Sequence record: OP114733
Direction: 5' to 3' (one strand)
DNA from: Escherichia phage vB_EcoM-pEB20
DNA: 64,000 nucleotides
In this document: positions 1 through 64,000 of the stretch, piece after piece
Layout: the number at the start of each line of letters is the position of its first letter
Numbering within the stretch: the first letter of the stretch is position 1
Translations under genes and position numbers: made by a program
Notes under the pieces: generated by a model
What the model was told of the DNA's origin: nothing
The model's input: the letters and a program-made list of their open reading frames with translations, nothing else
The model's database searches: none

Positions 1-372
1 CCGCGTGGTCCAGTGAGTATTAAAGAATCTAAAGAAGGCAACTTCCGTCAGGTTGTTCCTAATATAGAACATAACATGGGTCTTTACGACTACGCGTGGA
101 AACTTGCTAAGAAAGGTAATAAACCTTATTTGACCCAAGTTGCTATCATGTTGAAATGGGTGTGCCAATCTGCTTCTGCTAATACTTACTATGACCCTGC
201 AGTATTTGAGAAAGGTAAAGTGCCAATGTCAGTAATGCTTGACGATCTGCTTTACTTCTGGTACTTTGGCGGAAAAAACCTCTACTATCATAACACTCGT
301 GATGGGTCAGGTACAGATGACTATGAATTAGAAACACCTAAAGCTGAAGATTGTTCTGCTTGTAAGCTTTAA
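1..372 (+). CDS. nrdA: Aerobic ribonucleotide reductase alpha subunit, C-terminal fragment (5' end outside window)
   Basis: Open frame from window start; C-terminal tail with paired Cys (CSACKL) typical of class Ia NrdA; directly upstream of nrdB as in T4. Confidence 0.8.
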   Translation, partial: PRGPVSIKESKEGNFRQVVPNIEHNMGLYDYAWKLAKKGNKPYLTQVAIMLKWVCQSASANTYYDPAVFEKGKVPMSVMLDDLLYFWYFGGKNLYYHNTRDGSGTDDYELETPKAEDCSACKL

Positions 373-427
373 GACTTTTGATTATAATTTACTCATGGAT
401 GAGTTAATAACTAAGTGAGAAAATATA

Positions 428-1606
428 ATGAGTACAGTTTTTAACACGCAACAAGTCGATGTTTTGAATGAACCGATGTTCTTTGGTTCTGGTCTTGGCC
501 TCGCACGGTATGATATTCAGCGTCATAAAGTTTTTGAAGAACTTATTGAAAAGCAATTGTCGTTTTTCTGGCGCCCAGAAGAGGTAAACTTGATGTTGGA
601 CTCTGCGCAGTTCAATAAGCTTCCTCAGTTCCAACAGGACATCTTTACAAACAATCTTAAGTATCAATCATTATTAGATTCTATCCAAGGCAGGGCCCCA
701 TCTGCGGTACTTATGGCACTGATTTCTGACCCTTCATTAGATACGTGGGTTGCAACATGGACATTCAGTGAAACTATTCACTCTCGTTCGTATACTCATA
801 TTATGCGAAATCTTTATACCGATCCATCTAAGGTATTTGATGAGATTGTATTAGACGAAGCTATTATGAAACGCGCTGAATCCATTGGACGTTATTATGA
901 TGACGTTCTGATTAAAACCCGTGAATGGGAAAATGCTAAAGAAATTTTTAAGTGTTTTTCCGAAAATGAATATGATTTAGATGCATATTCAAATAGTCTT
1001 ATGCACATGGAAGAATGTAAACATGACCTAATGAAGTCTCTTTATCTCTGTTTGCATGTTATCAACGCCTTAGAAGCTATTCGTTTTTACGTATCATTTG
1101 CATGTACTTTCAACTTCCATAAAAATATGGAAATTATGGAAGGCAATGCAAAGATTATGAAGTTCATTGCTCGTGACGAACAACTCCACCTCAAGGGTAC
1201 TCAGTACATTATCCGTCAACTTCAATCTGGTACTGATGGTGATGAGTGGGTTCAAATTGCTAAAGAATGTGAACAAGAAGCAGTTGACATTTTTATGGAA
1301 GTAAATAGTCAAGAGAAGGAATGGGCTGCACACCTCTTTAAAGACGGTACATGTCCAGGTATCAATACGCAGAGTATGTGTGCTTTTGTTGATTACTTGA
1401 CTGTGTCTCGTATGAAACAGTGCGGGTTACCATGCCCAATCACTGATGCTCCGACCAAGCATCCGTATCCTTGGATTCGTGAATATCTGAACTCTGATTT
1501 AGTTCAAGCAGCTCCTCAGGAAGTTGAAATCAGTTCTTATCTTGTCGCACAAATTGATAATGATGTAGACCAAAATGTAATCAATTCATACAAAAAATAT
1601 TTCTAA
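428..1606 (+). CDS. nrdB: Aerobic ribonucleotide reductase beta subunit, uninterrupted (no intron)
   Basis: 392 aa; matches T4 NrdB as recalled; contiguous ORF. Confidence 0.9.
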   Translation: MSTVFNTQQVDVLNEPMFFGSGLGLARYDIQRHKVFEELIEKQLSFFWRPEEVNLMLDSAQFNKLPQFQQDIFTNNLKYQSLLDSIQGRAPSAVLMALISDPSLDTWVATWTFSETIHSRSYTHIMRNLYTDPSKVFDEIVLDEAIMKRAESIGRYYDDVLIKTREWENAKEIFKCFSENEYDLDAYSNSLMHMEECKHDLMKSLYLCLHVINALEAIRFYVSFACTFNFHKNMEIMEGNAKIMKFIARDEQLHLKGTQYIIRQLQSGTDGDEWVQIAKECEQEAVDIFMEVNSQEKEWAAHLFKDGTCPGINTQSMCAFVDYLTVSRMKQCGLPCPITDAPTKHPYPWIREYLNSDLVQAAPQEVEISSYLVAQIDNDVDQNVINSYKKYF

Positions 1607-1607
1607 G

Positions 1608-1631
1608 GACGGGACTTCGGTCCCACTTTAT
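1608..1631 (+). terminator. Stem-loop GGGAC-UUCG-GUCCC followed by TTTATT between nrdB and denA
   Basis: Perfect 5-bp GC stem with UUCG tetraloop plus T-rich tail, read directly. Confidence 0.6.
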
Positions 1632-1632
1632 T

Positions 1633-2043
1633 ATGAAAGATATCGCCGCCGAATATTCCTTTATTAAATATACAGAATTGGAGCTATTAGAAGATGCAAC
1701 AATTAAAACAGTTGATGTCCCTAATAAGAAAAATGTCATATATGCTATTGCTATAGATGACGAACTTGTGTATATTGGTAAAACCAAGAATTTAAAGAAA
1801 CGCATTAACTATTATCGAACAGCCATAAATCGAAAAGACCAGACTTCAGATTCAAGAAAATCACTTATGATTTTGGATGCCTTAATGCAAGGCAAAAAGG
1901 TTGAATTCTGGGCCCGCCAATGTTTTGACCTTTCAGTCACCAACGAACTCGGTTCAATGACCATCGCAACAATGGACCTTGAAGAACCACTTTTTATCAA
2001 AAAGTTCAACCCGCCTTGGAATATCCAACATAAGAAAAAGTAG
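1633..2043 (+). CDS. denA: Endonuclease II (GIY-YIG family)
   Basis: 136 aa; near-identical to recalled T4 EndoII (MK.IA.EYSFIKYTELEL...VYIGKTKNL.KRINYYR...NPPWNIQHKKK). Confidence 0.9.
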   Translation: MKDIAAEYSFIKYTELELLEDATIKTVDVPNKKNVIYAIAIDDELVYIGKTKNLKKRINYYRTAINRKDQTSDSRKSLMILDALMQGKKVEFWARQCFDLSVTNELGSMTIATMDLEEPLFIKKFNPPWNIQHKKK

Positions 2044-2072
2044 TTTACATACCACAAGGATTGTGGTACAAT
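2044..2072 (+). promoter_or_regulatory. T4-type early promoter (GTTTACA -35, 16-bp spacer, TACAAT -10)
   Basis: Motif read directly; 27 nt upstream of rnlA ATG with GAGGA RBS. Confidence 0.6.
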
Positions 2073-2089
2073 TTAAAAAAATTAACTGA

Positions 2090-3223
<1,134 letters not shown>

Positions 3224-3225
3224 TG

Positions 3226-3255
3226 GTTTACAAACACCAAGGAAGGTGTTACTAT
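3226..3255 (+). promoter_or_regulatory. T4-type early promoter (GTTTACA-N17-TACTAT)
   Basis: Consensus hexamers with 17-bp spacer, overlapping the rnlA stop. Confidence 0.6.
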
Positions 3256-3285
3256 GGCTTTTATCAACAACACGAGGAGAAAATT

Positions 3286-3786
3286 ATGAATATGCAATTG
3301 ATTACTAACGATATGGTCGTAAACGCTTTTGGAGACACAACTGACGGAATCCGGGTCTTTAAGAAAGGACGTCCAGTTGGTTATCTTACTGACCTACGTG
3401 TTACACTGGCCAAAAATCTTAAAAAGAAAGTAAAACAAAAAGAGTATTCAACCCGATACGCTGAAGAGAAACGCGAAGCGATGCCAGAAGCAGTTAATGC
3501 TATGGTAGAATTTCTTCAAAACAATTTGACTAAATATGACGCTAATGTGTTCATTAATATTAGTCAACCAAACGTACATATCGCAGGTATCAAATTCTAT
3601 ATTATTTGCGACCCTCTTACCGACAAATTCAACCGTCTCGGAATCTCAAGCCCATATCATACAGCAGAAGAGTTGTGTGTATTGTTTGAATCATACAAAA
3701 TCCAAACTGACGGGCCTAAAACAGTTCTTATCAATGGATTATCCCGAGATGAAATCATTGAGATTATTAAAACATGCTTAAAGTAA
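3286..3786 (+). CDS. alc: Putative Alc-like host transcription inhibitor (positional assignment)
   Basis: 166 aa from internal ATG preceded by GAGGAGA RBS; size and position next to rnlA match T4 alc; sequence identity not verified. Confidence 0.45.
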   Translation: MNMQLITNDMVVNAFGDTTDGIRVFKKGRPVGYLTDLRVTLAKNLKKKVKQKEYSTRYAEEKREAMPEAVNAMVEFLQNNLTKYDANVFINISQPNVHIAGIKFYIICDPLTDKFNRLGISSPYHTAEELCVLFESYKIQTDGPKTVLINGLSRDEIIEIIKTCLK

Positions 3787-4130
3787 ATCCTATTTACGCT
3801 ATAGTAGCAGCTTTTGCTCTAGTTTCTACGGTAACAATAGTTGTCTTAAACAACAAAGTTGATTCGTTGAATACTGAATTAGCTTCTGTCAAAGAGGCCG
3901 CTAAAAACAATGCTAAAGTATTAGACGACTTCAAGGTTCAGTATCAGTCTATAGAAGAAATGACATATAAGAATCGTGTTTTAGTTGACCAACTTAAGGC
4001 CGAAAATGAAAAGCTCCGTAAGGATTCGAAGAAGAAGAACGTGGTGGCAAGTAAGCCAGGATTGGTCGAAAAACAAATCAACAGGTCCTTCGATTCCTTT
4101 GCAGAAGACCTCAGGAAGCTCTCAGAATGA
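3774..4130 (+). CDS. i-spanin (Rz-like; T4 pseT.3 equivalent)
   Basis: 118 aa; N-terminal TM helix (IYAIVAAFALVSTVTIVVL) then charged coiled-coil periplasmic domain; followed by overlapping lipoprotein ORF. Confidence 0.7.
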   Translation: MLKVNPIYAIVAAFALVSTVTIVVLNNKVDSLNTELASVKEAAKNNAKVLDDFKVQYQSIEEMTYKNRVLVDQLKAENEKLRKDSKKKNVVASKPGLVEKQINRSFDSFAEDLRKLSE

Positions 4131-4417
4131 TTAAATTAACCGCAGTTGTATTATCTATTGGTCTCCTAGTTGGATGTACTCAGGATGTGCTAGTAAGCCC
4201 TAAAGAAACTTTACATCCTTCATGGCCTACGCCTATTTCCGAATACAACCAGAAATGGCAAGTAAAGGTTATCAACGGTAATCCATGGGTTGGAATGCCA
4301 TTTGAAGACTCTCAAGAATTTCGTATCTGGTTAAACGACGTAAAAAGATATGTACATGACCAGAAGACTATGTTATGTTATTATCGTAGTGGTTTAAAAG
4401 AGGAAAAATGTCAATGA
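4127..4417 (+). CDS. o-spanin (Rz1-like outer-membrane lipoprotein; T4 pseT.2 equivalent)
   Basis: 96 aa; signal peptide with lipobox LLVGC; start overlaps i-spanin stop (ATGA). Confidence 0.7.
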   Translation: MIKLTAVVLSIGLLVGCTQDVLVSPKETLHPSWPTPISEYNQKWQVKVINGNPWVGMPFEDSQEFRIWLNDVKRYVHDQKTMLCYYRSGLKEEKCQ

Positions 4418-4632
4418 CTAAAGAACAGCATGAATACATTAAAGGGCTTATCTATGAATCTGAAATGGCGGCTATGATTTATGGACGCCAGATTCAACGA
4501 TTAGAATCTTTGCCTCCGACTAATGACCGTCTACTAGTTCAGTCTCGTGCTAATCTGAAAAATGAATACCAAAACAAGTGGGCAGTGGCGACTAAAGCTC
4601 TTCATGAGTATATCGAATCTTTAGTAAAATAG
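4408..4632 (+). CDS. Hypothetical protein (74 aa)
   Basis: ORF in early gene cluster, overlaps upstream stop. Confidence 0.5.
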   Translation: MSMTKEQHEYIKGLIYESEMAAMIYGRQIQRLESLPPTNDRLLVQSRANLKNEYQNKWAVATKALHEYIESLVK

Positions 4633-4661
4633 TTTACAAACTCTCGGGAGCAGAGTATAAT
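4633..4661 (+). promoter_or_regulatory. T4-type early promoter (GTTTACA-N16-TATAAT)
   Basis: Read directly: agTTTACAaactctcgggagcagagTATAATg. Confidence 0.65.
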
Positions 4662-4694
4662 GCTCCTATGGATAATAAAATTGAGGAAATCTAA

Positions 4695-4993
4695 ATGAAA
4701 ACATTGTTAGAGAATTACATCAAACTATCTGATAAGTATTCTGAAATGCTCCATGCGGAAGACCGAGAAGAATATGATATGGATTTGGCTAAAGAATTGG
4801 ATGCCGCTGGTAAAGCTCTTCGTAAAGCTGCCAAAGAAAAGGGAATGGATATTCCGCAGCTAAAAAGTCATCTGTATAAATTTAACTCTTCAAATATTAG
4901 CAGATATTCTAATAACAAATCATATGCAGAACAATGTAAAGGACGGCGAGAGCATAACATTCGTATTCTTGAAACTTTCTTAGGAATAAAATA

Positions 4994-4994
<1 letters not shown>
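4695..4994 (+). CDS. Hypothetical protein (99 aa)
   Basis: ORF with upstream GAGGAAA RBS and early promoter. Confidence 0.55.
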
Positions 4995-6081
<1,087 letters not shown>

Positions 6082-6273
6082 ATGAAACGATTATATGAAG
6101 TGATTGAGGCCATCGAACAGCATAAAGAATATTTGTTTGTAGTATGGCCTTTAGTAAATGGACAGTTCGGTATTGATGTGCTGGACTATGAACATGAAGA
6201 ATGGTTGGACGGCGGTATATTTGATAACGTCGACCAGGCAATTGAATGGTTAAATGAAAACTATGTACGATAA
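6082..6273 (+). CDS. Hypothetical protein (63 aa)
   Basis: ORF immediately after pseT. Confidence 0.45.
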   Translation: MKRLYEVIEAIEQHKEYLFVVWPLVNGQFGIDVLDYEHEEWLDGGIFDNVDQAIEWLNENYVR

Positions 6274-6478
6274 ACATCATGAAATCGAAGATGAAGCATA
6301 CAAAATGCTTCGTAAACTAGTGGGACTTAATATGAGTCCTACATTAATCAACAAACTCGCAGGAATTCGTAATGATCTGAATACTCGTTACAAAGGTGAA
6401 TATCATGTAGAGTTTGTTCCTGTAGGTGAACCAACCGAGCGATTTGTTGTTCGAGTTAAAGTAAATACTGTGCACTGA
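6254..6478 (+). CDS. Hypothetical protein (74 aa)
   Basis: ORF. Confidence 0.45.
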   Translation: MKTMYDKHHEIEDEAYKMLRKLVGLNMSPTLINKLAGIRNDLNTRYKGEYHVEFVPVGEPTERFVVRVKVNTVH

Positions 6479-6485
6479 GGTAATT

Positions 6486-6761
6486 ATGTTCCCAACTTAT
6501 TCTGAAATTGTAAAGGTAGTCTTCAGTCAGATTATTGCTAATAATATGTTTGAAGTGCTTGATAATGCAGCCGAACTCAGAGTTCATGCTCAACTAACTC
6601 ATGTACTCAATGCTTTGCTCCCAGACCAAGTAGATTCTATTGCTATTACTCTTCTCCCTGGGTCTGCACACGTCATAGTGGTATTTGATCTTGACGGCGA
6701 TTTAGTTATCCAATGTGATATCAATTTCGGTACACAAAAAATTGAATGCAAAGCAATTTAA
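6486..6761 (+). CDS. Hypothetical protein (91 aa)
   Basis: ORF. Confidence 0.45.
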   Translation: MFPTYSEIVKVVFSQIIANNMFEVLDNAAELRVHAQLTHVLNALLPDQVDSIAITLLPGSAHVIVVFDLDGDLVIQCDINFGTQKIECKAI

Positions 6762-6763
6762 TG

Positions 6764-6793
6764 GTTTACAACATGGTGGAGTTGTGATACTAT
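6764..6793 (+). promoter_or_regulatory. T4-type early promoter (GTTTACA-N17-TACTAT)
   Basis: Consensus read directly. Confidence 0.6.
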
Positions 6794-6821
6794 AACTCTA
6801 CCAACAAATGAGGAAATAGAA

Positions 6822-7058
6822 ATGCTAAGTGAAAACCCAATTACAGTACACGAATTTCAGATTAAAGTAAAAGAATTTGCTCAAGCACTCATCAATAAAG
6901 TGTCTGAACGTTTCCAAGATGCAACATTACGAGTTATTCAAGAATCTCCACGTTCTTTTCTCATAATCGTTAATCCTAAAGATGGTGACCAAATTACTAA
7001 TCTTAAATTAGGCAGTGATGGTCTTGTTGAAGCAACTCGAGTATATGGAACACTATAA
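6822..7058 (+). CDS. Hypothetical protein (78 aa)
   Basis: ORF with GAGGAAATAG RBS downstream of early promoter. Confidence 0.5.
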   Translation: MLSENPITVHEFQIKVKEFAQALINKVSERFQDATLRVIQESPRSFLIIVNPKDGDQITNLKLGSDGLVEATRVYGTL

Positions 7059-7178
7059 TGAGAGCTATCTCATTACTATCGAGAATGGTCATAAATCTGA
7101 GCACTACCAACTTAGCCTGTCTAATCCGGTTAAAGGTATTGTTGAATCAGAATCTGTTTATATCTCCTAAGGATTGTT

Positions 7179-8171
7179 ATGTTACCTGTCGTCGGAAAAC
7201 TTATTTCTCCAAAAGAACTGGCTGAGATTATTCCTTTGTCGGAAGCTTACGCATCACAAGTGGCTTCTCATCGCGAACAAGTTAATTCGATTATGAATGG
7301 TGAAGACCCACGCAAACTTATTGTTGTAGGTCCTTGTTCAATTCATGACCCTATTGCTGCTGTTGAATACGGCAAACGTCTGGCTGAACTTCAAACTCGT
7401 CTTCCTAATGTTCTGTTAGTGATGCGCGTTTATTTTGAAAAGCCTCGAACTACCGTAGGTTGGAAAGGTCTTGTAAATGATCCATATCTTGACGGAAGTT
7501 TTGATATGAACCACGGTCTTATAGTTGCACGAACATTGTGTCGTAAACTTCTACGTATGGGACTTCCATTAGCAACTGAAGTATTAGACCCATTCACGAT
7601 TAAGTATCTTTCTGGTATTTTCTCATGGGTTGCTATTGGCGCCCGTACGACTGAAAGTCAGACACATCGTGAAATTGCTTCAGGTCTACCGATGTGCGTA
7701 GGCTTCAAGAACGCAACCAATGGTTCTATTAAAGTAGCTACAGACGCGATGTATAGTGCCGCCTGGCCTCATCGGTATATGGGTATGGACGTCGATGGTA
7801 CTGTAGGCATTGTTGAAGCTGAAGGTAATCAGAATACGCATATCGTATTGCGTGGCGGGACCAACGGCCCGAACTATCATTCTTCTGATATTCAAGAAGC
7901 TTCTAACAAAGCAAGGGCAGTAGGTCTGAATCATTATGTAATGGTTGACTGTAGCCATGCAAACGCTGCCGGGCATTATAGCAATCAAATTGGTATTGGT
8001 AAAAATTTAGCAGCTAATGATTTGGTCAAAGGAATTATGATAGAATCATTCCTACATGAAGGAAATCAAAAAATTTCTGATAATATGTCCTATGGCGTTT
8101 CCGTTACCGATGCGTGCATCAGTTGGGAACAAACTAAAGAGCTGTTAACTTATATTAATAAGGTTCAATAA
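7179..8171 (+). CDS. 3-deoxy-D-arabino-heptulosonate 7-phosphate (DAHP) synthase, class I (AroG/AroF/AroH-like)
   Basis: 330 aa; clear similarity along full length to recalled E. coli AroG (VVGPCSIHD, MRVYFEKPRTTVGWKGL.NDP, GARTTESQ.HRE.ASGL, GFKN.T.G.IKVA.DA, H.ANA, ESFLHEGNQ, TDACI.WE); AAGGA RBS 8 nt upstream. Confidence 0.88.
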   Translation: MLPVVGKLISPKELAEIIPLSEAYASQVASHREQVNSIMNGEDPRKLIVVGPCSIHDPIAAVEYGKRLAELQTRLPNVLLVMRVYFEKPRTTVGWKGLVNDPYLDGSFDMNHGLIVARTLCRKLLRMGLPLATEVLDPFTIKYLSGIFSWVAIGARTTESQTHREIASGLPMCVGFKNATNGSIKVATDAMYSAAWPHRYMGMDVDGTVGIVEAEGNQNTHIVLRGGTNGPNYHSSDIQEASNKARAVGLNHYVMVDCSHANAAGHYSNQIGIGKNLAANDLVKGIMIESFLHEGNQKISDNMSYGVSVTDACISWEQTKELLTYINKVQ

Positions 8172-8752
8172 TGAAAGCTAGCACATACCTTCAGATTGCA
8201 TATCTGATTTCTCAAGAATCAAAATGTTGTTCATGGAAAGTTGGCGCAGTCATTGAAAAAGATGGACGCATTATTTCTACAGGTTATAATGGCTCTCCTT
8301 CAGGTGGTACAAACTGTTGCGAACATGCATCCGAAAACGGTTGGTTGAAGAATAAACCAAGCCCGGTCATCGTTGCTGGTCATAAAGAAGGTACTACAGC
8401 ATTTGGACGGGTGGATAATTTTGTTTTGGCTAAAGAACATCGAGCGGCTCATAGTGCATGGTCTGCTAATAATGAAATCCATGCTGAACTGAATGCAATT
8501 TTATTTGCAGCTCGTAAAGGTAATTCTATTGAAGGTGCTACGTTGTATACGACGCTTTCTCCATGTCCTGATTGCACTAAAGCTATTACACAGTCAGGTA
8601 TTAAAAAGGTTGTATACGCAGAATTATATGACAGATCTCCTGAAAATTGGGCAGACATTCTAAAACAAGCCGGTATTGAAGTAATTCAGTACTCTCGTAA
8701 TAATCTTCGTTCTCTGAATTGGGAACAAATCCGAAACTTTTGTGGTGAATAA
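8171..8752 (+). CDS. cd: dCMP deaminase
   Basis: 193 aa; zinc motifs HAE and PCxxC; matches T4 Cd length and position. Confidence 0.9.
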   Translation: MKASTYLQIAYLISQESKCCSWKVGAVIEKDGRIISTGYNGSPSGGTNCCEHASENGWLKNKPSPVIVAGHKEGTTAFGRVDNFVLAKEHRAAHSAWSANNEIHAELNAILFAARKGNSIEGATLYTTLSPCPDCTKAITQSGIKKVVYAELYDRSPENWADILKQAGIEVIQYSRNNLRSLNWEQIRNFCGE

Positions 8753-8753
8753 T

Positions 8754-9050
8754 ATGATTTTAACTGAACAAGAAACTATGGTTCTTCGTGAACGTATTAA
8801 AACTATTCTGTCTGTAGGCGTTCATTGTGTTGTATTTGAAAAGGCTAACGGTGAGGTACGCACTATGTTTGCTTCGCGCGATGAACTTGAAGTCAAATAT
8901 GAAAATAACAATCCGGCAACAGAAGTTCGTTCTGAACCTCGTGAATCAGTTCGAGCATTCGATACCAAGTTAGGTCAGTGGCGTTCTTTCCGCCTTGATA
9001 AAGTAATTTCGGTTGATGGTACTCCGGTAGAACGTTTGCTTCTTATGTAA
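8754..9050 (+). CDS. Hypothetical protein (98 aa from ATG at 8754)
   Basis: ORF between cd and gene 31; ATG immediately after cd stop. Confidence 0.5.
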   Translation: MILTEQETMVLRERIKTILSVGVHCVVFEKANGEVRTMFASRDELEVKYENNNPATEVRSEPRESVRAFDTKLGQWRSFRLDKVISVDGTPVERLLLM

Positions 9051-9052
9051 TA

Positions 9053-9077
9053 TGCTTTACGAATAGTATGGTATTAT
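9053..9077 (+). promoter_or_regulatory. MotA-dependent middle promoter (MotA box TGCTTTA, 12-nt gap, -10 TATTAT)
   Basis: Box and -10 read directly; upstream of gene 31. Confidence 0.55.
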
Positions 9078-9107
9078 TAATCTATCGTCAAACAACAAGG
9101 AAATAAG

Positions 9108-9440
9108 ATGTCTGAAGTACAACTCCCAATTCGTGCTGTTGGTGAATACGTCATTCTGGTTTCTGAACCCGCTCAAGCAGGTGATGAAGAAGTTACCGAA
9201 TCAGGACTTGTGATTGGTAAACGTGTTCAAGGTGAAGTTCCTGAACTATGTGTAGTTCATTCTGTAGGTCCTGATGTTCCTAAAGGTTTTGTTGAAGTCG
9301 GTGATTTGACTCCACTACCAGTTGGACAAATTCGAAATGTTCCACATCCATTTGTGGCTTTGGGACTTAAACAACCTAAAGAAATTAAACAGAAATTCGT
9401 AACATGCCACTATAAAGCTATTCCGTGTCTTTATAAGTGA
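9108..9440 (+). CDS. 31: Co-chaperonin GroES homolog gp31
   Basis: 110 aa; near-identical to recalled T4 gp31. Confidence 0.92.
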
Positions 9441-9448
9441 TATAAATA
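9441..9448 (+). promoter_or_regulatory. Late promoter TATAAATA
   Basis: Exact 8-mer immediately after gene 31 stop, upstream of rIII. Confidence 0.55.
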
Positions 9449-9564
9449 ACTATATGAAGAGAACACTCTTCTAAGCGGTAGCCTACAACTGAGAGACTTG
9501 TCGAAAGAAGGTGAAATTCAGACGAACGTGGCTACTAAATATTATCTCGAATTGAGAATTTAAA

Positions 9565-9813
9565 ATGATTAAACAATTACAACACGCTCTTGAACTGCAA
9601 CGAAACGCATGGAATAATGGTCACGAAAACTACGGCGCGTCGATTGATGTTGAAGCCGAAGCACTGGAAATCTTGCGTTATTTCAAACATCTGAACCCGG
9701 TACAGGCAGCTTTGGCCTCTGAACTGGAAGCAAAAGATGAACTGAAATATGCTAAGCCTTTGGCTTCTGCAGCTCGTAAAGCAGTACGTCATTTTGTTAT
9801 TACCCTTAAATAA
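9565..9813 (+). CDS. rIII: Lysis inhibition accessory protein rIII
   Basis: 82 aa, same length as T4 rIII, expected position after gene 31. Confidence 0.75.
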   Translation: MIKQLQHALELQRNAWNNGHENYGASIDVEAEALEILRYFKHLNPVQAALASELEAKDELKYAKPLASAARKAVRHFVITLK

Positions 9814-10107
9814 GTTTTAGGTGATTCGCTACCTTAGTGCGGCTAGAAAATCGAGGAGCCGTCGAACTGTCTGATTAATGATTTGCGAATCATTATAGTT
9901 TTAAGACCCCGACAGTTTTACGGTGTACCTCTTGAATGTATTTTATACTATCACGCGTCAGAAAAAGGTTATCTGTCTAAGTCGTGGTTGGTATGATGAC
10001 GGGTTTATGGTTATCCTGTCGTTAAATATCCAAAACCTATGTTCCCCTTGAGGGCTTGCGCAGGCAATGTCAATAAGTCCTGCATTTTCATTTAAAGAGA
10101 ATTTATA

Positions 10108-10287
10108 ATGGCAAAACAAGCTAAAGCAAAGAAAGCAGTTGAAAAGAAAGTTGATGGTACCTCTAAACGCGCTGGATACAAGCGTGGGTCGAACTCTCGT
10201 ATTAATCAAACAGTTGAGAAGATCATGCGCAGAGCACGTGCAGTTCTTCGAGATGATGCTTCTCGTTTTGGAAAGGTTGTTGCATAA
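10108..10287 (+). CDS. Small basic hypothetical protein (59 aa; not in supplied ORF track)
   Basis: ATG at 10108 to TAA at 10285-10287, translating MAKQAKAKKAVEKKVDG...; followed by terminator hairpin. Confidence 0.5.
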   Translation: MAKQAKAKKAVEKKVDGTSKRAGYKRGSNSRINQTVEKIMRRARAVLRDDASRFGKVVA

Positions 10288-10292
10288 TTTTA

Positions 10293-10316
10293 GGGAGACT
10301 TCGGTCTCCCTTTTGT
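10293..10316 (+). terminator. Intrinsic terminator GGGAGAC-UUCG-GUCUCCC + UUUU
   Basis: Perfect 7-bp stem, UUCG loop, T-run. Confidence 0.7.
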
Positions 10317-10346
10317 GCGTTTAGGGCAGAAAAAGTTTAAAAAGAT

Positions 10347-10375
10347 GTTTACTCTCCTGTAGGATGTGTTACTAT
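10347..10375 (+). promoter_or_regulatory. T4-type early promoter (GTTTACT-N16-TACTAT)
   Basis: Read directly. Confidence 0.55.
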
Positions 10376-10417
10376 AGACTTGTACCACCTAATCAATAAA
10401 ACAACCTGGAGAACAAA

Positions 10418-10786
10418 ATGAAAATCAATCTGAACTCATACATCAAATGTAAAGACCACGATGGTTATAAAGCTATCGAAATTAAAGAATTCCAGTGGAT
10501 GTTATACAAAGAGCAATTTGAGTTCGTAGGTTGTATGACCCCTGAAGGTCCTTCTGATGATTTCTCTTGGAAAATTGTGTTAGCAAACTTTTTCACAGGT
10601 GACACATACGAATTAAAAACTATTATTACCGGTAAAATTCGTTCAGAAACATATGTTGACGAAGAAACTGGTTACTCTGAAGATGTTACATGGTATCAAA
10701 ATGGGCGCATTACAGCAGATAACCTGATCGAAAAAATGAAAGCCAAAGGTGTTTTAAATTTAGACAATTGGATTAAAGTTGCATAA
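10418..10786 (+). CDS. Hypothetical early protein (122 aa), paralog family member
   Basis: ORF with GGAGAA RBS; shares a CMTP-containing motif with the next ORF. Confidence 0.55.
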   Translation: MKINLNSYIKCKDHDGYKAIEIKEFQWMLYKEQFEFVGCMTPEGPSDDFSWKIVLANFFTGDTYELKTIITGKIRSETYVDEETGYSEDVTWYQNGRITADNLIEKMKAKGVLNLDNWIKVA

Positions 10787-10790
10787 AACA

Positions 10791-10819
10791 GTTTACTTTG
10801 GTACAGGTTATGTTATTAT
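10791..10819 (+). promoter_or_regulatory. T4-type early promoter (GTTTACT-N16-TATTAT) framed by a 10-bp inverted repeat
   Basis: Read directly; TGGTACAGGT and ACCTGTACCA flank the -10. Confidence 0.55.
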
Positions 10820-10860
10820 AGACCTGTACCAACAAACAACTTAAACATCTGGAGAATAAA

Positions 10861-11226
10861 ATGAACTACACCAACTTCGAACGTAAATATGTTTCTAACG
10901 GTATTGCTGGTTCTTCTGAAGTTATTTGCTTATGGAAACACGAAAACGGTACAGTTTGTGAAATCGAACAGTGCATGACTCCTAATTACGTTTATATGCG
11001 ATTTGAAAATGGTATCACGGTTTCAATCACGATGGAAGGTTCAAATTTTAAAATTGCATTAGATGATGATTTCCGTCAGCGTGATTTAGGTACTCATCCT
11101 TGCTGGAATGGTGTTAATCGTAAACTTCTGGTTAAAACTTGGATTCGTCATATCCTGAGTAACCGAGCTAAACCTGAACATCTCGAAGCAATCTTTGATG
11201 TAGTTCTTAACGAATTTGATATCTAA
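10861..11226 (+). CDS. Hypothetical early protein (121 aa), paralog family member
   Basis: ORF with GGAGAA RBS. Confidence 0.55.
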   Translation: MNYTNFERKYVSNGIAGSSEVICLWKHENGTVCEIEQCMTPNYVYMRFENGITVSITMEGSNFKIALDDDFRQRDLGTHPCWNGVNRKLLVKTWIRHILSNRAKPEHLEAIFDVVLNEFDI

Positions 11227-11233
11227 ATTAATT

Positions 11234-11249
11234 GGGAGCTTCGGCTCCC
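11234..11249 (+). terminator. Stem-loop GGGAGC-UUCG-GCUCCC without U-tract (RNA-stability or attenuator-like)
   Basis: Perfect hairpin read directly; no downstream T-run. Confidence 0.4.
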
Positions 11250-11261
11250 ACTGAGGAAATT

Positions 11262-11876
11262 ATGTTTAAAGTTAATACTTTTTATAAAATGAATTTTAAA
11301 AATGGGGATATTACTCCACGCCTTAAAAACATGTTCTCATATGACCTTATTGAGCCTTTTGAAGTTTTAGAAGTTACTGATGCCGGCTCAGTTTGTGAAA
11401 TTAGAACTTCTGAAGGTAAAATTTATCAGGCCGGTGTTGGTAAATTCAGTAATTGTTTTACTTTAATATTCTCGACCGATTTAGATGAGCATTTTATTGA
11501 ATGTCCTAACCCTAAGGTCTATGAAGTTCCACATCAAGAAACTAAGAAAAATGGACCGCACGAATATACGAAGGTTGAAACTCCTCACGGCGTGATGTGG
11601 CGACATAACTCTCCTTTTGGAAGTAAAGGAACATTTGCTCAACTGGCTAAGCCCTACGACGATGAAAAATATGTAGTAGTCCTTTTATCTGAACAGGGTA
11701 CTCAAGACCGTGGATGCCAGCGTTCCGGTTTATTGAGTGAACTCGAAGCTCATAACCTAGCACGTGAATTCGTTGAGAAAAATCCTGGTTCTGAAGCTCT
11801 AGTCATGAAAGCAATTACTCAATATATCACTGCTCAACCTGTTGTTCATCCGGTAGAAATTAATTTCATTAAGTAG
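11262..11876 (+). CDS. Hypothetical protein (204 aa from ATG at 11262)
   Basis: The tracked ORF begins at a TTG inside the hairpin; ATG at 11262 has a GAGGAAA RBS. Confidence 0.55.
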   Translation: MFKVNTFYKMNFKNGDITPRLKNMFSYDLIEPFEVLEVTDAGSVCEIRTSEGKIYQAGVGKFSNCFTLIFSTDLDEHFIECPNPKVYEVPHQETKKNGPHEYTKVETPHGVMWRHNSPFGSKGTFAQLAKPYDDEKYVVVLLSEQGTQDRGCQRSGLLSELEAHNLAREFVEKNPGSEALVMKAITQYITAQPVVHPVEINFIK

Positions 11877-11906
11877 TGTACATCCAAGGACGGATTAGAG
11901 TATAAT
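11876..11906 (+). promoter_or_regulatory. Possible early promoter variant (GTGTACA-N18-TATAAT)
   Basis: Read directly; upstream of ORF at 11931. Confidence 0.35.
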
Positions 11907-11930
11907 GATTTCTTTAGTAAGTGGAAAAAT

Positions 11931-12128
11931 ATGAAATTTTTAATAGCACAAACAGTCCAATTAAAAGGTGTTGGAATCCCTGGGATGATTTTTAAAGTTC
12001 TCAACGAATTTAAAACTGCCGCTGGAATTATCAATGAAGCGTATGCTGTTCAATGGGTTGATGGGACTTCTGACATACGTATGGGTAAAGAGTTATCTCC
12101 TATTAAAGGGTTGAAACATGTTGAATAA
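11931..12128 (+). CDS. Hypothetical protein (65 aa)
   Basis: ORF. Confidence 0.45.
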   Translation: MKFLIAQTVQLKGVGIPGMIFKVLNEFKTAAGIINEAYAVQWVDGTSDIRMGKELSPIKGLKHVE

Positions 12129-12336
12129 ATTAATCCAGAAATTGTTTGGTACGGAAATGATTGAAGTTACTTATCGTGTAACCGACGTTTTTCCATATTA
12201 CGCGGAAAACCGTTTAGAACCATACGTTACGTCAATTAAAATGCCTAAAAATGACAGAAATTTATCTATCGAAGACCGTATACCTGGATACGGACATTGG
12301 GCTGATGTTGAAATTATAAGTGTTAAAGATGTCTGA
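12118..12336 (+). CDS. Hypothetical protein (72 aa)
   Basis: ORF. Confidence 0.45.
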   Translation: MLNKLIQKLFGTEMIEVTYRVTDVFPYYAENRLEPYVTSIKMPKNDRNLSIEDRIPGYGHWADVEIISVKDV

Positions 12337-12787
12337 ATTAGAAATAAGAAGTAATTTCAAATGGCCGTCATGTGCATTAAGTAACTTTGCTCAATGGCCT
12401 TTTGTTATGGATGGTATTCAATTCGGAGGTCTTGAAGGATTTCTCCAAGGATGTAAGGTGAAAAATGTTGAACAACAAAGACGTATATTTGGGTTGTCTG
12501 GATTGGCTGCACAGCAAGCTGGAAGGTCTTACGCAAGAGCTCAGGACCGTGGGACTCTCTTCTGGTTAGGAGTTCCATTTTCAAGATACTCTGAAGCGTG
12601 GAAAGAATTATACACAAATGCATATTTTGAAGCCGCGATCCAAAACAAGGGGTTTCGTGATGCCTTACAAGCCTCTAAAGGAAAAATTTTGAAGCACAGC
12701 ATGGCCAGCCACCTAACAAAAGATGATACAATACTAACTGAAGCTGAATTTATTGATGTGTTAAACCTATTAAGAGACTCTTTATGA
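12320..12787 (+). CDS. NADAR / YbiA-like (DUF1768) domain protein
   Basis: 155 aa; motif SNFAQWPF..DGIQFGGLEGFLQGCKV parallels recalled E. coli YbiA FSNFAAWPIKVDGKTWPTSEHYFQAQKF. Confidence 0.55.
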   Translation: MLKMSELEIRSNFKWPSCALSNFAQWPFVMDGIQFGGLEGFLQGCKVKNVEQQRRIFGLSGLAAQQAGRSYARAQDRGTLFWLGVPFSRYSEAWKELYTNAYFEAAIQNKGFRDALQASKGKILKHSMASHLTKDDTILTEAEFIDVLNLLRDSL

Positions 12788-13608
12788 AGCCTACTATTTT
12801 GACTGATATTGATGGTGTATGTTTAAGCTGGCAATCTGGACTTCCTTATTTTGCCCAAAAATATAATCTTCCATTAGAACATATTTTAAAAATGATTCAG
12901 GACGAAAAATTTATTTCTCCTGGTAAACTATTCAATACCGACGATAACCTCGGTAAACAATTAATAGAAAAATATAATCGCTCTGATTTTATTCGTTACT
13001 TAGCGCCTTATTCGGATGCTCTTCGAGTTATCAATAAACTAAAAGAAGACTATAATTTTGTAGCCGTGACGGCGCTAGGTGATTCAATTGATGCTCGATT
13101 GAATAGACAATTTAATTTGAATGCTTTGTTCCCAGGCGCTTTCTCTGAAGTAATGATGTGTGGTCATGATTCTTCAAAGGAACAATTATTTGAACTAGCT
13201 AAAACAAAATATAACGTGATTTGTTACGTTGACGATTTAGCTCATCACTGTGACCATGCGGCAGAAATTCTTAATGTACCGATTTATTGGTTGGCTCGTG
13301 GTGAGCGTGATGCCATTCCTCGTACTGCACAACGTGTACACACGTGGGATGATATTGAATCTCGTTTGGTTCTGCCTAAGAATAATTCAGATTCAGATCG
13401 TGAAGACCTTTTAAAACGATTGGCGGATTTGCTTAAAGAATCTGGTGCAACAAGTCCAGGTGCATGGCCTAATCAAATTGGTGGCCCCTCGACAACACGT
13501 ACTCCATATACCTGGCGAACCCCAGGACCAACTGATATGCAGCCGTGGTGGACGATTCAAAACTTTCCTTTAGATTCGTCTAAATGGACTTGGTCTATAA
13601 ATTGTTAA
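12784..13608 (+). CDS. HAD-superfamily hydrolase-like protein (nucleotidase-like) with Trp/Pro/Thr-rich C-terminal tail
   Basis: 274 aa; HAD motif I LTDIDGV at N-terminus and DD motif (YVDDLAHH); C-terminal ~50 aa of low complexity. Confidence 0.5.
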   Translation: MKPTILTDIDGVCLSWQSGLPYFAQKYNLPLEHILKMIQDEKFISPGKLFNTDDNLGKQLIEKYNRSDFIRYLAPYSDALRVINKLKEDYNFVAVTALGDSIDARLNRQFNLNALFPGAFSEVMMCGHDSSKEQLFELAKTKYNVICYVDDLAHHCDHAAEILNVPIYWLARGERDAIPRTAQRVHTWDDIESRLVLPKNNSDSDREDLLKRLADLLKESGATSPGAWPNQIGGPSTTRTPYTWRTPGPTDMQPWWTIQNFPLDSSKWTWSINC

Positions 13609-13617
13609 GGGATAATT

Positions 13618-13887
13618 ATGTTTGTAGTTCATGATATTACAGATGGCAAAAACACAACGCGTGACTACGGTCACGTTAACATGTTCTTTCGAGACTGGCC
13701 ATTGTTTCGTTCAGTAAAAGACGCAGAAATATTTAAAGAGTGTGTTGAACAAGGGTTCATCTACATTTCAGAATATTATGTTGAAGGACTCGGTAAATGG
13801 ATTACCACTTATCAGAAAACGCTGAAATCGCTTCTAGATGAAGTGGCTTATAATAGAACCGTAACCAAAATTGAGGACATCAAATGA
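13618..13887 (+). CDS. Hypothetical protein (89 aa)
   Basis: ORF immediately upstream of ligase. Confidence 0.5.
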   Translation: MFVVHDITDGKNTTRDYGHVNMFFRDWPLFRSVKDAEIFKECVEQGFIYISEYYVEGLGKWITTYQKTLKSLLDEVAYNRTVTKIEDIK

Positions 13888-15377
13888 TTTTAGATATTTT
13901 AAACCAAATAGCTGCGATCGGTTCTACTAAAACAAAACAAGAAATCCTTAAGAAAAATAAGGACAACAAATTACTTGAACGTGTGTATCGTTTAACATAT
14001 GCACGTGGTATCCAGTATTATATTAAGAAATGGCCAGGACCAGGTGAAAGGTCCCAAGCATATGGTCTTCTTGAATTAGATGACATGTTGGATTTTATTG
14101 AGTTCACATTAGCCACTCGTAAACTCACTGGTAATGCTGCAATTAAAGAGCTCATGGGTTATATCGCTGACGGTAAACCTGATGATGTAGAAGTCCTTCG
14201 TCGTGTAATGATGCGCGACCTTGAAGTAGGTGCTTCAGTGTCTATCGCGAATAAGGTGTGGCCTGGACTTATTCAATTGCAACCACAGATGTTAGCATCT
14301 GCATATGACGAGAAATTGATTACTAAAAATATTAAATGGCCTGCATTTGCTCAATTAAAAGCCGATGGTGCTCGTTGTTTCGCTGAAGTTCGCGATGATG
14401 GTGTTCAATTCTTTTCTCGTGCCGGTAATGAATACCATGGTCTTACTCTATTAGCGGATGAACTAATGGAAATGACTAAAGAAGCTCGTGAAAGACACCC
14501 TAATGGGGTTTTAATCGACGGTGAATTAGTTTATCATTCATTCGATATTAAAAAGGCTGTGAGCTCAGGAAATGACCTGTCGTTCTTATTTGGTGATAAT
14601 GAAGAATCCGAAGAAGTACAGGTTGCAGACCGTAGCACTTCAAATGGTTTAGCAAATAAATCTCTTCAAGGGACTATTTCTCCTAAAGAAGCGGAAGGTA
14701 TGGTTCTTCAAGCCTGGGACTATGTTCCTTTAGATGAAGTCTATTCTGACGGCAAAATTAAAGGTCAGAAATACGATGTTCGTTTTGCTGCTCTTGAAAA
14801 TATGGCTGAAGGCTTTAAACGAATTGAGCCAATTGAAAATCAGTTAGTTCGTAATCTTGACGAAGCTAAAGTGGTTTATAAAAAATATGTTGACCAAGGT
14901 CTTGAAGGTATTATCCTTAAAAACCGTGATTCATATTGGGAAAACAAACGTTCTAAGAACCTAATTAAATTTAAAGAAGTTATTGATATCGCTTTAGAAG
15001 TTGTAGGATACTATGAACACTCTAAAGACCCTAACAAATTAGGTGGTGTCGAACTCGTATCACGTTGTCGTCGTATTACAACCGACTGTGGTTCAGGGTT
15101 TAAAGATACAACTCATAAAACAGTTGACGGTGTAAAGGTTCTTATTCCTTTAGACGAGCGTCATGATTTAGACCGTGAACGATTAATGACCGAAGCTCGT
15201 GAAGGTAAATTAATTGGACGTATCGCTGATTGTGAATGTAATGGTTGGGTTCATTCTAAAGGCCGTGAAGGTACTGTAGGTATTTTCCTTCCAATTATTA
15301 AAGGGTTCCGTTTTGATAAAACAGAAGCGGATTCATTTGAAGACGTATTTGGACCGTGGTCCCAGACAGGTTTATAA
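13884..15377 (+). CDS. 30: ATP-dependent DNA ligase
   Basis: 497 aa; matches recalled T4 DNA ligase along its length (MIL.ILN.IA.IGSTK.KQ.IL.KNKDN.LL.RVYRLTY.RG.QYYIKKWP...). Confidence 0.92.
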   Translation: MILDILNQIAAIGSTKTKQEILKKNKDNKLLERVYRLTYARGIQYYIKKWPGPGERSQAYGLLELDDMLDFIEFTLATRKLTGNAAIKELMGYIADGKPDDVEVLRRVMMRDLEVGASVSIANKVWPGLIQLQPQMLASAYDEKLITKNIKWPAFAQLKADGARCFAEVRDDGVQFFSRAGNEYHGLTLLADELMEMTKEARERHPNGVLIDGELVYHSFDIKKAVSSGNDLSFLFGDNEESEEVQVADRSTSNGLANKSLQGTISPKEAEGMVLQAWDYVPLDEVYSDGKIKGQKYDVRFAALENMAEGFKRIEPIENQLVRNLDEAKVVYKKYVDQGLEGIILKNRDSYWENKRSKNLIKFKEVIDIALEVVGYYEHSKDPNKLGGVELVSRCRRITTDCGSGFKDTTHKTVDGVKVLIPLDERHDLDRERLMTEAREGKLIGRIADCECNGWVHSKGREGTVGIFLPIIKGFRFDKTEADSFEDVFGPWSQTGL

Positions 15378-15565
15378 TGAAAGCTTATTTAGAAACAGTA
15401 ATTGTCGCTAATAAAGATGGTGGCGATGTTTCCACCTCTTGTTCCCAAATTGTATTAGATTTTCCTAATAACGATTCCTATCATATTTTTATGGACAATT
15501 TTGATAAGTACGAAAAAGGCCCTAATTTTGAAGTTTATCGTACTTTGCTCCCGATTGTGGATTAA
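15377..15565 (+). CDS. Hypothetical protein (62 aa)
   Basis: ATG overlapping ligase stop (TAATG). Confidence 0.45.
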   Translation: MKAYLETVIVANKDGGDVSTSCSQIVLDFPNNDSYHIFMDNFDKYEKGPNFEVYRTLLPIVD

Positions 15566-15586
15566 GAGCCTTCGGGCTCTTTTTGG
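15566..15586 (+). terminator. Intrinsic terminator GAGCC-UUCG-GGCUC + UUUUU
   Basis: Hairpin plus T-run read directly. Confidence 0.7.
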
Positions 15587-15620
15587 CATAAATATAAATT
15601 ATTACTAAAAGGAAAACACT

Positions 15621-17708
15621 ATGTCTGAACAATTAAATGAAGTGTTTGAATCTGAAGGCAGTCTTCCTGTCGTCAATTTGAACCCTAAAGCTAAAGTTCC
15701 ACAAGTCTGGAAAATTGGTGATATCGATACAAATATTGTAGTTCGTTTATTCTCTTACCTTTCCGAAGGCGATGCTGTAAAACAAGTTAAACTCGGCGAC
15801 AAATACGCTCATGTTGTTATTATGAGTCTGTCTGAAAAGGGTAATCTCGCTGAATTGAAAAATGGCCTTGGTCCTGCTCCTATTGATGCAATCAACACCA
15901 TTTTCAATACAGTATATGAACAAGTTAAAGCTCTTCGTATGGATGCAGTTCTGTTCCGATTCCCTACCAAGAAATTGAAAGGACGTGGACAACAGCTTCA
16001 AACTCTTCTTGCTCGTTTAGTTTCTACTAAAACTGGTGGTCGTTTTAAAGTATTGTCGGCAATGTATCAATTCACAGGTAAACACACCTATGTGATGATG
16101 GTTCGTAAAAATGCCAACATTGAAGATATTAAAGGCATCCCTAACATTAACACAGAGTTGTACACGAAAGTAGATTCTGATGTTGGCGAAGTTTATGTGA
16201 GTAAAAAGACCGGCGAAACGGTCACCAAAGAAACGGCTATCGCTGGTTCTATTGCTGCTGTAGAAGAAAAACGTAAAGATAAGCCTGTTATTGCTCGTAC
16301 TAAAATTTCTCGTCGTGCTATTGCAGCAAGTCAATCTTTAGAAGCTGACCGACAAGAAGGTGAGTTATTCCAGAAATACGAAAATTCTGCTAAAGAAGTT
16401 AGTGGCCCAGCTACAGCCGAATTACTTCCTGAAGCATATGAAATCGTACTAGCCCAAGCATCATCCACAGCAAAAGGCACTTTAGTTGCTGATATCGAAA
16501 ATAAGATTTATAATCGTATTGATGAATCCTTTAGATTTGCTGATGAAGTTTCTTATGGTAGTGTTATTAAACCAACTTTAGAAAAGTTTGCTAAGAAAAT
16601 TAAAACTGAAAAAACAACATCTGTTAAAGCATTAGCTGCTTTTGTTGAAGCTGCAAATGAAATTGCAGACTCTATTAAAGACGAATGGTTTGAAGATTTT
16701 AGACGTGATAATTTCCAACTGGCCGACGATGTTTTAGCTGAAGTATCTGAAAAAACTTGGAAACAACGTAAATCAGCGTTCTTGTCTAATGTGATGTATA
16801 CTTATGCACGAGAATCGGCTAGAGGCACCTTTAATATAACAATGAATCGGGTCCCTCAACAATACTCTGTTGCTGAAAAACGAGCTATTCGTGAATATGC
16901 CTCTTCTGCGTATACCGATATCAATAATATGTTGTTAGGTCGTTATAAACCAGATTTTTACGATGTTGCAGATGAAGATGAAGTTAAACGCGCTATCGAT
17001 GGTCTTGATTCGGCGTTTTTAAATGGAGACCGTTTACCTGAAGGACTAACGTTATATAGAGCTCAGTCTATCAGAATGCCTATTTACGAAGCAATGGTTA
17101 AAAATAAGGTATTCTACTTCAGAAACTATGTTTCCACTTCACTAGCTCCTATTATTTTCGGTGGGTTTAAAGAGAACGTTGCCCTTGGACTTGCTCCTGA
17201 AGAAGTTCGCAAAGAGCTTAACATTGACAATAATGATGAAGGTGTTACTATTTCTCCTAGCCTGGTGCGTACCGCTATGCATGCGCCAGAACAAATTCGT
17301 GTTAATGTTGGATGGGCTATTGATGGCGCCCATAAAGTTAACGTGATTTATCCGGGACAGTTGAGTAATCACCCTAATGAGCAAGAAATTATTTTGCCTA
17401 GAGGCATTCTCTTGCAGATAAATAAAATTACAGATGCGTCATCTGACACTGGTGCAGGTTTAGAATCCAACCTTAAATTTATTCAAGCTGAAGTCATGTC
17501 CTCGGACCAGTTGGATGAAGCCGTCATTTACGATGGTGATGTTCTCATGGAAACAGGCGAGGTGGTTGCTATGACGGGTGAAATCGAATCAGATGAGCCG
17601 GTATCTTTTGCCTCATTTGTAGAAAAAACTAGTGCACCTAAAGGTTTGAAATTGTTAGCATCTTTAATGGATTTAGAATCAGTTCCGTTTAAATTTGTCC
17701 AAGGATAG
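15621..17708 (+). CDS. alt: ADP-ribosyltransferase Alt (packaged, modifies host RNA polymerase)
   Basis: 695 aa; similar to recalled T4 Alt; expected position between gene 30 and gene 54. Confidence 0.85.
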   Translation: MSEQLNEVFESEGSLPVVNLNPKAKVPQVWKIGDIDTNIVVRLFSYLSEGDAVKQVKLGDKYAHVVIMSLSEKGNLAELKNGLGPAPIDAINTIFNTVYEQVKALRMDAVLFRFPTKKLKGRGQQLQTLLARLVSTKTGGRFKVLSAMYQFTGKHTYVMMVRKNANIEDIKGIPNINTELYTKVDSDVGEVYVSKKTGETVTKETAIAGSIAAVEEKRKDKPVIARTKISRRAIAASQSLEADRQEGELFQKYENSAKEVSGPATAELLPEAYEIVLAQASSTAKGTLVADIENKIYNRIDESFRFADEVSYGSVIKPTLEKFAKKIKTEKTTSVKALAAFVEAANEIADSIKDEWFEDFRRDNFQLADDVLAEVSEKTWKQRKSAFLSNVMYTYARESARGTFNITMNRVPQQYSVAEKRAIREYASSAYTDINNMLLGRYKPDFYDVADEDEVKRAIDGLDSAFLNGDRLPEGLTLYRAQSIRMPIYEAMVKNKVFYFRNYVSTSLAPIIFGGFKENVALGLAPEEVRKELNIDNNDEGVTISPSLVRTAMHAPEQIRVNVGWAIDGAHKVNVIYPGQLSNHPNEQEIILPRGILLQINKITDASSDTGAGLESNLKFIQAEVMSSDQLDEAVIYDGDVLMETGEVVAMTGEIESDEPVSFASFVEKTSAPKGLKLLASLMDLESVPFKFVQG

Positions 17709-17737
17709 TTTACAAACACATGGATGTGTGATACTAT
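17708..17737 (+). promoter_or_regulatory. T4-type early promoter (GTTTACA-N17-TACTAT)
   Basis: Read directly at the alt stop. Confidence 0.6.
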
Positions 17738-17766
17738 CATCCCATCAACAACATGAGGAAAACGTT

Positions 17767-18060
17767 ATGAAATCTATGCTTCGCTTTAATGGTCAAGAAC
17801 TAGTAGTTGAAGATGCTATCCCAGCGGATGATGTTTTTAACGAAGCTGTGATTGACGAATTGAATCGAGTATTCCCAGGTGCATTCCATATTGCTATGGA
17901 ACCTCTTAAAAACTTTCGTGACCCTGAGCACACTGATCAAATTTTTATCGGTGTGGTGACAGGTCATTTAGAAACAGAGGTACCAATGGTCGTATTAGTT
18001 AAATACTCTAAAGATGATACTCCATTCCGAGCACCAGCATTCCTTTCATTCCGTAAATAA
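17767..18060 (+). CDS. Hypothetical protein (97 aa from ATG at 17767)
   Basis: Internal ATG with GAGGAAAA RBS downstream of early promoter. Confidence 0.5.
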   Translation: MKSMLRFNGQELVVEDAIPADDVFNEAVIDELNRVFPGAFHIAMEPLKNFRDPEHTDQIFIGVVTGHLETEVPMVVLVKYSKDDTPFRAPAFLSFRK

Positions 18061-18066
18061 ACCCCT

Positions 18067-18091
18067 AAAGGGAGACGTTGTCTCCCTTTTT
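18067..18091. terminator. Bidirectional terminator AAA-GGGAGAC-GUU-GUCUCCC-UUUUU between convergent genes
   Basis: Hairpin flanked by A-run and T-run. Confidence 0.7.
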
Positions 18092-18092
18092 C

Positions 18093-19055
18093 TTATAGTC
18101 CTAAAACTCTTGACGCAGAATTCACAACACCTGTCAATGTGTTTATATTAGACACACCACCAGCAGTCCCACCTAATCTAGAAAGTCTTGATACTGCACT
18201 TCCTAGGCCAGAATCATTCTGATTATTTCCAAACATTCCTGAAACACTACTAATAAGTCCTGATTCCAGCCATTCTAAAGCAGCCTGTCTATTTACAGCA
18301 CCTGATTGCATAACGCGATAAGCAAATGTTACATCAAAAACTGTTATCTGATTATCACCATCATACGTTAACTCAGGAGAAGAGACACTAACAGGAATAC
18401 ATCCGGTGAACATGACAGCGGTATGTGGTAAACCATTTCGCGCATGTAAATTAACCTGAATATCTGCTTCGACGTCTTGTGGTAAAGCGCGAAGACCCGT
18501 TACAGGGTCTTGGACCGAGTTTACCCAGTCTTGCATTGCTCTAAAGTTAGATGCTTCAGAATCCATTCTAAAGCTTATTACTAACGGGTCCATTTCACGG
18601 CCGGTAATTCGGATGTTCGGGGAGTTATAGTTGAAATCCGTTTCGTAAGATAATCGGTTCTCAGGCATTTTTACAGAATAAATCATTAAACCTGTATTAT
18701 TATATGCCATATTGAAGAAGTCTATCAGATAAGCTCCTACTGTGAACTCACCTAACAAGCTTTGTACCGTACGTTGACTCATTGCTCCAATCAGATATTT
18801 ACTTATACCTGATTTTCGAATTAATTTCTGTGTTCCTGCTGTAATCAGGGTTGTTACGCCCTGATTGATATCACCTTGAGTCAATCCTAGCCAATCGGAA
18901 TCCAACCCTAAGTTATTATAAGCAAAACTACCAATTGACGAAATTAGTGAAGACGATTTGGTTGATGGCGTAGTAGCAAATACACAACTAAACATATTGT
19001 TTCGTTGGAAATCCGCATTTATAGCTTGGTTATTAAATTCTTCTAAAGAGTACAT
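18093..19055 (-). CDS. 54: Baseplate tail tube initiator gp54
   Basis: 320 aa; N-terminus matches recalled T4 gp54 (MYSLEEFNNQAINADFQRNNMFSCVFATTPSTKSS). Confidence 0.9.
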   Translation of the reverse strand: MYSLEEFNNQAINADFQRNNMFSCVFATTPSTKSSSLISSIGSFAYNNLGLDSDWLGLTQGDINQGVTTLITAGTQKLIRKSGISKYLIGAMSQRTVQSLLGEFTVGAYLIDFFNMAYNNTGLMIYSVKMPENRLSYETDFNYNSPNIRITGREMDPLVISFRMDSEASNFRAMQDWVNSVQDPVTGLRALPQDVEADIQVNLHARNGLPHTAVMFTGCIPVSVSSPELTYDGDNQITVFDVTFAYRVMQSGAVNRQAALEWLESGLISSVSGMFGNNQNDSGLGSAVSRLSRLGGTAGGVSNINTLTGVVNSASRVLGL

Positions 19056-20164
19056 TAGAAAGTCCCCGCATAAAGTGAAGAACGGTTTAATGTAATAATT
19101 TCTCGCATTGTTATCTCTAACGTAAATGTTGATGGTAAGTTAGGAGCAACAGCGAGACCATTAAATTGTCCATTTGGAGTTTTATCAAAACGTACGCTTT
19201 GAATTTGACATGGGCCAAATACATCAGTTAACCCGTCAAATTTAGACGTGTGTCCAAAGTTTTTAACCATCCAAATTGTAGGGTTGCTTACAACTAATAC
19301 ATTTGTTAATGACGCAGTAATCTTTTCAAACAATGTCTTATTTTTTACTGCATCGTCTGGTGTCATAGGCTCAATAAACGTTGAACGGTACCATTCGTCT
19401 AAATAACTTTTAATCTCTTGGGCGTACTGTGATTTACCGGTCTCACCATAAGAGAAATAGTTAAAATACTGGTAAATGTTTATAATAGCCATAAGGTCTT
19501 CAGTTGAACGCGGAGTTAAATCCCATGTAAAGACTTTAGTACGGTTCTCAGCACCGCCGTACATACTACGAGAAGTCGTATAAATCTGCTCGTTATTATC
19601 AGCCATAAGCCCTTGAGTAATAGAATCTAATGCACCAAAAACTGCAGTAGAAGCAATGTTACTTAAAACACCCGTAGCAGTACCTCCACCTTTAGTAATA
19701 AGGCTATCACCGATATCGTTAAAACGATGTGAAGTTGTATCAACGTCGGATTTGGAACGTGGCAAAAGTATATTAGCAACAGGAGTTTTGTTTATAGTAG
19801 ACTTATTAGCTCCGGCAGGAAGCAATCCATTTGAGAATTTAGTCACTGCATCTTTCACATTATCAGTTAAATCTGATATGATACCATTAGATGAAGTACC
19901 GGCATACGCCGGACGTAAATTCCTGAGGGATCCTGAATCGCGTGCAGACATATTGTACGCGGTAAATAATAATCCATTCTTATAAAGGTCTGTTACCTGG
20001 AAGTCTCCTGTGGAGTCATTTCCGGCTGCTCTTCCTGTAGGAAATTGAGCAACATAAGTTTTAGTAGTTGTTTCGGTTTTAGTGCTTTGCCCGGCACTTT
20101 CTGAGACTGGGATTGCTTTATTTAAATCCTTTGCATCTACTACTATTTCTTTTACACTAATCAT
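19055..20164 (-). CDS. 48: Baseplate tail tube cap gp48
   Basis: 369 aa; synteny 54-48-29. Confidence 0.8.
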   Translation of the reverse strand: MISVKEIVVDAKDLNKAIPVSESAGQSTKTETTTKTYVAQFPTGRAAGNDSTGDFQVTDLYKNGLLFTAYNMSARDSGSLRNLRPAYAGTSSNGIISDLTDNVKDAVTKFSNGLLPAGANKSTINKTPVANILLPRSKSDVDTTSHRFNDIGDSLITKGGGTATGVLSNIASTAVFGALDSITQGLMADNNEQIYTTSRSMYGGAENRTKVFTWDLTPRSTEDLMAIINIYQYFNYFSYGETGKSQYAQEIKSYLDEWYRSTFIEPMTPDDAVKNKTLFEKITASLTNVLVVSNPTIWMVKNFGHTSKFDGLTDVFGPCQIQSVRFDKTPNGQFNGLAVAPNLPSTFTLEITMREIITLNRSSLYAGTF

Positions 20165-20172
20165 AATAATCC

Positions 20173-21945
20173 TTAATTAACACCGGTGGCATGGAAAATT
20201 CCAGGAGCCGTTGTACTTGTTACAGGGGTCATATTCTGGACTACGGTATTCTTTTTGACGACATTATTTGTGTTACTAATCGCCGCTACCGGTTGCTGTT
20301 GTTTAGATTCAGAAGCACGTCCTTTCTCTATTGACTGAACTTGTTTTGCTTCCGGAGATTTAGACGAAGATTCAGGCTTAACTGTTGTCTGAGCCTTTTT
20401 GGCTTCAGCCATTTTATTATTTAGCTTTTCAAATCTAGCATCTAATTCCTTTTTAACAACAGGAGTTTTATTAAGTTCAGGGTCTTTAATAAGTTTACTT
20501 AAATCAGCATAAGACTTCTCGACGTTTTTAGCATTTTCCGGATTAGTCATATCGATTTTATCGATATAATCCTCAAATCTAACCAGTGCCGCACGAGTTT
20601 CATTAGCTTTTATATACGCCTCTTTACGCTCCTCTTCAGGTAACTCTTTTAATTTTGCTGATTCCGCAGCACGCTCATCGCTTGTACTAAACTCTTCTTT
20701 ATTGTCATTACCACGAACCCAGTTAGTAACGAATGTTTTGCCGCGTTGTAACATATCAAGACCTTTAGAAACGGTTCCTAATTCCCCATCGTCACGCTTC
20801 ATTTGATATTTAGCGACTTTCTCTTGGTCTTCTTTCTTTAATTTGTTCCCAGTAGTTTCTTGGAATCCTTCCAAAGCACGTCCTTCTATTTCGTCCGCGG
20901 TATCACCAAAACCTATAGCACGCAATATAGACGCAGAGAGTTTAGCCATTCCTAATTGAATTAGTTCACCTAAGTTCATTAATGCTGTTCCTACACCTTT
21001 GACAATAGCAACGGTTAAACCACCCCAGTCTCCAGCTTCCCACAATTGTTTTATAGAGTCAATAGAAGTGAATATATCACTTAAGAATTTACCCCACTCT
21101 TTAGCTTCATCGGAGAATTTAGTAAAGTTTTCATCAAATAAATCCCAGGCAGAAGTGAACTTGTCTGTCCAATATTTGAAATGGACTATCAATAAATCAA
21201 TACCGATAACAATACCAAGAATAAGTGCGGCCATTTTTGCTGCTTCAATAGCAGCCGTTATAGTGTATTTGAAAAGCATTCCAGCAATTCTGTCTGAAAT
21301 TGATATTGATTTATTAAACCCGGTTTGAACTGTTTTGGTGAGCATTGCAATTTTATCGCTCAATTTAAAGCTAATCCCGCCTTTAGAATCGGAAGTAGAA
21401 TTAGCACTTTCTTGAACCGGCGCTGGGAAGAAATCTTCGTCTGGCTTATTATCAATCTTTTCAGGTGTAGGGAATGCTTTAAACAGCTCATCAGAAGTTT
21501 CATTCTCAACCACTTTAACAGGTATTGCGTTCTCAATTACTTCAAGAGAGGTGCCTCCTGTATTTTGAATAGCGGTAGATGTTTGTAATTTTTGCTCTAA
21601 TAATGTAGCTAATCGGTCTAACTTAGAGCTTATTGCACTAGAAACTTCGTTTATACTTTTAGTGACTTCAGTTTGTTTTTCAATAACTTCTGCGATAAGC
21701 TCTGTGCCTTCAGCAGTATTATCTGTCGAATTCTTTAAGTCTCCAATTGATTCAATAATTCCATTGCCTTTATCTTCTACACTTTGTGATGTGAGTTCAG
21801 ACGCGGCTTGGACATCGTCTAGTTTTGATGAAATGTTATTCAATGCTTCTAATGAATCGGTAGCTGCATCAGCAGCTACTTTTTGTGGTTTATTATCGGC
21901 AATGACCTTATTTCTACGCATGGATTTCATTTCTTCAGGTTTCAT
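20173..21945 (-). CDS. 29: Tail tape measure protein gp29
   Basis: 590 aa, same length as T4 gp29; synteny. Confidence 0.85.
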   Translation of the reverse strand: MKPEEMKSMRRNKVIADNKPQKVAADAATDSLEALNNISSKLDDVQAASELTSQSVEDKGNGIIESIGDLKNSTDNTAEGTELIAEVIEKQTEVTKSINEVSSAISSKLDRLATLLEQKLQTSTAIQNTGGTSLEVIENAIPVKVVENETSDELFKAFPTPEKIDNKPDEDFFPAPVQESANSTSDSKGGISFKLSDKIAMLTKTVQTGFNKSISISDRIAGMLFKYTITAAIEAAKMAALILGIVIGIDLLIVHFKYWTDKFTSAWDLFDENFTKFSDEAKEWGKFLSDIFTSIDSIKQLWEAGDWGGLTVAIVKGVGTALMNLGELIQLGMAKLSASILRAIGFGDTADEIEGRALEGFQETTGNKLKKEDQEKVAKYQMKRDDGELGTVSKGLDMLQRGKTFVTNWVRGNDNKEEFSTSDERAAESAKLKELPEEERKEAYIKANETRAALVRFEDYIDKIDMTNPENAKNVEKSYADLSKLIKDPELNKTPVVKKELDARFEKLNNKMAEAKKAQTTVKPESSSKSPEAKQVQSIEKGRASESKQQQPVAAISNTNNVVKKNTVVQNMTPVTSTTAPGIFHATGVN

Positions 21946-22412
21946 TCAAGCAATCCAATAATTTCTGCTATACCCTTAATAGGACCATTAGGGCCTGGAA
22001 TAGCAATAGTTGTCGAAAGGTCTTCTGCCCATTTGATTACAAAAGCAGGCATCTCAAGGAAAGAAATTTCTTTCTCTTCGTCATTAACTTTTATTAAGCA
22101 ATTTGATAGCATTTCACTGATTGTAGCGAATTGTTCAAATTTGCCTGGGGGTCTAAAATAAAAAGTATTACCTTGAAATTGGAATTCTGTTCGTTGGCAT
22201 ACATAGACGTCATCTAGTTTATAAGTGAATCCATCTTTTTCAACTTCGGACTTAAGTTTGTTATTAAATTCCAATATGTGTAGACATGCAAAATCAAAAT
22301 CTGCGGGACTCATATTTTTACAAATAGAATCAGCTAAGATTTTCATGTTTTCGTCAGGACCTTTAACGTCCTTTAAAAGATTATAATGTTTGAGCCCTAA
22401 TTTAGGAATCAT
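21942..22412 (-). CDS. 28: Baseplate hub distal subunit gp28
   Basis: Tracked ORF is 177 aa; start trimmed to internal ATG (22412) to avoid overlap with gene 27. Confidence 0.75.
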   Translation of the reverse strand: MIPKLGLKHYNLLKDVKGPDENMKILADSICKNMSPADFDFACLHILEFNNKLKSEVEKDGFTYKLDDVYVCQRTEFQFQGNTFYFRPPGKFEQFATISEMLSNCLIKVNDEEKEISFLEMPAFVIKWAEDLSTTIAIPGPNGPIKGIAEIIGLLE

Positions 22413-22422
22413 TACCTTTTTA

Positions 22423-23595
22423 TTAGACTGTGGTAGAATTATTTTCTTTAGAGGTAGAATCAGATTTAAGTTCATTTTTAACCTTAACTGGGTTAACAGG
22501 TTCTAACACCATTGAGTTGGTAAACATGTACAGATGAGTTTGTGAGTTGTTATTTGATAACTCATGAATAACTTCATCTACGTAAAATTCGGATTTGAAT
22601 TGGTTCTTTTGGTCAACAAATATAATTTTAGTAGCAGGCGTTATGTTAAAATTACCTGTAGTAGTGCATTTAGCATATCCGTCATATTGAGCCATTGTCT
22701 GAAGACGACTTGCTTCTTCAAATCCATTACGATAGGTCATTTCAGAATATCCGCCGGATCTTGACACAAGAATAGCATTATCACCATCGCCTGTAACAAT
22801 AACCGGAATAGATGTATCTAAAAATGAATGGGCGAATATTGTGGCGTTTTTAATAGGGTCTCTTGTAAATTGGTTGGCTTTAGTCATCCAGGTGAAATCC
22901 CATACTAATGGATACTCAAGCTCTTGAATATACTGACCTACGGTATTTGGCTCACCTACAATCATCTTAATGCCTTCCTGACCAATAAGAGTATCGTAGT
23001 CAATCATGTTTACGCCTAAAATATCTTGCCATACGAATACGAACTTATCACTCGCTGTAGCAAGTCCTAATTCTCTGACATATGCCAAATAATCATCAAA
23101 TGTGCTTGTCCAAGGGATATCAGGAACATAAGCATTAATAGTGTTTATTGGCGGAGTAATTAACGCACGGTCTTTGTATATGACACCTAACATTTCACGT
23201 ATAGATTCGCCTGCGTCCGGGAAGAATGGACGCCCAAATTTAAGGTTCTCTATAGAATGTATTGTTCCAAGCTCAATTGCAATAATATTGTCACCTTTTG
23301 AGTCCACAGACACAGAATAATGTCTACATCCATAAATTCGAGTTCTAACTTGGAGAGGTGTGTTTGAATTTGAAACAGAGATTTGAACTATCTGTCTACC
23401 GTCCATTTTAGTGTGGATGTTTTTAGTGTCATAAAATTGAAGAATCCCTTCATTTCTTCCATATAGCGAATCTCGCATGGTTAAAGTTGTTATTGTTGCC
23501 GCGAGTTCAACGTATCTATTTTCTTGCCAAGCCGAATAATCTTGGTATAATTTAACGCTTAAGTTAGGATATCCTGGACGTTGGAATACTTTCAT
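22423..23595 (-). CDS. 27: Baseplate hub subunit gp27
   Basis: 390 aa; synteny and length. Confidence 0.85.
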
Positions 23596-24344
23596 TTTTT
23601 ATGGTCCTTTTCTACTAATGTTAAAGCAATACCACGTTCAACAGGAATCATTTGCATAATAGAATCCAATGTGTATTGACTCTTTACCAGTGAATGGTTT
23701 ATCTGATAGAATGTAAAAATCTCATCAGGGTTAACTAACAATTTAAAAACCTCTAAGATATCAGTATATGTTTTAACATGACGTTCACAACAGCCTAATC
23801 TAAGGGTCAAATTAATAGGGTTCATAGAAGCAATAACCTTCTCGAGCGAGTCAATGTCTATTGCTTCTATTACTTGGATTTGGTTCTCTTCAGTCAAATC
23901 ATTCCATGGGTACCATTCATCATTATAATATATTTCTTTTATGTTTTCACTTATCATTAATGCCTTGTTGTCATAAAACTTTTCAGGGAAAGAAAAACGT
24001 ATTTTTATACCAGCAACATCAAGTTCAGGTTCGACTAGTTCTTTTTGATATATCTCAAATGGTGCAGTTTTTTCTTTAGAGCATTTAGGGCAAGTGAAAA
24101 TAACGGGAACTTTTGTTTTGCCTATAGAGCCTGCAAAAACTTGCAGGAATATAAATGGTTGCCATGTTTTAGGGTACTCGCCAAAATAATCATCAATCAG
24201 ATCGGCAATTATTTCTTTTTGTTCTTGCGGCGAACGATGTTCGATATCATTTCTAACTAGTAAAAAGTCTCTATAATCCGCTACGGTGAACGGCTTAAAA
24301 CGATGAACACCATCCGGTAATTTACAACGAATTATATTAGCCAT
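23592..24344 (-). CDS. 51: Baseplate hub assembly catalyst gp51
   Basis: 250 aa; synteny. Confidence 0.8.
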
Positions 24345-24361
24345 AATTACTCCTTTTCTAT

Positions 24362-24369
24362 TATTTATA
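24362..24369 (-). promoter_or_regulatory. Late promoter TATAAATA (minus strand) for gene 51
   Basis: Forward tatttata; overlaps the plus-strand late promoter. Confidence 0.55.
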
Positions 24370-24373
24370 AATA
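24366..24373 (+). promoter_or_regulatory. Late promoter TATAAATA for gene 26
   Basis: Exact 8-mer 19 nt upstream of the gene 26 ATG, AAGGAG RBS. Confidence 0.65.
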
Positions 24374-24391
24374 CACAATAAAGGAGTTAAC

Positions 24392-25018
24392 ATGTACAAA
24401 TATACGTTTACAGTACGTTTAGGCGATAAAGAAGTGAATTGTAGAGCCTTTACTTTAAAAGAATATTTAGGACTCATAGGTGCGCGGGCTACCGGTACTA
24501 TTGAATCCGCAGTGAACAATATTATCACTAATTGCTCTAATGCTAAAAACTTGACTAAACAAGAAGCCGAGTTATTGTTGGTAAATCTGTGGGCACATTC
24601 ATTAGGTGAAGTGAATCAAGAACACACCTGGAATTGTTCCTGTGGGCATTCATTTCAAGTCTATATGAATTTATTGCACACTCAATTAGATGAACAGGCC
24701 GATCCCTGGTATTCGTTCAGCGGTATTAAAATTAAGTTCCGTCAACCTAAATTATTTGACGATAAAAATATCGCATTAATGATTGCTTCATGTATTGAGG
24801 CCGTTTTTGTCAATGGAGAGTCCATCCCTGTTGAAGATTTAACTGAAGCAGAAATAAACGACCTTTACGGCCTTATAACGGAAGATGACATGATCAATAT
24901 TAAAAATCTTTTAGTGTCGCCATCAATTTATCTGGCAACCCCTATTAAATGTCCCAAATGTGGGGCATCACACGTTCACACAATACGAGGCCTCAAAGAA
25001 TTCTTTGAGTTACTATAA
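24392..25018 (+). CDS. 26: Baseplate hub subunit gp26
   Basis: 208 aa; synteny. Confidence 0.8.
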   Translation: MYKYTFTVRLGDKEVNCRAFTLKEYLGLIGARATGTIESAVNNIITNCSNAKNLTKQEAELLLVNLWAHSLGEVNQEHTWNCSCGHSFQVYMNLLHTQLDEQADPWYSFSGIKIKFRQPKLFDDKNIALMIASCIEAVFVNGESIPVEDLTEAEINDLYGLITEDDMINIKNLLVSPSIYLATPIKCPKCGASHVHTIRGLKEFFELL

Positions 25019-25416
25019 TGTCTAATATCAATAAACTTTATTCAGATATCGACCCAGAAATGCGTATGGATTGGAACAAGGACGTTGCTCGTTCTGTAGG
25101 ACTTCGTTCTATTAAAAATAGTCTTCTTGGTATAGTGACAACTAGAAAAGGCTCACGCCCCTTCGACCCTGAATTTGGATGCGATTTGGTTGATGAACTT
25201 TTCGAGAACATGACACCACTTACAGCCGATACGATTGAGCGTAATATCCAGGCAGCTGTTCGTAACTATGAGCCACGCATCGACAAACTTTCTGTAAGTG
25301 TAACGCCAGTATATGATGACTATACGGTTATAGTAGAGATTAGATTTTCGGTCGTAGACAACCCTGACGATATTGAACAAATTAAACTTCAGTTAGCGTC
25401 AAGCAATAGAGTGTAA
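25018..25416 (+). CDS. 25: Baseplate wedge subunit gp25
   Basis: 132 aa, same length as T4 gp25. Confidence 0.88.
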   Translation: MSNINKLYSDIDPEMRMDWNKDVARSVGLRSIKNSLLGIVTTRKGSRPFDPEFGCDLVDELFENMTPLTADTIERNIQAAVRNYEPRIDKLSVSVTPVYDDYTVIVEIRFSVVDNPDDIEQIKLQLASSNRV

Positions 25417-25441
25417 TGCTTCAAGGCAACCTATGTATAAT
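25417..25441 (+). promoter_or_regulatory. MotA-dependent middle promoter (TGCTTCA box, 12-nt gap, TATAAT)
   Basis: Read directly; upstream of uvsY. Confidence 0.6.
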
Positions 25442-25495
25442 GGTTTTAGGTCCTTCCGATACAGCCGGGAGATTATTAGTTAAAGAGAGAATATT

Positions 25496-25909
25496 ATGAA
25501 GCTGGAAGATTTACAGGAAGAGTTAGACGCAGACTTAGCTATTGATATGACAAAGTTGCAATATGAGACGGCGAATAATGTTAAGTTATACAGCAAATGG
25601 CTACGTAAGCACTCATTTATTCGTAAAGAAATGTTGCGTATAGAGACTCAGAAGAAAACTGCTCTAAAAGCAAGATTAGACTACTACTCGGGACGAGGTG
25701 ACGGTGATGAATTCAGTATGGACCGATACGAGAAATCTGAAATGAAAACTGTCCTGGCTGCAGATAAAGATGTGCTTAAAATAGAGACTACTTTACAATA
25801 CTGGGGAATTTTACTTGAGTTCTGTAGTGGTGCACTTGACGCAGTTAAGTCTCGTAGTTTTGCACTTAAACATATCCAAGATATGCGAGAATTTGAAGCG
25901 GGGCAATAA
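25496..25909 (+). CDS. uvsY: Recombination mediator UvsY
   Basis: 137 aa, same length and position as T4 UvsY. Confidence 0.88.
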   Translation: MKLEDLQEELDADLAIDMTKLQYETANNVKLYSKWLRKHSFIRKEMLRIETQKKTALKARLDYYSGRGDGDEFSMDRYEKSEMKTVLAADKDVLKIETTLQYWGILLEFCSGALDAVKSRSFALKHIQDMREFEAGQ

Positions 25910-26133
25910 TGCGTTATTCAATTGAAGATGCCTTTAATAATGACGAAGAATTTGAAACTGAAATTAAATTCTTAATGGAAAAGTATCGTCTACGTCGTCA
26001 GGATATTCGTATCCTGGCAGACCACCCGTGTGGTGAAGACGTCCTTTATATTAAAGGAAAATTTGCCGGATATCTTGATGAATATTTTTATTCTAAAGAT
26101 ATGGGCATTGATATGCATATGAGAGTTGTATAA
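25909..26133 (+). CDS. Hypothetical protein (74 aa; T4 uvsY.-1 position)
   Basis: ORF coupled to the uvsY stop. Confidence 0.5.
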   Translation: MRYSIEDAFNNDEEFETEIKFLMEKYRLRRQDIRILADHPCGEDVLYIKGKFAGYLDEYFYSKDMGIDMHMRVV

Positions 26134-26136
26134 ATA
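26129..26136 (+). promoter_or_regulatory. Late promoter TATAAATA
   Basis: Exact 8-mer 30 nt upstream of the small ORF at 26166. Confidence 0.55.
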
Positions 26137-26165
26137 GATATGTAATTTCAACTTAGGAGGCAATC

Positions 26166-26333
26166 ATGTCAGATAAGATTTGTGTTGTCTGTAAAACTCC
26201 AATCGATTCTGCATTGGTTGTTGAAACAGACAAAGGTCCAGCACATCCTGGTCCTTGTTATAATTATGTCCAACAATTACCGGTTTCAGAAAGTTCAGAA
26301 GAGCAATTGAACGAAACCCAACTTTTACTATAG
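26166..26333 (+). CDS. Small Cys-containing hypothetical protein (55 aa; not in ORF track)
   Basis: AGGAGG RBS then ATG; translation MSDKICVVCKTP...PGPCYNY... with CxxC plus a third Cys. Confidence 0.5.
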   Translation: MSDKICVVCKTPIDSALVVETDKGPAHPGPCYNYVQQLPVSESSEEQLNETQLLL

Positions 26334-26340
26334 TGTTACC

Positions 26341-26391
26341 TTTTTTTGCCTATGGTTTTTGGCCCTTCCAAAAAAGGTCGGGCCTTTTTTT
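26341..26391. terminator. Bidirectional terminator region (GC stem flanked by T-runs on both sides)
   Basis: tttttttgcc...ggccc...gggcc ttttttt between convergent ORFs. Confidence 0.55.
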
Positions 26392-26393
26392 AA

Positions 26394-26624
26394 TTAGAAG
26401 TCTTCTTCCACATCCTCATCATCGCCTTCAAGTTCGGCACGCTTACCTGCTAAGGCATCCCTGACAGAAATATCATCTGTATCTTTTAATTCCGTTTCTT
26501 TTATACGTTTCTTATAATAAGCTTCCAATTCTTCAAGCCCTTCTAGGGTATGACAACTAGCAATTTTACCCATGAATTCGTCAATAGATGCTTCGTATAA
26601 AAATTGTTTAAATTCAAGTACCAT
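26394..26624 (-). CDS. UvsW.1-like small acidic protein
   Basis: 76 aa ORF immediately downstream of uvsW on the same strand; acidic C-terminus. Confidence 0.55.
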   Translation of the reverse strand: MVLEFKQFLYEASIDEFMGKIASCHTLEGLEELEAYYKKRIKETELKDTDDISVRDALAGKRAELEGDDEDVEEDF

Positions 26625-26636
26625 TTTTATCTCCTA

Positions 26637-26650
26637 AGGGCCGAAGCCCT
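26637..26650 (-). terminator. Stem-loop AGGGC-UUCG-GCCCU between uvsW and downstream ORF, overlapping its RBS
   Basis: Read directly. Confidence 0.4.
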
Positions 26651-28164
26651 TATAAATTAATTGTTTTCATTACATAGTTAAATTTCTCATCAGCGTAACG
26701 TTGGATACGATCAATACCGTGTTTTAACAAGTAATTAAGATGAGTATACTTCTTTTTAGTATTTAATGATTTAGGTTTTACACCTGCGTCATCTATGAGA
26801 TCCCAAACTGTAGCAACAGATTTAGAACCATGCTTGCGAAGCACACGACCTACGGTTTGAAGTACGATAATTTTTGATTTAACACCATGGGCAAAAATAA
26901 CATGATGAAGATTCTTGACTGAAATACCAGTAGAGAATACTCCATATGATGCGACAATAATAATGCCTTTACCATTTTCTGCCATGACTTTAAGCGCATT
27001 ACGTGTTTCAGTATCAACTTCACCTGATACGTAATAAACTTTTTCGTATCCAAGCTCTTTAATAGCTTCAAATATTTCTTTACCGTGTGTAACGTGTTTA
27101 AACATTACAAAGGCGTTCTCGTCTTTCTTAGCCAATTTTACTGAAAGTTGAGCAATCCACTTTGTACGTCGTTTTAGTCCTGTAATAATTTTAACTTCTT
27201 CTTGGTATGTTTTACCTTTTAATTTGGTGGCGAATTCGTCTGGATAACGAAGGAAAATACTATTAATCTTAAGCTCAGTTACCTGTCCATCTTCCATTAA
27301 TTTAGACGTGCTAACAGGACGGAAGATTTCGCCGAACATACCTACGTACTGCATTACATTGGCTTTTCCGTCTCTTAATGAGCCAGATAAACCGAATTTA
27401 AACATACAATTATTTAATCCTGCGATGATTGAAGAAATACTTTTGCCTGTTGCTAAGTGGCATTCATCGTTCATCATCATACCGAACTGAGAGAACCATT
27501 CTTTAGGCTGCTTAACTACCGTTTGCCATGTGCCAACAATAATTGGAGCGTCGTTTTTAGCTCTGTCTGCTTTATCAGCGCCACCGCCAATTTTCTTAAT
27601 CATCGAATGACTAAACAAGCGATAATCAACAAAATCGTTAGCCATTTGGGTTGTCAATGCTGTTGTAGGGACGATAATGAGAATTTTACCTTCATAGTTC
27701 TCTAGATAATACCGAGCTAAAAGTGCTTGGATTAGTGATTTACCTGCTGATGTCGGAAGGTTTAAAATTCGACGACGATTAACTAGTCCTTCATATACCG
27801 CGTCTTTTTGATACCAATGTGGTTCGATTTTGGCATTGCCAGAATAAATTTCTTGTTTAGAAAGCCATGCGTCAAAATCTTCCCTGGTAAGGTCTTCGGT
27901 CTCAAAGATTTTAGGGTCAATCCATACAGAATAACTCATATTGTTACAGAACTTTTTTATTTGTCCTACAAGTCCATATGGTAACAAACGGTTGTAATCT
28001 AAAAGTCGAATTCTACCATCCCATTGCCCGTAGCGATATTTTGGGTTAAATTTATACCCGTCAGCTTCAAAGCTAAAAAAGTCACGAAGTTCGTAAAACG
28101 TACTTTCGTCGCATTCAATGCGCACGTGACTAAAATCATAAAAATGTACTTTAATGTCAGTCAT
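26650..28164 (-). CDS. uvsW: UvsW DNA/RNA helicase (SF2)
   Basis: 504 aa; helicase motifs (LPTSAGKS Walker A, DECH box); position next to uvsY. Confidence 0.9.
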   Translation of the reverse strand: MTDIKVHFYDFSHVRIECDESTFYELRDFFSFEADGYKFNPKYRYGQWDGRIRLLDYNRLLPYGLVGQIKKFCNNMSYSVWIDPKIFETEDLTREDFDAWLSKQEIYSGNAKIEPHWYQKDAVYEGLVNRRRILNLPTSAGKSLIQALLARYYLENYEGKILIIVPTTALTTQMANDFVDYRLFSHSMIKKIGGGADKADRAKNDAPIIVGTWQTVVKQPKEWFSQFGMMMNDECHLATGKSISSIIAGLNNCMFKFGLSGSLRDGKANVMQYVGMFGEIFRPVSTSKLMEDGQVTELKINSIFLRYPDEFATKLKGKTYQEEVKIITGLKRRTKWIAQLSVKLAKKDENAFVMFKHVTHGKEIFEAIKELGYEKVYYVSGEVDTETRNALKVMAENGKGIIIVASYGVFSTGISVKNLHHVIFAHGVKSKIIVLQTVGRVLRKHGSKSVATVWDLIDDAGVKPKSLNTKKKYTHLNYLLKHGIDRIQRYADEKFNYVMKTINL

Positions 28165-28193
28165 GTCAAATTACCATGTAATAAATATAGTTA

Positions 28194-28201
28194 TATTTAT
28201 A
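28194..28201 (-). promoter_or_regulatory. Late promoter TATAAATA (minus strand) for uvsW
   Basis: Forward tatttata about 30 nt upstream of the uvsW start. Confidence 0.55.
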
Positions 28202-28214
28202 ATGAGGAAATACC

Positions 28215-28883
28215 ATGATCGATAAAGACTATATTGAAGAGTTACGTGCTCTTTCTGATAAAAAGGAAGCCAAAGCTAAACTGTTCGAATATGCGGAACA
28301 ATTTGGCATTAGTGTTAAGAAAACAAAATCATTCGATAATATTGTTATTGATATCGAAGAAGCTCTTAACGCACTGGCTGATGAACCATTACCTGAAACT
28401 GATGGATTATCTATCACCGATTTAATTACTGCCGCAGATGATGTGGACGGTGTTAATTTCACTAATGAAGAAGTTAAAGAAGAAGCTATTCTGTTGTTTG
28501 ATTCTCCAACAGAACAAGTTGAAGTATTAGAAGTTGTCGAACAAGAAAAAGAATTCGACCATGATAAATTCGAAGAAGCAATTACTCAGGTTGTTGAATC
28601 TGAAAAAGAGCCTGAGCCAGAGGTAAATAAAGAAGTAAAATTTGTTCTGCCTGAAAATTTTAGTCCTACACTCATTAAATTAGGCAAAGGCCCAGGATAT
28701 GTTACTGTTCCTTGGTGGATTTATCAATGGATAGCCGAAACCCCGGATTGGAAATCTCGTCCAACCAGTTTTGTGCACGCTTCTGCTCACCAAACATTAT
28801 TTAGCTTAATTTATTATATTAATCGCGATGGATCAGTTCTAATTCGTGAAACTCGTAATTCTTCTTTCGTAACATTAAAATAA
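28215..28883 (+). CDS. inh: Putative Inh (inhibitor of prohead protease), positional
   Basis: 222 aa ORF directly upstream of hoc, as in T4. Confidence 0.55.
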   Translation: MIDKDYIEELRALSDKKEAKAKLFEYAEQFGISVKKTKSFDNIVIDIEEALNALADEPLPETDGLSITDLITAADDVDGVNFTNEEVKEEAILLFDSPTEQVEVLEVVEQEKEFDHDKFEEAITQVVESEKEPEPEVNKEVKFVLPENFSPTLIKLGKGPGYVTVPWWIYQWIAETPDWKSRPTSFVHASAHQTLFSLIYYINRDGSVLIRETRNSSFVTLK

Positions 28884-28892
28884 GGATAACTT

Positions 28893-30050
28893 ATGGCTTT
28901 TACAGTTGATATAACTCCTAAAACACCTACTGGAGTTATAGATCAGACTCAGCAGTTTACTGCTACTCCCAGTGGTGAAACTGGAGGTGGAACTATTACC
29001 TATGCATGGAGTGTAGACGATGCTCCTCAAGTAGGATCGGCAGAAACTTTTGATTATGTGTTAAAAGGACCCGCTGGAACAAAAACAATTAAAGTTGTTG
29101 CAACAAATACACTTTCTGAAGGAGGCCCGGAAACGGCTGAAGCGACAACAACTATCACAATTCAAAATAAAACTCAGACAACTACGTTGGCAGTAACTCC
29201 TAATAGCCCTGACGCTGGAGTAATTGGAACAGCTATTGAATTTACTGCCGCTTTAGCTTCGCAGCCATCGGGCGCAAACGCTACTTATCAATGGTATGTA
29301 GATGATTCACAGGTTGGTGGAGAAACTAACTCTACATTCAATTACACTCCTGCCGAAAGCGGGGTAAAAAGAATTAAGTGTGTGGCCCAAGTAACCGCAA
29401 CAGATTATGACGCACTAAGCGTTACTTCTAATGAAGTGTCACTGACTGTTAATAAAAAGACACAGACAACTACGTTGGCTGTAACTCCGGCTTCTCCGGC
29501 GGCAGTAGAAATTGGAACAGCAACAACATTCACTGCTAATGTAAGCAATCAACCTGCTAGTGCCGTTATTGCTTATACATGGAAAGTTGATGGTTCTACT
29601 ATTAGTGGTCAAACGCAATCAACCTTTAAATATATACCAACATCTGAAGGAACTAAGTCTATAACTTGTTCTGTCACGGTGACTGCAACCAATTATGATG
29701 ATAAAACAGTAGAATCGTCACCGGTGTCTTTGACCGTAAATAAGAAGACAATGAATCCACAGGTTACGTTGACCCCTCCTTCTATTAATGTTCAGCAAGA
29801 CGCTTCAGCCACATTTACTGCTAATGTCACTGATGCACCACCAGAAGCACAAATTACTTATTCATGGAAGAAAGATTCTTCTCCTGTAGAAGGATCAACT
29901 AACGTGTATACTGTCGATACCTCATCTATCGGAAGTCAAACTATTGAAGTTACTGCAACTGTTACCGCTACTGATTATGATAGCAAAACTATTACAGCAG
30001 AAGGTCAAGTTCAGGTAACCGATAAAGTTGCTCCAAAACCAGAAGGTGAA
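28893..30050 (+). repeat. Four tandem ~290-bp coding repeats (Ig-like domain units) within hoc
   Basis: Repeats 2 and 3 share near-identical DNA stretch cagacaactacgttggc.gtaactcc at 29164 and 29458. Confidence 0.7.
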
Positions 30051-30311
30051 CTACCTTATGTTCATCCTCTTCCGCACCGTACTTCAGCTTATATCTGGTG
30101 TGGTTGGTGGGTTATGGATGAAATCCAAAAAATGACTGAAGAAGGTAAAGATTGGAAAACTGACGACCCGGATAGTAAGTACTACTTGCATCGTTACACG
30201 CTTCAGAAGATGTTGAAAGACTATCCAGAAGTTGATGTTCAAGAATCACGTAACGGATACATCATCCATAAAACTGCTTTGGAAACTGGTATCATCTATA
30301 CATATCCATAA
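28893..30311 (+). CDS. hoc: Hoc, highly immunogenic outer capsid protein with four tandem Ig-like domains
   Basis: 472 aa; four ~95-aa repeats each with Y.W and TATDYD-like motifs, plus C-terminal domain. Confidence 0.85.
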   Translation: MAFTVDITPKTPTGVIDQTQQFTATPSGETGGGTITYAWSVDDAPQVGSAETFDYVLKGPAGTKTIKVVATNTLSEGGPETAEATTTITIQNKTQTTTLAVTPNSPDAGVIGTAIEFTAALASQPSGANATYQWYVDDSQVGGETNSTFNYTPAESGVKRIKCVAQVTATDYDALSVTSNEVSLTVNKKTQTTTLAVTPASPAAVEIGTATTFTANVSNQPASAVIAYTWKVDGSTISGQTQSTFKYIPTSEGTKSITCSVTVTATNYDDKTVESSPVSLTVNKKTMNPQVTLTPPSINVQQDASATFTANVTDAPPEAQITYSWKKDSSPVEGSTNVYTVDTSSIGSQTIEVTATVTATDYDSKTITAEGQVQVTDKVAPKPEGELPYVHPLPHRTSAYIWCGWWVMDEIQKMTEEGKDWKTDDPDSKYYLHRYTLQKMLKDYPEVDVQESRNGYIIHKTALETGIIYTYP

Positions 30312-30315
30312 TCGT

Positions 30316-30345
30316 AAGGGGCCGAAGCCCCTTTCTTCGTTTTTA
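30316..30345 (+). terminator. Terminator hairpin AGGGGC-CGAA-GCCCCU + T-rich tail after hoc
   Basis: Read directly. Confidence 0.6.
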
Positions 30346-30407
30346 AAGCATACAAAACACAACTTGAGATTGATGTATATAATGGCACAAACCAAATAAT
30401 ATGGGAA

Positions 30408-30608
30408 TTGATTATGAGAGCTGAAGTTGAAGTTTATACATTACATGAGGCGGGATTTTCATTCGTAGAAATTGCTCAAAAAATTGGTTTACAACCTAAA
30501 GAAGTTGGATTACTATGGACTAAAGCCGAGACAGCTCGGTCAAAGTTTAAAGCAAAAGAAAAAGTTGTATACCGTAAACGTTTGATTAACAAAAAGGTGA
30601 AGAAATGA
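30408..30608 (+). CDS. Small basic protein with HTH-like segment (66 aa)
   Basis: ORF; FSFVEIAQKIGLQPKEV resembles a helix-turn-helix; Lys-rich C-terminus. Confidence 0.5.
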   Translation: MIMRAEVEVYTLHEAGFSFVEIAQKIGLQPKEVGLLWTKAETARSKFKAKEKVVYRKRLINKKVKK

Positions 30609-30856
30609 GTTTTGCGCAGGAATTAAGAGAAAGGGCTCTGGCCACTAAAGCCAATTTGTTGAGTGATTTTATTACTAACTTCTCTGTGATGGCAGAGAAA
30701 GCCGCTGACAAAGGCCAGACACAATTCACGTACTATCCATCAAAGAATGATTTAACTATCACCGAACAAGTCGGGCAGTGGTTACGTGATAATGGCTTTC
30801 AGTATAAAATTAATCACGACCAGCGTGATGGACACTGGATAGAAATCAAGTTCTAG
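30605..30856 (+). CDS. Hypothetical protein (83 aa)
   Basis: ORF overlapping upstream stop. Confidence 0.5.
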   Translation: MSFAQELRERALATKANLLSDFITNFSVMAEKAADKGQTQFTYYPSKNDLTITEQVGQWLRDNGFQYKINHDQRDGHWIEIKF

Positions 30857-30858
30857 TA

Positions 30859-30884
30859 TGCTTTACATTTTTTGATGGTATAAT
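30859..30884 (+). promoter_or_regulatory. MotA-dependent middle promoter (TGCTTTA box, 13-nt gap, TATAAT)
   Basis: Read directly; upstream of rnlB. Confidence 0.55.
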
Positions 30885-30975
30885 GAATCTAGGTTCTATC
30901 CATTCAAATTAAACATCTGGTCAGAGACAGAGTCTCTGCTAATTATTTTGATATTATTATTTATAATGGTGATTT

Positions 30976-31974
30976 ATGTTTAAGAAATACAGCAGTCTTG
31001 AAAACCACTACAACTCTAAGTTTATTGAAAAACTCTACACTAATGGTTTGACTACTGGTGTTTGGGTAGCACGTGAGAAAATCCATGGGACCAACTTCTC
31101 GTTAATAATTGAACGTGACAACGTCACATGCGCCAAGCGCACAGGCCCTATTCTTCCAGCAGAAGATTTTTATGGTTATGAAATCGTACTCAAGAAGTAT
31201 GATAAAGCTATTAAAGCCGTTCAGGAATTCATGTACACAGCTCGAGCCGTATCATATCAAGTCTTTGGTGAATTCGCTGGTGGTGGAATCCAGAAAGGTG
31301 TTGACTACGGTGAAAAAGATTTTTATGTGTTCGATATCCTTATCAATACAGAAAGTGGTGATAATACGTATTTGACCGATTACGAAATGCAAGATTTCTG
31401 TAATGAATTCGGTTTTAAAATGGCACCAATGCTTGGACGTGGCACATTTGATGCTCTTATCATGATTCCAAACGACCTTGATTCTGTCTTAGCCGCTTAT
31501 AATGCTACTGCGTCAGAAGACCTTGTCGAAGCAAATAATTGCGTATTTGACGCTAATGTTATTGGCGATAATACGGCAGAAGGTTATGTTCTGAAGCCTT
31601 GTTTCCCTAAATGGCTGCCAAACGGTACTCGTGTAGCTATTAAGTGCAAGAACTCTAAATTCAGTGAAAAGAAAAAGTCTGATAAGCCTATTAAAACTCA
31701 GGTTCCATTAACCGAAATTGACAAAAACTTGCTTGATGTTCTAGCTTGTTATGTTACATTAAACCGTGTTAATAATGTGATTTCTAAGATTGGGACTGTA
31801 ACGCCAAAAGATTTTGGCAAAGTGATGGGATTGACTGTTCAAGATATTCTGGAAGAAACTTCTCGTGAAGGTATTGTATTAACATCATCTGATAATCCGA
31901 ATCTTGTTAAGAAAGAATTAGTCCGAATGGTGCAAGATGTTCTGCGTCCTGCATGGATTGAATTAGTATCATAA
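30976..31974 (+). CDS. rnlB: RNA ligase 2 (T4 gene 24.1)
   Basis: 332 aa; N-terminus identical to recalled T4 Rnl2 ([21 protein letters not shown]...[16 protein letters not shown]). Confidence 0.92.
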
Positions 31975-31976
31975 CG

Positions 31977-32008
31977 AAAAAAGGGACCTTACGGTCCCTT
32001 TGTTTTAT
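31977..32008. terminator. Bidirectional terminator AAAAA-GGGACC-UUAC-GGUCCC-UUUGUUUU between rnlB and gene 24
   Basis: Read directly. Confidence 0.7.
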
Positions 32009-33288
32009 TCATCAACAATAATTTTTGGTAGCTTAACACCTAATAAAACAGACAAATCTGAACGTCCTGCCATTTTATCCATGTCCCCACCATCAATTAT
32101 TCTCGCTTCTTTTTCATCTTTTGCTACTGTGTAAGGATTTGCTGATAAAGCATATCTAACCAATAATCCGATAGACGGTTGCAAGCTTTCTGGATCAACT
32201 ACAACTTTAAAAGCACCAACATGTTCCGGGTCATCTAAATCTACTCCTTCAGTGTATGGAGCATAAAAGATGGACCCTACAATTTCTTTTTCGCCGATAT
32301 TTTCTACAACACCCACAATAACATAATCTAATGGACTGTTGGTATCGCAGTAAAGAGGTAATCCATTTGCCAAGAATCCATAAGCATTTTGTGAAAGATA
32401 CTTGTCATCTTCTGGCTTATGTTTTAACCAACCGGAAGCAGCAAGAATAGCAGCTGCACGAGCTGAGGCTACACAAAACGTTGCAGTATAAGTTGTCTCT
32501 TTTTGAATGTGTGATACCATTTCACACACCATTCGATATAATGAACGACCTGCTTCTGGAGCGGATGCATAGCTCAAGTCAATAAATCCGGTGTCAGTAA
32601 TTCCAGTAACTTTATAACGTTTCGATACAGTAATTAAAGACTGAAGAATATCTTTATTAATTTCATCAGCCATTTCAGTAGCAAGCAAATCCTCTAAGAA
32701 GTTAGGGGCATCAAATCCATTCGCTTCCAAATCTTGCGCTAATTCAACCGTGAGACCAGTTTTAAGTTTGCGAGATTTGACTGAAGTTTGCCATTTATTA
32801 ATCTGGAATCTTGCATCAGAAATTTCGCTATCAGAGCTTTCAAATTTGCTTGTTACCGCTGCATCTGAAAATAACCGTACCTTTAAATGAACGACTGCAA
32901 TCTGAAGAGCTAATTCTAGATCACTTTCTTGAATATCTGCAAATGGTGTATCTTCTAACACTTTATAGACGATATTATTATATTTGAAAAAATCACCTTT
33001 ATTTAGTGTGACTTTTGATTCTTCTGTGAGCTCAGTAATTTTTTCTCGGTCTACATATCCAACTTCGCCAGCATAAGTAGCACCAGTTTTAAATGTAAAT
33101 TCATTGTCTGGGTTAAGATATTTAATACCATAAAAAGCAGCAACAGGTTGATTAGTTCTTTGTGTTGCTACAATGTCAGAATATATTAATTTAGTCGTAG
33201 CGCGAGTCAAAGCAACGAGATTTGGGCGGCCAATTGAGTTGCTAGTAGACGTTGTAGATTCACGCAATAATTTTTGGATTTTACTCAT
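32005..33288 (-). CDS. 24: Capsid vertex protein gp24
   Basis: 427 aa; matches recalled T4 gp24 N-terminus (LLRESTT..SNSIGRPNLVALTRATTKLIYSDIVATQRTNQPVAAFYGIKYLNPDNEFTFK). Confidence 0.92.
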   Translation of the reverse strand: MSKIQKLLRESTTSTSNSIGRPNLVALTRATTKLIYSDIVATQRTNQPVAAFYGIKYLNPDNEFTFKTGATYAGEVGYVDREKITELTEESKVTLNKGDFFKYNNIVYKVLEDTPFADIQESDLELALQIAVVHLKVRLFSDAAVTSKFESSDSEISDARFQINKWQTSVKSRKLKTGLTVELAQDLEANGFDAPNFLEDLLATEMADEINKDILQSLITVSKRYKVTGITDTGFIDLSYASAPEAGRSLYRMVCEMVSHIQKETTYTATFCVASARAAAILAASGWLKHKPEDDKYLSQNAYGFLANGLPLYCDTNSPLDYVIVGVVENIGEKEIVGSIFYAPYTEGVDLDDPEHVGAFKVVVDPESLQPSIGLLVRYALSANPYTVAKDEKEARIIDGGDMDKMAGRSDLSVLLGVKLPKIIVDE

Positions 33289-33315
33289 TGCATTTTTTCC
33301 TTATGTGATATAGAT

Positions 33316-33323
33316 TATTTATA
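33316..33323 (-). promoter_or_regulatory. Late promoter TATAAATA (minus strand) for gene 24
   Basis: Forward tatttata about 28 nt upstream of the gene 24 start. Confidence 0.6.
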
Positions 33324-33329
33324 AAGATT

Positions 33330-33359
33330 GTTTACAACGTATTTGGTATGTGATACTAT
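33330..33359 (+). promoter_or_regulatory. T4-type early promoter (GTTTACA-N17-TACTAT)
   Basis: Read directly; drives the small plus-strand ORF inside the late head cluster. Confidence 0.6.
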
Positions 33360-33389
33360 AGACTTATCAACTACAGAGGAGTAAACAAA

Positions 33390-33659
33390 ATGACTAAAGC
33401 ACGTTTCTTACGAGATACTTTAAAAGTTCTAGAAGCTGAAGCAGTTAAGTTAGTAGAAAAATATGGTGCAAAAGTTAATGGTAATGCCTTCAACAAAGTA
33501 TGGATGAAAGTTGATTCTGAAGCTCGAGCTAAAGGTTATTGGGCCACTGATAAACTTGCATCATTCAAAAACAAAGATGGTTCTCCGGCATATGTCCAAG
33601 AAGGTATGCCTAATTGGCAAAATATTTTGAAAACTTACATCAAAATTGCACAGAAATAA
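33390..33659 (+). CDS. Hypothetical protein (89 aa) between genes 24 and 23
   Basis: GAGGAG RBS, own early promoter; occupies the position of segD in T4. Confidence 0.55.
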   Translation: MTKARFLRDTLKVLEAEAVKLVEKYGAKVNGNAFNKVWMKVDSEARAKGYWATDKLASFKNKDGSPAYVQEGMPNWQNILKTYIKIAQK

Positions 33660-33663
33660 AACC

Positions 33664-33687
33664 AAAAATGGGAGACCGAAGTCTCCC
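33664..33687 (-). terminator. Terminator after gene 23: GGGAGAC-UUCG-GUCUCCC + AUUUUU (minus-strand sense)
   Basis: Hairpin read directly; identical 18-mer to the plus-strand terminator at 10293. Confidence 0.7.
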
Positions 33688-33711
33688 AAAATAAGATTTA
33701 ATCAATTAAGA

Positions 33712-35280
33712 TTAGATGCCTTTTACATATACACGGCGGAAGTAAGCGTTCTTACCAAGGCTGTTCAGGATAGACGGCATACCGGACTGGATGCGAGCAC
33801 CTGGAGCCTGCAGGGAACTTTCAGCAAACGGGTTAACACCGATACCGTAACGAGTTTTAAAGCCCATTACCGGCTGGAAGTTCTTAGGATCGGAACCACG
33901 CAGTGGGGTAAGTGCAACGTAAGGAGCATAGTAAATACCTGCATCCATTTCGTTAGCGCCTTTGTAACCAACGGTGAAGTAATCCTGTTTAGCATACTGG
34001 TCGATGTATACGCGGTATTTACCACCAAGTACACCGGCAAATACAGACTTAGTAGTGTCGGTATTAAAACCAGAAGCCAGACCCTGTGCAGCGTAAGAAA
34101 TACCAGTATCAACTGAAGCCAGTACGTTAACTACGTTACGGGAAGCGATAATGAAGTTACCTTCACCACGACCGGTTTGACGAGCAATTTCAACTGCTTC
34201 TTTATCAATCTGGAACAACAGAGCTTTAAAGCTTTCGCCGGCCCAACGAGCACCACGGATATCAATCGGGTCCTGGAAGTCAAATACACCAGCTTTAGAA
34301 CCAACGATATTAGTCATACCAGATTTACCAACCTGAGCGGAGTAGTTAATCCAGTCAACAACTTCACGGTTGATTTCCAGCATAATTTCAGTAGCAAGAA
34401 TACCACTCAGTTCAGCATCAGCATCCATACCGTGTACTGCACGGAGGTCTTGTGCCAATTCGATAGAGTAAGCTGCTTTCAGCTGACGAGATTTAGCTTC
34501 AATAACTTGTTTGTCGATACGGAAGCCCATTTCGTTCCACGGGTTGTCGGTAGAACCATTGAAGCCTTCCTGAAGTTCAGCGATAGAAGTAGCCATACCT
34601 TCAGCGATTTCTACCAGTGCGCCAGCTTCCATTTGTTTGATAATTTCTGCATCTAATTTAGCTGCATCATCAGCACTTGAACTAATTGTTACTTGAGCAG
34701 AAGCTTGCAGATATACAGTACCAGTTTCCTGGAAGAAGTGAGTATAGATATCACCTACTGTGGTTTGTGTGCTAGCAGCCAGAGCTGGGAATTTCTTAGC
34801 AGCACCCTGACCAGAGAACATCGCATCTGGAGCATACATCGGATGGAAAGCTTCTTTAGCGCCAGCAGCGATAGGGTCTTTACCATATACTGCACGGAGA
34901 GCAAATACCTGACCGGTAGGGCTGTTCATAGGCTGAACACCACAAATATCAAAAGCGATCAGATTAGGAATAGCACGACGAACCATACCCATAACTGCTG
35001 GCCCAATCTGGGTTACTGCACCAGAGGTTTGACCTGCTGCGATGTTCTGAGCATTATAACCATGGTCACCACCAATTTCAGCTTCGGTCAAGAAAGAACC
35101 AAATGCCTGAGCGATTTTCTCGTCTTTATATTCAGGGGATACTTCGAAATCTTTTTCCTGGTTTTCGAAGATTTTAGCGATAATAGCCTGCTTGCTATTA
35201 GCGATTTCCGGCAGGCCTTCACCTTCCAGCAGTTCTTTCCATTTGTCTACGAGCTGAGCTTTAGTTTTGATAGTAGTCAT
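33712..35280 (-). CDS. 23: Major capsid protein gp23
   Basis: 522 aa; T4 gp23-like N-terminus (MTTIKTKAQLVDKWKELLEGEGLPEIANSKQAIIAKIFENQEKDFE). Confidence 0.93.
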   Translation of the reverse strand: MTTIKTKAQLVDKWKELLEGEGLPEIANSKQAIIAKIFENQEKDFEVSPEYKDEKIAQAFGSFLTEAEIGGDHGYNAQNIAAGQTSGAVTQIGPAVMGMVRRAIPNLIAFDICGVQPMNSPTGQVFALRAVYGKDPIAAGAKEAFHPMYAPDAMFSGQGAAKKFPALAASTQTTVGDIYTHFFQETGTVYLQASAQVTISSSADDAAKLDAEIIKQMEAGALVEIAEGMATSIAELQEGFNGSTDNPWNEMGFRIDKQVIEAKSRQLKAAYSIELAQDLRAVHGMDADAELSGILATEIMLEINREVVDWINYSAQVGKSGMTNIVGSKAGVFDFQDPIDIRGARWAGESFKALLFQIDKEAVEIARQTGRGEGNFIIASRNVVNVLASVDTGISYAAQGLASGFNTDTTKSVFAGVLGGKYRVYIDQYAKQDYFTVGYKGANEMDAGIYYAPYVALTPLRGSDPKNFQPVMGFKTRYGIGVNPFAESSLQAPGARIQSGMPSILNSLGKNAYFRRVYVKGI

Positions 35281-35297
35281 TTGTGTTAACCTTTAAA

Positions 35298-36110
35298 TTA
35301 GAAACGAGATGCGACTTTCGCATATAAACTTACATTAGAATTCTGTTCTACCTGAGTTGTGGTAGTGTCAACTGCTTCGGCAACAAAATTAAGACCGGCA
35401 GCGTCATTGTCAACTGTATTTATACTTTCGGTAATAGCGGCTTCTTCTTTAGTAGAACCTTTAACCATTTCTACAATAGCAGTTAACTTAGTACCAAATG
35501 CGTCAGAATAATCCATACCTTCAACCAGGCCAATAACTTTTTCTTTCTGAGATTCAGTCAGGTCTTTTACGCTTTCATTAATAGCGGTTTCACGCTGAAC
35601 GTAATTGATATATGCATCACGTTTGGTAACTTCTTCGAACAAACGAGCGGTTTCTTCTTTATGTTCGGCCAGCTCTTCTTCCATTTCTGCTACAACATCT
35701 ACAGATTCTTCTGGAACAACAACGTTATGTTCAACAAACAGTTCTTTCAGACCACCAAGCATGGATTCGAACAAATCAGCTTTAATGCCTTTATCAACTG
35801 CGATTTGGTTTTCTGCGAGCCATTCTTTTGCAAGATGGTCCAGGAATTTAGAAGCTTGTTCAGCCAATTTTTTATCAGCTTTCTCTTCAGCATCTTCTTT
35901 AGCCTTTTCAACTTCTTCTTCGGCCTTTTCGGCGATGGCTTTGATATGAGATTCAGCCAGTTTGACTGCTTCCTGCTTAACGGTGGCTTCGAATACAGTG
36001 CTGAAATTAGCTTTAACGTCCGGAGACAGTTCTACTGATTCGAAAACACTATTAAGAGCAACTGAAGTCTCGATGTTCTGAGCTTCTTTCAAAAGTTGTT
36101 CTTTGATCAT
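35298..36110 (-). CDS. 22: Prohead core scaffold protein gp22
   Basis: 270 aa, acidic, Glu/Lys/Ala-rich; synteny. Confidence 0.85.
   Translation of the reverse strand: MIKEQLLKEAQNIETSVALNSVFESVELSPDVKANFSTVFEATVKQEAVKLAESHIKAIAEKAEEEVEKAKEDAEEKADKKLAEQASKFLDHLAKEWLAENQIAVDKGIKADLFESMLGGLKELFVEHNVVVPEESVDVVAEMEEELAEHKEETARLFEEVTKRDAYINYVQRETAINESVKDLTESQKEKVIGLVEGMDYSDAFGTKLTAIVEMVKGSTKEEAAITESINTVDNDAAGLNFVAEAVDTTTTQVEQNSNVSLYAKVASRF
35417..35424 (-). promoter_or_regulatory. Candidate late promoter TATAAATA for gene 23, inside the gene 22 coding region
   Basis: Forward tatttata 137 nt upstream of the gene 23 start. Confidence 0.4.
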
Positions 36111-36140
36111 TTTAGTGTCCTGTGGTTTAGATTACATTAT

Positions 36141-36148
36141 TATTTATA
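36141..36148 (-). promoter_or_regulatory. Late promoter TATAAATA (minus strand) for gene 22
   Basis: Forward tatttata about 31 nt upstream of the gene 22 start. Confidence 0.55.
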
Positions 36149-36785
36149 ATGCTTTTAAACTCTCTGCGAGAGCTTTAAATGCTTCGTCAGCACTGTTTTT
36201 GGTGATTTCCACCGAATTTTCTGATTCTGATATTTGTTTAGGAGTAACCCAAGCATCTGGAGCAGAAGGTCCCCATACGGCATCTACGCCGACGGTTAAT
36301 TTAAATCCTTCGTTCACGATACGGTACCCTTTATTGGTGTCGGTTAAAGAACCAAGACCACGAGAGGAAACACCTGGAATCCAACCAGCTCGTATATTAG
36401 CAGCTAATTTATCGCCGGGACCATGGTCGCCTTCAATAATTCTAGCACGTCCATATACATCGTTTCCTTTCCACCACATATCTTCAATAATGATAGCGGC
36501 TTGCATAGGGTCAACATTTGCACGAGGTGGATGATTTAATTCTCCAAGGGCTTGTTTGGTTGCGACTTGTTCTTTAATATAGTCGCTTACGGCTTTTTCC
36601 AAAACGCGTTTAGGATATAAACGTTTATTTCGGTTAACAACCTCTGCCTGAAGAAAAATACCTTCTATATAAAGCCCTGGTTTTAAGCCAGAATCTTTTC
36701 CATCATGAGATTCCAACATTGGAACGCCATCAATAATCTCACCGGGTTGACCCCAAGTTTCAATAAGTAACTCGGGTTTATTCAT
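36144..36785 (-). CDS. 21: Prohead protease gp21
   Basis: 213 aa; synteny and length. Confidence 0.85.
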   Translation of the reverse strand: MNKPELLIETWGQPGEIIDGVPMLESHDGKDSGLKPGLYIEGIFLQAEVVNRNKRLYPKRVLEKAVSDYIKEQVATKQALGELNHPPRANVDPMQAAIIIEDMWWKGNDVYGRARIIEGDHGPGDKLAANIRAGWIPGVSSRGLGSLTDTNKGYRIVNEGFKLTVGVDAVWGPSAPDAWVTPKQISESENSVEITKNSADEAFKALAESLKAL

Positions 36786-37210
36786 TAGCTTAATCCTAAT
36801 GCTTTACGACGTTTAAGAGCCTTTTTACGCTTACGCAAGCCTTTAACTTGGCCTGAAGGGTTAGCTTTTTTAGCTTTAACGACCTTACGAGCGATTTGTC
36901 TACGTTTTGCTTTAGAAAGACCAGTTGTTTGGAACGCGTTACGTTCACGAGTTTTACGGTCTTTAGTGCGGGTGACTTCACCACGAGAAGAAACATGTTT
37001 AACGATAAACTCATTTAACTGTTCTTCATTAATAATGGAAGCCATTGCAACAGCTAAATCCGTTTCAGTTTCAAGCATGTTCTCGATAATAGTATTTATA
37101 TCGTCAATATCGAGAGCAGAAGACAATGCATCGATTCGGCCCTGTGCTTCAGGAATAAGTGCTTCGACATTTTCGAGTACCAATTCATAAGATTCAGGGA
37201 TAAGATACAT
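36785..37210 (-). CDS. 68: Prohead core protein gp68
   Basis: 141 aa, same length as T4 gp68; basic C-terminus. Confidence 0.75.
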
Positions 37211-37440
37211 TATTCATCGTCCTCATCATCTTCGTCTTCGTCGTCATCGCCTTCATCAGCGTCGTCTTCCGAAGCTTTCTTTTCTTCTTCAGGTTCTTCG
37301 CCTTCAATCAAAAATTGAGACGCGATTTCTGCTTTGCGTGCTTCAATCAAACGAACCGTTTTTTCTGCCATTGCACTTTCAAAAAACTTTCGAGTAGCAA
37401 CGAGGTCGTTTGATTTAATAGCTTGAATTAAATCGTCCAT
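37210..37440 (-). CDS. 67: Prohead core protein gp67
   Basis: 76 aa with poly-acidic C-terminus; synteny. Confidence 0.75.
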
Positions 37441-39011
37441 TAAAAATCCTCTTGTTCTTGGTCGGGGTCTTGGAAACGAGCCTCTTTCGACTCTTCTTCA
37501 ATTTGCTTAGCCTCTTGTTCAATTTCCTCGTCAGACATCTGAAGAATATCTTTCATAGCTGTTCTGTGAGAAATATATTTACCAATAAATGGTTCGGCCA
37601 TCTGAAGCATATTAATGCGACGCTCCAGAATCTCAGCATCCTTTAATTCCGAGAAATAACTATCCCGATGAAATTTTATCTTAATATTATTTATTTCATC
37701 ATTCCACTCATCTTCTGTAATAATTCCTTTAAGAATTAAATTAGTTTTAAGCGGGTCTAGGAATATCTCTTCAAATTTATGTTGCAGCTCACGAATAAAT
37801 TTACCAAATGATAATTCATCTCGTGTAATAGAAGTACCAGCATCAAACTGTATACCACCTTGGTCACTTGGAATACGGGTAATAGGAATACGTAAAGCCA
37901 TATAAAGCGCATTACGGAACCAACGTACATCTTCCATATTTCCAGTATTATCTGCACCCGGTAATGTGTCAACTTCTGTTACTGCTTTACCATCACGTCG
38001 TTGTAACCAATAATCTTCGGTCATCGACATAATATGCTGTTGGTTTTTAATCTTGCCTGTAGTAGCATCATATGCAATACGGTTTTTCATCGTATTCATA
38101 ACATGTTGCATATGTTCTGCTGCTTTTCTTGAAGGCATATTACCTGTATCAACGTACCATACACGACGATCAGGAGCACGAGTAATACGATAAATTACTA
38201 CGGCATCTTCAAGAAGTTTTAATTGGTTCGCTGGCTTAATAGCCCGATGCAAATAACCGATGATATTTTTACCACAACAATCAACTAAACCAGAATGGGC
38301 ATAAACAATCGCAGCTTTAGGGATTTTTATTTTTGTGCCAGCTTCATATATGCGTCCATCACAAGCATAAGATTCGTGTGATGTGTCATAAATGAAATAT
38401 TCTTTATAACCCTTGACTATTTTAACACCGGCTTCAGTGGTTGTAATAACTTCACGGACGTATTGAACTTGACGTGGGTCTAAACGACGAAGCTCTTTAA
38501 TACCTTCTTTAGGGCGTTTAGGGTCAATAATTTTATGGAAGAAAATTCGAGAATCTACATACCAACGCCTAAAATGGTCTGAACCTTTACGTTGGAAAGA
38601 TAAATGATTCAACACTTCGTTAAATTCATCCAACATCATTGATTTTATATTTGGACTAAATTTTGTGTTGTCTAAATTTATAGAAACGACTTCTGTATCA
38701 TCTTCATATACGATAGCATCAGAAACTATTTCAGAGACTGCATTATCTACTTCATAGTTCGTCATCAAATTTCGATACGTATCGATTAATTCACGGGTTG
38801 ATTTGAGCCCTGGTTCTTGACTACCGAACATTCTCTGAAACATAGCATTATATGTTTGCTGTGCTTCATTTTCAGATACTTCATATTCTTTAGCGCCGTC
38901 GTCCAATTTTGGTGCGGTGATAGATTCTAAATTTTCTTTTTCTTGGTCTTTGTAATCACGTTCGTCCATTTTTGCCCATGGAGCAAACAAACTTAAGATA
39001 TTAAATTTCAT
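37440..39011 (-). CDS. 20: Portal vertex protein gp20
   Basis: 523 aa; synteny and length. Confidence 0.9.
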
Positions 39012-39039
39012 TGTATTCTCCGAATGGGAATTATAGTTA

Positions 39040-39047
39040 TATTTATA
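39040..39047 (-). promoter_or_regulatory. Late promoter TATAAATA (minus strand) for gene 20
   Basis: Forward tatttata about 28 nt upstream of the gene 20 start. Confidence 0.6.
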
Positions 39048-39095
39048 TGGACTTCTCCGTCATCACGGGAAGCTGGGGATTTCTCCCCAACCAGA

Positions 39096-39587
39096 TTATT
39101 CCCACCAATCAAGAGCAAGAGTTACTTCGAACGTTTCAATCTCGTTATTGCTGTCCCAGTCAAGAGATACTTCGCCAACGTTAGTAGGCCACAAGCCGAC
39201 AATTTCAACTTCTTTGGTGACCGTTTTAGCATCACGGGCAAATTGACGAACGATAGCAGACTTTTTATATTCAGCAGGTTTACCACCGGTAATTTCATTA
39301 CCTTGTCCTGCTGCAATACCTTGCCAATCAACAAATTTCTGACGAATGCTATGAGCATCATCGTTCATTACTGTAATAGTCCAATCATCGAATGTACGAT
39401 CACCGGCCACGTTAATTTTACGGTTCATATAAGAAACAGGAACCTTTTCAACGATCGCAGCAGGAAGAGCCGTAGCACGACACTGGAAGCTAAAGTTTTG
39501 CCCAAGATAAGAGATTTCTACTTCGAACAGGTTAGGGCGAGCAAAATCACCTGATTCGAAGGCACGAGTTACGTCATCTACAAACAT
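39096..39587 (-). CDS. 19: Tail tube protein gp19
   Basis: 163 aa, same length as T4 gp19. Confidence 0.9.
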   Translation of the reverse strand: MFVDDVTRAFESGDFARPNLFEVEISYLGQNFSFQCRATALPAAIVEKVPVSYMNRKINVAGDRTFDDWTITVMNDDAHSIRQKFVDWQGIAAGQGNEITGGKPAEYKKSAIVRQFARDAKTVTKEVEIVGLWPTNVGEVSLDWDSNNEIETFEVTLALDWWE

Positions 39588-39659
39588 ATTAGCCTCTGTA
39601 GTAATATGGGCTTAGGATTAACCGGAGGCCCATAGAATTAATTTTTAAACGATATAGTA

Positions 39660-39667
39660 TATTTATA
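39660..39667 (-). promoter_or_regulatory. Late promoter TATAAATA (minus strand) for gene 19
   Basis: Forward tatttata; embedded in an 18-mer nearly identical to the gene 20 promoter context. Confidence 0.55.
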
Positions 39668-39687
39668 TGGGCTACCGAAATAGCCCA
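39668..39687 (-). terminator. Stem-loop UGGGCUA-loop-UAGCCCA after gene 18
   Basis: 7-bp inverted repeat read directly, abutting the gene 19 late promoter. Confidence 0.5.
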
Positions 39688-39699
39688 TCAGGCGTCTTA

Positions 39700-41682
39700 T
39701 TAGGCACCTACAGCACCAATTAGTTCGTCGAAATCGGCACCCGTTGCTGTTGCTACAAAGTTCAACGTAATATAATTTATCGATCTCGCAGGTTGTAAGT
39801 AGAAAGTAGCTACAAATTCATTACGGTCTATAACTGCTGGTGTGTTATTGGTAGTATCACAAACAACTTTAAAGTTATATACACCACCGAGAGCTTTAAT
39901 ACCCTGTAGATATTGAGAAGTCTCTGTACGGAAAGAAGAACGGGTAAACGCGTTGTTCAATTCAAACAGGCGATATTTGGATGCTGAACCAATGTTCGTT
40001 TTAACCATATTGAACAAACGACGAACGTTAATACGGTCAAATGGTGAAGGAACAGAAGTGGCAGTTTTATCACCGTACAGAACATACCCATCACCACCGG
40101 TACCAGTAACAGGGTTAATAGCTTCCTGATACAAACGATCACGCTGCGCTTGGCGAGTTTCAATTGCAAGCTTAATAACGTTAAGAATTTGTCCACGGTT
40201 ATAACCGGCAGGAGACATCCAAGGCTGAGAAATATTGTCTGTGCGAGCACAAAGACCGGCAATATCAGCAGCTAATGGAACCCAACGATTCACGTCATTA
40301 TATTTGTCATATTGATATTTATAGTTACCGTCAATAGCAGCATAAGTAGAACTTACATTAAAGTTATTATCAGTGTAAGTTCCTGATGCAGTACGCCAAT
40401 CAACCAGATTATCAACTGCACGATTAACAGGAATACCGACTATAGTTGCACGTGGTGGTGAGCAAAGAACCAAGCAATCTTGGCGAGAATCACCAATTGC
40501 TACAACATGTTTCTGAACTGTAGAAGCAACTTCTAAAGATTCACCTGCACAAGAACCAGCAATAAACAACTGCGCATTAACAGATTCGCGGTCAGCAAAC
40601 AAATCCCAAGCTTCCATTAAATCACCAGCGTCAACCGTTTCATTAGATGATAAGCCACCACCCAGTTTGATTACGCCAGAGAAACCTTTTGGCCAACCTT
40701 GTGCAGTAGCGAAAATATAATTGCTTGCGCCTTTAGCAAAGAAATCATCAATAAAGATATTACTACCATAAATATCGCGTTCACCGCGTTTAGTAGAAAG
40801 AACTACACTCTGGACTACAGCATCGTTACGACGAACGATAATTGCATATTGGTCATCAGACTGTGGGCCATATCCAAAGATTGCTTTAGCAGTAGATGCA
40901 CGAGTACCACCATCAGGATAAATTTTTAACTGGGCTGAAGCACCTTTGTCATAGTCTGCTTTAGATACGATTTCAATTTCGAGCTGGTCGCCAAGTTCAC
41001 CAGGATAAAGAGCAACTACGCCCGGGACACCATATTTTTTAATAGATTCTTGGAAAGTTAGAGAAGTAATAGCTTCTTCAGAAGTTTCAACTTCAGTTAA
41101 CAGAATACCCGAATCGGTTACGATAGAACCAATTGTAATAACGCCAGAGAGACCAGAAGAAGAACTGGCAACTTCGGCGGTCCAGTTAGAACCCAATGCC
41201 GGATATTCATTAATTTCTTTTGCACGAGCAATAATTTTACCGGTTGGGATATAAATGTTAAGAATTTTACCATCGACATCAACCGAAGTGACATAACCAT
41301 CTGCTTCAACAGTTTCGGTCAAATACTTAACGATAATTTTATCACCAACTGCATAGTTACTACCAGCAGCAGAGATTGTGAATTCAATATTGCCTGCTAC
41401 AGGAGATGAGTTCTTAGCAGTATCACGGTCAACTGCGCGTACAACACGAAGGTCATTACCATATTGAAGGAAGTTCATAGCAGACATGAAATAATCTGCT
41501 GTATCCGTATTAGGAGTACCAAACATATCAACTAATGCAACTTCATCAGTGATTTGTTTAATCTGGAATGCAGGTCCCCATTGGAATTTTCCAGCCAGGG
41601 CAGCAGTACCAGTGGAGTTATTAACTACAGTACTCTGTACGGTAGTTTCTTTGAGCTCAACGCCCGGAGAGAGAAGTGCCAT
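39700..41682 (-). CDS. 18: Tail sheath protein gp18
   Basis: 660 aa; synteny and length. Confidence 0.92.
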   Translation of the reverse strand: MALLSPGVELKETTVQSTVVNNSTGTAALAGKFQWGPAFQIKQITDEVALVDMFGTPNTDTADYFMSAMNFLQYGNDLRVVRAVDRDTAKNSSPVAGNIEFTISAAGSNYAVGDKIIVKYLTETVEADGYVTSVDVDGKILNIYIPTGKIIARAKEINEYPALGSNWTAEVASSSSGLSGVITIGSIVTDSGILLTEVETSEEAITSLTFQESIKKYGVPGVVALYPGELGDQLEIEIVSKADYDKGASAQLKIYPDGGTRASTAKAIFGYGPQSDDQYAIIVRRNDAVVQSVVLSTKRGERDIYGSNIFIDDFFAKGASNYIFATAQGWPKGFSGVIKLGGGLSSNETVDAGDLMEAWDLFADRESVNAQLFIAGSCAGESLEVASTVQKHVVAIGDSRQDCLVLCSPPRATIVGIPVNRAVDNLVDWRTASGTYTDNNFNVSSTYAAIDGNYKYQYDKYNDVNRWVPLAADIAGLCARTDNISQPWMSPAGYNRGQILNVIKLAIETRQAQRDRLYQEAINPVTGTGGDGYVLYGDKTATSVPSPFDRINVRRLFNMVKTNIGSASKYRLFELNNAFTRSSFRTETSQYLQGIKALGGVYNFKVVCDTTNNTPAVIDRNEFVATFYLQPARSINYITLNFVATATGADFDELIGAVGA

Positions 41683-41709
41683 TTTAATTCCTCTTAATTT
41701 GCTTTATTT

Positions 41710-44026
<2,317 letters not shown>

Positions 44027-44035
44027 ATTTACCTC

Positions 44036-44857
44036 TTATTGTTTTCTAGGACCAGGAGGGGTTGGTGGAGTCGGGATTGGAATATCATGAGTATAAGTTT
44101 GTTCAACTTCACCATTCCAATCTTGTGCTTCAACGTCTCTCGGTTTAATTTCTGTATCAACTGATTCAAAAACACTGGCGGCTGTTTGAAGGTCTCGTTC
44201 ATTAGCATGAAAATCAAGATAAGTCGTTTTAATAAGGCCTTCTGCTGCGCCTACCGGAGGATACATCCATCCATTTACTTCAAATGTTAATGACCACTCT
44301 AAACGTCGACGAGATAAATTATCACCGTCTATTTGTTCATCCATTGCTGCTGCCATCCATACGACTTTAATATCCCTTTCAAATGGAATATCCTGCCCAT
44401 ATTGCTCAATCATAGTCGTATTAAAATGCGGCTGAAAATATGGAATAATTTGCTCAACGATTTGGAACATATCATCTTCATAACGAGTAAAGATGCTCAG
44501 TTCAAAAATCATTTTAATTGGTGATGGGTTGTATTGGTCTACAATATCCTTAGTTGATTTACTCAAAAGAGAGTTATTCAATATATTCGTTTTAAACGTT
44601 GGGTTATAAACGAAATCTACCATTTGGAGATTTATACGTGGTAGAATAGTTTCGACTTTAGCCACATCTTCTTGTGAGTTTATAGAGGTCCATTTATTAA
44701 GTTTCATCATAAAGTGCTCTTTAGATGCATACGTAATAGGAACTCTAATTAATTTATTGCCTGTAGACAATTGACGGTTAACTTGGATATTTGAAAACAA
44801 ATCGCCCATCATTGTGATATATCGCCTGAACGACGAGTTGTAAAAATAGCCAAACAT
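44036..44857 (-). CDS. 15: Tail sheath stabilizer / tail completion protein gp15
   Basis: 273 aa from second ATG; N-terminus MFGYFYNSSFRRY as recalled for T4 gp15. Confidence 0.88.
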   Translation of the reverse strand: MFGYFYNSSFRRYITMMGDLFSNIQVNRQLSTGNKLIRVPITYASKEHFMMKLNKWTSINSQEDVAKVETILPRINLQMVDFVYNPTFKTNILNNSLLSKSTKDIVDQYNPSPIKMIFELSIFTRYEDDMFQIVEQIIPYFQPHFNTTMIEQYGQDIPFERDIKVVWMAAAMDEQIDGDNLSRRRLEWSLTFEVNGWMYPPVGAAEGLIKTTYLDFHANERDLQTAASVFESVDTEIKPRDVEAQDWNGEVEQTYTHDIPIPTPPTPPGPRKQ

Positions 44858-44909
44858 CATTTCTCCTAACCGGCCTTTCGACCGGTGTTTGCTTTATCTT
44901 ATCTATTTA

Positions 44910-45674
44910 TTAATTCATAAACCCATCGTCAAATGGTGAATTTTGTCTACCACGGTTGTTAACTACTACATACGGCTCAACGTATTCACTTGCCTCTGAA
45001 TTGATTTGCTCAACTTCAGAATATTCATCGATATTAATGTCATGGATACCGTCAAGATTTCTAACAGGGTTAAGTTCCAAGTCACTAAATTCAGGTATAT
45101 TGATACCTTCATTTTTCTGAAGCACCGGATTGATTTCTTCGCCAGAGTAAATAAACTTGCCTGCAGTAATTTTACGAATCGCATTTTTACCTACTTGATA
45201 GAATGGGTCATATGGTTCAACCCAGTTAATCTCAAACAAACTGTTGTCCATCGGGAAGTATATTAAATCACCTTCCTTGGGCTCCTGATTGTTGACCTGG
45301 TGTTTGAAAAGACCTGGGTTAATAGATAATGTAACTTCGTCTTGAACTTGCATTCCGAAGTTGCTGAAGAACGATTTCGCTCCTTCATAACCTTCAAAAG
45401 AGTTCAGATATGCAGCAAATTTCCATGCTTTAGTAAATTTATTTTTAAGGTCCTCACCAAAGATAAGGTCCACAGCAACATATTCACGTGGAACATAAAA
45501 ACATTCAATACCGCGCATCTGTATGCTTTCTGCCACTAGAACATCGGCTAATGTCTGACTATTCTCATAGTTATTAAAATTGATAAATGGATTGAGGATT
45601 TCAGTCTCATTTGTCTGAGAATACCCACCACGATTTTCTAGCTTGGCGAAAAGATTTTTATCATAAGTTGCCAT
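44910..45674 (-). CDS. 14: Neck protein gp14
   Basis: 254 aa; synteny. Confidence 0.85.
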
Positions 45675-45675
45675 A

Positions 45676-46602
45676 TTAACCTACCAAAATACCTGCAGGA
45701 GGGTCCAGTAAATATAACTCTTCTCGTAAAGCTTCTTTCTCTAAACGAGCTTCTTCAATTAATCGAACACCATCAACAGTGACGCCACCCGGTAACATCA
45801 TACCTTGATGTTTAGCAAGAATTTGTCCATTAAGCTCTTTAGCTAATGCAGTTGCATAATCTTTAACCCAGCGGTTGTTATATGCGCCTTGTTTAGTTGC
45901 AGGATCTTCACCAACTCGACGTCCAACCAAATTATGGTCTGGATTATCATAACGTTCAGAAATAGACCATGAATCACGAGGACCGACCTGTCCGTACCCT
46001 ACTGTATTTCCTACCATCTTATGGGTCTCGATATAAGAGCGAACATACGATTCAACGATAATGACATCTTTCTGTCTAAAGTTACCCATTACTTTTAATT
46101 GCTCGTTTGCAGAGTTAAACCAAAAATCTGGAAGAGGAGCAATCATATCTTGAAGCATACCCATATAAGATACTAATTGAGAATAATACCCGAGGTCAGC
46201 GCCAAAAGCGTTCGGACCGTAGAATTTACCACAATTACTACCCATACCACCTGAAACACCAGCCATTCCTAAAAGGAAATCGGTGAACCATGGATAAGTT
46301 GCATTACCATCCATTGAAGTAATAGAGCCAACGTTTGTTCTTATAATTCTTGTTACAGCAAATACATTAGAACCACGCATATCAAATACGCCGTGACGGT
46401 ATTTTTCTTCGTCATCAACAAAAAATACATGGAAACCTTTATTCAACCCGTCAAAATGGTATTCGCCATAAAGTTCTAACGCTCGTGAAATACAATCATA
46501 AATTTGGTCTGTAGTTAATTCAACATTTACAATAGGAGCGCCTAAACGACGTAATATTACATCCTTTAATTCTTTAGGGTTTTGTGCATTATAACCTGAC
46601 AT
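45676..46602 (-). CDS. 13: Neck protein gp13
   Basis: 308 aa; synteny. Confidence 0.85.
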
Positions 46603-46614
46603 ATAAATCCTTTA

Positions 46615-46628
46615 GGGCCCGAAGGCCC
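46615..46628 (-). terminator. Stem-loop GGGCC-UUCG-GGCCC between wac and gene 13
   Basis: Read directly; no strong U-tract, followed by the gene 13 RBS. Confidence 0.45.
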
Positions 46629-46634
46629 TTTTCA

Positions 46635-48083
46635 TTAAGCTGTAGGAAGTTCAACCCATGCACCATCTTTGCGAACATAGAATTTACCGTCTGAAGGAGC
46701 ATCTTCAATATATCCAGCGTCCTTAAGAGTTTGGATTTCAGCTTCTGCAGCGGCCAAATCAGTTTCAAGAGTAGCAATTCTAGAAGTTAAACCATTAATT
46801 GTCGTATCATGACTTTTAACTGTAGGCAATATACCGCGTTCTTCAACAGTTGAACCATTTGGGTTGGTGCCATTTATAAGAGTATTTAATGTGTTTACAG
46901 AACCCTTAATTCCTGTGGAATTAGTCCCAACATCAGTTTGAATGTTCTGAATGTCATTACTCAGCCCACCGATAGTTCCTTCGAGCTCTCGAGTACGATA
47001 AAGCAAAGAGCCGTCTGGTTCCGGTTTCCCACCTGAAGCGTCAACACCAACTACGTTATTTAACCATGACACATTAAAACGCAGTCCTGACGAAGAATCA
47101 GAGCCGACAACAGTGTTCAATGCTCCGATAGCATCAGTATTGAGTTTAATACGTCCTTGGATTGTAGTAGGCAAATCATCAGCGCCAATGGCAGTTTCTA
47201 CTGTAGTCAAACGAGGTTTAATACCACCTGATTGATTGAGCTCAAGATTAATGTCGTTTATTGCTGAACTATTTGCATTAGTGGTAGTAATAATAGAAGT
47301 CGTATTAGGATACCCAATAGACTGTTTAATGCCATCCAAGTCAGCATTTTGACGCGACAAAGTTAAATCAATACTGGAAAGACGACTAAACACTGGAGTA
47401 GTGAAAGAAGTGCGAGGTCCCATTTCTTCGCGCAAGTGTTCAACTTCAATAGTTAAAGAGCCGACGTCAGAATCAGCAAATTTAGTTTCTAGATCAGTTA
47501 ATCGAACACCATGGTCAACAATTACTGAGCTATTAGTCATAATACGGCGTTTCATACCAGTGCTATCATTTCCTGGAGTAGGAACCCCATTAATATCTTG
47601 ACCAGTATATTGTCCTAATTCATTTTTAATCCAAAGCAGGTCATTACGAACCGTTCTATAAACTGAATCTGTTTCCTGATTATAAACACCAATATCATCA
47701 GTATTCGCATCAATATGTTCATTCAAATCATTCAATTCACTAGCATGGGTTTGAACTGTGACTTTAATGACATCAATATCTTGGGTGTTCTGGCCTATCT
47801 GTGCAAGAGCATCAATATCCCCAGAAACATCTAAAATGCCTTGAATAACTTTGATATCTTCATTGGCCGTATTCAAAGAAGATGCTATAGTTTTAATATT
47901 AACATCTAACGCTTCTACGTTACGTTGAACTTCAACAATAGGACGGTTCATTACACCTTCAGAACCGTATTTTGTGTCAGCACCTGTTATTTCTTCATCG
48001 TTTTTAATCCATTCAATACGACTCTGACCCGCTTCTGGCGGGCCGTCAACATATGGTAAATCTACCAGAGATATATCAGCCAT
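46635..48083 (-). CDS. wac: Fibritin (whisker antigen control) with C-terminal foldon
   Basis: 482 aa; C-terminal GYIEDAPSDGKFYVRKDGAWVEL matches the foldon motif. Confidence 0.92.
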   Translation of the reverse strand: MADISLVDLPYVDGPPEAGQSRIEWIKNDEEITGADTKYGSEGVMNRPIVEVQRNVEALDVNIKTIASSLNTANEDIKVIQGILDVSGDIDALAQIGQNTQDIDVIKVTVQTHASELNDLNEHIDANTDDIGVYNQETDSVYRTVRNDLLWIKNELGQYTGQDINGVPTPGNDSTGMKRRIMTNSSVIVDHGVRLTDLETKFADSDVGSLTIEVEHLREEMGPRTSFTTPVFSRLSSIDLTLSRQNADLDGIKQSIGYPNTTSIITTTNANSSAINDINLELNQSGGIKPRLTTVETAIGADDLPTTIQGRIKLNTDAIGALNTVVGSDSSSGLRFNVSWLNNVVGVDASGGKPEPDGSLLYRTRELEGTIGGLSNDIQNIQTDVGTNSTGIKGSVNTLNTLINGTNPNGSTVEERGILPTVKSHDTTINGLTSRIATLETDLAAAEAEIQTLKDAGYIEDAPSDGKFYVRKDGAWVELPTA

Positions 48084-49666
48084 TATTTTACCTTAATGAT
48101 ATAGTTTAAAGAAATATTCCATGGGCGAGTTTCATTTCCAATTAATTCTGGACGATTCATGGTATATCTAGAGTTACGCTGAGACGCTGGATCAATTTCA
48201 TATCCTTCGTTAGTAAAATATGAACGGTTATCCCAGTCAAGTCCTTTACGAGTACCAACAAAGTTTGAACGACGAGTATTACCAAATGCACCGGAATCGT
48301 CATATTCGCCAAAACCGCCTGCGTGTTTATGATATGACATCTGTTGTTTTTGCACTTCACCAACATATCCACCGGTACAACCAACTCCTAAACGAGGTTT
48401 ACCAAATTGGTCATTACCATTAACATTAGGGTTAGTTAAATGTGTACCACGACCTGAGCCGCGAACAAATAATCCACGCATATCAGGCAAGCCCGGGTTA
48501 GAAGAGCTACCACCATATCGTGTCCCAATTCTGGAAGCATATACCGGACATTCTGAAGCAGAAACGGTCCCACCGTGACAGAAGCGCCAGTCAGAACTCG
48601 GTAAACTATCTGCAGCCCACATTGTAATAGAGCCAACTGGAAGAATTCTGTCTAATTCATTTTGAGTCACAATACGATTGCCTTGAATATAACCACCAGT
48701 CATATTGACATTACCAGTTATATTAGCGCCACCGGAACCAACCGTCAGCGTATTATTAATGCGAAGAGTGCCATTAATAGTTTGTCCGCCTCGTTGGTGG
48801 ATAACATCAGCATTCCAAGCAAGAGCAGAAGAACCATCGCCACCTGATTGGCTACCCGCTTGTGTAGTTAAACGAACAACTCCACGTAAAGAAGTTGTAG
48901 CACCACGCCCGTTTAATGTTGCGCCGGTCACTACAACTGAAGAGTTGTTACTATTTACTTCAGTCTGTGTCCCTAGTTTAACGACACCTTTATTAGTTTC
49001 TGATGCTACTGAATTCATAAAGGTATAAGGTGAAATTGCATAGCCTTCACGCAGGGTGCCTTGTTGTGCTTGAGCGACTGTAGCCAAACGAACAACACCG
49101 GTAATAGATTCGCTGGCGTCACTATTATTTGGAGCAATTTGTGAAATAAGTTTAATTGCTAATTGCTGGGTTTTTAACGGGGTCATTGCCGTTGTATCGT
49201 CAGAACCAGCTAATGCCGCAGCAGAAGTTGAAATTTTAATTACACCATTTGTTGCTTCTGTTGATACTTTTGTCTGGAATACATTGTCTATTTTTTGATT
49301 CAATTTAAGCGGAGTAATTGATGCATCGTCAATAGTTCCTGTTACTGCTTCATCTTCAGTAGCATAACGAGTTAAGCCATATTGAGTTTCGGTTGCATTA
49401 GGATATTGTAGACGAGCATTCAGTGTTGCCGGAGTAACAGCTTTACTATTATCTAATCCATCAATAACTTCTTGTGGAGTAGCTATTTGAATAATTCCTG
49501 GTGTAGTAGTTGTTGCTTCTGGTACACCATTAACACCTGAAGGAGAAATAGCAGCTAATGCGGCTTGGACATTAGTGACTGTATCTGGAAAATTCGACCC
49601 CGTAGGGTCGAATTCAACGTAAATGGATTCGTTTGAAACGTGTTGGTATGTATTGTTATTACTCAT
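48083..49666 (-). CDS. 12: Short tail fiber protein gp12
   Basis: 527 aa; synteny and length. Confidence 0.9.
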
Positions 49667-50322
49667 GAGGCTCTCACAAAGTGGTAGAAAACGGTAGGAG
49701 TATTATGGTTATCAAGAGTAACCGTTTGGGCACCCAATAAATTCCATGTTCCGTATCCGGATTTTGCTTCAGACAAAATTTCTTGCGAAATTGTTACACC
49801 AAACGAAGCATATGTTGGCAACACATGACGTTGGTTATCTAAATATGTCACCTGAAGTTTATTACCTTCGGACGGATGGTCTTTATAAGAAGAAATAGCG
49901 ATTTGATTAGCAATGGCTTCTTGTAAAGCTATACGAACTTGTGCCGTTAATTCGTTATCAGTCATACCGATTGTTGCTTTAACCGCAAGTCCAAATACAT
50001 TAATAACGACCGGCGTTCCAGGGGCCAAAGTATCGTCGAGAACATCACCAGAAAAAGTCCAATAATCAACTTGTGCTGTACCTTCAGGCGATATGCCTGA
50101 AGTGTTTGTGACAACAGTACCAATATCAGCTCGTGCCATATTATGGACATCATTTATTGCAGATTCTACGTTAGCATCATAAAAACCACGAGCTAACTGA
50201 GAAATAGTCACGGAACCTACAGCTTGGTTGTTTAAAACATCAATTTGAGCTGGATTTTTTCTGTAATTCAAAAAATCAGCATGACGGGAAATAACTCCCG
50301 CCTTTGTATTAAGTACAGTCAT
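49663..50322 (-). CDS. 11: Baseplate wedge / short tail fiber attachment protein gp11
   Basis: 219 aa from internal ATG; close match to recalled T4 gp11. Confidence 0.88.
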
Positions 50323-52127
50323 TATGCAATCCTTACCCAACGGTATACAGTTATAGATGGCTGAATATTAGTTATAGAACGCGCTGGAACATGAGATCCA
50401 TTAGTCTTTGCATGGTCTTCACGATATTTAGTGTAAATAGGACCTTCTTCATCCGGGTCGTATTGGCAACCGCCTATAATTACTGTACCATTATCATCAG
50501 AAATAAGAACCTTTTCGTCGGTTTGTGTAGCCGGTAAATCAGCATTTTCTAATGTGATGGTTGTTACACCAACGGTACCACCTGCGGTATGAGTAGGGTT
50601 ACCATTGACGTCAAGGTCATTATTATTTAATGCAAAATTAGGATCCGACGCGTCGTCATTCCAACCTGCTAATACTTTGCCTTGTCCCCAAATTTTCCAC
50701 GAACCAAAACCTAAATAAGTGGCCGGATTATTAGGGTTAACCGCATTTTCGTAAATAGTCCCGACAGGATAAATTGTATCAAATATTGCTGAGATAGTCG
50801 AGAATTCACGTTCATACTTAGGAACAGGTTCTACATTAGGCCATCCAATTTTATCGAAATCAGTTAATGCAACGTCACCAGTAATTTCAATGTTAGACCC
50901 TTGAGAAACATATTTCTCATCAGCGACATCAAGGATTTCTTCCATTTCAAGAAGAGTTCCTAAATCGTTATTAAACCATGTGATGGTAATAATGTCTTGG
51001 TCTTCAAATTGACGGTCAAACAGAATTGCGCTAGGGATATTATCAGTATATTCAATCGCATAATCTGTATACGATTGAGTCCATGTCCCACCGAGATTAG
51101 CGCATGACTCTTCAGAATCAGCATCCACGCCTTCACAACGGAAAATAGGAGTTCCAACAGTACCAGCTAATTCTTGGAGAATACCATTGAAGCGAACTTC
51201 TAATGAATTCGGGTTAGGTGGTTCCGTAGGATTAATACCAAATGCTGTAAATGGAATAGACCGGAACGTACTCAAATCAGTGACGTAAATACTTCCGTCA
51301 ATAGACTTTTTAGCAGTCAATTTACTATCTAAAATGCGAACTTGGCGACGAGTATATGAACTACGCCACTGAGAAACACCGTCTAGGAATGTCTCAATTT
51401 GTACAGTGTCGCCAACATTACATGGTTGACGTAATCTAATATTAAATCCATCAAGTGCAACCAGTTCACCAGGATTAGCGCCTGGAGAACCAAAATCACT
51501 ATTATCACTGAATACATCACCATAATACAATTCGTTGCCACGATGTTTTACGCGAATGTTGTTAACGTTATAAGAGGTCCCGTTAAAAACATCCATGAAA
51601 TCGGTCTGACCTTGGGTTTCAACCAGATATTCTCTACGAGCAACATTACTAATGTCAGAGCTAACTATTTTATCAATTTGTTTGTTCTTGATGTATTCCC
51701 AACGTCCAGGAGCACAATAAACTAATTCTAAATCAGAGAACTGAACGTTAATTTCTACCGGAGATGAAGAACCTTTAATCGTGTCTCCGTTTGCCGGAAT
51801 TAAAGTAACAGGGTTAATGTTCCAAGTTGCAAATACGTCACGAGCACGAATAACTTTATTATAGTCTGCAATTGTCCCTTTAGGAAGATTTACCGAAACT
51901 CGTCCAGAAGTAGTATTAATTGCATAAGATTTACCCCAAGCAGCCTTAAGATTAAGACCATCAGCCGCATCATAAGTCTTCCATGCACCAGCTGCATAAG
52001 GAACTTCACCATCACCTAATTCATAATAGATTTCGTCAAAGTTCTCATTTATTTTTTCACCACCTCGACGAAGGTAATCGCCTTGTCCGTCATCAACGAC
52101 GTTACCAATTTTAATATTTTGTTTCAT
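50322..52127 (-). CDS. 10: Baseplate wedge protein gp10
   Basis: 601 aa; N-terminus [35 protein letters not shown]. Confidence 0.92.
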
Positions 52128-52999
52128 TATTGAGCGACCCCAATTTTCTGAGTTGAGATAATTTTAACTGCCGAACGTAATCCAATAATATCGGATGTAA
52201 TCGTCATAGTAGCAAAGTTGTTAATAATACTAAAGCTAATATTAGCAATCTCGTCGGTTTCATCTACATTACCAACTCGCATTACTGCAAATTCGGTAGA
52301 AAGAACTTCTGAGTTAATTGTATCTATTAGAATATTTATTTCGCATGTTTTTATTTTTCTACCGTCAGCAGATTGGCATGTAACAAGCAATTTAGCCATG
52401 TTATAATCTGTGCGATAAAACAGAGGAATAGAAACTGTGTTTCCTGTAAGACTCCAAGTTCCATCGACAGGAGATTCTTTCTGCCCAAACATGCTATCAG
52501 TAGAATAATTCCATACTGAAGTTGGCCCATTAAGTTCAACACAACGAAGAACAACATGGGTATAAGGGGTGGAAATAACAAGATTATTAAGAACACCTTT
52601 AATCGAACCATCGGTTACTTGGATACTTAAAGGATTGTTAACAGAAATAGACCCATTAGAGTTTATGAATTCTACAGAGTCACCTAATTCAGGACGGTCA
52701 ATAATAACAATCACACCACCATCAGAAGCATCAATATCATGCATAGTGCCTGGTTTAATAGGAGTTTGATAATCGACCGCCTTTCCTTTTTGATAATAAC
52801 CTGTGGCATGAATAGTTTGACCTGTAGGTCCGGTTCCATCTGCTACGGCCATTTTACGTTGATCGCCAAATGCATTGTAAATAGCGTTGATATCGTCATT
52901 TATTTTATTACCACCGTCGAATAAGATATCACCTGTTGAGGCATTACCAATTTCGCCGGTATCGATTAATTGTTTAGGAGTTTGCTTAAAAAATGCCAT
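52127..52999 (-). CDS. 9: Baseplate wedge protein gp9 (long tail fiber socket)
   Basis: 290 aa; close match to recalled T4 gp9. Confidence 0.92.
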   Translation of the reverse strand: MAFFKQTPKQLIDTGEIGNASTGDILFDGGNKINDDINAIYNAFGDQRKMAVADGTGPTGQTIHATGYYQKGKAVDYQTPIKPGTMHDIDASDGGVIVIIDRPELGDSVEFINSNGSISVNNPLSIQVTDGSIKGVLNNLVISTPYTHVVLRCVELNGPTSVWNYSTDSMFGQKESPVDGTWSLTGNTVSIPLFYRTDYNMAKLLVTCQSADGRKIKTCEINILIDTINSEVLSTEFAVMRVGNVDETDEIANISFSIINNFATMTITSDIIGLRSAVKIISTQKIGVAQ

Positions 53000-53032
53000 A
53001 ATTCTGCCTTTTGTTGTCCGATATTATATTCT

Positions 53033-53040
53033 ATTTATAG
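53033..53040 (-). promoter_or_regulatory. Late promoter TATAAATA (minus strand) for gene 9
   Basis: Forward tatttata about 35 nt upstream of the gene 9 start. Confidence 0.6.
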
Positions 53041-53044
53041 ATAC

Positions 53045-53068
53045 AAAAATGGGAGCCCGAAGGCTCCC
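53045..53068 (-). terminator. Terminator after gene 8: GGGAGCC-UUCG-GGCUCCC + AUUUUUG
   Basis: Read directly. Confidence 0.7.
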
Positions 53069-53071
53069 TAA

Positions 53072-54076
53072 TTAAAACATAAACAAAATGTTAATTTCTT
53101 CTGTTTGGTCCATTGCCATAATAACAGGTGGTCGGTTTTCCATATAAATCATTTCACCGGAATGACGTTGCAGGTCTCTAGGGTCGTAATAATCCTTTTC
53201 TGCTTTAACATTAGGGTCATTTGGATTTTTCTTAGCTTCTAACGGGTTTGCGATAATTGATATCTGTCTAAAACCCTTGTTACCAGGCAAAGCTGCCTCA
53301 GGGAAATAAACAGAATCAAAATATGCTTTAAACCGCATCGTATTAGCTTTAACACGGTAAATCAAACCGTAGTCATCTTGTTGCCAAGTTAAGTTATTTT
53401 CATATCCCCAACGGGTGGGGTCTTCTTTAATTTCTTCCGGCCATGGAACTACAAGATATTCGTTAGTGCAACGGTTAATTGACACATCGGCAGGAATCTC
53501 ATAAAGGTATTCCCAAATATATCCATCACCGGTTTCGATAACCCCATTAGCATCGCCTCTGCCTTCAGGAGGAGACATAGAACGAACAGACGGAGTCCAT
53601 TTACCACCCAATTTAAGACATTCATCTTTATTATCTAAAGATTCTATTGAACAGAGCCCTACGTCAGGGACATCTAAACAACGGTAAATTAACCAACCGG
53701 CTCCAACTTCTGTCGCGTTGTACGGAGCAGTATTACATGCGACTATATCGTTAATTCTAAACGTGTAAGGGTCTGGATATCGCACATCTCCCCAATCACG
53801 TCTAGGAATAACAGAATCTAACATTGAAGGTAAAACTTTAACGGTACCCATCATATGGGTCCACATATCAGTAACACCAAGAACAGAATCTGTAGGATAA
53901 GGTGGGGCGAAGCCCACCTCATTTTCATTTGACGCCCAAGGCTCTGAACGTCCAAACGTAATATAAATGGAGTTCTTATCATCTCCATCCCCAACTGAAT
54001 TATAAAAATTCAGCATTTTCTCTGTTCTAAATTTTGATGTAACTATTGCACGATAGATAACACTTGAATCATTCAT
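53072..54076 (-). CDS. 8: Baseplate wedge protein gp8
   Basis: 334 aa, same length as T4 gp8. Confidence 0.9.
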   Translation of the reverse strand: MNDSSVIYRAIVTSKFRTEKMLNFYNSVGDGDDKNSIYITFGRSEPWASNENEVGFAPPYPTDSVLGVTDMWTHMMGTVKVLPSMLDSVIPRRDWGDVRYPDPYTFRINDIVACNTAPYNATEVGAGWLIYRCLDVPDVGLCSIESLDNKDECLKLGGKWTPSVRSMSPPEGRGDANGVIETGDGYIWEYLYEIPADVSINRCTNEYLVVPWPEEIKEDPTRWGYENNLTWQQDDYGLIYRVKANTMRFKAYFDSVYFPEAALPGNKGFRQISIIANPLEAKKNPNDPNVKAEKDYYDPRDLQRHSGEMIYMENRPPVIMAMDQTEEINILFMF

Positions 54077-57000
54077 CTAATTTAACCTGTGGTGGATTCA
54101 CGGGGTCTCTTGGATTTCCTACATTATCGATTAACCGTTGTTCAACCAAATCTCTAAATCTAGAGAATGTTGTTCCGGACGCATCAAATAATGGGCTCAT
54201 CAGTTTACGTCGTTCCGATGGAAGTTGACCTTGAAATATGGAGTTATTGTTTTCAGCGTTATAATCTTCAGGCAATGGATAATCTTGACCAGCCATAGGG
54301 CCTATTTCATATATCGCTTTACCTGTAATAGGATCAAACTCAACATTTCCTTGTGGGTCTAATTTAGCCACTCGGTCTGCATATTTAGTCGGTAATCCAG
54401 AATCCCACTTATAGTTTTTGTATTTATTAATAATGGTTTCAACATGTTTAAGTGTTAATCCGGTGTTAATAAACATTGTGAGAAGGGTAATTGCGATAAA
54501 TCCAAATCCAACCGGATGAACAAAACGTAATACGTCTGATTTCCAACGAGATGATGGAAGTTTAGATTTAATCTTCATTACGTAGTATGCTCTACCACGA
54601 TTTATGTAATCGATGTTGTTCTGAGAAAGCTCTTTACCTTTAATACCACGAACAATTTCACCTTCAAAACCAGGGAGTCTTTCAGCTTTAACTTCCTGTC
54701 CTTGGATTAAACGACCTAAGAGGTTGTGAATTGTTACAGTCCATTGTAATTTACCTTTAGAGTAACTTCTCTCGATATACGTTACATTACAACGTCCTGT
54801 AGCGGTGTATATGGTTTGTCCGACCAAATCTTCTGTCAACGAATCAGATTCAATGATGATATCATATTCGGTCCCGGAACTAGATTCAATTTCAATTTCA
54901 ACATCTTCGTTATAAAGCACTTTAAACAAGAATTTATATGACGCTTCGGTTCCTTTAGTTGAATAGAAGTCATAACTTCTTGATTCAAAGAAACGAGACA
55001 CTAAATCGCGTTTTTCGGCATTTAAGTAAATGTTTCGTTTATAAATCTCAGACCATAAATATTCCCACGCATGTTCTTCGCGCGGATATTGATTTTTAAT
55101 AAGATTTAAAAGGTTGTTATAATGGGTCCCATAACCGTCAGAAAGATACTGAATATAAGCCTCGCAGAATGCTTCAAAGTTTGTATTATCTAAAAGATAA
55201 GACTCCGGCATCATTGTAGTGAGCAATGGTCGTAAATCTGGGTCTGCAATACCGTCCTCTTCTACAGGAGTCCATGTGGTATCTTTTTCTTGGTTTTGTA
55301 ATGATGCTGTTAAGAATATATTAGTAGGCTTCCAAATTATAGAAACATTATCTCTAACACGATAACTAAAATCATAATAAGAAATAATCTCACCTGATGA
55401 TTTATAGAAAATCATGCCGGATGCATATTTTTTAAATCCGGTGAAATCTACGTTAGGCATCACTATTGTACAGTCACCGTCCTTCCAATATTCATGAACT
55501 TCACGGTCTGAAGAACTAAGTGGATGATTCTCAATAACCTTAGTGTAAAGTAAATCAGAATAAATTACAACGGCCTTGTCTGAGTTATTAATCCAACAAC
55601 GAGTACCAGACTTTCTAGAATAACTAAAGAATGGCTCAGCATAGTATTCCATTGGTTGGGGAGTGAACGATTCCCATTGAGAGTCTTCAGTTGAAATAAA
55701 TGCCATCATATGATAATGTTTATCAGCCAGCCATTCACGAGGATACTCATATTTAACAGCACCGATTAAACCGTACTTGACTTGTGTTTTTGGGTCGTCA
55801 ACAATATCTGATTCTAGAAATTTAAAATTACTAGATGAAATAGATAACTCAACACCATCAGTAGACATACTGGTGTACCCAGGTTCAATACGACGGCGTT
55901 CTTCTTCAGTATTACCAAACACACGTTTAAATGTGCCAGCATCATGGTCTAGAACGTAAACACCCTTATCAGCAGAATCAACAATAGGAGTGGTCCTCGG
56001 GTCGTCATTAAGATTAACAACTTCACCGATAATCAGTGCAAATATTTTACCACCGACAGAATCCATTTTATAGCAAACTGCCTTAGGGTTACCTGTGATG
56101 TTAAATGTTTCTTGTTCAAACAAACGTTCGGAATATGTCGGAGATAACGGGTCTGAATCAATAGGGGCATTACTAGTTTTAATAAAACGAACTTTATCTC
56201 GAGCAGCAACGTATACATAATCGTCATTGCAAACGATAGCTTCTGCAATACGTGATACGTTAGCAGGTAATGATGCGTAGTTACCAAATATTTCTACATC
56301 AAATCCTAAATTTAACTGGTCACCAATTTTAGCAAATGTTATATCTTGAGAACTAAATCTAACATCATCAGCAGACCAACGAACGTCAGTTGATTTACGG
56401 CCGTAAAATAATTTATCATACCCAAGAACATACGTGGTGTAATCTGTCTGGTAATACACTGTTCTTGATACAGGGTACCCTACACGGTCATTAAACAATT
56501 TAACCGATTTCCAGGTTTGTCCCTTATCATTAGAGACTTTAACCACAGGCTGATACCGTTCAAACAAATAAAGAATTCCTTCGGATTCCATCAAATAAAC
56601 ACGGTTTATATCATGACACACCTGTTGAATCGAACCTTGAATTTCATGATACTCGTTTTCGCCAATAATGAAATTTTTAATAGATGAAATATCCGCATAA
56701 GCAGGGCTAAATTGGAACGATTCATTCATTAGAGCTGCCATTATAGTGTCGTTATTAAAATCGACATAAGCCATGTTGTTATTTGTAAATTTTTCTCTAA
56801 TAAAAGTGTTAGCCAATTGCATTTCAATCATATGTTGAAATGTATACGCGTTAGTCTGAAATGATTCAAATATTTCGGTATATACCCAATCAGATCTCTC
56901 AAAGCCTTCAGCGGCAGTTGATACACGAATAATATAAGAAGTTAATGGGTCTAAACTATTTTCGAACCAGTTGCTATTAGGGGTATATCCTAAATTTATC

Positions 57001-57167
57001 CATCTGTAGCTGGCAGGGGGAATTATTCCCCCGTCTGCCGTTTTAGTCTCAGCGATTTCTACGAAATAGTAGAAATTAGCACCAACGTCATCCCAGCGTA
57101 TTTGAACTTGGTTAGCGGACAACTTGGATATTCTGAGACTTGTGACTGCTGGCGCTTTTACTGTCAT
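54069..57167 (-). CDS. 7: Baseplate wedge protein gp7
   Basis: 1032 aa, same length as T4 gp7. Confidence 0.92.
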   Translation of the reverse strand: MTVKAPAVTSLRISKLSANQVQIRWDDVGANFYYFVEIAETKTADGGIIPPASYRWINLGYTPNSNWFENSLDPLTSYIIRVSTAAEGFERSDWVYTEIFESFQTNAYTFQHMIEMQLANTFIREKFTNNNMAYVDFNNDTIMAALMNESFQFSPAYADISSIKNFIIGENEYHEIQGSIQQVCHDINRVYLMESEGILYLFERYQPVVKVSNDKGQTWKSVKLFNDRVGYPVSRTVYYQTDYTTYVLGYDKLFYGRKSTDVRWSADDVRFSSQDITFAKIGDQLNLGFDVEIFGNYASLPANVSRIAEAIVCNDDYVYVAARDKVRFIKTSNAPIDSDPLSPTYSERLFEQETFNITGNPKAVCYKMDSVGGKIFALIIGEVVNLNDDPRTTPIVDSADKGVYVLDHDAGTFKRVFGNTEEERRRIEPGYTSMSTDGVELSISSSNFKFLESDIVDDPKTQVKYGLIGAVKYEYPREWLADKHYHMMAFISTEDSQWESFTPQPMEYYAEPFFSYSRKSGTRCWINNSDKAVVIYSDLLYTKVIENHPLSSSDREVHEYWKDGDCTIVMPNVDFTGFKKYASGMIFYKSSGEIISYYDFSYRVRDNVSIIWKPTNIFLTASLQNQEKDTTWTPVEEDGIADPDLRPLLTTMMPESYLLDNTNFEAFCEAYIQYLSDGYGTHYNNLLNLIKNQYPREEHAWEYLWSEIYKRNIYLNAEKRDLVSRFFESRSYDFYSTKGTEASYKFLFKVLYNEDVEIEIESSSGTEYDIIIESDSLTEDLVGQTIYTATGRCNVTYIERSYSKGKLQWTVTIHNLLGRLIQGQEVKAERLPGFEGEIVRGIKGKELSQNNIDYINRGRAYYVMKIKSKLPSSRWKSDVLRFVHPVGFGFIAITLLTMFINTGLTLKHVETIINKYKNYKWDSGLPTKYADRVAKLDPQGNVEFDPITGKAIYEIGPMAGQDYPLPEDYNAENNNSIFQGQLPSERRKLMSPLFDASGTTFSRFRDLVEQRLIDNVGNPRDPVNPPQVKLDE

Positions 57168-59137
57168 TGTGAAATAGGCTCCAAATCTATAGTTAAGTAC
57201 TGAGGACGTAAGTCATTTTCGAATACGATTAACGAACCATCCTTTGTAAAAATAATATCATCTGCAGGGTCGGAATAAAGTTCAATTGTTTGAACTTCAA
57301 AACGGTCTGAAGTGAGGTCAATTTTAGCAATGTTCCAATAAATCGAATCGGCAGGATAATTCACTTCACCAATTGAATAGTATTTGTTTCGTCCGTCAGT
57401 AACAGTAAGTTTATTAAAATCATTACCTGTATAAGGTTGTATATTTTCGTTTTCAACAACATCGCCATCTGCAAATGGACCAATAATAACTTGACCTATG
57501 CCACGGTCATTACGGTCAGAAGATACTATGCGAACACCATATTTAATAGTTTCGTTTGCATTTTCTGGATTAGGTCTGTGCGAATCAAACGAGAATATAT
57601 TAGATTCCATCGATCTATCTTTAATCTGATTATTGTATTTAATACCGGCCTCAGGCGTTTTATAGAAGTTTTGTACTTCTCGAACCATTTGAATAGTAGC
57701 TGAAGAACCAATAATAGAAATATCTGCGTCATCGACATAAGTTAGCATTTTAGATTTTGCAAACGATGAGTTAAAAATTTCTACATCTTCAATATAATAA
57801 CGGTCAATTTTATTAATAATTTGCCCTTCAAGATATTGTTCTGATTCTTGGAGTTTATTCAACGCGTATGTAACTTTGATATTCATTTTGATAAACAAAT
57901 AATCAGGCGAAATAACAACAGGTGTAATAGTCCCTAAGTTATAATCATTCAAATAGTTTTTGATATCATCACGTTGGACAGAAGTCAAATACAATCCAGA
58001 TTTAGGCTTAGCAGCAATATATGCGTACCCGGGTTTAGATGAATCTGTGAATGTTTGAACTGCTTGAATAATAGAACCAAACCGCTCAGAGACGAATGTG
58101 TCATAGTCGGAAGCGGTTACACAACGTTGTTGAGTTTCGCGTTTAATTGTGCCTAATTCTCTAATACGTTCAATATCTTCAGGGTCTCCGCCACCATCGG
58201 CCCCAACAAAGTCTGGGTTATTGCTAGGGTTCTCATTAATATCGATTACCGTGATATTAGCTAATGTATCAGCATAAGAAAATCCTACAGCACCGTTAGC
58301 ATCTGCGCCATTAGTAGAAATATACTCAATTACGATTTTAGAACCCTGAACAGGTTTAAGGCCACCAATATAGTTAGATGTTAACGCACCTTCTGACGTG
58401 TTAATAGAGATTTCGCCTTCACCAAAATAAAATTCGGTGTTCCCATCAACTGTTTCACGCATATAATAGATTGTTGACGTAGAACCAGCGTGAACCATCG
58501 ACTTACGAGTCCAGTTAATCCATTCTGCTCCGTCAACATACAACTTAACCAAATTACGGTCAATATTCTTATCACGAATAATGATAGGTTTTAATCTATC
58601 AAATGTTAATTCAGTGCGAACAATACGTCCTTGAGCTAATCGAAGACGTGGAAAATATTGGTTATTTTTGTCTTTAACTACAATGACATCTTCAGTAGAA
58701 ACAAAGTTATATGGGTTAACAGAAGTATCTTTAGCGTATGCTAAGAAACGAGTGCCACGTGGAATGGTGATATAGTTTCTATTCAAAGCGTCAGTACACG
58801 TAAGCATGATTTCTGTTTGTGCAGCCGATTTGGATGCAGGCAGATATCCGTTATCTTGAGCCGCTTGTACAACAGAACTACGCAAGTTTGCAGTACGCAT
58901 AAAACTTTCATACACTGCACTATTACTAAACTGTTGGATGTAAAGAGTGTTATATGCTAAAAGGTCGCACAATACGTTTAAGCGTGAACCTTCAAAATCG
59001 TAATCAAGAAATTCATTCTGCCCGTTGAGCCATTCTATAATGTTCTGTTTGATTTCGGCAAATGTGCCCCCGATAAAAATCTCGGGAATAGCATTCGCTG
59101 TTCGGGTTAATTGATAATTTACAGGAGTGTTTGCCAT
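57164..59137 (-). CDS. 6: Baseplate wedge protein gp6
   Basis: 657 aa from internal ATG (MANTPVNYQLTRTANAIPEIF, matches recalled T4 gp6 start). Confidence 0.92.
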   Translation of the reverse strand: MANTPVNYQLTRTANAIPEIFIGGTFAEIKQNIIEWLNGQNEFLDYDFEGSRLNVLCDLLAYNTLYIQQFSNSAVYESFMRTANLRSSVVQAAQDNGYLPASKSAAQTEIMLTCTDALNRNYITIPRGTRFLAYAKDTSVNPYNFVSTEDVIVVKDKNNQYFPRLRLAQGRIVRTELTFDRLKPIIIRDKNIDRNLVKLYVDGAEWINWTRKSMVHAGSTSTIYYMRETVDGNTEFYFGEGEISINTSEGALTSNYIGGLKPVQGSKIVIEYISTNGADANGAVGFSYADTLANITVIDINENPSNNPDFVGADGGGDPEDIERIRELGTIKRETQQRCVTASDYDTFVSERFGSIIQAVQTFTDSSKPGYAYIAAKPKSGLYLTSVQRDDIKNYLNDYNLGTITPVVISPDYLFIKMNIKVTYALNKLQESEQYLEGQIINKIDRYYIEDVEIFNSSFAKSKMLTYVDDADISIIGSSATIQMVREVQNFYKTPEAGIKYNNQIKDRSMESNIFSFDSHRPNPENANETIKYGVRIVSSDRNDRGIGQVIIGPFADGDVVENENIQPYTGNDFNKLTVTDGRNKYYSIGEVNYPADSIYWNIAKIDLTSDRFEVQTIELYSDPADDIIFTKDGSLIVFENDLRPQYLTIDLEPISQ

Positions 59138-59145
59138 TTTAATTC

Positions 59146-59439
59146 CTATTTTATAAAGACTTTTGACGAGGCCTGAGAAACAGTATCCCCGCATGAAATT
59201 GGGTCAGCCATTTGAACGGCCTTTTTACCGGTGACGTATACTTTAGATGTACGAGGTTCAGTAACACCTCCATGAGTCTCGTATGGTTTTTTAATTTCTG
59301 TATGAGGTGTTATTTGGTCTCCTGCCACAAGAACAGGAATACCGCCGGTGAACACTTTAGATTGGGAAGCATTTATTACAGTAGGAGGCCATGCTTCATG
59401 ACCTGCTGTAACGCACTTGTCGTAACTTAAGCCAGACAT
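59146..59439 (-). CDS. 5.4: PAAR-repeat spike tip protein gp5.4
   Basis: 97 aa from internal ATG ([21 protein letters not shown]...), near-identical to recalled T4 gp5.4. Confidence 0.88.
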
Positions 59440-59441
59440 TT

Positions 59442-59957
59442 TCACGGCCTCACATAAACATAGTTTCGTAATTGATGAGCCCATTTGCTCCAATTTCCTA
59501 CTATAGTTTTTGTATAAACCTTAGTAAGAGTTTTTTGTACTGGAGCCGGTGGAGGTTCTGTACCAGAGTCACTTCTAGAACCGCCTGATGAATTTTCTTC
59601 TTGGTAGTTATAAATCATTTCAACCGTATAACTAAACACTTTACGAAGATTCTGAGGAGCTCTCCACAAATATAACTGTGTGGATTCATCTTTTGGTAAA
59701 TCATCCCATGAAGATGCGGTTTCAAAATCATCATTTAATCGGTATTTCAATGCATTTGAAGAAAAGCTAAACACACTTTCATATGTTCCATATAAACGAT
59801 TGCCATCTACCGTAATGCCTTGTGTCGGTTCATAATCTGTTATATTTATTGACACTAAAGTTTCGGTTGTTTCTAACTGTGGAGTAAAAAGGACGTCAAT
59901 AGACGCCCCTTCCATGTCTTCTCCTAAGTCGGTATTTAAAGGAAGTATTTGTGCCAT
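59442..59957 (-). CDS. 5.1: Hypothetical protein at gp5.1 position
   Basis: 171 aa ORF between genes 5 and 5.4. Confidence 0.55.
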
Positions 59958-59960
59958 ATA

Positions 59961-61694
59961 TTACCCAATATCAATACGAGATCCGTCAACGGTGTATTGT
60001 CCTGAAGCTACTGAGCTCATTGTAGACATTGTTTCCGCCCAATCCCCGGCAACAGTTATATCAACATTACCATTAACAGTCCATTTAACGTTTCCGTTGA
60101 CGGTGTAATCATGATTCCCTTCGACCTGAGTTTTAGCATCACCTTTAACAAGAATATCTGCATTTCCGTCAACAACTATTTTGATATTACCCTTAACGTA
60201 AAGAGTTCCATCGCCTTCAACAGTTTTAGATTGGTTACCACGAATAAAGATTGTGTCATTGCCGTCTATTTGATGGAGGCGGTCTGCCATGTTATAATAT
60301 ATTTCATTAGCACCAACGTTAACAAGCTTATCGCCAGAAATCAAAAAGTTCCCATCACCATTAGTGATGTCAAAAAGGTCTTCTACAGTTTTACGAGTAC
60401 GACGGCCGGATGGAGAAACTTCCTCATATGACCCTGTTGGATGAACTAAGCGATAACGTTCATTACCTGGAGTATCGTCAAATTCTTGGATATGACCACT
60501 TTCTGTTTCCATAGCATGAACGTATGGATACTCACCACGATAACTTGATTCTGGTTCTTTAAAAAGGATGCGTGAATCTAATGGAACAGGAGGACCAGCC
60601 GGGTCTTCCGGATCGGTATTTCTAGTAACTAAATCGGCACCAACTCCTGGTGAAGGCGGCGTTTTAACAGGGACACCGTATGATTCCATGTTACCGGTTA
60701 AAATAATTGTTGTTACACGTGAAGCGCGTCCTTTAGTCTGTTGGAACCATAATGAATCGCGTCCAGATTTGTATGCAGTTTTCCAATCGCCTGTGGCCAT
60801 TGCTTTAAGCATAGTATTGAATTTTGCTACGCCACCAACGCCCATTTGGAAGCACATGTTTTCTAATGCCATTTGGCGAGATCTGTTCATTTTAGCATAA
60901 ACAGGACCTACTTTAGAATTAGAACGAATGTCTTTCTGCATCTTAGCAAGGTCTTTCTCAAATAACGCTGTTGCTTCTTCTAATGTAATAGTTCCGGGAT
61001 TTCCTGTTACTTCACGCCCTACTTGATCGGATAACAATTTATTAATTCGAGACATATCTCGGGTCTTTTCCATTACGATAAGGTGTCCAATACCTACTGT
61101 AGGATACCCGAGATGGTCCCAATACACTTTATCACGAAGACCTTCGTCACGACGTAACATTTCTGTTATTGTAAAATTAGGGTCATCATCTTCTGGAATA
61201 TTTGCTAAATCTGTATCGTCTGGGTTTATACCATAATCCAAGTTGTTATCTTGAATTACGTTAGAGTTCGAATAATAACCAGCTTCACCACCTTGGTTTA
61301 ATACGTTCGTATCATTACCTAAACGTCGCGGATACTGGCCTGTCGGGTCTGAAAAACCTTCAAGTCTATTAGGCTTTTCACGTACGATTCCGCCGTATGT
61401 ACCAAGTACGATCCCGTTTGTTTTCCATTTGTCTAAGAAATGACCATATACTCGAGTTCCTTCAACAGGACCTGTAACAGAACCACCAATACCTGACATT
61501 GATGCAGACGTAATAGGTTGAATAACAGTCATCCATGGAAGTTTTTCAGTAGGAATACCCTGCACATCGCCTTGTACTCTCTGTGCGGGATGAAGACCAA
61601 CGACTCGAACTCGAACTCGCCCTTGTTTTAATGGGTCCATTCTGTCCTCGACAACACCCACGAACCAATTAAGGCTACTGCTAATCATTTCCAT
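59961..61694 (-). CDS. 5: Baseplate central spike / tail lysozyme gp5
   Basis: 577 aa; lysozyme domain plus C-terminal beta-helix repeats (VEGNHDYTVNGNVKWTVNGNVDITVAGD). Confidence 0.92.
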   Translation of the reverse strand: MEMISSSLNWFVGVVEDRMDPLKQGRVRVRVVGLHPAQRVQGDVQGIPTEKLPWMTVIQPITSASMSGIGGSVTGPVEGTRVYGHFLDKWKTNGIVLGTYGGIVREKPNRLEGFSDPTGQYPRRLGNDTNVLNQGGEAGYYSNSNVIQDNNLDYGINPDDTDLANIPEDDDPNFTITEMLRRDEGLRDKVYWDHLGYPTVGIGHLIVMEKTRDMSRINKLLSDQVGREVTGNPGTITLEEATALFEKDLAKMQKDIRSNSKVGPVYAKMNRSRQMALENMCFQMGVGGVAKFNTMLKAMATGDWKTAYKSGRDSLWFQQTKGRASRVTTIILTGNMESYGVPVKTPPSPGVGADLVTRNTDPEDPAGPPVPLDSRILFKEPESSYRGEYPYVHAMETESGHIQEFDDTPGNERYRLVHPTGSYEEVSPSGRRTRKTVEDLFDITNGDGNFLISGDKLVNVGANEIYYNMADRLHQIDGNDTIFIRGNQSKTVEGDGTLYVKGNIKIVVDGNADILVKGDAKTQVEGNHDYTVNGNVKWTVNGNVDITVAGDWAETMSTMSSVASGQYTVDGSRIDIG

Positions 61695-62269
61695 TATGCA
61701 ATCTCCATCTCACGAATCAAATCAGTAATAAACGAGTTTATATCTTCTTTTGCAACAATTTTTATTTTACGAAGTTTTTCGTTATCTAATACTGCCGCTT
61801 CATAAATATCTACTGCAGCTAAAGGTCCTTTATATTGTGGATACTTACGAGCTTCATCACCTTTATCGTACCACACTAAAGGCTCGTCAGGATATGAAAC
61901 CAAATTGTAAAATTTCTCACGGTTCTCATTAATATGGTAAAGAACTTGGTCGCCGCCTGCATTAGCATATTTCTGAATAGAAGCTTGATACGCTGCTTCC
62001 TGAGATGTAATCCAACCATAATACGGGTCGTAGTTATCGTTGCACATCAAAAGAACCCAGTATAATTGAGGGTTGCCATAAATGATATTCGCTAGTTCTT
62101 CAGGACGCGGAGAGCCTTTAATATAATAAGAACGTAATCTATAATTGGCAGCAACACGCTTAAAGTACTCTTTATAGTTACGAAATATGTCTGTCATAGG
62201 AATAGTAGGTGCATTCTTATCAACTGTTTTAGCACTATATCCTATTGGGTCGAAGAATGTAAATAACAA
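61694..62269 (-). CDS. 53: Baseplate wedge protein gp53 (predicted TTG start)
   Basis: 191 aa; MLFTFFDPI... matches recalled T4 gp53; first codon is TTG preceded by an AGGAG RBS. Confidence 0.85.
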   Translation of the reverse strand: MLFTFFDPIGYSAKTVDKNAPTIPMTDIFRNYKEYFKRVAANYRLRSYYIKGSPRPEELANIIYGNPQLYWVLLMCNDNYDPYYGWITSQEAAYQASIQKYANAGGDQVLYHINENREKFYNLVSYPDEPLVWYDKGDEARKYPQYKGPLAAVDIYEAAVLDNEKLRKIKIVAKEDINSFITDLIREMEIA

Positions 62270-62296
62270 GATAGTCTCCTTCCAATATGAAATTGG

Positions 62297-62304
62297 TATA
62301 AATA
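62297..62304 (+). promoter_or_regulatory. Late promoter TATAAATA for gene 4
   Basis: Exact 8-mer 27 nt upstream of the gene 4 ATG, GGAGGA RBS. Confidence 0.65.
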
Positions 62305-62312
62305 ATAATACT

Positions 62313-62320
62313 ATTTATAA
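62313..62320 (-). promoter_or_regulatory. Late promoter TATAAATA (minus strand) for gene 53
   Basis: Forward tatttata about 45 nt upstream of the gene 53 start; divergent from the gene 4 promoter. Confidence 0.55.
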
Positions 62321-62330
62321 GGAGGACAAC

Positions 62331-62780
62331 ATGGCCTACTCTGGTAAATGGGTCCCAAAAAATTTAAAAAAATACCGTGGAGACCATACCAAAATAACGT
62401 ATCGTTCAAACTGGGAAAAATTCTTTTTCGAATGGTTGGATAAAAATCCAGAAATTATTGCATGGGGTAGTGAAACAGCAGTAATTCCATATTTTTGTAA
62501 TGCTGAAGGTAAGAAACGTCGATACTATATGGACATATGGATGAAAGATGCATCAGGCCAAGAGTTCTTTGTAGAAATAAAACCAAAGAAAGAAACTCAG
62601 CCACCTATTAAACCGGTGAATCTTACAACTGCGGCTAAGAAACGTTATATGAATGAAATCTACACGTGGTCTGTGAACTGTGACAAATGGAAAGCTGCTT
62701 CTGCTGTTGCAGAAAAGAGAAATATAAAATTTCGAGTTCTTACCGAAGACGGACTTAGGAAACTCGGATACAAGGGGTAA
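62331..62780 (+). CDS. 4: Head completion protein gp4
   Basis: 150 aa from ATG at 62331; near-identical to recalled T4 gp4 ([51 protein letters not shown]). Confidence 0.92.
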
Positions 62781-62782
62781 TT

Positions 62783-63604
62783 ATGAGCATATTCCAAATT
62801 ATATCTGAAGGCGTACAAGCCCCTAAGATTGCTCAGTCTATGAATGAAAGAAAATGGATTGAGATAGGATTAGAATACAAGAAAGCTAAAGAGAAAGGAA
62901 TCACTGCAAAAGCATTTGCAGAATCAAAAGGAATAAAATATTCATCGTTTACATCTGCAATGTCTAGATATGCCTCGTCTATTAAAACTGCCCAGAAAAT
63001 TGAAACGCTTGAATCTAAACCTAAAAATAAACTCAATAAGCAAGAACGTCAACTTCTGATGATAAACTCGTTTCGTAGTTCAATACGAGAAAAGATTAGA
63101 AACGAAGGCGCAGCAGTAAACAACAAATCATCTAAGTGGTTTGCTGAAACGATTAAGAAAAGTGTAAAAGGTCATAAAGTAGTCAAGCCTACACCAGGCA
63201 AAATTTATACTTACGTGTATGATGCTAAACATAAAGATACTCTGCCGTATTGGGACAGATATCCTTTGATTATTTATTTAGGATTAGGTAAACATAATTT
63301 GATGTATGGGTTAAACTTGCACTATATCCCACCTAAAGCACGTCAACAGTTTCTTGAAGAATTGCTGAAGCAATATGCTAGCACAACTACTATTACTAAT
63401 AACACAAAGTTGAAGATAGACTGGAGCAAGGTGAAAGGATTTCAAGGTGCTGATAAAATGATTAAAGCGTACCTGCCTGGTCATATTAAGGGAACAATAA
63501 CAGAAATCGCTCCTAAAGACTGGGCCAACATAATCATGTTACCTACTCAGCAGTTTATGTCAAAAGGAAAACGTTTCTCGGCGAATACTGTTTGGAAATC
63601 TTAA
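62783..63604 (+). CDS. 2: DNA end protector protein gp2
   Basis: 273 aa vs 274 in T4; position between genes 4 and 3. Confidence 0.75.
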
Positions 63605-63696
63605 TTCTATTCTCTTCCGTTCTTCTGATATTCTGTTGAACCGGATTAATGGAAGAGACCTAAAACCATTATACTGCATTTTTATTAAAGCGTTTT

Positions 63697-64000
63697 TGAG
63701 GTGCTTATGACTCGTCCAACGAGACAGATTTTTAACCAAACAAATATAACAAACTTTGTTGTAGATATCCCAGATAGTACACGAACTTCAGGTTTTGTGC
63801 TCAATGCCCAAACGGCTCCACTACCTGGTGTGAGAATTCCTGTTGTTGAAACAGTGACCGGCACGATGGGGTTAGGACGTGCAATGCGTGCAGGCACCAC
63901 ATTTGAATATGACCCTTTTGTTGTACGATTTATAGTTGATGAAGACATGACGTCCTGGATGAACATGTATAAATGGATGCTCAGCACTAATAACTATATA
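63697..64000 (+). CDS. 3: Tail completion / tube terminator protein gp3, N-terminal fragment (3' end outside window)
   Basis: ATG at 63697 with GAGGTG RBS; open to window end; tail-tube-like motif; synteny after gene 2. Confidence 0.65.

Follow-up and report, generated by a model that had tools for sequence, protein, structure and literature searches.

The window that we analyzed is a stretch of 64,000 nucleotides from Escherichia phage vB_EcoM-pEB20 (sequence record OP114733), in which a gene for a DAHP synthase (DAHPS) directly precedes the dCMP deaminase gene cd. The features considered here are as follows:

5182 to 6081, plus strand: pseT (polynucleotide kinase/phosphatase), which is conserved and anchors the locus.
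6765 to 6793, plus strand: early-promoter-like site of the T4 type (GTTTACA ... TG ... TACTAT), a consensus match only.
6822 to 7058, plus strand: cd.2-like gene (DUF7320, phrog_1504), which in other genera, too, lies upstream of DAHPS as a conserved neighbour.
7045 to 7170, plus strand: 41-aa ORF (phrog_15876), filling the gap between the cd.2-like gene and DAHPS.
7169 to 7173, plus strand: AAGGA ribosome-binding site, 5 nt 5' of the DAHPS ATG, as read from the sequence.
7179 to 8171, plus strand: coding sequence of the predicted DAHP synthase (type I-alpha, AroF-like), 330 aa, assigned on profile, structure and alignment evidence.
8171 to 8752, plus strand: cd (dCMP deaminase), the ATG of which has one base in common with the DAHPS stop codon.

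The order of genes in the window is pseT, cd.5-like to cd.2-like, the 41-aa ORF, DAHPS, cd, a 31.1-like gene and 31, with cd.1 and 31.2 being absent from this locus. In T4, the order is pseT, cd.5, cd.4, cd.3, cd.2, cd.1, cd, 31.2, 31.1 and 31, without DAHPS, as an earlier note on this DNA had correctly stated, and the Gaprivervirus SP18 locus presents the T4 arrangement. The same note described the small upstream ORFs as pseT-distal; these are, rather, homologues of T4 cd.5–cd.2 and not pseT.N genes. DAHPS occupies the same post-cd.2 slot in Kanagawavirus PEi26, Marfavirus PWKp18, Winklervirus X20 and Bragavirus PM2, with one or two small ORFs separating it from cd in X20 and PM2, such that the slot between cd.2 and cd is common to at least five genera of T4-like phages, the Mosigvirus type included. 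The gene can thus be called inserted relative to T4 only, as elsewhere it is an old, syntenic and vertically evolving gene of several genera. In relatives, nrd and denA genes are also found near the DAHPS locus.

The stop codon of the upstream 41-aa ORF and the ribosome-binding site of DAHPS overlap. In the DAHPS reading frame, a TGA is found at 7143-7145, and no ATG, GTG or TTG occurs from there to 7179. As the start is bounded by this in-frame TGA, lacks any alternative start codon and is served by the AAGGA site, the short N-terminus of the protein should be considered real. At the other end of the gene, the TAA stop codon (8169-8171) shares one base with the cd ATG (8171-8173), and this TAATG overlap suggests that DAHPS is co-transcribed and translationally coupled with cd. 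The promoter-like site at 6765-6793 follows the cd.3-like gene and precedes the cd.2-like gene, in the place that the early promoter Pe133295 takes in T4, and may be the source of a transcript carrying the cd.2-like gene, the 41-aa ORF, DAHPS and cd, where it should be noted that promoter-like sites are not enriched in the DAHPS region relative to shuffles. A search for MotA boxes (middle promoters) found no site directly upstream of DAHPS. DAHPS is thus placed with the dCMP deaminase, along with which it is probably transcribed early.

The earlier note proposed that the 330-aa ORF can be aligned over its full length with AroG-type synthases and belongs to the class I DAHP synthases, and the database and profile searches bear out both claims. 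The protein scores 252.1 bits against Pfam DAHP_synth_1 (PF00793; cut-off 25.5), 427.5 bits over residues 6-327 against the NCBIfam aroFGH equivalog model TIGR00034 (cut-off 173.2) and 455.2 bits against the NCBIfam subfamily model NF009395 (cut-off 343), while remaining under the cut-offs of the AroG-specific model NF006723 (364.1 bits; cut-off 568) and the AroH-specific model NF009396 (385.7 bits; cut-off 463). Alignment with DAHP synthases of the AroF/AroG/AroH type covers the protein from one end to the other. Among solved structures, the top match is the Tyr-sensitive AroF of E. coli (PDB 6agm, E=1e-104), with Neisseria DAH7PS and E. coli AroG coming next. A KDO8P synthase (KdsA) was also considered and rejected, as only four NCBIfam models match the protein at E<=0.001, all of them DAHP synthase models.

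For the residue analysis, we aligned the phage protein with E. coli AroG, AroF and AroH (MG1655) and 120 database homologues, and compared 25 phage-type with 98 other sequences (123 aligned). The metal ligands C53, H260, E289 and D311 are invariant across all 123 aligned sequences; in AroG we take the corresponding tetrad to be C61, H268, E302 and D326. Likewise invariant among the 25 phage-type and 98 other sequences are the residues for PEP and erythrose 4-phosphate (E4P), namely R83, K88, R90, T91, R156, K177 and R225, which correspond to AroG R92, K97, R99, T100, R165, K186 and R234 and include the KPRT motif. Of the four catalytic positions originally named, all are conserved, yet the Glu in 'HEGNQ' is not the metal ligand: that Glu is E294 (AroG E307), while the ligand, equivalent to AroG E302, is E289 in 'IMIESF'. 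As both E289 and E294 are conserved, this correction leaves the conclusion on the active site unaffected. At the level of sequence, the ORF at 7179..8171 is confirmed as a phage-encoded DAHP synthase of type I-alpha whose active site is intact, and the enzyme would be catalytically competent and metal-dependent.

Structure prediction and superposition on AroG gave the same picture. The AF2 model (pLDDT 91.2, pTM 0.91) superposes on AroG and Neisseria DAH7PS with a TM-score of 0.94 and an rmsd of 1.7-1.9 Å (Foldseek; 1gg1, 1kfl and 5dcb). The modelled (beta/alpha)8 barrel has its N-terminal extension, shorter by 8 residues, and the beta0 strand is retained, as is the beta6a/6b regulatory hairpin (strands 198-203 and 209-214). 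Compared with E. coli AroF (6agm/6agl), with which the phage protein shares the fold, the length class and the metal and PEP/E4P residues at 50.8% identity (46.8% with AroG and 43.2% with AroH), likeness extends to the regulatory beta-hairpin and to the Tyr-type Gly at AroG position 211, found in every member of the phage clade. However, the phage protein is 26 aa shorter than AroF, being without the 8-9 residues ahead of beta0, having two internal deletions and ending in a shorter C-terminus, and the equivalents of AroF Pro148, Gln152, Ser181 and Phe209 are replaced by Ile, Lys, Pro and Tyr.

These replacements lie in the feedback pocket. At 330 aa, the phage protein lacks 20 aa relative to AroG with its 350 aa, 8 of these being N-terminal, as had been read from the sequence at the outset, with 10 residues in the window protein preceding the conserved Pro as compared with 18 in AroG. 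The deleted N-terminal residues include the equivalents of AroG Asp6 and Asp7, which help bind the amino group of the inhibitor. The N-terminus of AroF is reportedly required for Tyr inhibition, according to N-terminal deletion work attributed to Jossek et al. from 2001; like those deletion alleles, the phage protein is altered in its N-terminal segment. The differences between the 25 phage-type and the 98 other sequences are as follows:

Residues before the conserved Pro: 8-12 in the phage clade, at least 16 in the 98 others.
AroG position 150: Ile in 24/25 of the phage clade, Pro in 90/98 others.
AroG position 151: Lys in 24/25 of the phage clade, Gln in 97/98 others.
AroG position 175: Ile in 25/25 of the phage clade, Met or Leu in 85/98 others.
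AroG position 180: Pro in 25/25 of the phage clade, Ser in 96/98 others.
AroG position 209: Tyr in 25/25 of the phage clade, Phe in 96/98 others.

In the window protein, the remodelled positions 150, 151, 175, 180 and 209 are I141, K142, I166, P171 and Y200. The combination of a canonical inhibitor pocket (Pro150, Gln151, Ser180 and Phe209) with a full-length N-terminal cap is thus not found in the phage clade.

These positions are known from work on AroG, where D146N and P150L confer full feedback resistance, M147I and A202T confer partial resistance, and S180F, L175D, L179A, F209A/S and V221A are also feedback-resistant; in addition, Gln151 has a part in inhibition, and the side chain of Ser180/181 touches the main chain of the inhibitor (PMC9529685). 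Relative to the engineered resistant alleles P150L, S180F, D146N, L175D and F209A/S, the phage protein is changed at positions 150, 175, 180 and 209. Still, the residues that the phage carries differ from those of the engineered alleles, and in the phage five changes and a deletion are fixed jointly and have long been conserved. Nine positions are diagnostic for the phage clade, of which five are among the ten resistance positions in the literature (hypergeometric P=8.7e-7), and three more (155, 156 and 223) adjoin such positions. The proposal, made when the gene was first read, that the enzyme may be insensitive to feedback is strengthened by the N-terminal deletion and the fixed substitutions at positions 150, 151, 175, 180 and 209, although such insensitivity is an extrapolation, as the natural Ile, Lys, Pro and Tyr differ from the characterized Leu, Phe, Ala and Ser mutants. 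The retention of beta0 and of the beta6a/6b hairpin also speaks against it.

One could instead regard the protein as an ordinary Tyr-sensitive isozyme of the AroF type that merely adds capacity, with the pocket changes and the short N-terminus reflecting noise in the lineage. AroF indeed has the highest identity among the E. coli isozymes and heads the PDB matches, all clade members have the Tyr-type Gly, and several records are annotated as 'aroF, Tyr-sensitive'. Nonetheless, the substitutions hit residues at which changes abolish inhibition, among them the Ser in touch with the main chain of the inhibitor, their concentration at resistance positions is beyond chance by the above test, and the canonical residues are near-invariant in 98 bacterial homologues and in 53 other homologues from viral contigs. 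We thus consider a simple Tyr-sensitive isozyme rather unlikely; unlike AroF, the phage enzyme probably escapes inhibition by Tyr.

The viral-contig homologues come from a control set of 63 IMG/VR loci that we scored for the pocket, 10 of them T4-like and 53 other. While all 10 T4-like loci carry the remodelled signature, the 53 others, which are giant-virus MAGs and prophage-like contigs that have diverged to an equal degree (40-53% identity), have Ser180 and Phe209 in 53/53, Pro150 in 51/53 and Gln151 in 47/53 cases, with N-termini of 13-53 residues. A general pattern whereby virus-borne DAHP synthases lose regulation was thus rejected, as these 53 homologues keep the canonical pocket. Other virus-borne enzymes (from Aeromonas phage HJ05 and from IMG/VR contigs of the giant-virus MAG and prophage-like kinds) are homologous type I enzymes with intact catalytic tetrads but represent independent lineages outside the T4-like clade, at 38-53% identity; the HJ05 enzyme has a non-canonical pocket of its own (A/H/P/V) and a long N-terminus, unlike the T4-like clade. 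Among 150 representatives of the global diversity, no bacterial donor with the phage pocket was found, with the signature occurring in 0/128 of those with a single domain. As Pro at position 180 (21/128) and short N-termini (20/128) do recur in other divergent lineages among the single-domain representatives, the type of change seen in the pocket is not unique.

Within the phage clade, the rebuilt pocket is strongly conserved, with an entropy of 0.17 as compared with a protein mean of 0.99, and none of 10,000 random sets of positions was as conserved. Such a frozen pocket fits a locked 'on' state and equally fits the binding of another ligand. The enzyme might accordingly still be allosteric but respond to a different effector, such as chorismate, prephenate, a nucleotide or another metabolite of the infected state, to which the pocket was re-tuned. 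Several observations point in this direction: the pocket is frozen across genera in which the proteins are only 58-77% identical, the changes bring in a Lys and the hydroxyl of a Tyr rather than simply filling the pocket, the hairpin scaffold is kept, and the adjacent cd is annotated as an allosteric enzyme in T4. When considering these points, it should be noted that catalytic residues and subunit contacts also lie in the segment corresponding to AroG 141-190, which is conserved in bacteria as well (entropy 0.29-0.70), so that conservation of the pocket need not mean that a ligand is bound there. Moreover, the deletion of the N-terminal cap takes away part of the pocket, and no candidate ligand is pointed to by the present data. 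A re-tuned allosteric enzyme is, in our opinion, unlikely, and the loss of inhibition by aromatic amino acids is the reading that we follow below.

The origin of the gene was considered using composition, phylogeny and selection. Neighbour joining of the 123 sequences groups the 25 phage-type proteins into a single clade in 200/200 bootstraps, and the nearest bacterial sequences are ~53% identical. Between genera, the identity of DAHPS (0.58-0.76) parallels that of cd (0.65-0.89) and gp31 (0.45-0.77). The dN/dS of DAHPS is 0.13-0.22, at a dS (1.3-2.3) that is near saturation, and comparable to that of cd and pseT; the gene is kept under purifying selection. The GC content of DAHPS is raised, as the earlier note had observed, but only modestly, being 41.4% as compared with a gene mean of 37.9% (rank 7/77, z=1.4), yet the argument for bacterial acquisition that was built on this does not stand. 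GC3 is 29.6% as compared with a mean of 28.9% (z=0.13), the excess being confined to codon positions 1 and 2, while E. coli aroF and aroG have a GC3 of 0.50 and 0.57, respectively. Across five genera, GC3 follows the phage background, with DAHPS values of, for example, 0.18 in PM2 and 0.37 in PWKp18. As GC3 is phage-like, the additional GC reflects amino acid content and not foreign origin.

We also considered whether the gene could be a recent capture from the host or a passenger in decay, or whether it might instead encode a KDO8P synthase or another aldolase. The slightly raised GC might be read in this way, KDO8P synthases, too, belong to the Pfam family DAHP_synth_1, and the genome paper of phage phiC120, which notes the domain, mentions lipopolysaccharide (PMC8022965). 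Against such readings, the third codon positions are those of a phage gene, even the nearest bacterial sequences are only ~53% identical, selection is purifying, and the protein is full-length in 212/212 records. Recent horizontal transfer was rejected on the basis of GC3 and the bacterial identity of at most ~53%, and the match to the aroFGH model, GC3, the tree and dN/dS together effectively refute recent capture, passenger status and KDO8P identity, which we consider extremely improbable. Transfer from a cell must nonetheless have happened, once and long ago, into a T4-like phage lineage. The best explanation of the data appears to be an ancestor of the Tyr type (AroF-like), with the gene residing in the slot between cd.2 and cd since its entry.

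In terms of distribution, the 2.7-kb DAHPS region is 98-99% identical to many GenBank phages, and the source is a Mosigvirus-type T4-like coliphage. By tblastn, DAHPS is full-length in all 212 matching phage records, 139 of which are at >=95% identity, and the gene lies in the same slot across genera. In this close group the numbers for pseT and DAHPS agree (138 and 139 records, respectively, at >=95% identity). Overall, pseT is found in 1,719 phage records (630 from Escherichia), while DAHPS is found in 212 (124 from Escherichia), and as the gene is thus present in only ~12% of pseT-carrying records, any benefit from it would be conditional.

The gene as such is not new, and the novelty implied by the earlier note was overstated, as there are more than 100 annotated records, a PHROG family of its own and a description as an auxiliary metabolic gene (AMG) in the literature. 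The protein matches phrog_5045, in the auxiliary-metabolic-gene category, over its full length at 605 bits and E=5.9e-182, with residues 1-330 aligned to positions 8-337 of the 341-position profile. The members of this family and of GenBank (phiC120, APCEc01, JK45, PEi20/26, X20, PM2 and PWKp18) have the same gene at the same locus; the window protein does not differ from the phrog_5045 members structurally and is one more member, being 98-100% identical to 139 records and 99.7% identical to the phiC120 copy. GenBank labels are mostly phospho-2-dehydro-3-deoxyheptonate aldolase, DAHP synthase, aroF or AroG. These labels are inconsistent ('aroF, Tyr-sensitive' and AroG as well as 'aldolase' and 'phosphate synthase I alpha'), and about one-third of close records label the protein a 'hypothetical protein'. 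A paper on Klebsiella phages considers the Kanagawavirus DAHPS to be an AMG that was proposed to aid aromatic amino acid synthesis, and also names non-amino-acid products as possible (PMC11845039). In the literature, where the gene is mentioned in two genome papers, we found no functional work on the phage enzyme and no published discussion of its regulatory site. The gene, the family and the AMG label are therefore already in databases and literature, and the rebuilt feedback site is a testable refinement of them. The assignment as an auxiliary metabolic gene is supported by our sequence-based results.

Flux through the shikimate pathway is controlled at its entry step, which DAHP synthase catalyzes. 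The three isozymes of E. coli are repressed by TyrR or TrpR, feedback-inhibited, and not re-made after host shut-off of the T4 type. Considering this, we propose that the phage gene encodes an early, deregulated DAHP synthase through which carbon would continue to enter the shikimate pathway while infection proceeds, a role that we consider reasonably probable. The phage enzyme would condense PEP and erythrose 4-phosphate to DAHP. In the ancestor of the clade, the N-terminal cap would have been deleted and P150I, Q151K, M/L175I, S180P and F209Y fixed (AroG numbering), and as the allosteric pocket was rebuilt in this way, Tyr, Phe and Trp would most likely no longer be inhibitory. Given that the host isozymes are repressed, inhibited and not re-made, one deregulated phage enzyme could suffice for the supply of chorismate and aromatic amino acids, which would thereby be sustained during virion production.

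The same reaction could serve other ends. In draining E4P and PEP, the enzyme might act as a sink and draw the non-oxidative pentose-phosphate pathway towards the pentose phosphates used in nucleotide synthesis, or it might feed chorismate-derived cofactors, such as folate via pABA, on which dTMP and hm-dCMP synthesis of the T4 type depends. Such a role is suggested by the embedding of DAHPS beside the nucleotide-metabolism gene cd, to which it is probably coupled, with nrd and denA nearby in relatives, and by the non-amino-acid products listed in the Klebsiella-phage AMG paper (PMC11845039). This reasoning is, however, purely inferential, as position among early genes of T4-like phages is a weak guide to function; folate, moreover, is catalytic and not consumed, and no other gene of the shikimate pathway or folate branch is found at the DAHPS locus. 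We thus regard a sink or cofactor role as quite improbable. When the two ideas are taken together, namely that the conserved, cap-less pocket is a new allosteric site for a non-aromatic effector, or that the role of the enzyme is to drain E4P and PEP to nucleotide precursors, our view is that either being true is distinctly doubtful, and a deregulated supply of chorismate and aromatic amino acids is the role that we prefer.

If the enzyme is indeed deregulated, a lytic phage would be overriding the amino acid homeostasis of its host with a single gene, and the clade would provide a naturally evolved, feedback-resistant DAHP synthase scaffold of possible use in the bioproduction of aromatic compounds. 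As phages carrying DAHPS are common in phage-therapy collections, the function of this gene is also of some practical value.

Homologues of the DAHP synthase are also found elsewhere. Aeromonas phage HJ05, a phage of 79 kb that is not T4-like, encodes one of 387 aa (38% identity) at positions 3899-5062 of its genome (L009), annotated solely as a hypothetical protein. It has an intact catalytic tetrad and a long, His-rich N-terminus, and its pocket, with Ala, His, Pro and Val at AroG positions 150, 151, 180 and 209, is another non-canonical set; this homologue is independent. Canonical DAHP synthases with long N-termini (40-47% identity) are carried by about 35 giant-virus MAG contigs from IMG/VR (GVMAG, among L024-L073); they could genuinely belong to giant-virus metabolism, or the bins could be contaminated with cellular sequence. 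Two members of the representative library, P0121 (799 aa) and P0122 (730 aa), contain two DAHP synthase-like stretches or a C-terminal DAHP synthase domain on a longer protein, and are fusions or tandem duplications.

When positions 8171-9050 of the window were compared with T4 and with the Gaprivervirus SP18 (L004 and L076), neither cd.1, which lies upstream of cd in both phages, nor 31.2, which lies downstream of it, was present. The immediate downstream neighbour of cd is a 31.1-like gene, which overlaps it by 10 nt if the start is the GTG at 8742. The gap between the cd.2-like gene and the DAHP synthase gene is occupied by a small ORF, listed here with cd and the 31.1 homologue:

7045-7170, + strand, 41-aa ORF, phrog_15876 match over its full length
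8171-8752, + strand, cd
8742-9050, + strand, 31.1 homologue, Pfam WYL_2 / SH3 beta-barrel, phrog_1086

Many GenBank relatives carry the label "tail fiber protein" on the 31.1 homologue, and some name cd ribD or tadA, apparently mis-annotations passed from record to record. The 41-aa ORF shows weak similarity to the cd.2 family (phrog_1504) in that family's C-terminal half (E=1.8e-5; local alignment SFLIIVN.../SYLITIE...), which points to cd.2 having been partly duplicated in tandem.

Two promoter-like sites were noted:

7975-8003, - strand, strong sigma-70-like match, TTTACC-17-TATAAT with TG (10/12), antisense within the DAHP synthase gene
9053-9077, + strand, MotA-box-type pattern match just 5' of gene 31

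Over the whole window, the MotA-box-type middle-promoter pattern (TGCTTNA-N10-14-TANNNT) occurs at 18 sites, with 5.8 expected, and none of 100 shuffles gave as many as 18. Promoter-like sites in the DAHP synthase region are not enriched (9 observed, 10.2 in shuffles), and the antisense site is thus probably a chance match. ARAGORN found no tRNA genes within the 64-kb window (1-64000).

Homing endonuclease genes adjoin pseT in two genera, in the Bragavirus PM2 (L007, 1606-2322) and in SP18 (5317-6042), and the pseT-cd interval is therefore a hot spot for mobile insertions, with which its variable gene content is consistent.

Follow-up and report, generated by a model that had tools for sequence, protein, structure and literature searches.

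We located two overlapping genes at positions 12320–13608 of the window, by which we mean the whole stretch of 64,000 nucleotides analysed (sequence record OP114733, Escherichia phage vB_EcoM-pEB20); the source phage is a T4-like Mosigvirus, the genus of RB69. All features that an earlier sequence-only reading had described there are present, as the open reading frame (ORF) list and motif and profile checks confirmed. The first gene, adfN or gene 30.3 (12329–12787, + strand), encodes an intact, full-length 152-aa protein of the NADAR superfamily, phage gp30.3 subfamily. The second, gene 30.2 (12784–13608, + strand, 274 aa), starts on the gp30.3 stop codon in an ATGA overlap. Its residues 1–199 (12784–13380, + strand) form a predicted HAD-superfamily phosphatase core with an alpha-helical C1 cap, and its residues 200–274 plus the stop codon (13381–13608, + strand) comprise a linker helix and then a predicted disordered Trp/Pro/Thr-rich tail. 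Upstream on the + strand are homologs of gene 30.5 (65-aa ORF, 11931–12128, assigned from the ORF list and T4 gene order) and gene 30.4 (72-aa ORF, 12118–12336; phrog_2042, E = 2e-35). Both run into the next gene: 11 nt are shared between the 3' end of the 30.5 homolog and the beginning of 30.4, and 8 nt between the 30.4 homolog and the beginning of adfN. Downstream on the + strand follow gene 30.1 for a DUF3045 protein (13618–13887; Pfam PF11243, E = 1.4e-26), gene 30 for the ATP-dependent DNA ligase (13884–15377; Pfam PF01068, E = 1.9e-26, and T4 synteny), and alt for an Alt-like ADP-ribosyltransferase (15621–17708; Pfam PF03496, E = 2e-28). The region shares 99% identity with Escherichia phage APCEc01 and has matches in 691 phage records, and its features are thus not a chance pattern. 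A hexamer pair resembling a promoter lies at 11877–11906, 5' of the 30.5 homolog. A promoter and terminator scan of 10000–15700 returned 22 vs 17 ± 4.6 and 6 vs 3.9 ± 1.8, respectively, which is not above chance.

The longest NADAR ORF in the ORF list has 155 aa and runs from a GTG at 12320 to 12787; the conserved start is the ATG at 12329, which yields the 152-aa protein. T4 gp30.3 begins at the equivalent ATG, and no earlier start is possible in T4 because a stop codon lies three codons 5' of it. The motif SNFA.WPF..DG..F...E.F.Q..K is matched exactly at residues 18–43 of gp30.3 (LSNFAQWPFVMDGIQFGGLEGFLQGCK). The protein matches Pfam PF08010 (Phage_30_3) over profile positions 1–138 of 138 (E = 1.9e-69, 232 bits; curated cutoff 36 bits) and is identical to T4 AdfN at 147 of 152 positions (97%). 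Residues E36, K43, and H123 are invariant in an alignment of 78 homologs, and the family profile matches E. coli YbiA across the signature motif (E = 0.007). The AF2 model of gp30.3 (pLDDT 93.4, pTM 0.89) retrieved YbiA (2b3w), PnNADAR (8bau), and the Geobacter NADAR (8bat) as the top three Foldseek matches in the PDB (probability 0.95–1.00), with 2b3w (E = 1.7e-4, TM 0.68) alone among the three at E ≤ 1e-3, while all non-NADAR matches had a probability of at most 0.06. In this model, H123 is placed at the end of the last strand (120–122), and the C-terminal helix is present at residues 138–151. The assignment of the first ORF to the NADAR family by the sequence-only reading, which had proposed a profile search and a structure prediction as checks, is thus borne out by profile, fold, and conserved catalytic residues.

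An activity of this family is known from T4, where AdfN, named as the anti-DarT factor NADAR, acts against DarTG1 as a guanine-ADP-ribose DNA glycohydrolase (Toxins 2024; Nat Commun 2025) and strips DarT1-made ADP-ribose from DNA, as established genetically and in vitro (PMC11825919, PMC11125620). According to the published work, purified T4 AdfN takes ADP-ribose off DNA and cleaves guanine-ADPr but not thymine-ADPr in vitro, deletion of adfN renders T4 sensitive to DarTG1, the E36A and K43A variants rescue only partially, and an intact C-terminal helix is needed for full activity. In the published T4 transposon screen on DarTG1 (HIDEN-SEQ), insertions in 30.3 were lost (log2FC −7.25); the phenotype is specific to DarTG1, and the insertions are neutral in its absence. 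The last strand carries a His in the gp30.3 subfamily, a Glu in the YbiA family, and an Asp in the DarT1-linked family (PMC11125620), with Glu in YbiA and Asp in DarG1 themselves, and from its position in the alignment H123 would be the equivalent of the subfamily-specific His. T4 AdfN (Johannesman et al., Nat Commun 2025; Toxins 2024) agrees with gp30.3 of the window in length, start, E36/K43, His123, and C-terminal helix, and is likewise flanked by 30.4 and 30.2. Five substitutions lead from the window protein to that of T4 (K11R, E89P, I120V, M125I, and H128G), and the former stems from a Mosigvirus and the latter from a Tequatrovirus. DarG1 (Geobacter lovleyi, 8bat) and YbiA (2b3w) have the same NADAR/YbiA fold and Glu/Lys catalytic pair as gp30.3, and guanine-ADP-ribose hydrolase activity has been demonstrated for DarG1, YbiA, and T4 gp30.3. 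Unlike DarG1, gp30.3 of the window lacks an N-terminal extension, having only 152 aa, and is not adjoined by a DarT1 toxin gene: its neighbours are gp30.4 and gp30.2, and there were no PADLOC matches. It is therefore not part of a DarTG1 system but an orphan gene that resembles an antitoxin, which is how AdfN has been described. T4 AdfN also differs from DarG1 and YbiA in that it cannot neutralise DarT1 in uninfected cells.

RB69 belongs to the same genus as the window phage and is almost identical to it in DNA, with 41 mismatches over the 30.3–30.2 stretch compared (about 1.3 kb). Its gp30.3 is a natural loss-of-function allele, in which a 1-nt insertion (position 411 according to the paper) truncates the last helix and leaves the phage sensitive to DarTG1. 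In the window, gp30.3 is without this insertion, and the RB69-type +1 frameshift, expected near 12738, is absent. We consider it highly probable that 12329–12787 encodes AdfN with the following mechanism. Host DarT1 would ADP-ribosylate guanines in single-stranded phage DNA and stall replication; AdfN would cut the N-glycosidic guanine-ADP-ribose bond by means of Glu36/Lys43 and the subfamily-specific His123, and the release of ADP-ribose would restore replicable DNA. By analogy with the 97% identical T4 ortholog, we infer the same DNA de-ADP-ribosylating activity for gp30.3 of this phage, which with its intact gene, unlike RB69, is predicted to plate on DarTG1 hosts. A role in countering DNA ADP-ribosylating toxins had been suggested from the letters alone; it is correct for the NADAR gene and is already known, having been published in 2024–2025. 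What the locus adds is mainly annotation, and beyond that its significance is slight. Almost all of the approximately 1,500 phage records label gp30.3 as hypothetical, where AdfN is the proper annotation, and in some Mosigvirus records the intact gene is unannotated or has a shortened start. A predicted working anti-DarTG1 gene, in contrast to the genus type RB69, is relevant to host-range prediction and to the choice of therapeutic phages.

The sequence-only reading had also connected the NADAR protein with Alt. As an enzyme serving the phage's own Alt, ModA, and ModB, it would undo or edit the ADP-ribosylation that Alt places on host proteins or RNA, instead of opposing a toxin of the host. 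The usual targets of Alt are arginine side chains, which counts against such a service, as do the guanine-ADP-ribose N-glycosidic bonds cleaved by the NADARs tested. The gene alt does lie only 2.8 kb further downstream, likewise on the + strand, and T4-like NADARs are expressed early alongside ADP-ribosyltransferases (Iyer et al.), but alt insertions were neutral on DarTG1 in the T4 screen (log2FC −0.01), the DarTG1-specific phenotype of T4 adfN points elsewhere, and the NADAR gene is distant from alt in other T4-like genomes. The connection is thus not supported; proximity of the two genes reflects T4 gene order, and service to Alt is very improbable.

The product of gene 30.2 carries HAD motif I in LTDIDGV (D8, D10) and motif IV in YVDD (D150, D151). 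Among 82 homologs, D8, D10, and K132 of motif III are invariant and T96 of motif II, D150, and D151 are at least 90% conserved, and K132 and D151 are still invariant in a wider homolog set. Residues 1–190 have an AF2 pLDDT above 93, and the model shows a Rossmannoid core whose alpha-helical cap, of the C1 type, is inserted immediately behind motif I. Foldseek returned 108 PDB matches at E ≤ 1e-3, and every one of the 50 listed is a HAD-superfamily enzyme or a HAD-derived design. The protein matches phrog_420 (E = 5e-78) and reaches none of the Pfam or NCBIfam gathering cutoffs (HAD_2, 15.5 bits with a cutoff of 23.8; TIGR01428, 12.7 bits with a cutoff of 125.4); its membership in the HAD superfamily thus rests on fold and motifs. 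Single-sequence searches with both proteins against PDB, NCBIfam, and PADLOC gave nothing useful, and a literature search for gene 30.2 and the biochemistry of its homologs yielded no match. The earlier HAD call on the second ORF stands, as the HAD fold comes with all four catalytic motifs, and it is very likely, judging from sequence and model, that gp30.2 is an active phosphatase. It would act as an independent Mg-dependent enzyme with Asp8 as nucleophile and Asp10 as general acid/base.

The PF06941 (NT5C) profile is matched by 19 of 58 distant members of the gp30.2 family (best E = 1.5e-9). A broad profile of the family finds the putative 5'(3')-deoxyribonucleotidase 3bwv of S. epidermidis over its full length (E = 8e-7), followed in the ranking by SSM1, an XMP phosphatase, mdN, and cdN. 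Like the NT5C enzymes (cdN/mdN; 3bwv), gp30.2 has a HAD core with C1 cap and a DxDGV motif with an aromatic residue at +8 and then an S-G motif, its W16-Q-S-G aligning with F-E-S-G of cdN. It differs from them in that identity is about 15–18%, in that its own score stays below the Pfam NT5C threshold, and in having an additional linker helix and the Trp/Pro/Thr-rich tail predicted to be disordered. Window gp30.2 itself has no PF06941 hit and finds cdN (2jao) weakly (E = 0.4–0.5), and in structure searches dehalogenases, beta-phosphoglucomutase-like enzymes, and nucleotidases score about equally, so that no HAD subfamily is favoured. Judged by the profiles, the wider family grades into NT5C-type 5'(3')-deoxyribonucleotidases. 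With NT5C-type 5'(3')-(deoxy)ribonucleotidases as the nearest characterised relatives, the likeliest reaction would be removal of the phosphate from a nucleoside monophosphate or a comparable small phosphoester, and we tentatively propose, at somewhat less than even chances, a nucleotide monophosphate as the substrate.

These neighbours also bear on a riboflavin-type pair, in which riboflavin intermediates would be the substrates of a YbiA-like N-glycosidase working beside a YigB-like HAD enzyme (FMN/ARPP phosphatase). E. coli YbiA is the closest solved fold to gp30.3, the YbiA family has been tied to riboflavin metabolism in published work, and one gp30.2 homolog was automatically named 'FMN phosphatase YigB' by JGI; the sequence neighbours of gp30.2, however, are nucleotidases and not YigB, and the gp30.3 proteins form a NADAR subfamily of their own with His replacing the Glu of the YbiA family. 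Insertions in 30.2 and 30.3 are both neutral in minimal vs rich medium (30.2 in M9 vs LB, log2FC −0.10; published T4 transposon data). Given also the direct published evidence for DNA de-ADP-ribosylation, a riboflavin pair has next to no probability.

The sequence-only reading had presented the NADAR and HAD proteins as a pair; that the two function together is not supported. In a two-enzyme module, gp30.2 would be the T-even factor that AdfN needs, or would process the ADP-ribose that AdfN sets free or a breakdown product of it, such as ribose-5-phosphate or AMP. The overlap of stop and start in ATGA points to co-translation, and gp30.2 is thus probably coupled to adfN in translation; the genes are immediate neighbours in Tequatrovirus, Mosigvirus, and some other genera and co-occur in nearly the same genomes; and there is precedent for ADP-ribose-removing enzymes being coupled to phosphatases, including HAD 5'-nucleotidases (PMC9503650). 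In the published T4 screen on DarTG1, however, 30.2 was unaffected (log2FC −0.12, p = 0.61, 71 sites; −7.25 for 30.3), and only 30.3 and 30.4 were significant. Gene 30.2 is also non-essential in T4, with insertions at 72 of 72 sites (published transposon data), and showed no phenotype under any of the conditions checked. Its neutrality in the HIDEN-SEQ tables led us to drop gp30.2 as the missing cofactor of AdfN. Synteny was dropped as a sign of a module as well: only 37 of 78 gp30.2 loci have a NADAR gene within 3 kb, 20 of 80 NADAR loci have a gp30.2 homolog within 4 kb, and the two are about 60 kb apart in many T4-like genomes (e.g. contig 2974718797, loci L021 and L134). The presence of the gp30.2 tail is, moreover, uncorrelated with an adjacent NADAR. 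For DarTG1, a module is largely refuted, and overall it is improbable, although the neutrality of 30.2 comes from one laboratory screen and gp30.2 may conceivably contribute redundantly or under particular conditions. Both genes are found in about 1,450–1,500 phage records, do not differ in host spectrum, and are thus quasi-core genes of T4-like phages, gp30.2 being a widespread HAD phosphatase among them. Their adjacency is inherited T4 gene order and not a two-enzyme system. The locus as a whole is, with high probability, explained by an AdfN ortholog and an independent HAD phosphatase joined by that gene order.

AdfN itself may still depend on a partner. T4 AdfN fails to neutralise DarT1 in uninfected cells and rescues non-T-even phages weakly, according to published data, which argues that its mechanism is incomplete and involves another phage factor; AdfN-T4 has been stated to need a further T-even factor. 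In the T4 DarTG1 screen, the sole significant gene besides 30.3 was 30.4 (log2FC −1.79, padj 0.014). A gp30.4 homolog is directly upstream of T4-type AdfN in 34 of the 36 loci that have one, and the ORFs upstream of NADARs outside the T4/RB69 group are unrelated to gp30.4. That the factor needed for full activity is the 30.4 product (68–72-aa ORF) of the same small operon, and not that of the HAD gene, is conceivable though unlikely.

The unusual C-terminus noted earlier in the HAD ORF was confirmed by composition: residues 221–274 of gp30.2 contain nine Thr, eight Pro, and six Trp out of 54. In the AF2 model, a linker helix at about 203–220 (block-mean pLDDT 73–91) precedes the tail, whose blocks, from residue 221 to the end of the protein, have mean pLDDT values of 42–55 and are predicted to be disordered. 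The tail is missing in 36 of 99 gp30.2 homologs and is variable in others, with W and P enriched 2.6-fold and T 2.1-fold. Its absence from these homologs, together with the odd composition, the predicted disorder, and a distal tail in another frame in phage AV114, could suggest a sequencing or frameshift artefact or an untranslated read-through. Against this, this reading frame stays open in 142 phage records that cover at least 80% of the tail DNA, 238 member sequences are represented by the 99% identical cluster representative P0001, and a TWRTPG motif is shared with the otherwise different tail of T4. Within Mosigvirus, tail substitutions are mostly at third codon positions and mostly synonymous (synonymous:non-synonymous 8:3, 10:3, and 4:0), and the only indel is of 9 nt and in frame. 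The predominance of synonymous changes among close relatives argues that the tail is translated, as the sequence-only reading had left to be confirmed; a frameshift artefact was ruled out on these counts, and an artefact of any of these kinds is exceedingly improbable. From the model and the homologs, we regard the tail as a disordered, fast-evolving, and optional appendage, perhaps a docking peptide.

The window carries a T4-type gene block, 30.5-30.4-30.3-30.2-30.1-30(ligase)-alt.1-alt, at 11.9–17.7 kb with all genes on the + strand. The block region shares 99% identity with Escherichia phage APCEc01 and is matched by 691 phage records; the nearest relatives among those fetched belong to Mosigvirus (RB69 genus). 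The 155-aa and 274-aa ORFs singled out by the sequence-only reading are genes 30.3 (window 12329–12787) and 30.2 (window 12784–13608), respectively, and the NADAR and HAD features it described are present. The true start of gene 30.3 is ATG 12329, giving 152 aa; T4 30.3 has an equivalent Met start, with a stop codon three codons upstream. Overlaps of 11 nt (30.5/30.4), 8 nt (30.4/30.3), 4 nt (30.3/30.2, ATGA), and 4 nt (30.1/30) join the genes, and a 9-nt gap separates 30.2 from 30.1. In the alt.1 position, flanked by the ligase gene and alt, a short ORF (window 15356–15565, +) matches Pfam PF24647 'Phage blade protein' (E = 7e-30).

The gene 30.3 product, gp30.3 or AdfN (anti-DarT factor NADAR), matches Pfam PF08010 (Phage_30_3, E = 1.9e-69), and a profile of 78 homologs aligns to E. 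coli YbiA (E = 0.007) precisely across the YbiA-type signature recognized earlier. Its confident AlphaFold model (pLDDT 93.4) has only NADARs as confident PDB matches (YbiA 2b3w, Phytophthora NADAR 8bau, and Geobacter DarT-associated NADAR 8bat). E36, K43, and H123 do not vary across the family. The proposed role against DNA ADP-ribosylating toxins is right for the NADAR and is already published knowledge from the T4 ortholog (PMC11825919, PMC11125620), which is identical to the window protein at 147 of 152 residues. Resistance of T2 and T4 to DarTG1, a bacterial defence whose toxin DarT1 ADP-ribosylates guanines in phage DNA, was traced to gene 30.3, renamed adfN; T4 without adfN is DarTG1-sensitive, AdfN variants E36A and K43A rescue only partially, and purified AdfN strips ADP-ribose off DarT1-modified DNA (Johannesman et al., Nat Commun 2025, PMC11825919). 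In vitro, gp30.3 is active on guanine-ADP-ribose, not on thymine-ADP-ribose, and the phage NADAR subfamily was defined via its catalytic His (Toxins 2024, PMC11125620). A 2025 transposon screen confirmed the adfN phenotype genome-wide. RB69 is DarTG1-sensitive due to a T insertion at nucleotide 411 that truncates the last helix (PMC11825919). Our alignment places this insertion at window position ~12738; because the window lacks it, AdfN of this Mosigvirus is functional-looking at the sequence level. The PHROG profile matched by gp30.3, phrog_652, has 296 positions, of which the match spans only 126–272, and the Methods of PMC11125620 describe a T4 phage NADAR construct spanning residues 1–208, compared with 152 aa for T4 gp30.3; N-terminally extended longer relatives, or another construct, may exist.

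T4 AdfN did not neutralise DarT1 in uninfected cells in two papers, one of which proposed an unknown T-even factor, so that a partnership of the NADAR with its HAD neighbour was worth testing. In HIDEN-SEQ, a T4 transposon screen (preprint; supplementary Extended Data Table 6, sheet S6), exactly two genes were significant on DarTG1, 30.3 (log2FC −7.25) and 30.4 (−1.79, padj 0.014). Insertions in 30.2 (71 sites) were unchanged (−0.12, p = 0.61), as were those in alt (−0.01). Gene 30.2 is non-essential, and its insertions showed no effect when minimal medium was compared with rich medium. Adjacency is not general either: a NADAR lies at most 3 kb from gp30.2 in 37 of 78 viral loci, gp30.2 lies at most 4 kb from a NADAR in 20 of 80, and some 60 kb separate the genes in several complete T4-like genomes. 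Each occurs in about 1,450–1,500 phage records with an equal host spectrum; both are therefore quasi-core in T4-like phages, with lineage-specific adjacency. We conclude that 30.3 and 30.2 are neighbours rather than parts of one system, and that Alt has no relation to the NADAR finding. The earlier interpretation thus stands for the NADAR, where it was already published, and lacks support for the HAD pairing and the Alt link.

The 30.4 homolog (window 12118–12336, +) corresponds to the sole significant T4 gene beyond adfN, one that the main text of the HIDEN-SEQ preprint leaves out. The 30.4 signal may be a polar effect on adfN, given that translational coupling is suggested by their 8-nt overlap; a downward trend is also seen for 30.5 (−3.0, not significant), and not for 30.6 and 30.7. 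Simple polarity is, however, at odds with the tolerance of insertions in 30.1 and 30.2 despite the essential ligase gene downstream with a similar overlap. T4-type AdfN almost always has a gp30.4 homolog immediately upstream; at other NADAR loci the upstream ORFs are unrelated. That gp30.4 is the missing T-even cofactor of AdfN seems improbable to us, and is testable by simple genetics.

The gene 30.2 product falls in phrog_420 (function not assigned in PHROG, E = 5e-78) and below every curated Pfam and NCBIfam threshold. D8, D10, and K132 do not vary among 82 homologs, and conservation is at least 90% at T96, D150, and D151; by sequence these residues are the four HAD motifs, which bears out the HAD assignment, and the +2 Asp reads as the mark of phosphotransferases, not dehalogenases. 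The model is confident for residues 1–190, with a helical cap immediately after motif I. An exhaustive profile search found about 1,030 cluster representatives, mainly ~200-aa and tailless; Pfam NT5C recognises 19 of 58 distant members (E down to 1.5e-9). A profile including distant members finds the putative 5'(3')-deoxyribonucleotidase 3bwv over its full length (E = 8e-7), followed by yeast SSM1, an XMP phosphatase, mdN, and cdN, and the invariant W16-Q-S-G lines up with the F-E-S-G of cdN. Our best guess, with at most moderate confidence, is that gp30.2 is a putative nucleoside monophosphate phosphatase.

Residues 203–220 of gp30.2 are predicted to be helical and 221–274 disordered. Across 99 sequences (98 homologs and the window protein) the tail is essentially absent in 36 and at least 45 aa long in 53. 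Tail sequences are highly variable with a common enrichment in W and P (2.6-fold) and T (2.1-fold); the window tail shares a TWRTPG motif with the otherwise dissimilar tail of T4. The T4 tail has a GIEY(L)…(Q/R)PT motif, as have 14 of the 53 long tails; the window tail lacks it. The window's tail allele is carried by 149 phage records, RB69 included, at 88–100% DNA identity. Most substitutions in this group are synonymous (synonymous to non-synonymous 8:3, 10:3, 4:0), with third codon positions hit in the main, and the sole indel, of 9 nt, preserves the frame, which argues that the tail is translated and constrained rather than the frameshift artefact considered earlier. In phage AV114 (L083 about 1655–1740 versus window 13545–13608) a 1-nt deletion and a 15-nt insertion replace the distal tail via frameshift with a different C-terminus, …PHWRYTNVGEHPVPPYWAVPQGYGTTKG. 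The tails appear to turn over quickly, evolving through indels and frame changes.

T4 has an annotated 75-aa ORF, 30.3', internal to 30.3 and out of frame. Its equivalent in the window (about 12425–12530, frame +3 in adfN) meets a stop after about 34 codons, and frame translations show it interrupted in RB69, AlbertHofmann, p000y, and AV114 as well; the ORF is thus not conserved, and is unlikely to be a genuine gene. The adfN gene itself is intact yet unannotated in Shigella phage SHSML-52-1 (L084 457–903), and in p000y (L082 448–906) it is annotated from a late start (126 aa) with the full 152-aa frame open. Truncated gp30.3 clusters (89–126 aa) are numerous in the protein database, e.g., from phages SV76 and UGJNEcP4 (clusters concerned: P0102–P0105, P0111, P0112), which points to recurrent loss, real or annotation-level, as in RB69.

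Follow-up and report, generated by a model that had tools for sequence, protein, structure and literature searches.

The hoc gene of Escherichia phage vB_EcoM-pEB20 encodes a T4-like Hoc protein in which the core of the third of four Ig-like domains is of the RB69 type. The gene was studied in a 64,000-nucleotide stretch of the phage DNA (sequence record OP114733), which is called the window below. Its 472-aa product is an ordinary Hoc (highly immunogenic outer capsid protein, a head decoration protein) of a T4-like coliphage in the long, four-Ig form. The best explanation is very probably that of a T4-like Hoc with one extra fibre domain, the core of the third domain having been swapped in from an RB69-type allele with no recent duplication.

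The hoc coding sequence (28893..30311, + strand; 472 aa plus stop codon) is the sole long open reading frame at this place in the ORF list. The protein matched the PHROG family 1149 'Hoc-like head decoration' (E=5e-137) and the T4 Hoc chain of PDB entry 5vf3 (E=7e-215), in agreement with the earlier note on this DNA, which had recognized a 472-aa Hoc homolog here. Immediately 5' of hoc lies inh, the gene of the inhibitor of prohead protease (28215..28883, + strand; PHROG 1051, E=6.6e-91). The stop codon of inh overlaps the putative ribosome-binding site of hoc, an AAGGA Shine-Dalgarno-like motif read from the sequence at 28882..28886 (+ strand), 6 nt 5' of the hoc ATG. A consensus scan detected a putative terminator, the GC-rich hairpin AAGGGGCCGAAGCCCCTT followed by a T-run (30316..30343, + strand), which begins 5 nt past the hoc stop codon; in phage DalCa a rho-independent terminator is annotated at the equivalent position.

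The gene order uvsW-inh-hoc-24.3-24.2-rnlB, with uvsW divergent and upstream, is that of T4, RB69 and APCEc01. Thus, hoc occupies its usual position in the T-even late-gene cluster, with inh upstream and 24.3, 24.2 and rnlB downstream, and its position corresponds to that of the gene for T4 Hoc (NP_049793; PDB 5vf3 chain Z; 376 aa). The uvsW-inh intergenic region (28165-28214) contains no segE homing-endonuclease gene, whereas T4 has segE between inh and uvsW. No exact copy of the T4 late promoter TATAAATA was found on the + strand upstream of inh and hoc, where only AATAAATA is present; an exact TATAAATA copy was found at 28194-28201 on the - strand, facing uvsW. In the whole window TATAAATA occurs 17 times (7.3 expected; 17 was reached in 0/100 shuffles), mostly on the - strand between 33 and 42 kb, which fits T4-type late promoters in the cluster of structural genes. 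The G+C content of the window peaks at 34001-36000 (0.429, compared to about 0.38 elsewhere).

For counting the domains, the protein was cut at the recurring linker (N)K(K)T, which yielded units 1-92, 93-188, 189-284 and 285-380. All six of the six possible pairs among the four units were significantly similar (blastp E values from 4e-6 to 3e-34), and the four units have the pattern F-T-A / Y-x-W / T-A-T-x-Y in common. The C-terminal 92 amino acids were unrelated to the four units in the blastp self-comparison. When scanned alone, each unit matched PKD/Ig models of Pfam, weakly and mostly near or below the curated cut-offs: with the PKD model unit 3 was above the cut-off (25.7 bits vs 23.5) and unit 2 at the cut-off, with units 1 and 4 below it. 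A Pfam scan of the whole protein had given overlapping weak PKD/Ig matches, from which alone no domain number follows, and for the domain count it was replaced by the per-unit scans and the self-comparison. The AlphaFold2 model, computed from a 41-sequence alignment, displayed four consecutive all-beta domains (pLDDT about 90 over aa 1-380) followed by a C-terminal domain of low confidence, which was partly helical. The best Foldseek matches in the PDB were four-Ig fragments, namely the N-terminal four Ig domains of Dscam1 and D1-D4 of ICAM-5; the TM-scores were low (0.16-0.32) because of differing inter-domain angles, so these matches support a string of four Ig domains only, not homology.

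The N-terminal part of the protein is thus a string of tandem Ig-like (PKD/I-set-like) domains. Domain 1 (aa 1-92; 28893..29168, + strand) is of the T4 type (T1), sharing 85% aa identity with domain 1 of T4 and 66% with that of RB69. Domain 2 (aa 93-188; 29169..29456, + strand; Pfam PKD, E=6e-5) is also T4-type (T2, the 'a' copy), sharing 90% aa identity with domain 2 of T4 and 94% with the first of the domain-2 copies in phage FT. Domain 3 (aa 189-284; 29457..29744, + strand) is the extra unit relative to T4; its linker is T4-type, and the domain-2 core after it is RB69-type. Domain 4 (aa 285-380; 29745..30032, + strand; Pfam I-set and Ig_3, E about 6e-5) is the ortholog of T4 domain 3 (T3), to which it is 86% identical in amino acid sequence, the identity to FT, RB30 and APCEc01 being 97-99%.

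In an alignment with T4 Hoc (PDB 5vf3_Z, 376 aa) residues 1-190 of the window protein corresponded to T4 residues 1-190, and residues 278-472 to T4 residues 182-376; the window protein therefore equals T4 Hoc plus exactly one 96-aa unit, inserted between T4 domains 2 and 3. T4 domains 1, 2 and 3 are the counterparts of window domains 1, 2 and 4. The earlier note had predicted four Ig-like repeats before a C-terminal capsid-binding domain and had given T4 Hoc as a 376-aa protein with three such domains. Both statements hold: the self-comparison, the per-unit Pfam scans, AlphaFold2 and Foldseek, and with them the domain prediction that the note had proposed as a check, gave four units, not three, while T4 hoc is 1131 nt long, i.e. 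encodes 376 aa, and the published model of T4 Hoc has three domains of the Ig-like kind and a capsid-binding domain at the C terminus (PMC10385173).

The capsid-binding domain at the C terminus (aa 381-472; 30033..30308, + strand) matched PHROG 21694 (E=8e-42) and is 97% identical to residues 285-376 of T4 Hoc. It is homologous to the capsid-binding domain of T4 Hoc (residues about 281-376) and contains the Glu-Ser-Arg-Asn-Gly motif described for that domain (PMC10385173) as E451-S-R-N-G455 (30243-30257, + strand), in alignment columns that are invariant or nearly so in 41 sequences.

When the individual domains were compared with those of seven other Hoc proteins, there was one outlier, window domain 3. 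Domains 1, 2 and 4 and the C-terminal domain were 76-99% identical to the RB30-type four-Ig proteins, whereas domain 3 was only 57-60% identical to domain 3 of the RB30-type proteins and to domain 2 of T4 and APCEc01. In tblastn and blastn searches of the phage collection with domain 3 alone, RB69, the O157 typing phages 3, 6 and 13, phiC120, DalCa, CCU7 and a few others were best; these RB69-type matches reached 80-85% aa and 87-89% nt identity, with every T4-type domain at or below 61.5% aa. The matching domain is domain 2 in RB69 and DalCa (Hoc of 471 aa) and domain 3 of five in CCU7 (567 aa). With RB69 domain 2, its closest relative, window domain 3 shared 81% aa identity overall, 84-85% over the core and 88.8% at the nucleotide level (blastn); the two differ at aa about 222-241 and 267-277. 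In the matrix of domain types the window domain 3 (W3) had 56-59% aa identity to T2, compared to 81-83% between T2a and T2b and 44% between T3 and R4, and RB69 R3 formed a separate type.

The RB69-type cassette extends from 29478 to 29743 (+ strand) and is bounded by two recombination junctions, which were located from codon match strings and informative sites. Codon by codon, the window sequence is FT/T4-type through the linker KKTQTTTLAVTP 5' of the cassette. It switches from FT/T4-type to RB69-type within GTAACTCC (codons about 196-199) and from RB69-type to FT-type within AATAAGAAGAC (codons 283-286). The informative sites were FT/T4-type up to 29477, RB69-type at 29480-29738 (96/108) and FT-type from 29744 onwards (54/55). 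RB69-type sites thus made up 96/108 inside the cassette vs 1/55 from 29744 onwards (Fisher p=4e-30). The breakpoints behind this test, about 29478 and 29743, were placed post hoc on a three-sequence comparison.

The RB69 affinity is limited to the core of domain 3, domains 1, 2 and 4 being T4-type. RB69 Hoc (NP_861884, 471 aa, R1-R2-R3-R4-C) and the DalCa-type proteins have, like the window protein, four Ig-like domains and the same C-terminal domain, but the window protein does not have all four RB69 domain types in order: the shared domain stands at position 2 in RB69 and at position 3 in the window, and RB69 domains 1, 3 and 4 are other allele types (66%, 40% and 45% aa identity to window domains 1, 3 and 4). 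The RB30/RB27/FT/mobillu-type Hoc (472 aa) has the same length, the same four-Ig frame and the same T4-type linkers flanking domain 3. In those proteins domain 3 is a copy of the T4-type domain 2 (81-82% aa identity between the copies), whereas in the window domains 2 and 3 are not such paralogous T4-type copies (about 76% nt, 81% aa), the core of domain 3 being RB69-type with 57-60% identity to theirs.

A Logan contig (L011, from SRR18107515) has the same hoc architecture in the same synteny. Over about 410 nt, which comprise the RB69-type cassette and the start of domain 4, the two sequences differ by one mismatch (window 29481-29893 vs contig 10589-11001); elsewhere the identity was 86% in hoc domain 1, 81% in domain 2 and 98.8% in inh. 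Such a sharp mosaic boundary is further evidence of exchange inside hoc.

These observations suggest the following course of events. The starting frame would have been the known four-Ig allele T1-T2a-T2b-T3-C of the RB30/FT type, which itself would have arisen through an older duplication of domain 2. Then about 265 nt, the core of the third domain, would have given way to the orthologous core of domain 2 from an RB69-type hoc allele, by homologous recombination or gene conversion (a double crossover or a conversion patch). Both junctions lie in short stretches conserved between the allele types: ...AVTP... in the linker and first strand, and ...NKK... at the end of the domain. Every sampled RB69-type allele differs from the cassette by about 11% in nucleotide sequence (identity only about 89%). 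Therefore, the donor either was unsampled or the event was not (very) recent, and the direction of the transfer is not provable.

A different origin was proposed in the earlier note, which had described near-identical DNA segments in repeats 2 and 3 and had taken them to suggest an internal duplication of relatively recent date. The spacing of units 2 and 3 is indeed exactly 288 nt, at the unit start they have 29/32 bases and an exact 17-nt run in common, and the RB30 GenBank record AY101183 of 2002 annotates such a repeat ('intragenic repeat led to appearance of additional immunoglobulin-like domain'). Over the whole 288-nt register without offset, the identity of the units is only 57.6% for DNA and 57.3% for protein. 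There are only three exact runs of at least 8 nt (17, 8 and 12 nt), and the linker and first strand, which make up the first 65 nt of the unit, contain them all. Tandem Repeats Finder reported no 288-nt array in 28800-30400, only a 12-nt micro-repeat, because the units are too diverged. In the true duplication alleles (RB30, FT, NHEP36, mobillu, Ec3-ASingh) the two domain-2 copies are 75-77% identical in nucleotide and 81-82% in amino acid sequence, values far above those of window domains 2 and 3. Moreover, RB69 domain 2 is 30 percentage points closer to the core of domain 3 than is any domain 2 of the T4 type, and the identity switches are abrupt rather than gradual. A relatively recent tandem duplication of domain 2 within this gene, followed by divergence of the copies, is therefore very unlikely as the origin of the fourth Ig domain, and the near-identity of the repeats was not borne out; unit 3 belongs to the RB69 domain-2 lineage, with breakpoints at about 29478 and 29743.

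An unequal, register-shifted crossover between alleles of different length, in place of a conversion patch in a four-Ig allele, could also bring an RB69-like domain into this position. The partners would be a T4-type allele and either a five-Ig allele T1-T2-R2-R3-R4-C of the CCU7 type or an unsampled three-Ig allele T1-R2like-T3-C, with the crossover at the conserved domain-end sequence VSLTVNKK. Hybrid alleles of the required five-Ig type are known (CCU7, P0039), and domain ends and linkers are conserved across the allele types. On the other hand, the 5' linker of window domain 3 is the T4-type KKTQTTTLAVTP, whereas CCU7 has the RB69-type KKENNSAVAVTP, so at least one further exchange would be needed, and a three-Ig allele of the type T1-R2like-T3-C was absent among the 139 proteins of the census described below. 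We regard this route as improbable, although less so than a recent duplication. An older common ancestry of the T2/R2 pair, combined with a homogenisation of its flanks at a later time, would produce a pattern similar to that expected from replacement of the domain core in a four-Ig allele, which we prefer.

The census comprised 139 Hoc proteins collected from the top database matches and from fetched loci, a sample biased towards long forms. Denoting T4-type domains by T, RB69-type domains by R, window domain 3 by W3 and the C-terminal domain by C, six architectures were found: T1-T2-T3-C (83/139), T1-T2-T2-T3-C (34/139), the window type T1-T2-W3-T3-C (10/139), T1-T2-T2-T2-T3-C (8/139), and T1-T2-R2-R3-R4-C and R1-R2-R3-R4-C (2/139 each). 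Five-Ig Hoc proteins thus come in two builds, the T4/RB69 hybrid T1-T2-R2-R3-R4-C (567 aa), represented by CCU7 (contig L010, 924-2627) and P0039, and the triple domain-2 form T1-T2-T2-T2-T3-C (568-570 aa), represented by UGKSEcP1/2; proteins P0001-P0008 are among the five-Ig proteins. In P0029 (468 aa), 4 aa are deleted from domain 4. The five-Ig alleles and the wider Hoc family resemble the window protein in having a conserved capsid anchor with a variable Ig-like string, and CCU7 Hoc likewise combines T4-type and RB69-type domains, but in the five-Ig alleles the number and order of the units and the positions of the junctions differ from those in the window. Counting three-Ig and four-Ig genomes by a threshold of at least 80% coverage was rejected, since a target of 376 aa can extend over two units of the query and a match of 1809/2097 nt already exceeds 80%.

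The source phage belongs to the genus Mosigvirus, to the mar005P1/APCEc01 group, to whose genomes the 20 kb around hoc are 97-98% identical in nucleotide sequence. The nearest genomic relatives have either a three-Ig hoc (APCEc01, mar005P1) or a four-Ig hoc (NHEP36, NHEP11, Ec3-ASingh); domain number is therefore polymorphic among near-identical genomes. The window hoc allele was present in no genome of the annotated phage collection (INPHARED, August 2025), and the best full-length hoc match in the collection based on it had 87.7% aa and 88.4% nt identity.

An exact look-up identified UYE94979.1 (NCBI), a 'capsid protein' of vB_EcoM-pJBB/pEB20, as 100% identical to the window Hoc. At 90% identity it falls into a nine-member cluster, made up of NCBI, ENA and Logan sequences, one member of which was found on 22 contigs. 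The product name 'capsid protein' says little about the protein and might be changed to Hoc. The paper describing pJBB puts the phage in Mosigvirus and leaves Hoc unmentioned (PMC12656860). RB69 and RB27 also have four-Ig Hoc proteins, Fokine et al. (2023) reported strings of one to ten Ig-like domains in 650 Hoc homologs (PMC10385173), and a two-Ig variant has been studied functionally (PMC11853027). A literature search for RB30 Hoc or for domain shuffling in hoc found nothing specific. A four-Ig Hoc is hence already known: the exact protein has been deposited, equivalents have been annotated since 2002 and the variability of domain number has been published. The comparison with related phages suggested in the earlier note confirmed one domain more than in T4, but four- and five-Ig forms turned out to be common in public data.

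Based on what is known of T4 Hoc (PMC10385173) and on the 97% identity of the anchor, each gp23 hexamer would have a single Hoc monomer fixed at its centre by the C-terminal 92 amino acids. The N-terminal part would project as a fibre of four tandem Ig-like domains, compared to three in T4, and the fibre should be one domain longer than that of T4. As the extra domain is of a type without counterpart in T4-type Hoc, it would present an additional, different binding surface, and it may alter the weak adherence to glycans and cell surfaces that is attributed to Hoc. An adaptive role of the variation in domain number, which the earlier note considered possible, is a reasonable idea, though one published before.

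T4-type Hoc is dispensable for infectivity. The proposed role of this capsid fibre is to let phages adhere to mucus and to mammalian or bacterial surfaces, and T4 nanoparticle vaccines use Hoc as their main display scaffold. How many Ig domains it has, and of which type, therefore matters for the persistence of phages in the gut and for the design of therapies. The results correct the origin of the extra domain in this protein from a recent duplication to recombination with an RB69-type allele, and add modestly to the evidence for exchange of Hoc Ig-domain cassettes at conserved linkers, the window hoc being a clean example of a single-domain cassette exchange between hoc allele families. A small population-genetic point is that Mosigvirus genomes with 97-98% nucleotide identity over 20 kb differ in both the number and the type of their Hoc domains. 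On balance we favour the more general view that the Ig domains of Hoc are exchangeable cassettes, whose conserved linkers and ends let co-infecting T-even phages duplicate, delete and swap single domains by homologous recombination. If so, such cassette exchange would have produced, among others, the window allele T1-T2-R2like-T3-C, and the 410-nt block shared with the Logan contig would be the trace of a recent exchange. The exchange would reach across genera (Tequatrovirus and Mosigvirus allele types) and would give the phages a combinatorial set of capsid adhesins, polymorphic even within one phage species.

Follow-up and report, generated by a model that had tools for sequence, protein, structure and literature searches.

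In phage T4, the space between the late head genes 24 and 23 holds segD, a gene that runs antisense to both neighbours and encodes a GIY-YIG endonuclease of 223 aa. According to a review, no promoter specific to segD can be identified and vanishingly low transcript levels are expected (2010, PMC2988022). A multi-omics study of T4 nevertheless places segD in the class of early RNA and middle protein, and SegD was detected there by mass spectrometry (PMC9697503 supplements). In other T-even phages the same space is occupied by a small gene described as RB69ORF188c in RB69 and as orf173 (EpJS98_0173) in JS98, which both correspond to the protein family PHROG 6003. In the literature we found RB69ORF188c only in the context of genome annotation or a genome-comparison table, and our literature search found no RB69 transcriptome paper.

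Here we describe this locus in a stretch of 64,000 nucleotides from Escherichia phage vB_EcoM-pEB20 (record OP114733), referred to as the window. The small ORF of the window is the same gene as RB69ORF188c and JS98 orf173 and does not differ from them in any substantive way: slot, orientation, promoter and hairpin are the same, and the protein is 35% identical to that of JS98. The T4 segD unit is alike in its slot, its antisense orientation, a promoter that aligns with ours column for column and the C(UUCG)G terminator of gene 23 at its 3' end, whereas its cargo, the endonuclease, is unrelated to the 89-aa protein of the window and stands in tandem with the small gene in some phages. The locus also resembles phage morons, as the unit is found in some phages and missing in others between genes that directly adjoin in relatives, has (at the level of sequence) a promoter of its own and has a hairpin alongside. 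In contrast to morons, the phage here is lytic and not a prophage, the unit is old and keeps its position across genera instead of being a recent insertion, and the hairpin is the terminator of the neighbouring gene, without a U-tract on the strand of the small ORF. The base composition is not atypical either (34.4% GC in the ORF versus 38.1% in the window), and we rejected a foreign composition for this reason. Intronless homing cassettes (segF-56, segG-32 and mobE-nrdB) are a third comparison: in them a free-standing endonuclease gene lies beside a co-transferred polymorphic marker, and mosaic boundaries are found at the site between near-identical genomes, as at our locus. They differ in that the window has no endonuclease gene and that SegD is reportedly non-homing in T4.

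We consider it most likely, with a probability of about 0.6, that the locus is a self-contained early unit, antisense between the late genes 24 and 23, which would supply a dispensable accessory early protein from an exchangeable cassette.

Genomic setting

Many Escherichia and Shigella phages assigned to Mosigvirus match the 601-bp stretch around the small ORF at 99.2-99.5% identity, and on this identity the window is assigned to a Mosigvirus, that is, an RB69-like T-even phage. In annotated relatives the gene order is rnlB (+), gene 24 (-), a hypothetical protein (+), gene 23 (-) and gene 22 (-). The original prediction, made from the bare sequence, had placed an 89-aa plus-strand ORF between the minus-strand genes 24 and 23; it was found there, and every element predicted with it was recovered in place or a few bases away (Table 1). 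Public Mosigvirus records already have annotations for the small ORF (as a hypothetical protein), for the early promoter and for the terminator, and only the allele dimorphism and the linkage to segD described below go beyond existing annotation. Gene 24 is present in single copy in the window; it is tandemly duplicated (24a/24b) in JS98-like phages (L003 of JS98, 1-2399; L012, 337-2901) and duplicated in Marfavirus Potts1 as well (L009, 2662-4766).

Table 1. Features of the gene 24 to gene 23 region, with positions counted in the window
Feature	Position	Strand	Basis
rnlB	30976..31974	+	ORF calls and annotated relatives
Gene 24, capsid vertex protein, left edge of slot	32005..33288	-	ORF calls and annotated relatives
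Gene 24 late promoter TATAAATA	33316..33323	-	Sequence; annotated late promoter in OL960576
Early (sigma-70) promoter, T-even type	33330..33359	+	-35 GTTTAC 33330-33335, TG 33351-33352, -10 TACTAT 33354-33359
Shine-Dalgarno GAGGAG	33376..33381	+	8 nt upstream of ATG
89-aa ORF, RB69ORF188c homolog (PHROG 6003)	33390..33659	+	ORF call, profile match
Gene 23 intrinsic terminator, C(UUCG)G hairpin then U-tract	33670..33687	-	Sequence, folding
Gene 23, major capsid protein, right edge of slot	33712..35280	-	ORF calls and annotated relatives

The small ORF as a coding gene

The predicted protein matches the PHROG 6003 profile over its whole length (E 2.9e-45; residues 1-89 against profile positions 1-90 of 90) and is 98-100% identical to annotated Mosigvirus proteins; the copy in phage PhAPEC2 is annotated as 'similar to RB69ORF188c'. 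With tblastn, the small ORF was found in 240 phage records, which fall into two types: about 120 carry the type of the window at an identity of at least 80% (M type) and about 120 the type of JS98 orf173 at 31-37% identity (D type). For the pairs in which dS is not saturated, dN/dS (Nei-Gojobori) was 0.14 for JS98 against phage 04086, 0.25 for JS98 against locus L015, 0.11 for 04086 against L015 and 0.12 for the window against locus L012. Judged from these sequence comparisons, the small ORF is a genuine coding gene under purifying selection.

In T4-like phages, the homologs with 35-72% identity are without exception placed between gp24 and gp23 and antisense to them, and the metagenomic members (61-72% identity) lie between two Gp23-family genes, likewise on the opposite strand. 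The sole member outside this slot is found in the non-T4, Vequintavirinae-like phage ABPH49; because it sits there among small hypothetical genes, the family seems to be of an early or accessory type rather than associated with the capsid. About 7 genuine clusters came out of an exhaustive HMM search over 1.84 billion representative proteins, and IMG/VR added 6 loci, all from isolate genomes. From the HMM search we discarded the long proteins P0018, P0020 and P0022 as repeat artefacts that match in 4-9 stretches, and P0021, a 160-aa product of a chimeric contig in which a D-type fragment is fused to unrelated sequence. Across these sequence collections, the family is confined to T-even coliphages and the one Vequintavirinae-like phage. 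In the Mosigvirus mogra (L017, 301-569), the loss of one nucleotide in an A5 run breaks the ORF in two, and another 1-nt deletion is found in a T-run upstream of the ORF; the frameshift may stem from a homopolymer sequencing error, or else it is a natural knockout and a sign of dispensability.

Early promoter and leader

Both signals that had been proposed in front of the ORF, a near-consensus early promoter and a strong GAGGAG ribosome binding site, are present. The promoter is a perfect match to the phage's own early-promoter pattern GTTTAC-N14-NTGNTAYTAT, which occurs five times in the window where 0.12 would be expected by chance, each time on the plus strand, which is the early-gene strand there. 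A generic promoter scan reads the same site as TTTACA-17-TACTAT with an extended -10. The -35, TG and -10 elements are conserved in 8 aligned loci including T4, while the 14-nt spacer varies, and this very site is annotated as early in OL960576 and, in phage SA79RD, as a T4-like early promoter. The start site is predicted near 33366, which gives a leader of roughly 24 nt, and the GGAG core of the Shine-Dalgarno sequence is kept in homologous loci. Upstream of T4 segD (L006, 2734-2823, minus strand), the sequence aligned to the small-ORF promoter reads ATTTAC-N14-ATGATATTAT, and the T4 leader ACAAACGGAG resembles the leader of locus L015. An early-type promoter conserved between T4 segD and the small ORF would explain the early class of the segD RNA. 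In terms of its sequence, the small ORF is an autonomous gene that has an early-type promoter and runs opposite to the late genes 24 and 23 on either side, and its early expression can be expected from the promoter sequence together with the analogy to the segD RNA of T4.

The late promoter of gene 24 is invariant in the 8 aligned loci. Only 6 bp separate it from the early -35 on the opposite strand, so the late and the early promoter stand back to back, an arrangement that the original prediction had missed.

The hairpin at the 3' end

The hairpin downstream of the ORF had been taken for the gene 23 terminator, identical to a second copy in the window, and this was confirmed. On the gene 23 strand, the 18-nt hairpin GGGAGAC-UUCG-GUCUCCC (33687..33670) is followed by UUUUUGGUUUU; it has the make-up of an intrinsic terminator, with an 8-bp stem, a UUCG loop and then UUUUUGGUUU, directly after the stop codon. 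The minus-strand fold has an energy of -16.1 kcal/mol and a z-score of -4.2, and it is the sole terminator called in the region. An exact copy lies at 10293-10310 on the plus strand, where 0 copies would be expected by chance, and a relative with 2 mismatches at 53051-53068 on the minus strand, where none would be expected either.

Read on the plus strand, the same hairpin folds with -13.5 kcal/mol and is followed by AAAAUAAGAUUU and not by a U-tract. For this reason it does not qualify as a canonical terminator of the small ORF, and from its sequence it would at most act as a weak stop or as a 3' stabiliser of the small-ORF mRNA. No plus-strand terminator was called at the 3' end of the small ORF, nor before about 34772. 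A bidirectional terminator was rejected on these two grounds, and without a U-tract on the plus strand, transcripts probably run on to some extent antisense to gene 23.

Around the other copies, a 59-aa, very basic ORF (10108..10287, plus strand) stops just before the exact hairpin copy, and an early-type promoter (GTTTAC ... TACTAT, 10346-10374) directly follows it. The order of C(UUCG)G terminator and early promoter recurs in the genome, since it is seen in 10108-10374 too. At 53034-53068, a GGGAGCC-UUCG-GGCUCCC hairpin on the minus strand adjoins a minus-strand TATAAATA; this layout is that of a terminator and late-promoter junction, as in an empty space between genes 23 and 24.

Anti-late RNA made early in infection is well established in T4. 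As an alternative, the unit could function as RNA: transcription from the early promoter antisense into gene 23 would produce an anti-late RNA or interfere with the late promoter, so that the capsid genes stay silent early, with the ORF being secondary. The plus-strand hairpin without a U-tract, the lack of a plus-strand terminator call over the distance given above, the 6-bp spacing to the divergent late promoter and the retention of the promoter even in T4, where the cargo differs, are all in line with this. They are met by purifying selection on the amino acids (dN/dS 0.11-0.25) with conserved length and motifs, by a strong and conserved Shine-Dalgarno sequence and by the occurrence of the family outside the capsid context in ABPH49. 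Moreover, about 500 Tequatrovirus records are without the whole unit, and regulation of genes 23 and 24 thus does not need it. We regard a function at the level of RNA as improbable compared with an early unit that is kept for its protein.

Predicted properties of the protein

All members of the family are basic (pI 9.5-9.9; about 9.8 in the window) and hydrophilic, with no Cys and no hydrophobic segment. AlphaFold2 with an alignment of 10 sequences gave a model with a pLDDT of 89.6 and a pTM of 0.77, in which helices at residues 3-25 and 31-48 are followed by a beta-hairpin at 56-70 and a third helix at 76-88. The invariant residues are found in the loop between the first two helices (G26, N30-G31-N32-A33 and N35) and at W51, G64 and Q70, the conserved motif of the loop being NGNAxN.

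The original prediction spoke of a small protein that is not an endonuclease, and this agrees with the Pfam search, which gave no GIY-YIG or HNH domain in the 89-aa protein. The only Pfam signal was DUF4859, at 17.9 bits against a gathering cut-off of 22.6, and it was absent in five other members. Searches of NCBIfam and PADLOC gave nothing meaningful, a sequence-profile search of the PDB nothing under E 0.1, Foldseek against the PDB nothing at E <= 0.001, and Rfam no match near the gathering score. Against BFVD, Foldseek returned one match, an unnamed viral protein of 88 aa with 32% identity that is probably a member of the family. The homology and structure-prediction searches, which had been suggested as a check, thus lead to PHROG 6003 and to a confident fold, and to no relative of known function.

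Occupancy of the space between genes 23 and 24

Comparison of the 23-24 intergenic region across relatives, the other check that had been suggested, revealed four states: empty, small ORF alone, small ORF with segD, and segD alone. The empty slot is a spacer of 83-92 bp with only the terminator and the late promoter, as in Tequatrovirus DalCa, Karamvirus myPSH1140 and Marfavirus Potts1, and the empty Tequatrovirus junction was found at an identity of at least 95% in about 500 records. The small ORF occupies the slot in Mosigvirus, Dhakavirus and some Tequatrovirus-like phages. It stands alone in the window, in about 120 Mosigvirus records, in most Dhakavirus and in Tequatrovirus G28, and in tandem with segD in about 38 phage records. 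The JS98 homolog agrees with that of the window in slot, orientation and promoter layout, and the hairpin there is identical. T4 and about 53 records (at least 95% identity) have segD alone, which is found in T4 in the slot that the original prediction had named and in the orientation of the small ORF; the T4 arrangement may be a derivative that has lost the small ORF.

The tandem state is seen in the Dhakavirus phage 04086 (L004), where the small ORF (2501..2767) is followed 3 nt on by a gene whose 223-aa product has 57% identity to T4 SegD, then by the same hairpin and by gene 23. From this arrangement, segD is inserted exactly between the stop codon of the ORF and TAGAAACAAGAATGGGAGACC. In the public record of 04086 (L004, 2771-5061), the segD homolog is unannotated, gene 23 is truncated and a spurious plus-strand ORF is called, and in the record of ATK47 (L024) gene 24 is mislabelled 'homing endonuclease'. 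In Tequatrovirus G28 (L025, 1950-2216), a D-type ORF with JS98-like intergenic DNA lies between T4-like genes 23 and 24.

As the slot holds segD in T4, the ORF might be what is left of a homing endonuclease gene, or spurious, and BLASTP against T4 SegD does align 17 residues locally (E 0.022 as a single comparison). This match is not significant, and it stands against the missing GIY-YIG and HNH domains, a dN/dS far below 1 and a confident, independent predicted fold. Together with the purifying selection, the tandem of the small ORF with an intact, full-length segD in one slot rules out the endonuclease remnant, whose probability we put close to nil; of the possible refutations named for the original prediction, that by a degraded endonuclease gene was thus not what we found. 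The prediction had also likened the locus to a moron or a remnant of mobile-element traffic. The comparison with morons holds in part, as most Tequatrovirus records and the one Karamvirus and one Marfavirus inspected have an empty spacer in the same place, and the mobile-element traffic applies to the slot; the ORF itself is no remnant, being under purifying selection, conserved in the slot across genera and found beside an intact segD.

Exchange of alleles and linkage to segD

The M and D alleles are about 35% identical, and each is found in both Mosigvirus-like and Dhakavirus-like backgrounds. Between the window and JK45, protein identity is 99.8% in gp24 and 97.7% in gp23 and only 31.8% in the ORF product, and between JS98 and locus L012 it is 93.9% and 91.9% around an ORF product with 29.5%. 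The converse is seen between JK45 and 04086, where the ORF products are 100% identical between gp24 of 67% and gp23 of 84% identity. With near-identical capsid proteins flanking divergent ORFs, and conversely, the two alleles segregate independently of the capsid genes. NCBI taxonomy lists JK45 (L020) and F2 (L021) as Tequatrovirus; the high identity of the JK45 capsid proteins to those of the Mosigvirus window points to a possible taxonomic misassignment, judged on this region alone.

Three phages classified under Mosigvirus, mobillu, AV109 and ATK47, nevertheless have the D-type ORF with segD. Compared with this cassette in other records, theirs shows 97% identity, and the ORF within it matches those of Dhakavirus JS10, AnYang and C6 at 97-99%. 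On the left side the junctions vary: in mobillu (L018, 3588-4520) the promoter is of the window type up to ...TTATCAA and the switch falls between the transcription start and the ribosome binding site, whereas JK45 (L020, 3405-4494) resembles the D type from just past the start of gene 24. On the right side the divergence reaches about 100 nt into the 3' end of gene 23. When a synthetic JK45 sequence with segD removed was used as the query, the D-type ORF was found together with segD between Mosigvirus-type flanks in about 30 records, and without segD in one, SQ17. The region of SQ17 (MW882907, 106383-107220), with Mosigvirus-type flanks, the D-type ORF and no segD, was matched as a single BLAST piece. 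The M allele (about 120 records) was never seen with segD, and in Dhakavirus most copies of the D type are without it. At the level of sequence, the distribution of the foreign allele fits co-conversion linked to segD.

Such linkage could also mean that the small ORF is a passenger of segD, being kept and spread mainly by co-conversion with it, or carrying or adjoining the SegD target, and contributing little by itself. The 3 nt between the stop codon of the D-type ORF and segD, the promoter and hairpin that the two have in common, the nearly complete association with segD in Mosigvirus flanks, the close identity (97-99%) of the cassette in those phages to Dhakavirus DNA and the variable left junctions, as co-conversion tracts would leave, would all be expected of a passenger. 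The segD-free M allele and the many Dhakavirus copies of the D type without segD would not, and both types are under purifying selection. SegD, moreover, reportedly does not home in T4 crosses, going by the title of Sokolov et al. 2018, a reference given in PMC10448857. The chance that the ORF is little more than a passenger seems small to us. Both this and the antisense explanation are weakened by the constraint on the amino acids, by the many phages without the unit and by the M allele free of segD, and we prefer an accessory early gene in an exchangeable cassette.

A more far-reaching version of this is possible, though we find it rather doubtful. The unit would then be an early gene with two alleles, M and D, that is exchanged among Mosigvirus, Dhakavirus and Tequatrovirus, with SegD driving D into M genomes such as that of the window by co-conversion and with the alleles being alternative specificities of a factor for host interaction or counter-defence.

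Discussion

Taken together, the small ORF is, at the level of sequence, a real, conserved and syntenic gene with a conserved promoter and ribosome binding site, located in a slot with cassette exchange and physical linkage to segD. On the reading that we favour, host sigma-70 RNA polymerase would start at the early promoter in the first minutes of infection, and the short leader with its strong Shine-Dalgarno sequence would allow translation of the 89-residue, basic and presumably soluble protein. The terminator hairpin of gene 23, in its reverse sense, would define the 3' end of the mRNA or stabilise it. The protein may bind a host or phage macromolecule, for which the invariant NGNAxN loop is a candidate contact site, and by analogy, its most likely role would be in host take-over or counter-defence. 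As the gene is absent from T4 and most Tequatrovirus, the protein is likely to be dispensable for a life cycle of the T4 type, and it is therefore read as an accessory early factor. The unit as a whole would be an exchangeable cassette whose M (window) and D (JS98) alleles move between genera, and segD, where it inserts between the ORF stop codon and the hairpin, would share its promoter.

As stated, the finding matters very little: its elements are annotated already, and the protein is one of many uncharacterised early ORFs of T-even phages. The slot, on the other hand, is a clear natural case of cassette exchange, in which near-identical capsid genes surround alleles that are 30-35% identical and the foreign one is almost always linked to segD. 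Co-conversion driven by SegD and the function of the small protein can both be tested directly with existing isolates. If the exchange of alleles is driven in this way and the alleles are alternative specificities as proposed, it would mean that a homing endonuclease spreads an adaptive early gene and not only itself.
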